Assembly: GCA_049508795.1 (NCBI GenBank)
Contig: JBELAN010000009.1
Coordinates: 64,729-96,728 of the forward strand
Direction: 5' to 3'
DNA: 32,000 nucleotides
DNA from: Sedimentisphaerales bacterium
GTDB taxonomy: Bacteria > Planctomycetota > Phycisphaerae > Sedimentisphaerales > Anaerobacaceae
The notes under the pieces were generated by a model that ran no database searches, was not told the origin of the DNA, and worked only from the letters and a program-made list of their open reading frames with translations. This document shows positions 1 through 32,000 of the stretch, piece after piece. The translations under genes and the position numbers were made by a program. Every line of letters begins with the position of its first letter. The first letter of the stretch is position 1.

Positions 1-834
1 GCGGTACGCAGGAACCGGGCCGGGCTTGGCGACCCGAACCGGCCGATAGGGTCATTTCTATTTCTCGGGCCTACTGGCGTAGGCAAGACCGAACTTTCCA
101 AGGCGCTGGCTGATTTTCTGTTTAACGACCCGAATGCTATGACCAGGATTGATATGAGCGAGTTTATGGAGCAGCATTCGGTTGCGCGTCTTATAGGTTC
201 GCCGCCCGGCTACATTGGTTACGAAGAAGGCGGTAGATTGACGGAGGCGGTACGGCGGAAACCATATTCGGTGATTTTATTAGATGAGGTTGAGAAGGCA
301 CATCCGGACGTTTTTAATGTACTACTGCAGGTCTTCGACGACGGGCGATTGACCGATGGCAAGGGCCGAACCGTGGATTTCAAAAACACTGTCATCATTA
401 TGACCAGTAATATTGCCAGCCAGCAAATTCAGGAGCTGACTGAAGAATCCGGGGCAGATTGGGAAATCGAGGCCCATGTCAAAGATGCCCTCAAAAAGGT
501 CTTCAAGCCGGAGTTTCTTAACCGCATTGACGAGGTAATCGTTTTCCATATGCTCACAAAGGAGAATTTAAGAAAGATTGTTGATATCCAGCTCAATTAC
601 CTCAAGGAACGTATGAATGCACGGAAGATAGGGCTTGAATTCACGGATGATACGCGTAAGCAGATTATGGACGAGGGTTACGACCCGGTTTTTGGCGCAA
701 GGCCTTTGAAACGGACGATTCAACAGCGATTGGAAAACCCGCTTGCTGCTGAGCTTTTGGCCGGCAAATTCGCCGAGGGCGATACGATAAAAATCGACGC
801 TGACGCTCACAAATTCACTTTTGAAAAAGTATAA
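1..834 (+). CDS. clpB: ATP-dependent chaperone ClpB, C-terminal part (5' end lies outside the window)
   Basis: Frame 1 is open from base 1. It reads [31 protein letters not shown] (Walker A of the second AAA+ module), then [55 protein letters not shown] and [10 protein letters not shown]. All are hallmark ClpB/Hsp104 NBD2 and C-terminal-domain motifs. Confidence 0.9.
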
Positions 835-982
835 TTGTATTACCGCTGAGAACGCAAAAACCACAGAGAAGGTTCGATGAGAAATCCGAAGCGGTGAAAA
901 TCGAAAGTCGAAAGTAGAAAAACTGGGTCCCAGATAAAGACATTCTGGGGTCTTCGCTGCGCTACGAGGGGCTAATTGTGAT

Positions 983-2011
983 TTATGAGGTAATTGCCTG
1001 AGTTAATGTATCACGGTTATTGTTGAGCCATTCGGCTTTACGCTGAATCATTCTTAAAAAATCCAGGCCTGACAGATTTACGAAAAAGCCGGTCGCAGCC
1101 ACCGGCAGGATTGCCTCGGCTATCATCGTCTCAATCATCAAATCAAGGATGGAATTCAACTGGTTTTCGTCAAGCTCAATTACTTCGCGATAACCATTCA
1201 AAAACTGGACGAGCTTGGCCTGGTCGAGATAATCAGGCCAATCGGCAGGATTAGGCCGGTCCCCCACAATTGAAAATTGCAGCATACCATTGGCCAAGTC
1301 CGTAACCGTCGATGCAATCTTCACCGAATCAAAGTCAAGAACCGCAGTTAGTTTGTGATTGGAAAAAAGCATATTGCCCGGGTGCCAGTCGCCGTGGACG
1401 ATTTGCTGCGGCCAGGAGTCGAATCCAAGCTCGTTCACACGAATGCTGGAGGCGTTGTAAAGGGTCATCAATGTTTCGGCAGTTCTGTGCAATTTTTTGT
1501 CCGGCTGGGCCACCTTTTCAGTTCCGGTTGTTTTCAGATGTGTGCGGACAATTGAAGAATCGTGGAAACTGCCTCCCGGCGGTTTCCAATTCTCGACAAA
1601 ATCAGCCAGGTAGCGGTGAAAGTTCGCTAATTGCCGGCCTGTGTCGGCGGTAGCTTCGGCAGAGCCGTCATAGCGAGAGCCGTTGACGAACTCGAAAAGC
1701 TCGTAGATGTGATTGTTCAGGTGGAGGATTGTATTTTTCTCGTCACAGGTGGGCACAAGAGGCGCGAGCGGGAATTCCATCTCTGAGAGGCGAGACTGGA
1801 TTGCGTGGGCAAAAGCGACGTGGTAGAGGTCGTCTTTGCCTTTGGGACGGCGTTTCAGCAGGAATTTGCCGCGTTCGGAAGTAATGGCCATTTTCGGCGC
1901 GCGGCTGTTGCCTGCTGAAAGCGGCTTTGCCTGATGGATTACGCCGACGTCGTAGTGGCTGAGGACCTGGGCCAGCTCCTCGGAAGAAAAATGTGCACCG
2001 CCTCTAGGCAT
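983..2011 (-). CDS. phosphotransferase-fold kinase (aminoglycoside phosphotransferase / CotS / type II homoserine kinase-like)
   Basis: 342-aa ORF with the catalytic loop HGDWHPGNMLF and the metal-binding motif VLDFD typical of the APH family. It starts 12 nt downstream of the Ser/Thr kinase gene on the same strand. Confidence 0.7.
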   Translation of the reverse strand: MPRGGAHFSSEELAQVLSHYDVGVIHQAKPLSAGNSRAPKMAITSERGKFLLKRRPKGKDDLYHVAFAHAIQSRLSEMEFPLAPLVPTCDEKNTILHLNNHIYELFEFVNGSRYDGSAEATADTGRQLANFHRYLADFVENWKPPGGSFHDSSIVRTHLKTTGTEKVAQPDKKLHRTAETLMTLYNASSIRVNELGFDSWPQQIVHGDWHPGNMLFSNHKLTAVLDFDSVKIASTVTDLANGMLQFSIVGDRPNPADWPDYLDQAKLVQFLNGYREVIELDENQLNSILDLMIETMIAEAILPVAATGFFVNLSGLDFLRMIQRKAEWLNNNRDTLTQAITS

Positions 2012-2023
2012 AAAATTGTACGG

Positions 2024-3250
2024 CTAACGGACCAAAAGGAAAATGATAATCAAAAGCAATGTCGCTACCACAGCTCCCAAGACTAATGTCGCAATCCGGT
2101 AATGTGCGACGGTATCTTCTTTGTAAAGTTTTTCATCTGCTTCGATGACATCTCCCTTTCCTAACTGCTCCAGCACAGAGACATCGAATCTTTTGTGCGC
2201 TCGCAGCGGAGGCTGGCCGTTGCGAACAGCTTCCAAATCCGTCAGCAACTCCTCGACGTTGTTGTAGCGGTCCTCTTTGTGCTTGGCCATCATAACCTCA
2301 ATCACTTCGGATATCCCTGCGCTAAGCTTGGTGTTTATATGGTCGGGCGGAATCAATTCTTCCTTCAGGTGCTTTCTCATCACCTCCGAAGGGTCGTCCG
2401 CCATAAACGGCACCCTGCCGGTTACCATATGATAAAGAGTTGCCCCCAGGCCATAAATGTCGGCTCTGCCGTCGATGTCGATTTTGCCTCGAATTTGCTC
2501 AGGCGAGATATAGTATGGCGTCCCATAAGCTTTGCCCGCCTCGGTTTGCGCTGCCTCGATGTCCGTCGTCTCACGCGCTAAACCCATATCAGCGAGCTTG
2601 ACTACGCCGGCGGTGTTTATCATTATGTTCTTGGGCTTGACGTCACGGTGAATGAGGCCGCAGGCGTGAGCGTGCTGAAGGGCGTGGGCAACCTGAATGA
2701 CTATATTTAGTGCTTCGTCTTCCTTAAAAATCTTGCCGGCTGACAAATCATCGTGCAGAGTCCTGCCTTCGACGTATTCCATTACAAAATAGTGGTACCC
2801 CCCTGCCTCACCGACATCGAAGGCCTGGACGATATTGTTGTGATTGAGTTTTCCTGCGGCCTGGCCTTCTTTGAAAAACCGCTCCACATATTCGGGATTT
2901 CCGCTAAAGCGCTTCGGCAGAACCTTTATTGCAACTGTCCGGTTAAGACTCAATTGCAGGGCCTTATAGACGACCGCCATTGCACCGGCGCCAAGTTTGC
3001 CTAATATTTTATAACCCGGAATCTGGTATGCAGCTACCTTGCTTTCTTTGATGTTTTTCTTTAACCTTTCGGCCTGGTTCTGTGTGATATAGCCCAGGTC
3101 CACCATAAGGTCCTTGAGCATTACAGGATTGACTTTACGGCGGGATTGCAGCTCCTCAAGCGAACGACGCAGCTCCTCGTCTGAGCACAGACCCTGCTCT
3201 ACCGCCATTTTGCCGAATAATGTATCGTAACTTGTTTCGTTTGTTGTCAT
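2024..3250 (-). CDS. Hanks-type serine/threonine protein kinase, C-terminally tail-anchored
   Basis: Gly-rich loop GKLGAGAMAVVYKA, VAIK lysine, HRDVKPKNIMI catalytic loop, a DFG variant (ADMGLA) and GTPYYISPEQ activation segment. A single hydrophobic helix (IATLVLGAVVATLLLIIIFLLVR) sits at the extreme C-terminus. GAGAGGG lies upstream of the ATG. Confidence 0.9.
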   Translation of the reverse strand: MTTNETSYDTLFGKMAVEQGLCSDEELRRSLEELQSRRKVNPVMLKDLMVDLGYITQNQAERLKKNIKESKVAAYQIPGYKILGKLGAGAMAVVYKALQLSLNRTVAIKVLPKRFSGNPEYVERFFKEGQAAGKLNHNNIVQAFDVGEAGGYHYFVMEYVEGRTLHDDLSAGKIFKEDEALNIVIQVAHALQHAHACGLIHRDVKPKNIMINTAGVVKLADMGLARETTDIEAAQTEAGKAYGTPYYISPEQIRGKIDIDGRADIYGLGATLYHMVTGRVPFMADDPSEVMRKHLKEELIPPDHINTKLSAGISEVIEVMMAKHKEDRYNNVEELLTDLEAVRNGQPPLRAHKRFDVSVLEQLGKGDVIEADEKLYKEDTVAHYRIATLVLGAVVATLLLIIIFLLVR

Positions 3251-3339
3251 TAACCCTCTCAGATAAGCCCTGGGCTTTACAACAAATATATACTCAAAAA
3301 CACTGATTATGTTTTATATAGGACCTTTGTCAAAGAAAA

Positions 3340-3358
3340 TTGTAATATTTGATTACAA
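3340..3358. promoter_or_regulatory. perfect 7-bp inverted repeat TTGTAAT-N5-ATTACAA (candidate operator)
   Basis: Seen directly in the AT-rich divergent intergenic region between the Ser/Thr kinase (-) and etfB (+). Confidence 0.3.
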
Positions 3359-3467
3359 AAAATACAAACTTCTCTATTAAAATCGACTTTTCTGGTTTTT
3401 AGGTTTAGCAGTTTTTCTGCCCCGGCGCACAGGGGTCGTCCATCCCAGGCCGAACTGGCGTAAGCCA

Positions 3468-3487
3468 TTCCGCCTACGGCGGACAAG
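3468..3487. repeat. minimal copy of the R1 hairpin repeat family (TTCCGCC-TAC-GGCGGACAAG)
   Basis: It shares both arms (ttccgcc / ggcggacaag) with the R1 module at 29443 and 30937 but lacks the central segment. The 6-bp stem is tccgcc/ggcgga. Confidence 0.45.
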
Positions 3488-3502
3488 CCTGGCGATTTAG
3501 GG

Positions 3503-3530
3503 TTGACTTGGCGTCAAATCCCGCTAAACT
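3503..3530 (+). promoter_or_regulatory. candidate sigma70-type promoter for the etf operon (TTGACT-N16-TAAACT)
   Basis: Hexamers read directly from the sequence, 55 nt upstream of the etfB GTG start. An AAGGAG RBS lies 7 nt before the start codon. Confidence 0.3.
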
Positions 3531-3585
3531 GTTGTCTCCCTAAAAGTCGGCGTTATCAAAACAGTAAGCTTCAAGGAGCCAATAA

Positions 3586-4497
3586 GTGGCTTATAATTGC
3601 GTTGTTTTAATCAAACAAGTTCCTGATACCAAAAGGATTACCGGCGATGCGATGAACGATGACGGCACGGTCAATCGTTCAGCTCTGCCGGCCATTTTCA
3701 ATCCGGAAGACCTTAATGCGCTCGAGTTAGCTCTGCAGATTAAGGACAAATTCGGCGGCAAAATAACGGTTATCACGATGGGCCTGCCTGCGGCAAGTGC
3801 AATTCTTCGCGATTCGCTTTTCCGCGGGGCTGACGATTCGATTTTGATAACCGACCGGCGATGTGCCGCGAGCGATACATTAGCAACCAGCTATATCCTG
3901 AGCTGTGCGGTCAAAAAGGTTGATTATGACATAGTCCTCTGCGGCAGGCAGGCGATTGACGGCGATACCGCGCAGGTCGGCCCGCAGTTGGCGGAGAAAT
4001 TGGGTGTTCCACAGATTACTTACGTCGAAGAGCTTATCGAACTTAACGGCAAAACCATAACAGCTCGTCGCAACATCGGGGCCGGCTGGCAGCAGGTCAG
4101 GACCAAATTGCCCGCTCTTTTGACCGTTACCGCTGACGCAAATGAGCCCAGAGTTGCCGCCGCGAAAAAGATAATGAAGTATAAAAATGCACGAACACCC
4201 ATCGAGGTTGAACAAAAAATCAAACCTGAAAACGCAGAGGCAACCGAAGCAGATATTCAGAAACTCGTTAAACACAAATGCAGTGAATTAGAGGAAAAAG
4301 GCCTGCTGATTAAGCAATGGGATTTGGACTTTGTCGGGGCCGATTTGAAATGGTGCGGGCGAAACGGGTCGCCGACGAAAGTGCATCGTATTCAAAGCGT
4401 GGTTCTGGCGACGAAAGAAACGAAAAACATTGAGCCAAATGACCAGGGCATTTCAGGTATGATACACGAACTGATTGAAGATAAGATAATAGCGTAA
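3586..4497 (+). CDS. etfB: electron transfer flavoprotein beta subunit (EtfB/FixA family), GTG start
   Basis: The N-terminus VVLIKQVPDT...NPEDLNALELAL and the C-terminal GSPTKV motif are typical of EtfB. At 303 aa it is about 30-40 aa longer than classical EtfB, owing to an insert before the GSPTKV region. Confidence 0.9.
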   Translation: MAYNCVVLIKQVPDTKRITGDAMNDDGTVNRSALPAIFNPEDLNALELALQIKDKFGGKITVITMGLPAASAILRDSLFRGADDSILITDRRCAASDTLATSYILSCAVKKVDYDIVLCGRQAIDGDTAQVGPQLAEKLGVPQITYVEELIELNGKTITARRNIGAGWQQVRTKLPALLTVTADANEPRVAAAKKIMKYKNARTPIEVEQKIKPENAEATEADIQKLVKHKCSELEEKGLLIKQWDLDFVGADLKWCGRNGSPTKVHRIQSVVLATKETKNIEPNDQGISGMIHELIEDKIIA

Positions 4498-4511
4498 CGC
4501 TTGTACAAATT

Positions 4512-5432
4512 ATGATAGATGTGAATAAAAAAGGTGAGGTTTGGGTATTTGGTGAGCAGCATAACGGGCACCTGGAAGATACGCCGATTGAATTGATGAG
4601 CAAGGCAAGGCGATTAGCTGATACCTTAGGTGTAAAATTAGCTGCGGCTGTTTTGGGTAATGGGGCCAGAGACATTGCAGCAAAGTTAATACATTACGGC
4701 GCCGACAAGGTGTATTTAGCCGAGCATCCCCTGCTTGGCGCTTATCAGACGAACAGTTACGCAAAGGTAATGTTCGATTTGATACACAAGTATAAGCCGC
4801 AGATTGTGCTTTACGGAGCTACTATAACCGGCAGGGATTTGGCACCTCGGATTGCAAGCGCTGCAAAAGCGGGACTTACCGCAGACTGCACGGACCTTCA
4901 AATCGGTGACCACCAGACCGCCAAAGACGGGCAATTCCACAAGAACCTGCTGTTTCAGATACGGCCGGCCTTCGGCGGAAATATAATCGCAACTATCATA
5001 AATTACGACCGCTGGCCGCAAATGGCCACCGTCCGCGAAGGCGTGATGCCGATGCCGGAGCCGAATACCGGGCGCAAGGGGGAAATTATCAAAGAGAAGG
5101 TGCAAATTTCGCAGCAAGACCTGCCACTCGAGATTCTTGAAGAGCACAAACGGCCCAAAAAAGTCAACCTCAAAGCGGCAAGAATAATCGTTGCCGGCGG
5201 AGCAGGTGTAGGCAGCAGGGATAATTTCAAACTCATCTGGGATTTGGCAAACTGCTTAGGTGCAGCGCCGGCGGCCACCAGAGCAGCGGTCGATTTGGGC
5301 TTTATTGACAGCGACCATCAGGTCGGCCAAACCGGCACAACCGTCAGACCCTCGCTTTACATCGCAGTCGGGGTCAGCGGCGCTATTCAACACCAAGCAG
5401 GTATGAACCAGAGCCAGAAAATTGTGACCTGA
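4512..5432 (+). CDS. etfA: electron transfer flavoprotein alpha subunit, C-terminally disrupted (likely pseudogene or assembly error)
   Basis: VGQTGTTVRPSLYIAVGVSGAIQHQAGMNQSQKIV matches the EtfA FAD-binding region. The ORF then stops (T, TGA) where family members continue with AINKDxxAPIFxxADYGIVGDLF. See the finding on etfA. Confidence 0.85.
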   Translation: MIDVNKKGEVWVFGEQHNGHLEDTPIELMSKARRLADTLGVKLAAAVLGNGARDIAAKLIHYGADKVYLAEHPLLGAYQTNSYAKVMFDLIHKYKPQIVLYGATITGRDLAPRIASAAKAGLTADCTDLQIGDHQTAKDGQFHKNLLFQIRPAFGGNIIATIINYDRWPQMATVREGVMPMPEPNTGRKGEIIKEKVQISQQDLPLEILEEHKRPKKVNLKAARIIVAGGAGVGSRDNFKLIWDLANCLGAAPAATRAAVDLGFIDSDHQVGQTGTTVRPSLYIAVGVSGAIQHQAGMNQSQKIVT

Positions 5433-5509
5433 ATGTTGTTGTGCCCAAAATGATAAAGGCAATGAAAGAAAAAAGTATCAAAGAAGAAAAGACAGCAGAA
5501 AATGGCTAA
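5426..5509 (+). other. out-of-frame remnant of the etfA C-terminus (DLNVVVPKMIKAMKEKSIKEEKTAENG*)
   Basis: Read in the -1/+2 frame, it matches the conserved EtfA tail (compare human [16 protein letters not shown]). Its TAA (5507-5509) overlaps the acyl-CoA dehydrogenase ATG (5502) in an ATGGCTAA coupling arrangement. Confidence 0.7.
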
Positions 5510-7250
5510 CTTCTACAGAGACAACGATGATATACAGTTTTTGTTCAGGCATATTGACCTAGACAAGCTGGCAGAGCTTACCGAAGAGGGGTTTAAGTTC
5601 GCAAACGAGTTCGACTACGCCCCTGCCAACGCCGATGAGGCAATACAAAATTATGATATGGTCCTTGATTCGCTGGGGCAATTGAGCGGCGATTTTATCG
5701 CTCCGCGAGCAGAAGACGTTGACCGCCAGGGCAATACCCTTAACGAGGACGGAACGGTTACTTATGCAAAAGGGATACGGGAATCTGTTGAAAAACTTGC
5801 CAAAGCCGATGTGATGGGTTTTACGCTGCCATACAGATTCGGCGGGCTGAACTTCCCAAACCTTATTTACTCGATGGCTATCGAGGTTGTCTCGCGAGCA
5901 GATGCGTCGCTTATGAACATATTCGGCCTGCAGGGGATTGCCGAGACAATCAACGCTTTTGCATCGGAAGAAATAAAAGAGAAATACTTATATGATTTTG
6001 CTGCCGGTAAGGTTACCGGCGCGATGGTGCTGACTGAGCCGGACGCCGGTTCGGATTTGCAGGCGGTCAAACTGCGGGCATTTCAGGACACGGCAGGTGC
6101 TTGGTTCCTGCACGGCGTAAAACGTTTCATAACCAACGGCTGCGGCGATGTCCTGCTGGTATTGGCCCGCAGCGAGCCGGACAGAAGCGGAGGCCTGGGG
6201 CTGAGTCTTTTCGTCTGCGACAGAGGTGCAACCATCCACATTCGTCGGCTGGAGGACAAATTAGGCATCCACGGTTCGCCGACCTGCGAGATATTCTTTG
6301 ACAATACCCCCTGCCAATTAATCGGCGAACGCCAGCGCGGCCTTGTAACTTATGTTATGAGCTTAATGAACGGCGCCCGCATCGGCATCGCGGCCCAATC
6401 CCTCGGTATTGCCGAAGCGGCTTTCCGAGTCGCCCGCGACTATGCCGCCACGAGAAAACAGTTTGCAGTAGCTATTGAAAAGCTGCCGGCCGTCCGCGAT
6501 ATGCTCATCGATATGAAAATTGCCATCGAGGCAGGCAGAGCACTTTTATATGAGACAAGCCGCGTCGTCGATATGGAAATCGCATATACCAAAATTCAGG
6601 AGACCAAACCGCCGGAAGGCAAAGAGCAGGCCAAACAGCTCAAAGAAGACACACGAAAATACAAAAGGTATTCCGGAATGCTGACGCCGATGAGCAAATA
6701 CTATTGTTCCGAGATGTGCAACAGGGTTGCTTACGATTCGATTCAGGTCCTCGGCGGTAGCGGCTATATGCGGGACTACGCCTGCGAACGGCACGCCCGC
6801 GACGCCAGAATCACAACTATTTACGAGGGGACAAGCCAGTTGCAGGTTGTTGCCGCCGTTCGCGGAGTCTGCAGCGGGACAGCCGAGAAATTTATTACCG
6901 AACTTGCCGAGAAGGATTATGACCCCCAGTTGAAAGACCTGCTTGAAAAACTATCTGCGGGAACGGAGCAATTGAAGAACGCCGTCGCTTTTGTTAAAGA
7001 AAACGGCAACGAATATATGGACCTCTGCGGCAAAGCTCTGGTCGATATCGCGATAGATTTGATTAACGGCTACTTATTCTGCGGCCAGGCAGGCGAGAGA
7101 CAAGGAACGCAGCGCAAGGCAGAGATTGCCAGAAGATATATCACTAGAATCTCGCCGAAGATTACGGCTTTGGCGGAATTGATTAGGATGGGGGATAAAT
7201 CCACATTTACAGAATACGAAGCGGTAATCGGGCCTGTGCCAACCGAATAA
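5502..7250 (+). CDS. acyl-CoA dehydrogenase (long form with extra C-terminal domain)
   Basis: 582 aa. LTEPDAGSD, FITNG, and YEGTSQLQ near the C-terminal catalytic region are typical ACAD motifs. The gene lies immediately downstream of etfBA. Confidence 0.9.
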   Translation: MANFYRDNDDIQFLFRHIDLDKLAELTEEGFKFANEFDYAPANADEAIQNYDMVLDSLGQLSGDFIAPRAEDVDRQGNTLNEDGTVTYAKGIRESVEKLAKADVMGFTLPYRFGGLNFPNLIYSMAIEVVSRADASLMNIFGLQGIAETINAFASEEIKEKYLYDFAAGKVTGAMVLTEPDAGSDLQAVKLRAFQDTAGAWFLHGVKRFITNGCGDVLLVLARSEPDRSGGLGLSLFVCDRGATIHIRRLEDKLGIHGSPTCEIFFDNTPCQLIGERQRGLVTYVMSLMNGARIGIAAQSLGIAEAAFRVARDYAATRKQFAVAIEKLPAVRDMLIDMKIAIEAGRALLYETSRVVDMEIAYTKIQETKPPEGKEQAKQLKEDTRKYKRYSGMLTPMSKYYCSEMCNRVAYDSIQVLGGSGYMRDYACERHARDARITTIYEGTSQLQVVAAVRGVCSGTAEKFITELAEKDYDPQLKDLLEKLSAGTEQLKNAVAFVKENGNEYMDLCGKALVDIAIDLINGYLFCGQAGERQGTQRKAEIARRYITRISPKITALAELIRMGDKSTFTEYEAVIGPVPTE

Positions 7251-7260
7251 GGAGGAGATA

Positions 7261-7941
7261 ATGCTTCGAGCTGTTATATTCGATTTTGACGGGGTGATAA
7301 CGGATTCTGAGGTTTTGCACCTTCGTGCCTTTAATCAGGTGCTGGCACAATACGGCGTTGAGATTTCAACAAGGGATTATTACAAGGAATATCTCGGCCT
7401 GAGCGATTTTGATTTTTTTAAGGCCATTATCGATAAAGAGGTGTTACAAAAGCCGGCTAAGAGTATCGAAAATCTCGCAGAAGAAAAAACCGAGGTGTTT
7501 AAAGAACTGGCAAAGACCGATGGCAGAATAATCGAAGGTGTACGGGATTTCCTGCAGATGCTCGGCCGGAACAATATACCTAAGGCGATATGCTCGGGGG
7601 CGCTGCTGACAGAGATTGAACTTGTATTGGAACAGGCCCGACTGCGGTCTTTCTTTGAGGTGATAGTTTCCGCAGAATTCGTAAAAAAAGGCAAGCCCAG
7701 TCCTGAGGGTTTCCTGCTGACTTTGAAAAAGCTCAATCGCAATCGGCAGAACCCCATTTTGCCAAACCAATGTATTGTGATAGAAGATTCGCATTGGGGA
7801 CTTGAAGCAGCCAGAGCAGCGGGAATGCATAGTGTCGCAGTAACAAATTCATACGAAGCCGACCAGCTAACCTTAGCCGAAAAGATTGTTACGAAACTCG
7901 GCGAATTAAGTATGGAGGATTTGCAAAATCTTTGCAGATGA
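7261..7941 (+). CDS. HAD-superfamily hydrolase (beta-phosphoglucomutase-like, subfamily IA)
   Basis: Motif I is AVIFDFDGVITDSE. A later KGKPSPEGF and IEDSxxGxxAAxAAG are typical of HAD-IA enzymes. A strong AAGGAGGA RBS precedes the ATG. Confidence 0.85.
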   Translation: MLRAVIFDFDGVITDSEVLHLRAFNQVLAQYGVEISTRDYYKEYLGLSDFDFFKAIIDKEVLQKPAKSIENLAEEKTEVFKELAKTDGRIIEGVRDFLQMLGRNNIPKAICSGALLTEIELVLEQARLRSFFEVIVSAEFVKKGKPSPEGFLLTLKKLNRNRQNPILPNQCIVIEDSHWGLEAARAAGMHSVAVTNSYEADQLTLAEKIVTKLGELSMEDLQNLCR

Positions 7942-7953
7942 CCGGTTGAAGGG

Positions 7954-10134
7954 TTACCTGCCCATCTGCAGCATACCGGGGCCGATGATTTTGGTTTTGA
8001 CTCTGTCGGTTTTTAAGTTGTACTCAATGCCCGGGGCAAGGGCGCCGTTGAGGAAGCACGGCTGAGATTCGTCACCCCAGGCGGTTATCATAGACTTGCC
8101 GCCGTCATAAAACATTTCGCTGCCCGCAAACTGAACGGTTTTGCCTTTTTTCTCTCTTTCCTCTTCATAAGTGATGCCGCCCTTTGCGCTAAGCGTCGAA
8201 AGCTCATTTTGACCGTTGGCAGTTTCAGAAAGCACAGCTTCCACGTGGTTGGAGGTGGCTGAAGTTTGCTGGCCCTGCTGGCCTTTGATGACAGGGAAGT
8301 AATCGATGAGAATTTGCTCGGCGCCGGCGTCAGCAATAATCAGGTTAGCATCTTTCAGATACTTTAGGGCATCGAAATTCCGCATAACCGCATAGCAAGG
8401 TCTTTGCAGACTGAATCTGCCTACCTCCTTTGCGGGCTCTGCTATCTTGGAGTTATCAACAGCTATAATCCCAGAGCCGGTCGCCAAAAACATCTGCTGG
8501 TTTGCGTCGTAATCAAATTGGAGACACTTTAACTTGGTGAAGCCGAGCAGTTTTTCTCCTGCCCATTTGGAGGTGTCGAGCTGAACCACATCGCCGGTTG
8601 CTGTCAGATGTTTTACATTGGCCTGTGAGCGTTTATCTGCCGTAGGGGAAGCCTCTCGGCTCCTGGATAAATCTACCGTAAGCTTCGAGGAAGAAAGAGC
8701 GTACTTCTGCCGGAAGTCCGTTTCCTCCCGGAGCATCGTGCACAGGACATTACCTTCGAAGATAGCCTGATTCAGCGTCGGCAGGAACCTGGCTTTTTCC
8801 TGGGCTGTTACTTTTACCGGGACGGCGGGTTTACCCGCAATTTTCTCGCGCGGGGTAGGCGTGCCTCCGGGGCCCATTACGTCATTTGTATAAAAGTTAA
8901 GCTCTGATGGGCCGCTGGCAAAGGCTTCCCCAGTAACCATAGAATAGTCAATTTTCCGAGCGACGAATGTGGGCCGGCCCTTTTCATCATTAACACTTTT
9001 GAGGGCTTTGCTCTCAGTTGCAGGCGTTTCGGAAGAATCCATCGGCACAACGATAATACCATCGTCGCAGGTTACAACGATATTTGAATTCGCATCCGCT
9101 GCTTCGGACAGGTCAACAAATTGTTCGGGAGATTTATTCGGCTCACTCTGCGGGGAGGCAGCGCTTTTTTCGGTAACTTCTGCAGTTGTTGTGTTGCCGG
9201 TGGTTTTATTATCAGAATTAACGTCGGAGCTTTTGGACCATAGGATATCGTCGATAGAAACTTCATCGGCAAGAACCAATTGCTCAGGACCATCTATGGT
9301 AACATTTTTCCTGAATACGCATTTGTAATATGCGGCCTTCTTTTTTCCGATTGCTTCTCTGTCTGCGGCAGGCGTTTCTTTTGTTTTTTGCTGCGCTGCC
9401 TGTGCCCCATTGCTGGGACCGGCCGACTTCTGGGCGGCTGTTTCCGGAGAAAACAAAGATGGTTTTGACGCTTTCGACGATTGTTTGATGCGGAGAGTCT
9501 CTAAAGCAATTATTTTAAGGTATTCGAGGTGGTCCTGCTCATCGTTATAGACAATTTCCAGCCCCTTTCCGAGCATTTGAGCGTCCCTGGAAGTGAATTT
9601 GACCGGCCCGGCAGTTGAGAACTGCGATTTATCGCTGATAAAAATAACGTCGTCGAGATAAATAAAACCTTCTTCTATGTTGCTGCCCTTTTCGGGTAAA
9701 ATGTGAATAACGACATTGCCCGTAAGCGTTGCATCCTTTGGCGTAACTTTGCCGACGGCATTTTCAACCTGCACCGTCCCTTTATCGGCCGTCATATAAC
9801 ATTTGAGATTGCCCTGGAAGACGTTCATATACGGCTTTTCAATTTCCCATTCATCTCCTTCGGCGTGCAGAAGTTTTTCGAACCCAAATTCGCGGTCAAC
9901 GCGTTTTTTTGCGTTTAAGTGCGTGTATTTGGCCTTTTGGATTGTGCCAACTCCGACGTCGCCGACTTTTCCTACTCTGCCGTCAGATACAACGGTATTA
10001 CTTTCGGCAGTGGTGTCCCCTGTATCAATTTCTATCGGCGGAGTCCTGCTTATCAGGTTGTAGAACAGATATATTACAAATATCGCCCCTGCTGAAATAA
10101 GCCATACATAGAGTTTTCGGGACTTAAAAACCAT
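7954..10134 (-). CDS. large membrane-anchored protein with LptC/LptA (OstA-like)-type repeats; function inferred
   Basis: The ORF track begins at a TTG at 10173. I prefer the ATG at 10134 (MVFKSRKLYVWLISAGAIFVIYLFYNLI = short basic N-terminus plus one TM helix). GNV-type beta-strand motifs recur (LTGNVVIHI, FEGNVLCTM, ATGDVVQLD), separated by S/A/K/Q/T/P-rich linkers. It sits directly downstream of kdsC, where lptC/lptA sit in E. coli. Confidence 0.55.
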   Translation of the reverse strand: MVFKSRKLYVWLISAGAIFVIYLFYNLISRTPPIEIDTGDTTAESNTVVSDGRVGKVGDVGVGTIQKAKYTHLNAKKRVDREFGFEKLLHAEGDEWEIEKPYMNVFQGNLKCYMTADKGTVQVENAVGKVTPKDATLTGNVVIHILPEKGSNIEEGFIYLDDVIFISDKSQFSTAGPVKFTSRDAQMLGKGLEIVYNDEQDHLEYLKIIALETLRIKQSSKASKPSLFSPETAAQKSAGPSNGAQAAQQKTKETPAADREAIGKKKAAYYKCVFRKNVTIDGPEQLVLADEVSIDDILWSKSSDVNSDNKTTGNTTTAEVTEKSAASPQSEPNKSPEQFVDLSEAADANSNIVVTCDDGIIVVPMDSSETPATESKALKSVNDEKGRPTFVARKIDYSMVTGEAFASGPSELNFYTNDVMGPGGTPTPREKIAGKPAVPVKVTAQEKARFLPTLNQAIFEGNVLCTMLREETDFRQKYALSSSKLTVDLSRSREASPTADKRSQANVKHLTATGDVVQLDTSKWAGEKLLGFTKLKCLQFDYDANQQMFLATGSGIIAVDNSKIAEPAKEVGRFSLQRPCYAVMRNFDALKYLKDANLIIADAGAEQILIDYFPVIKGQQGQQTSATSNHVEAVLSETANGQNELSTLSAKGGITYEEEREKKGKTVQFAGSEMFYDGGKSMITAWGDESQPCFLNGALAPGIEYNLKTDRVKTKIIGPGMLQMGR

Positions 10135-10187
10135 AGCAAACCCATTATGGTAAATGGTAAATTTAATCACCAATCACCAATTACCAA

Positions 10188-10733
10188 TCACATATACCTT
10201 TTCATAAGCTCCTGCCATTTGCCGGCGTTTTTCAAAATGTATTCTATTACTTCTCGCACAGCCCCTTCGCCTCCGCATCGCGTCGTTACATAATCAGCTG
10301 TATCCTTAACTTCATCAACCGCATCGGCAACAGCCGCTCCAAACCCCACATATCTCATTACCGGCAAATCCAGTAAATCGTCGCCAATGTAAGCCGTCCT
10401 CTTCGCCGAAATACCCGCCTGTTCAAGCAGCTTTTTGAGCGCCGGCAGTTTCTCTAAACAATCCTGGAGGCAATAGTCTATATCAAGCTGCTCCGCCCGG
10501 TATTGCGTTGCTTTCGAAAATCTGCCGCTCAAAAAGGCGACTTTCAGCCCTGCTCTTTGCCACATTCGAATCCCGTGACCATCCAGCAGATTGAAGAATT
10601 TACCTTCGCTGCCGTCGTCGTTGATTATTATGGTCCCATCCGTTAGGACGCCGTCAACATCCATAACCAGCAGTTGTATGTCCACAAGGTTTGCTTTTGG
10701 CTCTTCCGGCATTTGATTATCTCGCGCCATCAT
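10188..10733 (-). CDS. kdsC: 3-deoxy-D-manno-octulosonate 8-phosphate phosphatase (HAD-IIIA, YrbI family)
   Basis: LLVMDVDGVLTDG, FNxxDGxGI, YIGDDLLDLPVM, AVADA and GGEGAVREV line up closely with E. coli KdsC. Confidence 0.85.
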   Translation of the reverse strand: MMARDNQMPEEPKANLVDIQLLVMDVDGVLTDGTIIINDDGSEGKFFNLLDGHGIRMWQRAGLKVAFLSGRFSKATQYRAEQLDIDYCLQDCLEKLPALKKLLEQAGISAKRTAYIGDDLLDLPVMRYVGFGAAVADAVDEVKDTADYVTTRCGGEGAVREVIEYILKNAGKWQELMKRYM

Positions 10734-10742
10734 TCTATTATC

Positions 10743-12269
10743 CTACAATTTTACCACACTTCCACGCTCGTTATAACAGACCAAACTGTGTTTTTCACCG
10801 ATGTAATCCGGCTCGGCGTGAATTATCACACGCTTGCCGCTGAGCTGCTCTATCTGTGCAATCGCAACTCGCTTTTCATTCTGCAGGTAGCCGCCAACCT
10901 CCGGCGATACAAACAGCTCAATGCGTTTTATCTGGTCTTTTGATGTCGAAAGATTCAACATTCGAATAATCTCGATAGCCAGTGATTCGTGGCTTTTAAT
11001 AAAGCCCATACCTCCACAGTGCGGGCACGCCAGATAGGTGGTCGATTGCAACGAAGGACGCATTCGCTGCCGGGTCATTTCCACCACGCCAAATCTGCTT
11101 ATCCTCAATATTCTCGAACGGGCACGGTCGGCTTTGACAAAATTACGAAAAACTTTTTCAACATCCCTGCGGTGTCTCTGGCTGCGCATATCAATAAAGT
11201 CGCAAATTATCAGTCCACCAAGGTCTCGCAGTCTAAGCTGCCGGGCTATTTCCGGTGCCGCTTCCATATTTGTTTTGTAAGCGGTTTGCTCGGCGTTTTG
11301 GCCCTTGCGGTATCGGCCGCTGTTGACATCTATCGACACCAACGCCTCGGTTTGCTCGATTACAATTGAACCACCGCCTTTAAGGGCTACCGTGCGGGAT
11401 TGAACCTTAGCGATTTCGTCCTCAATCCGATATTTGTGAAACAGCGGAACTTTACTGTCGTAATACGTTACCCTTTGTTCCAAACGCGGCGTTACTATCG
11501 AAAGAAAATCCCTGATTCTCCTAACAACATTTTCCGAATCACATACTATCTTGTCTATCTTACTGTTAAAAACGTCCCTCAGTGTGCGGGTAACCAAATC
11601 GGATTCCTGGTAAAGCCCGCTTGGCGTCTTTTCAGATTCTATCCGTTTTTCGATAGCAGTCCACAATCTTCTAAGATACCTCAAATCGTTTTGAATATCC
11701 CTTTTTGAGCATCCCTGGCCTGCTGTTCGGATAATAAACCCCATTCCCTTAGGAGGCCTGCTTTCATCAAGAATTTGTCGCAGCCGCACCCGCTCATTAT
11801 CATCTTCAATCTTGTGAGAAATCCCGAGCTTTCGCATCCACGGCATCATAACCAGGAACTTGCCCGGCAAGGCAAGATATGTGCTGAGGGTCGGGCCCTT
11901 GGTGTTCATTCCTTCTTTCGTTACTTGAACAACAAGCTCCTTACCCTTATGAAGACAATTCTGGATAGGCAGCCGCTCCCTTAGCGATTTCCTCCGGCCA
12001 ACGCTTTCGGTAAAGTTGCTGTCGGCACCGGCAAAATAACGAGGATGCAGGTCGCTGATATGAAGGAAACCGTTCTTCCCCGTCCCACAGTCTATAAACG
12101 CCGCCTGTATCCCGGATTCAATGTTCACCACCCTTCCCTTGTAAATATTGCCGACATGGCTGCTCAGACTCGTCCTTTCTACATACAGCTCTTCGAGCGA
12201 ACCGTCTTCGACTATCGCTACCCTGCACTCTTCACTCTCAGCCACGTTTATTAGCATCTCTCTTGCCAT
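10743..12269 (-). CDS. rng: ribonuclease G/E family endoribonuclease
   Basis: S1 domain GNIYKGRVVNIESGIQAAFIDCGTGKNGFLHISD, a catalytic core with IDVNSGR, and a Zn-link CPHCGG. I place the start at the ATG at 12269 (MAREMLINV) because GAGGA lies 7 nt upstream. The ORF-track start at 12323 adds 18 unsupported residues. Confidence 0.9.
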   Translation of the reverse strand: MAREMLINVAESEECRVAIVEDGSLEELYVERTSLSSHVGNIYKGRVVNIESGIQAAFIDCGTGKNGFLHISDLHPRYFAGADSNFTESVGRRKSLRERLPIQNCLHKGKELVVQVTKEGMNTKGPTLSTYLALPGKFLVMMPWMRKLGISHKIEDDNERVRLRQILDESRPPKGMGFIIRTAGQGCSKRDIQNDLRYLRRLWTAIEKRIESEKTPSGLYQESDLVTRTLRDVFNSKIDKIVCDSENVVRRIRDFLSIVTPRLEQRVTYYDSKVPLFHKYRIEDEIAKVQSRTVALKGGGSIVIEQTEALVSIDVNSGRYRKGQNAEQTAYKTNMEAAPEIARQLRLRDLGGLIICDFIDMRSQRHRRDVEKVFRNFVKADRARSRILRISRFGVVEMTRQRMRPSLQSTTYLACPHCGGMGFIKSHESLAIEIIRMLNLSTSKDQIKRIELFVSPEVGGYLQNEKRVAIAQIEQLSGKRVIIHAEPDYIGEKHSLVCYNERGSVVKL

Positions 12270-12326
12270 CGCTTTATCCTCATATATCGGGGTTTGCCCC
12301 CCTAATAGCAAACTACAATTCACAAA

Positions 12327-12980
12327 TTACGATTCACTCTCATGCCATTGTACTCTCGTCCGCCTAATCGGCGCCGACAGCATATTGTAGTCCAGTTCCA
12401 GCAGCTCCAGAATCTCATCAACGCGTATCGAACCAGCCGAGCTGATTTTGCACTCTACAGCTATACCTGCGTCGTCTAATTCAATCGATTTCAGGAAAGG
12501 CCTGGCATCTATGTTTTTGAATCTCGAATTTTCGGGGCTCGTTCGCCGCTGGAGATTAAGATTTTCACTTGCCAACAAACGCTCAATCCTGCTCTTTAAC
12601 TTTTCGCCAAGATATTCCTCCCGCACCGCCAATAAATATGTTGCCTGGCAAGGTTGGACTGAGGCCTTCGCTTTTGCTGTTCTGACCGTGAGCAGCTCAA
12701 AACCATCAGGTAATTGCTCCGAAAGCCCGGTTTTGATTAAAGTGCCTAAATCACATTCCTCTGCTCCTGTGTTTTTCTCTATCCGAAGACACAGCAAATC
12801 ATCATCTACCTCAATCCCCACACTTCTTGGCAAGGGCAGGGATAGCTTCGGACGAGGATTGAATCCTTCACTATACAGCACTTTTATACCCCCTCGGACG
12901 CACGCTCGCTGAAAGACCCTAACCATTTCAGCGTGCGATAAGAATCTCAGATTACCACGGACCTTGAATTCAATCAGCAC
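12327..12980 (-). CDS. TIGR03936/DUF2344 family radical-SAM-associated protein
   Basis: The N-terminus KVRGNLRFLSHAEMVRVFQRACVRGGIKVLYSEGFNPRPKLSLPLPRSVG is the signature of this family. The family is commonly found next to rng/rne. Confidence 0.75.
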   Translation of the reverse strand: MLIEFKVRGNLRFLSHAEMVRVFQRACVRGGIKVLYSEGFNPRPKLSLPLPRSVGIEVDDDLLCLRIEKNTGAEECDLGTLIKTGLSEQLPDGFELLTVRTAKAKASVQPCQATYLLAVREEYLGEKLKSRIERLLASENLNLQRRTSPENSRFKNIDARPFLKSIELDDAGIAVECKISSAGSIRVDEILELLELDYNMLSAPIRRTRVQWHESES

Positions 12981-13058
12981 CAGGATAGTTTCGTTTGAAA
13001 CGGTTATGTGTCTATCTCCTTAATCTCCAATTCACTGCCTATGGCATAGCCATTTTTA

Positions 13059-14798
13059 TCAGAAAGCTTCTGGCAAAATCTTTCTCGCAGCATCACGCAG
13101 ATAGCTTGAAATCTGCCTTTCAGAGTTCATACCAAGCACCGCTCTGGCTACATTGTTGCAGTCTTCTATCGTAACTGAGCGAATAATTTGTTTTATCTCC
13201 GGTATCATCGGCGGAGTAAGTGAAATCGTCCGCACTCCCATCCCCAGCAGCAGCATAATATACTCCGGCTCAGAGGCCATTTCTCCGCAGACACTAACCT
13301 CTATTTGCGCTTTGTGCGCGTCCTGAATAACCGTCCTGATAAGCCGCAGCACCGCAGGGTCCACCGACGAATAAAGCGTGGAAACCAGCTCATTACCCCT
13401 ATCGACAGCCAGAGTATATTGAATAAGGTCGTTCGTTCCGATGCTAAAAAAATCGACATCTCTTGCAAAAGTAAAGGCCGTCAGAGCCGCCGAGGGCGTC
13501 TCAATCATCACCCCTATCTTAACGTCTCTATTGTATGGTATGGATTCCTCGTCAAGGTCTTCCATAACATCACGCAAAACCATTTTCGTCTGCATCAATT
13601 CCTGAAGGTGTGTAATCAGCGGGAACATTATCTTGACCTCACCGAGAACCGATGCTCGTAAGATTGCACGCAATTGCGTTTTGAACAACGTGAGGTTCTG
13701 CAGGCAGAATCTAATCGACCGAAGTCCCAGGAAAGGATTTGGCTCCGGTGCAAAGCGTTTGCTTTGTGTGTATTTGTCCGCTCCAAGGTCCAAAGTTCTT
13801 ATTATCACCGGCCGCTGCTTAAAGACCCGGACGGTTTCAGCGTAAGCGTTATAATGGTCTTCTTCGGTAGGTTCGCTCGGCCTGTTGAGGAATAAAAACT
13901 CCGTGCGGTATAACCCGATGCCTTCGCCGCCTTTTTGCAGAATTACTTCCGCTTCAGCGGGGAACTCGATATTGCCTAATAAAGTTATTCTCACACCGTC
14001 GCGGGTCTTGGCCGGCTTTCCCCTTATCGCATCAAGCCGGTGCTCGAGCTCTACGAACTCGCGGGAATAATCTTCATACTGCCGGACTGTCTCATCATCC
14101 GGATTTACAATGACAATGCCTCGATTCCCGTCGATGACAACGGTATCACCCCCGGTGATGATCTCTGTAAGGTCTTCCAACGCCACCACCGCCGGGATAC
14201 CAAGTGACCGCGCAACGATAGCCGTATGGCTTGTCCGTCCGCCTGCATCGGTAGCAATGCCTTTTACAAACTTCTTGTTAAATCCTGCGGTTTGGGTGGG
14301 ACTTAAGTTTCGGGCAACAACCGCAACCTCTTCGGTCAAACGCTCAACATCTTCACGCTTACCGCCGAGAAGCTGCCTGAGCAAACGTCTTTCAATATCA
14401 TAAATATCTGCTGCACGTTCGCTGATGTAAGCATCTTTTATTTTGGTAAAATGTGATGCAATATCTCGCAGAGTCGTAGAGACAGCGAACTCGGCCGTAA
14501 CCGATTCCGAATGTATCAAATCCGTTATTCTCTTCCGCAGACTCCTGTCGCGCAGGAAACTCAAATGAACAGCAAAGATATCTTTTATTTTACGCTGTTC
14601 TATTGTCTTTTGCTCTGCTTTCAGTTGGGCTAATTCGTCAGCCGCTGCCTTAAAAGCGTTCCTCGCTCGCTGAATTTCTATCATTCGCTGTGGGGGCTTT
14701 ACGGAACGCCGGGGAATTCGATAGTCTTCGGAATCAATAATCAGCGATTTGGCAATGGCAATGCCCGGCGAAACAGCTACTCCTTTTTTTATTTCCAT
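13059..14798 (-). CDS. ptsI: phosphoenolpyruvate-protein phosphotransferase (PTS enzyme I)
   Basis: The active-site region GGRTSHTAIVARSLGIPAVV, YRTEFLF, and the PEP-utilising C-terminal domain (IGTNDLIQYTLAVDR, CGEMA) are present. There is no N-terminal GAF domain, so it is the PtsI type rather than the PtsP type. Confidence 0.92.
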   Translation of the reverse strand: MEIKKGVAVSPGIAIAKSLIIDSEDYRIPRRSVKPPQRMIEIQRARNAFKAAADELAQLKAEQKTIEQRKIKDIFAVHLSFLRDRSLRKRITDLIHSESVTAEFAVSTTLRDIASHFTKIKDAYISERAADIYDIERRLLRQLLGGKREDVERLTEEVAVVARNLSPTQTAGFNKKFVKGIATDAGGRTSHTAIVARSLGIPAVVALEDLTEIITGGDTVVIDGNRGIVIVNPDDETVRQYEDYSREFVELEHRLDAIRGKPAKTRDGVRITLLGNIEFPAEAEVILQKGGEGIGLYRTEFLFLNRPSEPTEEDHYNAYAETVRVFKQRPVIIRTLDLGADKYTQSKRFAPEPNPFLGLRSIRFCLQNLTLFKTQLRAILRASVLGEVKIMFPLITHLQELMQTKMVLRDVMEDLDEESIPYNRDVKIGVMIETPSAALTAFTFARDVDFFSIGTNDLIQYTLAVDRGNELVSTLYSSVDPAVLRLIRTVIQDAHKAQIEVSVCGEMASEPEYIMLLLGMGVRTISLTPPMIPEIKQIIRSVTIEDCNNVARAVLGMNSERQISSYLRDAARKILPEAF

Positions 14799-14817
14799 CG
14801 CAAACTTCTACCAAATC

Positions 14818-15144
14818 TTAACCTTTTTTGCGTTCGTCTGGTGTCGGCTCGTCGAAATGCCTTTCTTCCACAAGCTCTCGCAGAGCATCGACGGCTTGTT
14901 GTGCATCTGCACCTTCAGCTTTAATTTTTAGCTTGGTGCCACAGGTTGCGGCGAGCATACTCATCTGCATAATACTCTTGCCGTCCACGTTGTTTTCGTT
15001 GTTGCTAACCGTAATATCACACTCAAACCGGTTTGCAACATCAACAAATTGCATCGCAGGGCGCATATGAAGTCCCTCTGCATTTTTTATCTCAACTCCC
15101 GTTTCACAAACTACTTTTTCCAATGTATTTTCTTCCGCCTGCAT
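14818..15144 (-). CDS. ptsH: HPr family phosphocarrier protein
   Basis: The His-15 motif is NAEGLHMRPA and the Ser-46-like region is GKSIMQM. At 108 aa it has short N- and C-terminal extensions relative to canonical HPr. Confidence 0.85.
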   Translation of the reverse strand: MQAEENTLEKVVCETGVEIKNAEGLHMRPAMQFVDVANRFECDITVSNNENNVDGKSIMQMSMLAATCGTKLKIKAEGADAQQAVDALRELVEERHFDEPTPDERKKG

Positions 15145-15189
15145 TTGCAGGTCTCGTGCTCCCTGTATTACATCCGCAAATTCGTATTA

Positions 15190-15669
15190 TTATAAAGACG
15201 GATTTTCATCGGCCTCTCTGAGAAGGTCTTCAATCTCCTCAGCCGTTTTTGATTGTCTAAGGAATCTGCGGAATTTCTCCACCTGCAAATGCTTGAAGAT
15301 TCTCTCCATTACCTGTAAATGTTTGTCCGGATTGTCAACAGGACTAATTATCAGTATCACCGAATAAACCGGCCGTTTGTCCAGCGAAGAAAAATCAATA
15401 CCAACACTGCTTTGACCAACCGTAGCAAGCACATCTTTAACCGCCTTATGTTTCACGTGAGGCACAGCAACACCCTTACCCATGCCTGTACTTGCTTCAT
15501 TTTCTCTTTTTATAACTGCCTTAATAATTTCTTCACAATTTCCTTTTCCTTTGCCGAGCCGGTCGGCTTTATAAAGAGCCGAGACAAGCTCTGCTATCAC
15601 GCCGTTACGGTCCCTGGCTTTCAACTCCGGAATTATCGCCTCAAAACATATAAAATCTGCAAATTTCAT
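15190..15669 (-). CDS. ptsN: PTS IIA-like nitrogen-regulatory protein (EIIA-Ntr)
   Basis: EIIA(Fru/Ntr) fold motifs are present, with the phosphorylatable His in GKGVAVPHVKH. It lies directly downstream of hpf, as in the enterobacterial rpoN operon. Confidence 0.8.
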   Translation of the reverse strand: MKFADFICFEAIIPELKARDRNGVIAELVSALYKADRLGKGKGNCEEIIKAVIKRENEASTGMGKGVAVPHVKHKAVKDVLATVGQSSVGIDFSSLDKRPVYSVILIISPVDNPDKHLQVMERIFKHLQVEKFRRFLRQSKTAEEIEDLLREADENPSL

Positions 15670-15753
15670 CTTATCTCTCTGGAATTACTCCTTAACCGCC
15701 CTGCCTATCTAAGTCACAATCGCAAAACATAATTATTATCGTAAAAATGCAAG

Positions 15754-16074
15754 TTATGCTAACTCTGTCCCCCCTGTGTATTTGTTGTCACGCTCCTTCC
15801 CCTTTTTCCTTCTAAGCTGTCTTTCAAGTTTATGAACAGCTGTGTCAATACAACGGTAAATGTCTTCGCCGGTTTCGGTAACAACGAAAATCTTACGATG
15901 TTCACCTCTTGCAATTATTTCCACGCTCGTATTGCCGTTTTGCTCACCGTCGATAATTACCTCAATCTGGTTGATGCTGTTGTAGTATTTAGGAAGCCTG
16001 GATGTTTTTTCCTCTGCATACTTTTTGACGGCTTCTGTTATACCGATATGTTTGCCACTAATTGTGAAAAACAA
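15754..16074 (-). CDS. hpf: ribosome hibernation promoting factor / RaiA family (TTG start)
   Basis: (M)FFTISGKHIGITEAVKKYAEEK...KLERQLRRKK is typical of short HPF. The AAGGAG RBS lies 7 nt upstream of the TTG at 16074. Confidence 0.85.
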   Translation of the reverse strand: MFFTISGKHIGITEAVKKYAEEKTSRLPKYYNSINQIEVIIDGEQNGNTSVEIIARGEHRKIFVVTETGEDIYRCIDTAVHKLERQLRRKKGKERDNKYTGGTELA

Positions 16075-16112
16075 ATTTTGTCTCCTTAAACTTCATTCCA
16101 ACAGAACCAGTT

Positions 16113-16844
16113 TTATTCTTTGGCTGCCAACACGGAATTCAACAAAGCTCCGGATTTATTGCCTTCGCTCAACTGACTACTCGGCGATATGACCCCTCCG
16201 CTAACGATAAACCTAAGTGCATCTTCTATTGTCATACCGGCATCTATAACTTCATCTTTCGGGACCAATACCACAAAACCTGTAATTGGCGAAGGTGCGT
16301 GGGCAATAAAAACAGTCAAAAATTCTTTTTCCTCTTTATCTACTATTTTTTTAATCCCTGGGCCGGTAACCATCCCAATTGCCCACAAACCTTTTCGTGG
16401 GAATTCAACTAAAACCACCCTCGAAAACAACTTTTCCTGCTCTTCCGGGCTTAGCAGAAAATCGGTAATTTGTTTTACGTAAGGATAGACCTGCCTTAAA
16501 AACGGCGTCCTCATTATGAACTTTTCAACCATTCGCCACAGCGTTCTACCCACAACACTGGCTAACATTGCACCCACTATACACACCACAACCAGAGCTA
16601 TAAGAAAACCTGCTATAGACCCCCACCCCTGCACCCAGAATTTAACCATATCCTCTTTGGTAAGGTATTGCTGCTCACCCTGTAAGAGCATTACCAACCG
16701 AACTATCCCGCGATTTACATAGACGCTGATGTTTTCCTGGATGAACTTGTAGCCCCACACGAATATCCAGATTGTTACAACGGTCGGCAGTAACACCGCC
16801 AGCCCACGCAAAAAGTAGCTTCTAAAACGTCCGGTATTACGCAT
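16113..16844 (-). CDS. DUF502 family membrane protein
   Basis: The N-terminus FLRGLAVLLPTVVTIWIFVW, a second TM segment and the PSPITGF motif are characteristic of DUF502. Confidence 0.7.
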   Translation of the reverse strand: MRNTGRFRSYFLRGLAVLLPTVVTIWIFVWGYKFIQENISVYVNRGIVRLVMLLQGEQQYLTKEDMVKFWVQGWGSIAGFLIALVVVCIVGAMLASVVGRTLWRMVEKFIMRTPFLRQVYPYVKQITDFLLSPEEQEKLFSRVVLVEFPRKGLWAIGMVTGPGIKKIVDKEEKEFLTVFIAHAPSPITGFVVLVPKDEVIDAGMTIEDALRFIVSGGVISPSSQLSEGNKSGALLNSVLAAKE

Positions 16845-16950
16845 ATTTTTAACAACAAGTCCTTTGCTGTTATCAGGTTATCGATTTTCAGCTAACCCCG
16901 ATACACTGGGGCCGGGCAACAAAACCCCCTCCTGCCCGGAATACCATAAC

Positions 16951-18000
16951 TTAACCTATGGACTTATTATGGTCAACAAAAAAGTCTTTTGGCAAATGTG
17001 CACCTATTAAATGTATAACCACACCAGGCAAGGACCCAACAATCCAGAGGATTCGCTGTGAGGAAGCCAAAGCGAATGCCAGGTTTTCAGGCACCGCACA
17101 AACCTTGACAAACATCATTTTCAGCCACAATTCCATCACACCAACTCCGCCTACACTTATCGGCAACGTTCCCAACAACCAGGATATGGGGAAGAAAATA
17201 AAGTAATACTTGATATGTGCGGTAACACCCATATCTTTGCCTATCAGCCATATACCTATTATGCATACGCCCTGACAGGCAAAAGTCAGCAACAGGGCAT
17301 AACCAAGAGCAAGTTTCCTGCGGTAATATATATGAATCGCCATACGAATCTTGCGCAATCCTTCCAGGCCGCGTTCACGAATCAGCCCAAAAGCTCTACG
17401 TGACAAACCTCGTCCTTTCTCACTGCGCATAAAAACCACAGCAGCAAGCGCAACAGCCGCCGCTGTCCCGACAAGAAGCCATTTGTATGTTATTAAACGT
17501 GTCAGAAAATCACTGCCGAGAAATTTGGCCTCGAATTGCGGGCCGTTGTCCCCTGAAGGCAAAAACCAGTAAGAAAAAAAGGCCATAAAGACTATCCCAA
17601 CCAATCCTACTATCCTGTCAACAAATACACTCAATGCAGCTTCCAGTTTTCTTTCAGTGTGCTTGGTAACATACCATGCGCGAAGAACATCACCTCCCAC
17701 CGAACCCGGCAGGCAGTTGTTATAAAACAACCCGAGAAAATGTAGTCTCACAGCCGGCCAATACCCTATGTCAACAGACTGAACTCTCATCAACATGCAC
17801 CATCGCGTAACAAAAATCAATTGACCCACAATATAAGTGCCCAAACCTGTGGCAAAAATCCATAACCTTATCCCCAGCAATATCTTAATTACCTGCCGTA
17901 AATCAACCTTTCTGACTGCCAGATATAATGTAGCGGCGGCTATGAGAAAACGTAGCAGATATGATATGTATTTGCTTTTCTTGGTTTTGACTTCGGCCAT
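16951..18000 (-). CDS. flippase-like / lysylphosphatidylglycerol synthase TM-region (UPF0104) membrane protein
   Basis: 349 aa and polytopic, with about 8 hydrophobic segments. PGSVGGDVLRAWY is the conserved UPF0104 motif. Confidence 0.65.
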   Translation of the reverse strand: MAEVKTKKSKYISYLLRFLIAAATLYLAVRKVDLRQVIKILLGIRLWIFATGLGTYIVGQLIFVTRWCMLMRVQSVDIGYWPAVRLHFLGLFYNNCLPGSVGGDVLRAWYVTKHTERKLEAALSVFVDRIVGLVGIVFMAFFSYWFLPSGDNGPQFEAKFLGSDFLTRLITYKWLLVGTAAAVALAAVVFMRSEKGRGLSRRAFGLIRERGLEGLRKIRMAIHIYYRRKLALGYALLLTFACQGVCIIGIWLIGKDMGVTAHIKYYFIFFPISWLLGTLPISVGGVGVMELWLKMMFVKVCAVPENLAFALASSQRILWIVGSLPGVVIHLIGAHLPKDFFVDHNKSIG

Positions 18001-18095
18001 TAAACTAATTTGCCTTTAAAAACTTGTTTTCGCAAATAATAACCGGTAAATTGATAACTGACAATTGAAAACTGACTATTTGAGGAATCCGACAG

Positions 18096-18536
18096 ATGGC
18101 TGCAAAACAGAATATCGAAGAAGGTATCGACTTTACTCCAAAGTTTGATAGCAACGGCTTAATCAGGACAATCGCCCAGGATGCGAAAACCGGCCAGGTC
18201 CTGATGGCCGCTTTTATGAATCGGCAGGCACTTGACTTGACAATTCAGACAGGCTTTGCCACATACTTTAGCACATCGCGACAAAAATTGTGGAAAAAAG
18301 GCGAAGAAAGTGGACACTTCCAGAAAGTAGAGCAGATACTCGTCGATTGTGACCAGGATTGCCTGCTCCTCAAAGTAACAGTCGATGCCGGCCAATGTCA
18401 CGTAGGCTACCAGTCCTGTTTCTACCGGGCATTGAAAAAGGGCAGCAGCGATAAGCTCGAATTCATCGCAGAAAAAGTCTATAACCCAAAAGAAACCTAC
18501 AAAAAACAGAAAAATCGCAGGCCCACATATCCGTAG
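18096..18536 (+). CDS. hisI: phosphoribosyl-AMP cyclohydrolase
   Basis: MAAFMNRQALDLTIQTGFATYFSTSRQKLWKKGEESGHFQKV...DCDQDCLLLKV...CHVGYQSCF matches the HisI signature, including the Cys metal ligands. Confidence 0.9.
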   Translation: MAAKQNIEEGIDFTPKFDSNGLIRTIAQDAKTGQVLMAAFMNRQALDLTIQTGFATYFSTSRQKLWKKGEESGHFQKVEQILVDCDQDCLLLKVTVDAGQCHVGYQSCFYRALKKGSSDKLEFIAEKVYNPKETYKKQKNRRPTYP

Positions 18537-18660
18537 AACTTCGCATGGCATCGTAGCTCAAGAAAACCCACATTGAAAGTCGATATAGATACCTGTAAGC
18601 CGGCAGCTTCCGGTGGATACAAATACTGTTCACTAAACACTAAATTACCAGGAGCAAACG

Positions 18661-19440
18661 TTGACAAGAGTAATCGAAAAACGCCTTTCGTTGCACAAAC
18701 ACCTTGTAAATCAACAACAGCAAAACGACGCCTTAAAATCCCACCTAACTCACCTCCAGGCCCTTGCCAACATCGGCACCGCTACCTGTATGGTCGCACA
18801 CGAAATCAATAATTTACTCACACCTCTGGCTAATTTCGCAACTCTTGCCCTCAACAATCCCGATGATAAACTCTTATCCGAAAAGGCGCTTCAAAAAGTC
18901 GTCCGCAATTGCGAACGCGCCTCCAAAATTATGGAAAGTATGCTCACCATAGCAAATGGCCGGACGCAAAAACAGAAAAACACACCCCTGATTACTTTGG
19001 TCGAAGACATTTTTACCTGTCTGTGCCGGGATTTTGCAAAAGATGGTATAACTGTAAATATGCAGATTCCACAGGATTTGACAGTTTGGGCTATACCTAT
19101 TCAGATTCAACAGGTTTTAATGAATCTAATTCTCAATGCCCGCGATGCAATGCTGCCCCGTGGCGGCATTCTGACCATCAAGGCCTGGGACACTGCCGAT
19201 GCAGTTCAAATAGAGCTCACCGACACCGGCTGTGGAATTGAACCAGCTAACTTGAAAAAGATTTTCCAGCCGTTTTTCACTACAAAGGCAAATGAAAAAT
19301 CGCCGTCGCAGCACTCAGGTTCCGGACTTGGTCTTCTCTTTGTCAAAAGAATAATAGATGACCATAACGGCTTCGTTTCGGTCGAATCCAAACCAGCCAG
19401 TGGAACAACATTCAAAATAACACTGCCCAAACCACATTAA
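18661..19440 (+). CDS. cytoplasmic histidine kinase without sensor or TM domain (TTG start)
   Basis: H-box MVAHEINNLLTPL, N-box LILNARDAM, G1 DTGCGI and G2 GSGLGL are all present. AGGAG lies 6 nt upstream of the TTG. Confidence 0.85.
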   Translation: MTRVIEKRLSLHKHLVNQQQQNDALKSHLTHLQALANIGTATCMVAHEINNLLTPLANFATLALNNPDDKLLSEKALQKVVRNCERASKIMESMLTIANGRTQKQKNTPLITLVEDIFTCLCRDFAKDGITVNMQIPQDLTVWAIPIQIQQVLMNLILNARDAMLPRGGILTIKAWDTADAVQIELTDTGCGIEPANLKKIFQPFFTTKANEKSPSQHSGSGLGLLFVKRIIDDHNGFVSVESKPASGTTFKITLPKPH

Positions 19441-19472
19441 AGGTAACAACAAATAGTAACTCAAGCCATACC

Positions 19473-20879
19473 CTAATTATCGTCAATAATCGCTTTCGCT
19501 ATATCGTTGATTGCTTCTCGTGTCCCCCCCTTGGTTTTATTGGCCAGAATGGAAAATATATATTTCCCTCCCTTGCCGCTGCATATCCCTGAAAATGATG
19601 CAACGCCGCTGATATATCCGGTCTTGCCGAAAACTTTGCCCTTGTATTTTTCTTCTTTGAAATATTTGCCTATCGTTCCGTCTATCCCACCTGTCGCAAG
19701 CGAATTTTTATAAACATCCCAATTCTTGCTCTTATAGACGTCTAATAACACCTTCGTGATAGCATTTGCACTGAGTTTATTTTGCCTGCTCAGCCCGCTC
19801 CCGTCGTCGATATAAAATTCTCCCTTTTCAATCCCAAGTTCGAGCATGTACTTACTGATTAATTCCCGCCCTGCTGCCCAGCCGCCGTTTTTACCGTCCT
19901 GTGCAGCTTTGGCCGCAATGGTTTTAAAAAGTGCCTCCGCCGCCAAGCCGAGACTATTCTTGTTGCAGCGAACCAGACAATCGGTTACTGCGGTGCGATA
20001 TTCAGTAAGTCCTTTAAAATTGCAATCTTGAGGCATCGGCTTTTCAAGTATTTGTCCATCTACTTTAATTCCCGCCCCGGCTAAATGCTCCTGCAGCAAA
20101 AAACCAAAAAACTCGGCAGGTTTCTCAATCGCAACGTCGAACGGCCCTTCCTGCTTTTGGCACTTGCCTTTTATGCTGATGCTATTCGGCTTCTGATTGC
20201 GATACGCCCCCACCGCGCTTTTACCTGTCTGGATTGGCGTAACCTCATTGGTTATCTTTATAAAGCCGGTTTCCGGCTCGATGCCGACAGTTACTTTGCC
20301 GTTGGTATTTTTAACAGTTACCGCAATGCAATTGTCATTGAAATTGAGGCTGCTTACTTCGCAGGCGTACCATTGGTTTAATTGTTCCTTCGGCCAGTTC
20401 GGATGCACCCGTTCGTTATCAAATATACTGCTGTCGACGATAATGTCCTTGATGACTGTTATATTATTTTGTTTTAGTGCCGCCGTTATATCTTTAAATA
20501 TCCACCCCGGCTCTCTTTGGTATTTGGCATCCGTAACTTCGTCGCCCAATAGCGGATCGCCGCTCCCTTTTACTACTAACGTATCGCCGCAAAGACCGAC
20601 CTTTGTTTTAAACTCGTAATCCGGTCCTAAGTATTTCAATGTCGCTGCACCGGTAATTATCTTCATATTCGAAGCAGGTACCATTGCTTCGTTTGCATTA
20701 TGGCTATAAACCGCTTCTCCCGAATCTGCTTTTACTATGGCAATGGAGTATTGAACCTTTTTTTGGGAAGGTTGGTTGATAATACCGTCGATTCGCTCTG
20801 CCAGCTCCGCCGAAGCGGCGCTGACAAGACCGATGCTGAATATCGCCGCAGCTAATAATTTCTTCTTATGAAATTTCAT
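19473..20879 (-). CDS. dacB: D-alanyl-D-alanine carboxypeptidase/endopeptidase (PBP4, peptidase S13)
   Basis: SxxK motif PASNMKIIT, DGSGLSR and KTGY(I) (the KTG box) are present. I place the start at the ATG at 20879 (MKFHKKKLLAAAIFSIGLVSAASA is a signal peptide) rather than at 20900. Confidence 0.85.
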   Translation of the reverse strand: MKFHKKKLLAAAIFSIGLVSAASAELAERIDGIINQPSQKKVQYSIAIVKADSGEAVYSHNANEAMVPASNMKIITGAATLKYLGPDYEFKTKVGLCGDTLVVKGSGDPLLGDEVTDAKYQREPGWIFKDITAALKQNNITVIKDIIVDSSIFDNERVHPNWPKEQLNQWYACEVSSLNFNDNCIAVTVKNTNGKVTVGIEPETGFIKITNEVTPIQTGKSAVGAYRNQKPNSISIKGKCQKQEGPFDVAIEKPAEFFGFLLQEHLAGAGIKVDGQILEKPMPQDCNFKGLTEYRTAVTDCLVRCNKNSLGLAAEALFKTIAAKAAQDGKNGGWAAGRELISKYMLELGIEKGEFYIDDGSGLSRQNKLSANAITKVLLDVYKSKNWDVYKNSLATGGIDGTIGKYFKEEKYKGKVFGKTGYISGVASFSGICSGKGGKYIFSILANKTKGGTREAINDIAKAIIDDN

Positions 20880-21126
20880 AGTGCTGCAATTTATTACCAA
20901 AAATACTTACATAATTCAAGTAGAATGATAATTTCACGAGAACCACGACCCCCCAAAAACAAAAACAGGGCTGGGAGCGGAGGGAGAGGGAAAAAGCGAT
21001 ATAACCCAACCCTGATGATTGTTCCATTCATTTATGCCTCTATTGCCTGAAATTGTCAAGTAAAAAATTAATTTCTGGGGATATCCCCCCTTAAAGCTCC
21101 TAACAAACGAAAGGCGGTGTTGAAGC

Positions 21127-21154
21127 TTGACAGCGGCGGTTTTGACTCTAAAAT
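21127..21154 (+). promoter_or_regulatory. candidate promoter TTGACA-N16-TAAAAT ending 8 nt before the ATG at 21163
   Basis: Near-consensus hexamers read directly from the sequence. No Shine-Dalgarno sequence fits between the -10 element and the ATG. Confidence 0.35.
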
Positions 21155-21162
21155 CACAGTCT

Positions 21163-22104
21163 ATGGCTGATTCCATTCAACGGAAGAAAAAGAAGAAACA
21201 TAACCCTCTCAAGGATTTGCTGGCTTATCTTGCATTGCGTGTCCTTGTGGTGTTTCTTTATTTATTCAATGTCGAGACCAATCTGAATGCCGCTTGTTTT
21301 CTCGGCCGATTATTATGGAAATACTACCATCGCGGCCGCAACCGGGCCTTGGACAATCTTCGCGCAAGTTTCCCTGAAAAGAGCGAGCAATGGGTCTGGC
21401 AGACAGGCCGGCGAAGCTTCGAGCATATTGCAATGCTGGCGGTGGATGTGCTGTTCACGCCTCGATTAGTGAAAAGATATAACTGGCGGAATTACTCACG
21501 ATATAAAAATGCCGAGAGGACCAAATGGCTGATGCAGGAAGGCCAAGGGTTGCTGATAGTCGGAGCCCATTACAGCAATTTCGAAATTGTAGGTTACCTG
21601 ATGGGGTTGTTCGGTTTTAATGTCTATAGTATTGCCCGCCCCTTAGACAACAAGTTCATTAACAAGCACCTGTACGGAGTTCGCCGGCGGATGGGGCAAA
21701 AAATAATCGATAAAAAAGGAGCGGCTAATCTGATGGGAAAAGCTGCTTCGACCGGCGCAACTCTATGTTTTATCGCCGACCAGGATGCCGGCAAAAAAGG
21801 AATCTTTGTTGACTTCTTCGGCCGAAAAGCCAGCACCTATAAAAGCATAGGATTAATCGCTATCACCAATAATATACCCATCGTAGTAGGATACAACAGG
21901 AGGGTCGGAAACCGTTTTTACTTTGAAATGGGGGTTGAGCGTATTATTTTCCCTGAGGAATGGGCCGACAAGGACGACCCGCTTGAGTGGGTTACGGCAG
22001 AATACACCAAAGCAATTGAAAATTTCGTGCGTGAAGACCCGAGCCAATACTGGTGGCTCCATAGGAGATGGAAGCATCAGCCAAAAATAGCAAAACATAA
22101 GTAG
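21163..22104 (+). CDS. lysophospholipid/lipid A acyltransferase (LpxL/HtrB family)
   Basis: It has an N-terminal membrane anchor, the HX4E catalytic motif GAHYSNFEIVG and a C-terminal WWLHRRWK, which is typical of the family. The ATG at 21163 is preferred over the TTG at 21127, because that TTG coincides with the -35 hexamer. Confidence 0.75.
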   Translation: MADSIQRKKKKKHNPLKDLLAYLALRVLVVFLYLFNVETNLNAACFLGRLLWKYYHRGRNRALDNLRASFPEKSEQWVWQTGRRSFEHIAMLAVDVLFTPRLVKRYNWRNYSRYKNAERTKWLMQEGQGLLIVGAHYSNFEIVGYLMGLFGFNVYSIARPLDNKFINKHLYGVRRRMGQKIIDKKGAANLMGKAASTGATLCFIADQDAGKKGIFVDFFGRKASTYKSIGLIAITNNIPIVVGYNRRVGNRFYFEMGVERIIFPEEWADKDDPLEWVTAEYTKAIENFVREDPSQYWWLHRRWKHQPKIAKHK

Positions 22105-22127
22105 CAACAGATTGTGTTACATAAATA

Positions 22128-23420
22128 ATGAAATCGAAAATTCTCCTGTTAAATCCGCCGATTTATGATTTTGCCACTTACGATTTTTGGCTAAAGCCTT
22201 ATGGCATGTTAAGTATAGCAGGATACCTGCGCAACAAAGCCGATTTCATCCTCTTCGATTATCTCGACCGTCTGCATCCATTTATGGCCGGGCAAAAGGA
22301 GCTGCAATTTGACGAATGGGGGCGGGGTCGATTTTACTGCGAACAGGTTACAAGCCCCCCCTGCCTGATACAAATCCCAAGGTATTTTCGGCGGTTTGGC
22401 CTGCCCCGCAGTATGTTTCAGCATTTCTTGGCGAAACAACAGCCGTGCGATTTTATACTTGTTCAAACGATGATGACCTATTGGTATCCCGGCGTTCAGG
22501 AAATAATTGAGGACATCCGCCAATTCTGGCCAAAAGCAAAAATCATACTCGGCGGCAACTACGTTACACTCTGTTACAATCACGCACAAAAGTTGGGTGC
22601 GGATTTTTTGGTGCGGGACGCCGACTTACAACCGCTGTGGGGATATTTAAACATCACGCCGGACTTGAAACAGCCGGCTTTGTGGGAGGTTTATGAAAAA
22701 CTAAACGTCGGTGTTCTGAAACTGTCCGATGGTTGCCCTTTTAATTGCACCTACTGCTCGGTGCCTAAGGTTTACAGTAAATTCAGTGCCCGGCCGATGG
22801 AACACTCGCTTACCGAATTGCAGCTTCTGGCGAGGCGAGGAGTTAAAAATATCGCCTTCTATGATGATGCCCTGTTGTTCGATGCCGAAAAAGTCCTTAT
22901 ACCATTTTTAGAAGAAGGGTTGAAATATGAGATAAAGGTGAATTTCCATACGCCCAATGCCATTAATGCGCGTTTTATCACGAGCGAACTGGCCAAACTA
23001 ATGGTGCAGGCCGGATTTAAAACCTTTTATCTGGGTTTCGAGAGCGCTTCTACAGAATGGCAGCAGCGCACCGGCTCAAAAGTTTTTAGCGATGAACTTG
23101 TGCAGGCGGTCAAGCATCTTTTCGCCGCCGGAGCGGAGCCGACAAACATTACCGCATATCAGATTCTTGGGCATCCGCACGGTAACATTCAGGAGCTGGA
23201 GAAATCGATGCGTTTTGCGAATAGTCTGGGCATCCGCGGAATGCTGGCGGACTTCTCGCCGATACCAGGAACACCTGACGGCGAATACTGTCGCAAATGG
23301 GTGGATATGGATGAGCCGCTGTTCCACAACAAGACCGCATTTCCGAACATCCTGCTGGGCTTCGATGAAACAAACCGCCTCAAAGACCTCCAGCGACAGT
23401 TGAATCGAAGCATTGGTTAA
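22128..23420 (+). CDS. radical SAM protein with N-terminal B12-binding-like (class B) domain
   Basis: The CX3CX2C cluster motif is CPFNCTYCS. An N-terminal Rossmann-like segment, KILLLNPP...GMLSIAGYL, is typical of B12-binding-domain radical SAM enzymes. Confidence 0.8.
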   Translation: MKSKILLLNPPIYDFATYDFWLKPYGMLSIAGYLRNKADFILFDYLDRLHPFMAGQKELQFDEWGRGRFYCEQVTSPPCLIQIPRYFRRFGLPRSMFQHFLAKQQPCDFILVQTMMTYWYPGVQEIIEDIRQFWPKAKIILGGNYVTLCYNHAQKLGADFLVRDADLQPLWGYLNITPDLKQPALWEVYEKLNVGVLKLSDGCPFNCTYCSVPKVYSKFSARPMEHSLTELQLLARRGVKNIAFYDDALLFDAEKVLIPFLEEGLKYEIKVNFHTPNAINARFITSELAKLMVQAGFKTFYLGFESASTEWQQRTGSKVFSDELVQAVKHLFAAGAEPTNITAYQILGHPHGNIQELEKSMRFANSLGIRGMLADFSPIPGTPDGEYCRKWVDMDEPLFHNKTAFPNILLGFDETNRLKDLQRQLNRSIG

Positions 23421-23478
23421 GGATGGTTGATTATCATCAGGCCGATTATATAATGTAAGTGACGATAAGGAGTAAATA

Positions 23479-24570
23479 GTGAAAAGAAAAAGGTCGATTG
23501 CGATTCTCACCGGCGGCGGCGATTGCCCCGGGACAAACGCGGTAATCAGAGCGGTTGCAAAAAAAGCGATTCTCGAACTCGGAATAGAGGTCATCGGCAT
23601 TGAGGACGGATTCGAGGGGCTTATTAACCGCAAGTGGAGAAAGCTTCATTACGAGGATGTCTCTGGAATTTTGACAATCGGCGGCACGATATTAGGCACA
23701 TCCAACAAGTCCGACCCCTACAGATATGCCGTCGAAAAGGGAAAGTCACTGCGGTTTCGTAACGTCTCGAAAACGGTTATTGCAAACCTGAAAAAGCTCG
23801 ATGTTGAGTGTCTGGTGTGCATCGGCGGTGATGGGACTTTATTCATCGCAAACAGATTGCATAAGGGTGGTGTCCCCATTGTGGCTGTGCCTAAGACCAT
23901 AGACAATGATTTGCGCGGGACGGATGTTACGTTTGGTTTTGATACTGCTGTTTCGATTGCAGCCGAAGCCATCGACCGGGTTCACACCACTGCCCAGTCG
24001 CACCATCGAGTGATGATTGTCGAGGTGATGGGCCGGACCGCTGGCTGGATAGCACTATATTCGGGGGTCGCAGGCGGAGGCGACATAATCCTTATCCCCG
24101 AAATTCCTTACGATATTGAATCTGTGGCCAGCAAAGTCAAAGACAGGAATAGAATGGGCAAAAGATTCAGCATAGTGGTTGTTTCCGAGGGAGCAAAGCC
24201 GAAAGGCGGCGATGTCGTAATACAGAAAATTGTAAAGAACAGCCCTGAGCAAGTTCGTCTGGGCGGGATAAGTTTTGTGCTTGGACATCAGATAGAACAG
24301 GTAACCGGTATAGAGACACGTCAGGTTGTGCTGGGGCATTTGCAGCGAGGCGGCTCTCCGACGCCGACCGACAGGGTCCTTGCGACCCGGCTTGGAACGA
24401 AAGCGGTTGAGCTGATTGAGACCAGACAGTTTGGATATATGGCAGCGGTGAAAGGAAACGACGTTGTTGCTGTTAAGCTCGAAGAGATTGCCAAAGGCCC
24501 CCGAAATGTCCCGCTCGAACATCCGCTGATAATATCTGCACGGTCCGTCGGCACGTGCTTCGGCGATTAA
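23479..24570 (+). CDS. pfkA: ATP-dependent 6-phosphofructokinase (GTG start)
   Basis: GGDCPGTNAVIR, IGGDGT, PKTIDND, MGRTAGW and LGHLQRGG are all present. The Gly in GGDGT favours ATP over PPi as the phosphoryl donor. AAGGAG lies 6 nt upstream of the GTG. Confidence 0.9.
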   Translation: MKRKRSIAILTGGGDCPGTNAVIRAVAKKAILELGIEVIGIEDGFEGLINRKWRKLHYEDVSGILTIGGTILGTSNKSDPYRYAVEKGKSLRFRNVSKTVIANLKKLDVECLVCIGGDGTLFIANRLHKGGVPIVAVPKTIDNDLRGTDVTFGFDTAVSIAAEAIDRVHTTAQSHHRVMIVEVMGRTAGWIALYSGVAGGGDIILIPEIPYDIESVASKVKDRNRMGKRFSIVVVSEGAKPKGGDVVIQKIVKNSPEQVRLGGISFVLGHQIEQVTGIETRQVVLGHLQRGGSPTPTDRVLATRLGTKAVELIETRQFGYMAAVKGNDVVAVKLEEIAKGPRNVPLEHPLIISARSVGTCFGD

Positions 24571-27266
24571 GCCGGGTTCATAAACTGAAGCTTTTTATTG
24601 ATTATCTTAATCAATTCCATCGCCCACAACGGCAGAGACGAAAGGGCTACCACCATAACCCAGTCAATAAAACGCAACGACTCAGTCTTGAAAACCGTCT
24701 GGAAGAACGGCACATACACCACCGCCATTTGAAGCAGAAAAGATGCTACGGCTGCCAGAATCAGATTTTTGTTGGTAAGCACGCCGATTTTGAATAGTGA
24801 CTCGGTCTGACTGCGGCAGTTCAGGGCGTGAAACAACTGGCTGCAGGCAAGTACGACAAAGGCGGCGGTCCGTGCGCGCGGCAGGCCTTCACCTTCGACA
24901 AAGAGCACGAAGGCAAAGGCAATCAAGCTACACATAGCAATAAAGCTGCCCTGTGCGAGCATGAGCATCGCTGTCTGTTTGGTAACGACAGATTGACTGC
25001 TCGGTCTGGGCGGACGTTTCATAACGTCCGGGTCGATAGGGTCGACACCCAGGGCCAGCGCAGGCAGGCCGTCGGTTATCAGATTGACCCAGAGAATTTG
25101 TATGGGCAGCAGAGGCACAGGCCAGCCGATAAGTGAAGAAACGAACATTACCAGCACTTCGCCTGTGTTGCAGCTAAGCAGATAGTGGATGAATTTTTTG
25201 ATATTGTCGTAAATACCTCTGCCCTCCTCCACTGCGGCCACGATTGAAGCAAAGTTGTCGTCGGTGATTATCATATCGGAGACTTCCTTGGTGACATCGG
25301 TGCCGGTGATGCCCATTGCCACGCCGATGTTGGCTTCCTTGACGGCGGGAGCATCGTTGACGCCGTCCCCCGTCATTGCAACCACCTCATTGTGCCCCTT
25401 CCAGGCACGAACGACCCGCAGCTTGTGCTCCGGTGAAACGCGGGCGTAAACGACCGTCTCTTTTACTCTTTCCGAAAGCTGCTCGTCCGTCAGTTTGTCC
25501 AGCTCTTCGCCGGTCAGTGCAACGGAATTCTGCTCAAAAAATCCGAGGCTGCGGGCAATGGCGATTGCGGTGTTTTTATGGTCGCCGGTAATCATCACTG
25601 TCTTTATAGCAGCGGTTTTGCAGTCGGCAATCGCCTTTTTGACTTCCTCCCGCGGCGGGTCAATCATCGCCACAAGCCCCACAAAAGTAAGGTCTTTTTC
25701 AACCACCTCGGCGCGGTAATCTGTGCTGTTGCTATCCAACTCTTTATATGCAAACCCGAGAACCCGCATTGCATCGTTGGCTAAACGATTGTTCGCATTC
25801 AGCACGCTTTCGACGTCGTTCTCAGTGAGATTGCGAACCGAGCCGGCCTGTTCTACTCTGGTGCAGTCGTTGAGCAGGACGTCCGGCGCTCCTTTGACGA
25901 AAGCGACAAGGTTGTTGTCCCGCCGAATAATTGTCATTTTCTTTCGTTCTGCGTCGAATGGTATTTCTTCCACGAATTGCCAGTCTTTTTCCGCCTTTTC
26001 CTTCCAGATATCGGCCTTGGCGGCGGCGGTAAGAATGGCAGCTTCCGTAGGGTCACCGATTATTTTAAATGTATCATCCCGGCTGACCAATTCTGCACCA
26101 TTGCATAACGCGCCGCAAAGTAATGTTTTGTCGAGCATTGGGTAATCGGCAGGACTTATTGTTTTGCCATCGAGAAGGAAATCACCTTTTGGTTCATAAC
26201 CGATGCCGGTTATCCTGAATAACATCCCGTTCGCGTAGACCGCCTGAACGGTCATCTCGTTTTTGGTCAGCGTTCCGGTTTTGTCCGAGCATATAACCGT
26301 TGCACAGCCGAGCGTTTCGACCGATGGCAATTTGCGGATAAGTGCGTGGCGGGCGACCATTCTCTGCACTCCCATCGCAAGGGCGATTGTAACCACAGCG
26401 GGCAGGCCTTCGGGTATGGCAGCGACAGCCAAACTGACTGCTGTGAGAAACATATCAAATACTTTGCCGCCTCGCAAAACACCTAATACAAAAATCAACC
26501 CCACAAGCACAAAACACAGGTAGACTATCCATTTGCCGAATTGTTCGAGTTTTTTCTGCAGGGGCGTCGAATCACGCTTGATTTCCTGAATCATACCTGC
26601 GATTTTGCCCAGCTCGGTGTTCATTCCGGTTTCAACGACAATAGCTTTTGCTTTGCCGCTTGCAGCCGAGGTTCCCATATAGACCATATTTGCCCTGTCA
26701 GCCAAAGGAACGTCTTTTTCCTCCAGTGCTGTAACAGTTTTGGCTACGGGCGTAGATTCACCTGTTAAGCTCGCCTCCTGTGCCGTGAAGTTTGCGGTAT
26801 GCCAGACGAGCCGGCTGTCGGCGGGGATATTATCGCCGGCCTCCAGTTCAATGAGGTCGCCGGGAACAAGCTCGAAGGATGAAATCACTGCGCGTTGGCC
26901 GTCGCGGATTACTTTCGAGGTCGGGCTGGCCATCTTTTTCAAAGCGGCGAGCGACTTCTCCGCCTTATGCTCCTGGATGAAACCCAGTATCGCATTAAGG
27001 ATGACTATCGCTATTATCGCAATGGCATCGACCCATTCCTGCAGGAAACCCGAAACTATAGCAGCGCCGATAAGGACCCAGATGATAAAATCCTCGAATT
27101 GCGACAGGAAAATGGCTAATGGCGACGGGCCTTTCTTTCCTTCAATTTGATTGCGTCCGAGGAGTTGCAATTTTTCAGCGGCCTGCTCGGAAGTCAGACC
27201 GGCCGACAAGTTACTATCGAGCGAACCAATCACCTGTTCAATACTCGCTTGCCACCATTGAGTCAT
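24567..27266 (-). CDS. P2-type cation (Ca2+)-transporting P-type ATPase
   Basis: DKTGTLT phosphorylation site, TGES, IPEGLPAVVT (TM4), MITGDH and GDGVNDAPAVK are present. I place the start at the ATG at 27266 (MTQWWQASIEQV..., the cation-ATPase N-terminal domain). The ORF-track start at 27350 adds 28 hydrophobic residues with no support. Confidence 0.9.
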   Translation of the reverse strand: MTQWWQASIEQVIGSLDSNLSAGLTSEQAAEKLQLLGRNQIEGKKGPSPLAIFLSQFEDFIIWVLIGAAIVSGFLQEWVDAIAIIAIVILNAILGFIQEHKAEKSLAALKKMASPTSKVIRDGQRAVISSFELVPGDLIELEAGDNIPADSRLVWHTANFTAQEASLTGESTPVAKTVTALEEKDVPLADRANMVYMGTSAASGKAKAIVVETGMNTELGKIAGMIQEIKRDSTPLQKKLEQFGKWIVYLCFVLVGLIFVLGVLRGGKVFDMFLTAVSLAVAAIPEGLPAVVTIALAMGVQRMVARHALIRKLPSVETLGCATVICSDKTGTLTKNEMTVQAVYANGMLFRITGIGYEPKGDFLLDGKTISPADYPMLDKTLLCGALCNGAELVSRDDTFKIIGDPTEAAILTAAAKADIWKEKAEKDWQFVEEIPFDAERKKMTIIRRDNNLVAFVKGAPDVLLNDCTRVEQAGSVRNLTENDVESVLNANNRLANDAMRVLGFAYKELDSNSTDYRAEVVEKDLTFVGLVAMIDPPREEVKKAIADCKTAAIKTVMITGDHKNTAIAIARSLGFFEQNSVALTGEELDKLTDEQLSERVKETVVYARVSPEHKLRVVRAWKGHNEVVAMTGDGVNDAPAVKEANIGVAMGITGTDVTKEVSDMIITDDNFASIVAAVEEGRGIYDNIKKFIHYLLSCNTGEVLVMFVSSLIGWPVPLLPIQILWVNLITDGLPALALGVDPIDPDVMKRPPRPSSQSVVTKQTAMLMLAQGSFIAMCSLIAFAFVLFVEGEGLPRARTAAFVVLACSQLFHALNCRSQTESLFKIGVLTNKNLILAAVASFLLQMAVVYVPFFQTVFKTESLRFIDWVMVVALSSLPLWAMELIKIINKKLQFMNPA

Positions 27267-27374
27267 CGGCCAATCCTGAATTAACGCGGAACAGTTTTTC
27301 GTATTAAAAACGGAGATTAATATAACCATTAGAACGGGTAAAATAAACAACTTTTGGCTAAATCATAACTGCCG

Positions 27375-27403
27375 TTGAACTAAGTAATGTTAGTTGCTAT
27401 AGT
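27375..27403 (+). promoter_or_regulatory. candidate promoter TTGAAC-N17-TATAGT ending 7 nt before the miaB ATG
   Basis: Hexamers and spacing read directly from the sequence. The geometry puts the transcription start at or next to the A of the ATG at 27411. Confidence 0.35.
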
Positions 27404-27410
27404 AACTTAA

Positions 27411-28847
27411 ATGCTCGATAAGACCATACATATCAAGAGCTTCGGGTGCCAGATGAATAAGTTAGACACAGCTTTGGTTACTTCTGCGCTTAAAAAAGCA
27501 GGGTTTGGCCTGGCTGAGAACGAAAAAGGCGCTGATGTTGTTTTGATAAACACCTGCTCAGTGCGCGAACACGCGGAGCAGCGAGTCTTATCGCATCTTG
27601 GGCATCTAAAACATATCAAAAAATCAAAGCCAAATATGGTGGTTGGGGTAATCGGCTGTATGGCGCAGCGGCTCGGAGCAGAACTGCTCAAAGACAAAAC
27701 GGTTGATATAGTTTGCGGCCCGGCACAAATACCGCAAATTACAGAACTTGTAACTAAAGCGCTGCAGGAAAATAAAAAGACCCTTGCGATAACGGGAAAA
27801 ATCCGCCAGAAATCGGCGGAAAACAAGGCACTGGAAGAGCTTGAGTCGGTTTTTGACAGCGATGATTCACAAGTTCCTGCACAAGCGTATGTTAGGGCGA
27901 TGCGGGGTTGTAATAATTTCTGCTCATATTGCATTGTGCCATATGTGCGCGGGCCGGAAGTATCGCGCCCCCCTGCCGTGATAATCGAACAGATAAAAAG
28001 ACTGGCTGGCAACGGTGTTAAGCTGGTTACGCTGCTGGGGCAAATGGTAAATGCTTATAAATACAACAGTTCGGGGAAAACCCTCTGTCTGGCGGATTTG
28101 CTCTATATGGTGAGCGAAATTGAAGGAATCGAATGGATAAGATTTGTTACAAGTTACCCTGCGGAAGAATATTATGAGCAGATTCTAAAAGCGATGGCGG
28201 ATTTGCCGAAGGTATGTCACTACCTGCATATGCCGGCTCAAAGCGGCTCGGATAAAATCCTAAAAGCAATGAATCGTAACTATACAGCCGGCAAATACTT
28301 AGAGCTGATAGAAAAGGCCAGAGATATTGTGCCGGGGATTGCAATTTCAGGCGATTTTATGGTTGGGTTTCCCGGGGAAACAGAAGAGGATTTTGGGGAG
28401 ACCATAAGTCTTGTGCAGATCGCGAGATATAAGAACTGCTTTGTATTCAAGTATTCGTCTCGGCCGGGGACGGCGGCGGATAAACGGTTACAAGATGATG
28501 TGCCGGAAGAAGTTAAGAAAAGACGGAACATAGAATTATTGGCGGTGCAGGAAAAAATAAGCGATGAGTTGGCGAAGCAATTTTTAGGGAAAGAAGTGAA
28601 AGTTCTGGTCGAGGGATTGAGTAAGAAGGCGGTTTCGACAAGCTCACCGCAGGCGGGAGTAAGTCCTTGTGGGGAAAAGGGTTATCCGCCTTCGCTAAAG
28701 CTACGGCGGACAAGTCCGCAGTTGGTCGGGCGGACGGCGGAGGACTGGATAGTTGTTTTTGACGGGCCGGCGAAGTTGGCTGGGGAGTTTGCAAAAGTGA
28801 AAATAACGAGGACGAGTCCACTAACTCTTTTTGGGGAGATGATTTAA
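27411..28847 (+). CDS. miaB: tRNA-2-methylthio-N6-dimethylallyladenosine synthase (methylthiotransferase)
   Basis: The N-terminal cluster region is IKSFGCQMN...NTCSVRE. The radical SAM motif is CNNFCSYC. The C-terminal TRAM domain is LVGRTAEDWIVVFDG...KVKITRTSPLTLFGE. It carries an atypical insert of about 27 aa before the TRAM domain. Confidence 0.92.
   Translation: MLDKTIHIKSFGCQMNKLDTALVTSALKKAGFGLAENEKGADVVLINTCSVREHAEQRVLSHLGHLKHIKKSKPNMVVGVIGCMAQRLGAELLKDKTVDIVCGPAQIPQITELVTKALQENKKTLAITGKIRQKSAENKALEELESVFDSDDSQVPAQAYVRAMRGCNNFCSYCIVPYVRGPEVSRPPAVIIEQIKRLAGNGVKLVTLLGQMVNAYKYNSSGKTLCLADLLYMVSEIEGIEWIRFVTSYPAEEYYEQILKAMADLPKVCHYLHMPAQSGSDKILKAMNRNYTAGKYLELIEKARDIVPGIAISGDFMVGFPGETEEDFGETISLVQIARYKNCFVFKYSSRPGTAADKRLQDDVPEEVKKRRNIELLAVQEKISDELAKQFLGKEVKVLVEGLSKKAVSTSSPQAGVSPCGEKGYPPSLKLRRTSPQLVGRTAEDWIVVFDGPAKLAGEFAKVKITRTSPLTLFGEMI
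28680..28722 (+). repeat. R1-like hairpin repeat copy embedded in-frame in miaB
   Basis: atccgccttcgctaaagctacggcggacaagtccgc aligns by hand to R1 (ttccgccgtcgccaaagggctatggcggacaagtaggc) at about 30 of 36 positions with one 2-nt gap. The hairpin arms are retained. Confidence 0.5.
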
Positions 28848-28894
28848 AATGGGGAATATAGGTAATTGGGGATAGAACCAAATGCGCAAGTTCG

Positions 28895-29002
28895 TGTTTG
28901 AAAACGGTTGAAAACGGTCAAAAGTTGTAGAAAAATTTGGAAAAATGTATGGGAAAGTGAGAAAAATGTATAGAAATGTTTGAAAATATTCGACAATTTT
29001 TT
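28895..29002. repeat. degenerate 10-11-bp tandem array of GAAAA/A-tract units (about 9 copies), ending in a T6 run
   Basis: A-tracts start at 28901, 28911, 28920, 28931, 28941, 28954, 28962, 28974 and 28983, a mean spacing of about 10.3 bp. The first two units, ttgaaaacgg, are identical. Confidence 0.6.
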
Positions 29003-29069
29003 ACCTCCCCTGCGCATTTGATTGAAATTTTTTGTCGGCCACAAAGACACGAAGGCGCGAAGAAAATTA

Positions 29070-29105
29070 GACACTGATTAACACAGATTTACACTGTTAT
29101 TTTTT
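29070..29105. repeat. short-period repeat submodule (gacactgatta/acacagattt/acactg plus a T-run)
   Basis: It has the same design (three 9-10-nt units followed by a T-tract) as the submodules at 31018-31157. Confidence 0.55.
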
Positions 29106-29335
29106 GCCGCCGAGTACACAGAGACGGAGAAAAATCCTAAATACTAAACCCTAAATCCTAAACAAATTCAAATGACCAAAATAAAAAATTCAAAACGGAC
29201 TACGCCTGACACTGACGCGAAATTAAAAAAGTTTTCCGTCCTTCGCAGTAGCAAACTACTTGCTATGGAGGACAAGGCGGCGGGGGAAAAAACTCGTCGC
29301 TGGTTAGTTGAGTTCAGCAAATCGGCGTCAGAAAA

Positions 29336-29365
29336 TATATTAGTATGTGCATATATACTAATATA
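29336..29365. repeat. AT-rich palindrome: perfect 11-bp arms TATATTAGTAT / ATACTAATATA around an 8-nt centre
   Basis: The arms are at 29336-29346 and 29355-29365. The centre, gtgcatat, is itself partly self-complementary. Confidence 0.6.
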
Positions 29366-29442
29366 GTGATTTAACTATCAGGGGTTTTTAGGTGAGGGGG
29401 TTGAGAGTCGTGGCCCGGGACCCGTGCCTCGTGACTTCCGCT

Positions 29443-29510
29443 TTCGCTTCCGCCGTCGCCAAAGGGCTATGGCGGACAAGTAGGCTACGGAGAACAGGAC
29501 GGCGGACAAG
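29443..29510 (+). repeat. R1 repeat module, copy A (68 nt, hairpin-forming)
   Basis: It is identical over 68 of 68 nt to 30937-31004. It contains the hairpin cttccgccgtcgcc-aaag-ggctatggcggacaag. Confidence 0.9.
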
Positions 29511-29540
29511 AGTTGGGCGATTTTGGGGGAGCAAGGATTA

Positions 29541-29607
29541 ACCGCAGAGCACGCCGAGACCGCAGAGATTTTATTTTTTAATCGCTGATTACGCAGATTA
29601 CGCGGAA
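29541..29607 (+). repeat. R2 repeat module, copy A (67 nt)
   Basis: It is identical over 67 of 67 nt to 31091-31157 (accgcagagcacgccgagaccgcagagat + tttatttttta + atcgctgattacgcagattacgcggaa). Confidence 0.9.
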
Positions 29608-29659
29608 TTTGGTTTGTGGCGGAGGGGATTAAAGGGCGATGTTCGGCTTTGTTTTTCCT

Positions 29660-29689
29660 TTGACTTTTCAGCTACAAAAAACATATAAT
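29660..29689 (+). promoter_or_regulatory. candidate promoter TTGACT-N18-TATAAT for the protease gene
   Basis: A consensus -10 element and a near-consensus -35 element were read directly from the sequence. The -10 element ends about 35 nt upstream of the GTG at 29725. Confidence 0.4.
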
Positions 29690-29724
29690 TGCGTTATTAT
29701 TGTATTTTGACTAAGAGCGAGATT

Positions 29725-30900
29725 GTGAAAAAGCTGGTTTTTATTATCACATATCTACTAATAACCGTTCCTTGCGCTGCTGATACATTTACCAACCGCG
29801 CGACAGGAGAAGTGTTCCACGGTTACGCAACCCAAATAAAGCGTGGCGGTAAAACCCTCATTCGTGTGGGTAATGAAGGCACCGCCAAATATATCGATAT
29901 GGCGGATTATCGCGTCGAGTGGAGCCGAGACGGCCGAAAAAACATAGTCATCGTAATACCAATCAAAGATGCGATATTGCTGGAATGCGAAACGGCAGCG
30001 TTAGAAAAAGCGATTGAGACGAGCTCCAACCAAGGACCGATGTTCATTTTAATTGAGATAGATACGCCGGGCGGCCGAGAAGACCTTATGAAGCGAATCT
30101 GCAGCGCAATCACAAAGGCGGATAATTGCCTGACGGTCGCGTTCGTGAGCGGAGGGGAATACGGCGGGGCATATTCGGCAGGAGCAATTATCGCGCTGGC
30201 GTGCGACCAGATATATATGGCAGAGGATACGGCCATTGGGGCAGCGACGCCAATAATGATGTCGAAGACCGGAGTGAAAGATTTAAAATCAGTTTACGGC
30301 TCGACGGTCGGCGAGAAATTTATGTCCGCGAGCCGGGCGTATATAGCGAGTTTAGCAGAACAAAACGACCGGCCGAGCGCAATAGCCAGGGCGATGGTCG
30401 ACAAAGACATCGAGGTTGTGGAAGTATCTGAGAATAACGAAAGACTTTTTATCGAGCCGAGAGAAAGGAAAAAAGAACAAACTGTAGTTCGAACGTGGAA
30501 CAGAAGGGGGTCGTTGCTTACTTTGACCGCCGGTGAAGCCGTCGAATGCGGGATAGCAAACGGGCTGGCGGGGTCACCCAAGGCGGTTATATCAGCATTG
30601 AAATTTGACAATCCCCGTGTTGTTCCCAACAATGAGGCAGCCAAAGCCAGAAGCGCGTTCGAAGCCGCCAAAGACAAGCTTGAGAAACTGCGAATCAGCA
30701 TCGACCGTTATTCCAAGGAAATCGAAATCTGCAGGGACAAAAACGAGGTAATACGGTTTCTGAACGCGGTCATTAAGAACTACGAAGATGTAATTGCGAT
30801 GGGGAGGTCATATCCTGATTTGGCGATTGACGAAGGGGCGTGCAAAGAAGCAATGAATTCGGCCAAAACTCTGCTCAGAAATATCAAAAAATTGGAGTAG
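29725..30900 (+). CDS. secreted ClpP/crotonase-fold serine protease (NfeD/SppA-like) with helical C-terminal domain
   Basis: LIEIDTPGG and the nucleophile region GGAYSAGAIIALACDQIYM...IGAATPI are typical of NfeD/S49-type proteases. I prefer the GTG at 29725 (MKKLVFIITYLLITVPCAA is a signal peptide) to the TTG at 29689, which overlaps the -10 box. Confidence 0.7.
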   Translation: MKKLVFIITYLLITVPCAADTFTNRATGEVFHGYATQIKRGGKTLIRVGNEGTAKYIDMADYRVEWSRDGRKNIVIVIPIKDAILLECETAALEKAIETSSNQGPMFILIEIDTPGGREDLMKRICSAITKADNCLTVAFVSGGEYGGAYSAGAIIALACDQIYMAEDTAIGAATPIMMSKTGVKDLKSVYGSTVGEKFMSASRAYIASLAEQNDRPSAIARAMVDKDIEVVEVSENNERLFIEPRERKKEQTVVRTWNRRGSLLTLTAGEAVECGIANGLAGSPKAVISALKFDNPRVVPNNEAAKARSAFEAAKDKLEKLRISIDRYSKEIEICRDKNEVIRFLNAVIKNYEDVIAMGRSYPDLAIDEGACKEAMNSAKTLLRNIKKLE

Positions 30901-30936
30901 TTTTCGTTTTCGGGGGAGATTAATTCTTTACCCGGC

Positions 30937-31004
30937 TTCGCTTCCGCCGTCGCCAAAGGGCTATGGCGGACAAGTAGGCTACGGAGAACAGGACGGCGGA
31001 CAAG
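30937..31004 (+). repeat. R1 repeat module, copy B
   Basis: It is identical to 29443-29510 and begins 36 nt after the protease stop codon. Confidence 0.9.
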
Positions 31005-31017
31005 CGAAGAAAAATTA

Positions 31018-31087
31018 ACCACGAATGAACACGAATGAGCACGATTTTTTTGCCACAGATGAACACGGATTGACACAGATTTTTTAT
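31018..31087 (+). repeat. two short-period repeat submodules (cacgaatga x3 + T7; cacagatga/acacggattg/acacagat + T-run)
   Basis: Each is three tandem 9-10-nt units followed by a T-tract. Together they fill the longer R1-R2 spacer of copy B. Confidence 0.65.
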
Positions 31088-31090
31088 ATC

Positions 31091-31157
31091 ACCGCAGAGC
31101 ACGCCGAGACCGCAGAGATTTTATTTTTTAATCGCTGATTACGCAGATTACGCGGAA
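31091..31157 (+). repeat. R2 repeat module, copy B
   Basis: It is identical to 29541-29607. Confidence 0.9.
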
Positions 31158-31275
31158 AATTTTGTTGTTGTAAAACCGAGACGCTGCGCGAATGCAAAAT
31201 GCGGCGAGGAAAATCAATCCTCCTTCGATGAATCTATGGAGGACGCTACGCGAAATAAACGGCCACTGTTTTTCC

Positions 31276-32000
31276 TTAATTTTCAGATTTTTTGTTGCTC
31301 CAGAGGCCTAACTGTTTTTCCTTTGCCTGCTTCTCCAAATAATCGAACTGCTTCATAAACTGGAACGGCTCATATATATAATTATAGGCGTAGCCATCTG
31401 CGATGAGCTTGGCATTGACCAAAGTGCCATCTTCCAAAAAGACATATCTCAGAAGCCGGTTGTATTTATCTCTGTTTGACTGCATCGGGTCGGGGATTAA
31501 ATAGGCCAACTTGTTTTCCAAAAGCTGCTTAGCATATTGGACGGCTTCGGGGCCGAAATAATCATTCTGCGGATGATTAGGATGTGCTATCTCAGGAGCA
31601 TCGATTCCAATCAGCCGGACAGGTTCAATTTTTCCTGCAATATCGACTCTGATAGTGTCACCGTCAATTACTTCCACAACGCGGTATGTAGGCGGGGCTT
31701 CTCTTTTAACAGGCAATGGTTCGTGGGACAGAATTTTAATTTGGCTGAGGTTATCGAGAATAATCTGCGACCGGCCTTGATAAGCCCTTATCAGGCCGGT
31801 GATTTCCACAGTTTTTCCTTCGTATTGCTGCGGATTGGGAAATTTGTGTGCGTCCTTATTAAAAATTGTAACACCAAACGGACAGGTTTTGTAATCCTGG
31901 CAGAAGTTCAGAAATACAGTACCTTTTTCAGAAGTATAAACATGGTCTATTTTGCCAGAGACGCAAGCGTATTCTCCAATGTGGTCGGGGGCCTGCGTGT
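31276..32000 (-). CDS. OB-fold domain + thermonuclease (SNase-like) protein, N-terminus outside the window
   Basis: The SNase motif is VVEVIDGDTIRVD...VRLIGIDAPE...YGPEA...DKYNRLLRYV. The same frame stays open upstream of the ORF-track GTG (31809) to base 32000. There it reads HIGEYACVSGKIDHVYTSEKGTVFLNF...YEGKTVEITGLIRAYQGRSQIIL, an OB-fold-like domain. Confidence 0.8.
   Translation of the reverse strand, partial: TQAPDHIGEYACVSGKIDHVYTSEKGTVFLNFCQDYKTCPFGVTIFNKDAHKFPNPQQYEGKTVEITGLIRAYQGRSQIILDNLSQIKILSHEPLPVKREAPPTYRVVEVIDGDTIRVDIAGKIEPVRLIGIDAPEIAHPNHPQNDYFGPEAVQYAKQLLENKLAYLIPDPMQSNRDKYNRLLRYVFLEDGTLVNAKLIADGYAYNYIYEPFQFMKQFDYLEKQAKEKQLGLWSNKKSEN

Follow-up and report, generated by a model that had tools for sequence, protein, structure and literature searches.

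Elements that are defined by a hairpin, insert beside a short target motif and leave no target duplication are familiar from the REPIN/RAYT systems and from IS200/IS605-type single-strand transposition; MITEs (Correia/NEMIS, ERIC, Nezha) are 70-300 bp long, carry terminal inverted repeats of 15-30 bp and generate target-site duplications. The Rickettsia palindromic elements (RPEs; Ogata et al. 2000) are, in the accounts given of them in PMC10969869 and PMC3733652, palindromic sequences that lie in frame in essential genes and are translated, in surface regions where they are thought to be compatible with the fold; those of the RPE-1 type are outlined as ~100-150 bp long and as residing in obligate intracellular Rickettsia (PMC10969869). 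In-frame insertions of REP type in housekeeping genes have already been catalogued in many bacteria (Di Nocera et al. 2013, PMC3733652), and different REPs occupy about the same recB site in two Xanthomonas species (PMC3733652). The phenomenon of intragenic repeats is already known; the repeat family and the host described here are new.

A preliminary description of the 32,000-nucleotide stretch analysed here (the window) had reported a hairpin repeat of an intergenic family, R1, in frame inside miaB and had likened it to the RPEs, a likeness that is apt in that an in-frame hairpin unit does lie within this gene (Table 1). The extra DNA in miaB probably represents selfish, REP-like stem-loop repeats that entered a permissive inter-domain linker in frame and are predicted to be translated as extra disordered loop residues: site B holds a discrete 30-nt unit of an otherwise intergenic family that includes the R1 modules, and site A a single unit, 24 nt long, from another hairpin family. 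In common with intragenic REPs (PMC3733652), such units form GC-rich stem-loops of modest length (20-40 nt) with stems of 6-9 bp, their loops vary in length within a family and are self-complementary when long, the copies found are mostly intergenic and near gene 3' ends, and they occur occasionally as single, dimeric or nested in-frame copies in housekeeping genes, tRNA-modification genes included. The sizes found here (19-32 nt, 6-bp stem) agree with those of a REP palindrome (20-40 nt, stem of 5-13 bp). Membership of the GTAG or CGTC REP superfamilies was rejected because the conserved unpaired tail is CAAG rather than either tag; GTAG follows the unit in the R1 composite only (CAAGTAGG) and is absent after the miaB, 3469 and L161 copies. 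The supplements of PMC3733652 contain neither GGCGGA nor miaB, which places the present family outside that catalogue, and, unlike in REP systems, no associated RAYT (nor any transposase or RAYT-like gene) was found in the window of this uncultured Sedimentisphaerales host or among the called neighbours in relatives. With the RPEs the units share in-frame insertion at a predicted structurally permissive position of an intact gene. They differ in length (24-30 nt, 8-10 residues), in belonging to unrelated sequence families, in residing in free-living anaerobes and, unlike RPEs as outlined in those sources, in varying in presence among close relatives; their length and their host (Sedimentisphaerales/Phycisphaerae) set them outside the RPE families.

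Table 1. Features of the miaB locus and of related hairpins in the window.
Feature	Position	Strand	Remarks
Minimal family member, 3-nt loop (TCCGCC-TAC-GGCGGA-CAAG)	3469..3487	+	intergenic
miaB CDS (tRNA ms2i6A37 methylthiotransferase)	27411..28847	+	intact ORF, 478 aa
Site C region, native coding TCCGCCAGAAATCGGCGGA (IRQKSAE)	27802..27820	+	itself hairpin-like
Site A insertion, a single unit (24 nt) of the hairpin family with loop TTCGACAAGCTCA	28629..28652	+	read as AVSTSSPQ
Native clade-specific loop AGVSPCGEKGY	28653..28685	+	outside any repeat, by ortholog comparison
Site B insertion, 30-nt hairpin TCCGCC-TTCGCTAAAGCTAC-GGCGGA-CAAG	28685..28714	+	28686-28715 in codon terms
Site B hairpin 5' arm TCCGCC	28685..28690	+	
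Site B hairpin 3' arm GGCGGA	28705..28710	+	followed by CAAG tail, 28711-28714
Degenerate family member (TCCGTCC...GGAGGACAAG)	29235..29276	+	long self-complementary loop
R1 intergenic module, copy a	29438..29510	+	complete unit 29449-29480 nested in loop of outer unit
R1 intergenic module, copy b	30932..31004	+	starts 32 nt past stop codon of NfeD-like gene

Pfam assigned the window MiaB an N-terminal UPF0004 domain, a Radical_SAM core with the CxxxCxxC motif (C167/C171/C174) and a C-terminal TRAM domain, and the cluster cysteines C49, C83, C167, C171 and C174 were invariant in an alignment of the MiaB family. The solved Bacteroides MiaB, 7MJV, matched at E=6.6e-100, and an AF2 model displayed the MiaB fold, with TM values of 0.83-0.91 against 7MJX/7MJY in Foldseek. 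An exact-protein look-up gave no entry that begins at this start codon; the protein is the same as P0001. The enzyme presumably still works with its inserts.

The junction between SKK and the TRAM domain reads SKK-AVSTSSPQAGVSPCGEKGYPPSLKLRRTSP-QLVGRT, as against SKR-SRD-QLFGRT in 7MJV, so that the window MiaB is ~27 residues longer there, as had been estimated. The segment 28629-28722 is likewise in frame and stop-free, but its reading as one 94-nt insert of the R1 family did not survive comparison with orthologues: it comprises two independent in-frame insertions, only the second of which belongs to that family, around a native loop of 11 residues. Since AGVSPCGEKGY is this native clade loop, the repeats account for 18 of the ~27 extra residues. 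A 12-residue loop of the native type separates SKK from QL(VGRT) in almost every one of 55 Sedimentisphaerales-type loci, and a 12-residue SKK-QL loop is found in most of 120 MiaB homologues as well. A single element bounded by a target duplication was rejected because the pieces occur separately in relatives: L081 has the 24-nt unit of site A alone, and L165, L166, L169 and L085 have the 30-nt unit of site B without that of site A. The direct repeat noted earlier does exist (ACAAG(CTCA)CCGCAG at 28638-28652 and ACAAG(T)CCGCAG at 28710-28721) but is not a target-site duplication; it appears because a GACAAG...CCGCAG motif is common to the two separate units. The AF2 model shows the inserts as a predicted low-confidence loop linking the radical-SAM and TRAM domains (residues 406-433, pLDDT <50, after the strand at 395-403 and before the first strand of TRAM at 437-441), the location that the preliminary description had proposed.

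The site B unit, whose predicted translation is (Y)PPSLKLRRT(S), retains both hairpin arms and the core GGCGGACAAG, as first described, and its loop ends are TTCGC..GCTAC. Local alignment of 28680-28722 with R1 gave 28 matches, 3 mismatches and one 2-nt gap (score 40), against a mean of 12.8 (sd 2.4, maximum 26) for 2000 dinucleotide shuffles (z ~11), and the claimed resemblance is thereby sustained. Ordinary lineage-specific expansion of the loop by local slippage or duplication, with a coincidental likeness to R1, would suit a linker whose length is commonly variable and whose native form in this clade already exceeds that of Bacteroides MiaB by 9 residues; such an origin is nevertheless highly improbable given a similarity ~11 sd above shuffles, an exact copy of the 30-mer in an unrelated contig (L176, 59% GC), its recurrence in a 70%-identical orthologue and a 60-nt filler at site B of L164 that matches R1 at 36/40 positions.

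Within the 32-kb window, the pattern TCCGCC-N3-30-GGCGGA occurred 5 times against 0.08 expected, and a 6-bp TCCGCC/GGCGGA stem followed by unpaired CAAG is found at 28685-28714, 29449-29480, 30943-30974 and 3469-3487. The two R1 copies are 97% identical, and their nested architecture recurs inside the miaB of L164 and L160. Members with long loops share the loop ends (T/G)TCGC...GCTA(C/T) and a small covarying inner helix. In an alignment of 14 copies 97.6% of the cells were paired; the outer stem is invariant owing to the criterion by which copies were collected, so that covariation is informative for the inner helix only, where columns 13 and 16 pair as C-G in 6 sequences and as U-A in 5. 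Folding energies were modestly better than those of shuffles (z -1.4 to -2.3). A reading of the units as intrinsic terminators was rejected, as no T-runs lie 3' of them and a terminator scan was empty at their positions. Further copies were found in L161 (3 intergenic), L168, L169 and unrelated contigs; the non-miaB copies in relatives are all intergenic, and family relatives in other contigs frequently lie directly 3' of a stop codon. A pattern scan of a viral collection gave 125 matches, most apparently due to chance, and ~12 of them had the family loop signature. Rfam recognized no family in the whole window, in 28500-31300 at a relaxed threshold or in 12 loci of the second family; BLAST of a plasmid collection with the units gave chance matches to Streptomyces coding sequence only, and a literature search for the literal unit sequences gave unrelated primers only. 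Among 90 word-sharing candidates from a search for PPSLKLRRTS-type peptides in other host proteins, none reached E<=10.

The site A unit is a member of a repeat family other than that of site B and R1. GGCGG stands at both of its ends, which leaves as many as 4 nt of ambiguity in its boundaries, and most orthologues are empty at this position (AAG AAG GCG GGx); L160 carries a 72-nt version. The TTCGACAAGCTCA-loop family is represented by 21 loci in the viral collection, with covarying stems and a 24-nt tandem spacing, and by an intergenic relative in L161 (13380); a search for a tRNA or tmRNA origin of this family found none.

Close relatives either have a given unit or lack it, always as an exact block. 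A site B unit of 24, 30, 60 or 78 nt was found in 12 of 120 close MiaB homologues; ~90% of close orthologues have no insert, so the suggested comparison with close relatives did find mostly empty alleles (TAT CCG CAG at site B in L081, L168, L082 and L083). MiaB scans of genome and metagenome contigs yielded, among the matches listed, mostly distant orthologues, and close alleles were collected individually. The sequences all come from metagenome assemblies and the units are repetitive, which might suggest chimeric, repeat-induced joins; this explanation is highly improbable, the same in-frame fillers, with a constant codon boundary and collinear flanks, being present in at least 10 assemblies made independently from JGI, ENA and Logan samples. 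Carriers of site B units are scattered over a neighbor-joining tree, requiring 10 Fitch steps of gain or loss (7-10 in bootstrap resamples), on a tree of one gene, miaB, where recombination and recurrent events look alike. The units are putatively mobile, recently mobile or readily lost.

The nucleotide conservation of the site B unit far exceeds that of its host gene. The genes of the window and L165 are 86.5% identical and their units 30/30; those of the window and L085 are 70.1% identical (47.6% at third positions), with units 29/30 and 9/10, respectively; and L161 and L167, whose genes are 85% identical, have B24 units identical at 24/24 positions. An identical 30-nt unit is also present in L166 and L169. 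Three kinds of filler occupy the identical site: the 24-nt B24, the 30-nt B30 and a nested 60-nt unit.

One or two ancient insertions could have produced this pattern if miaB alleles then recombined between strains and units were lost precisely by slippage at flanking repeats, with no repeated site-specific insertion. Both inserts are indeed surrounded by 5-nt direct repeats (TCCGC at site B, GGCGG at site A) of which empty sites retain one copy, an arrangement that favours precise deletion, and the single-gene tree accommodates recombination equally well. We consider this history rather unlikely as a full account, since the loops of the three fillers found at exactly one site are not interconvertible by simple deletion, nested and intergenic insertions have no flanking repeats, and the codons adjoining the L085 unit (GAT TAT / CCG CAA TTG ATT) differ from those of the window, so that nothing there looks like an imported patch; some of the patchiness could still stem from exchange of alleles among strains in place of repeated insertion.

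The presence of an identical 24-nt unit at a third position, site C, also argues against ancient insertion. P0007 and P0011 carry a 24-nt unit inserted directly 5' of the site C TCCGCC, and in L290 and L168 the unit there is TCCGCCACAAGGAAGGCGGACAAG, identical to B24. It reads RHKEGGQV at site C as against PPQGRRTS at site B; in the site C phase B30 would contain a TAA stop, and B24 was the only unit seen there. Survivors of a selection filter would be those inserts whose length is a multiple of 3, that contain no stop codon and that lie in tolerant surface linkers, the frame-preserving lengths being partly an effect of ascertainment, as the homologues retrieved were the intact ones only.

Alternatively, the insert may have been kept because it is useful, through K/R residues near the RNA-binding TRAM domain or through an mRNA hairpin that regulates or stabilizes miaB. 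PPSLKLRRTS, a basic peptide, lies next to TRAM, the units are conserved above neutral expectation and the inner-helix covariation agrees with selection for structure; the conservation would, however, be explained equally well by recent copies made from conserved masters in the genome. Usefulness is improbable when ~90% of close orthologues have no insert, when the other reading frame used at site C leaves no conserved peptide, when unrelated repeat families enter the same MiaB loop and when no terminator-like T-run follows the units.

With selfish repeats as the favoured explanation, the manner of insertion may be considered. In L161, an intergenic 30-nt unit lies between ACCAA and ACGCGCAAG, where the window, L162, L168 and L081 are empty, and no target-site duplication was found at this insertion. 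Insertion was frequently just 5' of TCCGC(C) in the target, including sites B and C, although the target motif is inconsistent across all four resolved insertions. The units could have arrived by single-strand hairpin transposition of the REP/RAYT (IS200/IS605-like) type, or by microhomology-guided copying from another genomic copy; the lack of duplication in the clean intergenic case and the position 5' of TCCGC(C) fit either route. In both respects the units resemble REPIN/RAYT and IS200/IS605 elements. They differ from REPIN/RAYT in that no RAYT/TnpA was identified and that they are mostly single or nested rather than inverted doublets. MITEs are alike in being non-autonomous dispersed repeats capable of in-frame fusions, but a total unit length of 24-30 nt, the lack of terminal inverted repeats of 15-30 bp and the absence of a duplication at the L161 insertion led us to reject that class. 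It is possible, if still doubtful, that the 24-30-nt TCCGCC...GGCGGACAAG hairpins are discrete mobile units still active at present, to be counted with the smallest known, which a putative trans-acting enzyme would move without target duplication, tending to land 5' of TCCGC-like sequences and beside stop codons; they would then be common to distantly related bacteria (47% to 68% GC), and MiaB linkers would be a trap recording repeated independent insertions.

These observations add free-living uncultured Planctomycetota, and very short units (8-10 codons), to the known range of probable selfish DNA within protein-coding sequence. At least 3 repeat families are involved in the MiaB linker insertions, and three linker sites of a single essential-type enzyme, each known with and without an insert and with exact unit boundaries, form a natural data set usable for asking how REP-like hairpins without a RAYT spread and for mapping the insertion-tolerant positions of MiaB. 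By inflating loop lengths, such repeats create spurious 'lineage-specific insertions' in protein alignments and structure predictions from MAGs. Across the insert junctions of the window MiaB, the predicted peptides are GYPPSLK and AVSTSSPQAGVSPCGEK.

The solved Bacteroides MiaB matched the window protein at E=6.6e-100, and an AlphaFold model of the latter (67 homologues) superposed on 7MJX/7MJY with TM 0.83-0.91; the cluster cysteines are conserved in the MiaB family alignment. The nearest database proteins were MiaB of Sedimentisphaerales/Phycisphaerae MAGs, and one homologue protein, P0001, was identical. The remaining genes of the window (47.6% GC) are ordinary housekeeping genes, and no transposase was found in its gene content.

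The preliminary description had taken 28629-28722 as one in-frame hairpin element of the R1 family, adding about 27 residues between the radical-SAM core and the TRAM domain. Compared with the Bacteroides junction, SKR-SRD-QLFGRT, that of the window, SKK-AVSTSSPQAGVSPCGEKGYPPSLKLRRTSP-QLVGRT, is indeed longer by about 27 residues. The 120 closest homologues were aligned and the junctions of 55 Sedimentisphaerales-type loci compared, which delimited the insertion and revealed that the native state of the clade is SKK, 12 residues and QLVGRT (for example AGVNPCGEKGYP or PHLNSAExxxNP), from which the window departs not by a single 94-nt element but by two separate blocks, both absent from the native state. 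Among the loci compared (L numbers), block 1 occurs alone in L081 and block 2 alone in L165, L166, L169 and L085; the 11 residues between the blocks are thus native, and the flanking direct repeat, previously read as the bounds of one insert, has its halves in two independent units.

Coordinates of miaB, its inserted units and related repeats (window positions unless a locus is named)
Feature	Position	Strand	Length	Remarks
miaB ORF	27411-28847	+	478 aa	MiaB; UPF0004, Radical_SAM and TRAM domains
Block 1 (site A)	28629-28652		24 nt	AVSTSSPQ, directly after SKK
Block 2 (site B)	28686-28715		30 nt	PPSLKLRRTS, between Tyr codon TAT and CCG CAG
R1 modules	29438-29510; 30932-31004			97% identical to each other
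Second intergenic repeat	29541-29607; 31091-31157		67 nt	copies 100% identical (ACCGCAGAGCACGCCGAGACCGCAGAG...GATTACGCAGATTACGCGGAA)
Intergenic R1-type copies in relatives	L161 11433, 11804, 13975; L168 14306; L169 7170
Unit right after stop codon, unrelated higher-GC contigs	L173 1143; L212 1426, 6750; L211 745; L217 6127
Intergenic relative of site-A unit	L161 13380-13402
Third hairpin type, P0007	L168 11249-11290		45 nt	in frame
Intergenic relative of third type	L165 2034-2059			upstream of DUF2971 gene

The two intergenic R1 modules were borne out, as was the likeness of 28680-28722 to them; the local alignment pairs 28 identical and 3 differing positions, opens a single 2-nt gap and scores 40 against 12.8±2.4 (maximum 26) in 2000 dinucleotide shuffles. 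Apart from itself, the 30-mer is matched best in the window by both R1 modules and by a minimal copy at 3469. Five instances of TCCGCC-N3-30-GGCGGA lie in the window, where 0.08 would be expected, and every one is on the + strand. These hairpins, at 3469, 27802, 28685, 29449 and 30943, are co-oriented with neighbouring + strand genes, although with n=5 a strand or transcription bias is only suggestive. Loop length across the family is 3 nt (TAC or ACA), 8 nt or 14-16 nt. Long loops have TTCGC..GCTAC ends in common and contain a small inner helix with covariation: at column pair 13-16, 6 sequences have C-G and 5 have U-A. Folding energies were only modestly better than those of shuffles (z -1.4 to -2.3), and no Rfam family was matched. 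Each R1 module is followed by one copy of the 67-nt repeat, with short reiterated motifs (cacgaatgaacacgaatgagcacga; ctaaatactaaaccctaaatcctaaac) in the nearby spacers; downstream of both miaB and the NfeD-like gene, the intergenic DNA is a mosaic of modules.

Site B, which reads TAT CCG CAG when empty, carries a unit in 12 of the 120 homologues: a 30-nt filler (CCGCCTTCGCTAAAGCTACGGCGGACAAGT) in the window, P0002, P0003, P0005, P0020 and P0096, a 24-nt filler (CCGCCACAAGGAAGGCGGACAAGT) in P0004, P0008, P0012 and P0021, and 60-nt fillers in P0006 and P0109, in which the loop of one unit encloses another complete unit. Intergenic R1 has the same nested architecture, and L164 matched R1 at 36/40 positions. 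After its 24-nt unit, P0012 has an additional 54-nt in-frame hairpin-rich block (GGCCCGCTTCGCCTGCGAAGCGAGACGGGC..., L163 4183-4236); P0058 and P0114 have yet other loop expansions. On a neighbour-joining tree computed without the loop, carriers were scattered, with insert-free sisters beside each, and Fitch parsimony required 10 changes (7-10 in bootstrap resamples). Conservation of the unit was far above that of its host gene: between the window and L085 the gene is 70.1% identical (47.6% at third positions), whereas the unit matches at 29/30 nucleotides and 9/10 third positions; the gene and unit values are 86.5% and 30/30 for the window against L165, and 85% and 24/24 for L161 against L167, which carry the 24-nt unit. 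The scatter of carriers probably stems in part from exchange of alleles between strains by recombination and from precise deletion between the 5-nt repeats at the flanks; the codons adjoining the unit differ between L085 and the window, and thus nothing suggests that a longer patch was imported.

A search for the 24-nt variant found, in P0007 (L168) and P0011 (L290), an inserted unit, TCCGCCACAAGGAAGG(C/T)GGACAAG, that follows GKI in the linker joining the N-terminal domain to the radical-SAM domain (site C). Here it is translated in another frame, as RHKEGGQV, and the L290 copy is identical (24/24) to site-B copies. Since one 24-nt unit is read in two frames, what is conserved is DNA or RNA, not a peptide. 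This frame change, and the absence of the unit from ~90% of orthologues, make it unlikely that the peptide has a selected function. In the phase of site C a 30-nt unit would yield a TAA stop and a 24-nt unit stays open, and the observed occupancy agrees. Sites A and B are modelled as part of a loop between core and TRAM; residues 406-433 (pLDDT below 50) separate the last core strand (395-403) from the first strand of TRAM (437-441), and site C falls within another low-confidence segment, 128-136. Given these positions and the conserved cysteines, the inserts are best read as tolerated expansions of surface linkers, and survival of units in genes would be limited to tolerated length, phase and position. 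Native miaB at 27802-27827, TCCGCCAGAAATCGGCGGAAAACAAG (IRQKSAENK), resembles a hairpin of the family whose loop is 7 nt, and its linker is ~9 residues longer than in Bacteroides MiaB. This sequence may represent an old insertion in decay, or it may draw new units to site C.

Outside miaB, exact unit boundaries were obtained from an intergenic 30-nt unit of L161, located between ACCAA and ACGCGCAAG, at a position empty in the window, L162, L168 and L081. No target duplication was present at this insertion, as would fit single-strand transposition of the IS200/IS605 type; RAYT-like genes were not seen in the window or in the called neighbours of relatives. Different family members recur at one nucleotide position in site B, and a native TCCGC(C) directly follows the unit at sites B and C alike; both observations suggest a target preference, or else copying guided by microhomology. 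A pattern scan of a viral-contig collection returned mostly chance matches and about a dozen true relatives, including an exact 30-mer copy in L176, a 59%-GC contig. Several copies abut a stop codon on their 5' side (TGA|TCCGCC or TAA|TCCGCC). In L176 and L186 long ORFs overlap the unit with their final codons, so that it forms C-terminal extensions and not internal inserts.

Together these data support the view that the miaB inserts are REP/RPE-like selfish hairpin units that come and go as exact blocks. Catalogued examples of REPs within genes span many bacteria and include tRNA-modification genes and coincident sites in recB (PMC3733652); among intragenic repeats, the classic example is that of the Rickettsia RPEs (PMC3733652; PMC10969869). 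Unlike REPs, the window hairpin family lacks the GTAG or CGTC tag; it is absent from the intragenic-REP catalogue (PMC3733652), and no literature match by sequence was found. The phenomenon is therefore already known, the R1-type family itself is new to the record, and the population-level record of the miaB repeats is richer than usual.

The site-A block, a hairpin GCGG-TTTCGACAAGCTCA-CCGC that reads GFDKLTAG in another frame and has a 72-nt version in P0109, belongs to a second family, distinct from R1. A scan for TTCGACAAGCTCANNGCAGG recovered 21 loci (L291-L311; GC 0.33 to 0.72); this 24-nt repeat is very widely distributed, on contigs of 33% to 72% GC. Its 3-4 bp stems covary (CCC/GGG, CAC/GTG, CGG/CCG) around an invariant 13-nt loop, TTCGACAAGCTCA, and on some contigs it forms tandem arrays with a 24-nt period, the size of the miaB block. 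No Rfam family, tRNA link or literature match was found for it. The same MiaB loop holds a third hairpin type in P0007, CCCCGC-AGTTTTGC-CAAA-GCAAAACT-AAA-GCGGGG (folding z -3.4). The miaB neighbourhood differs among close relatives (L161, L162, L165, L166, L168, L169), with a small GIY-YIG nuclease-domain gene directly upstream in some and AbiGi, DUF2971 or PLD/DpnI_C-type genes flanking miaB in others; the intergenic DNA close downstream of miaB is very indel-rich, even between L161 and L162, whose MiaB proteins are identical.
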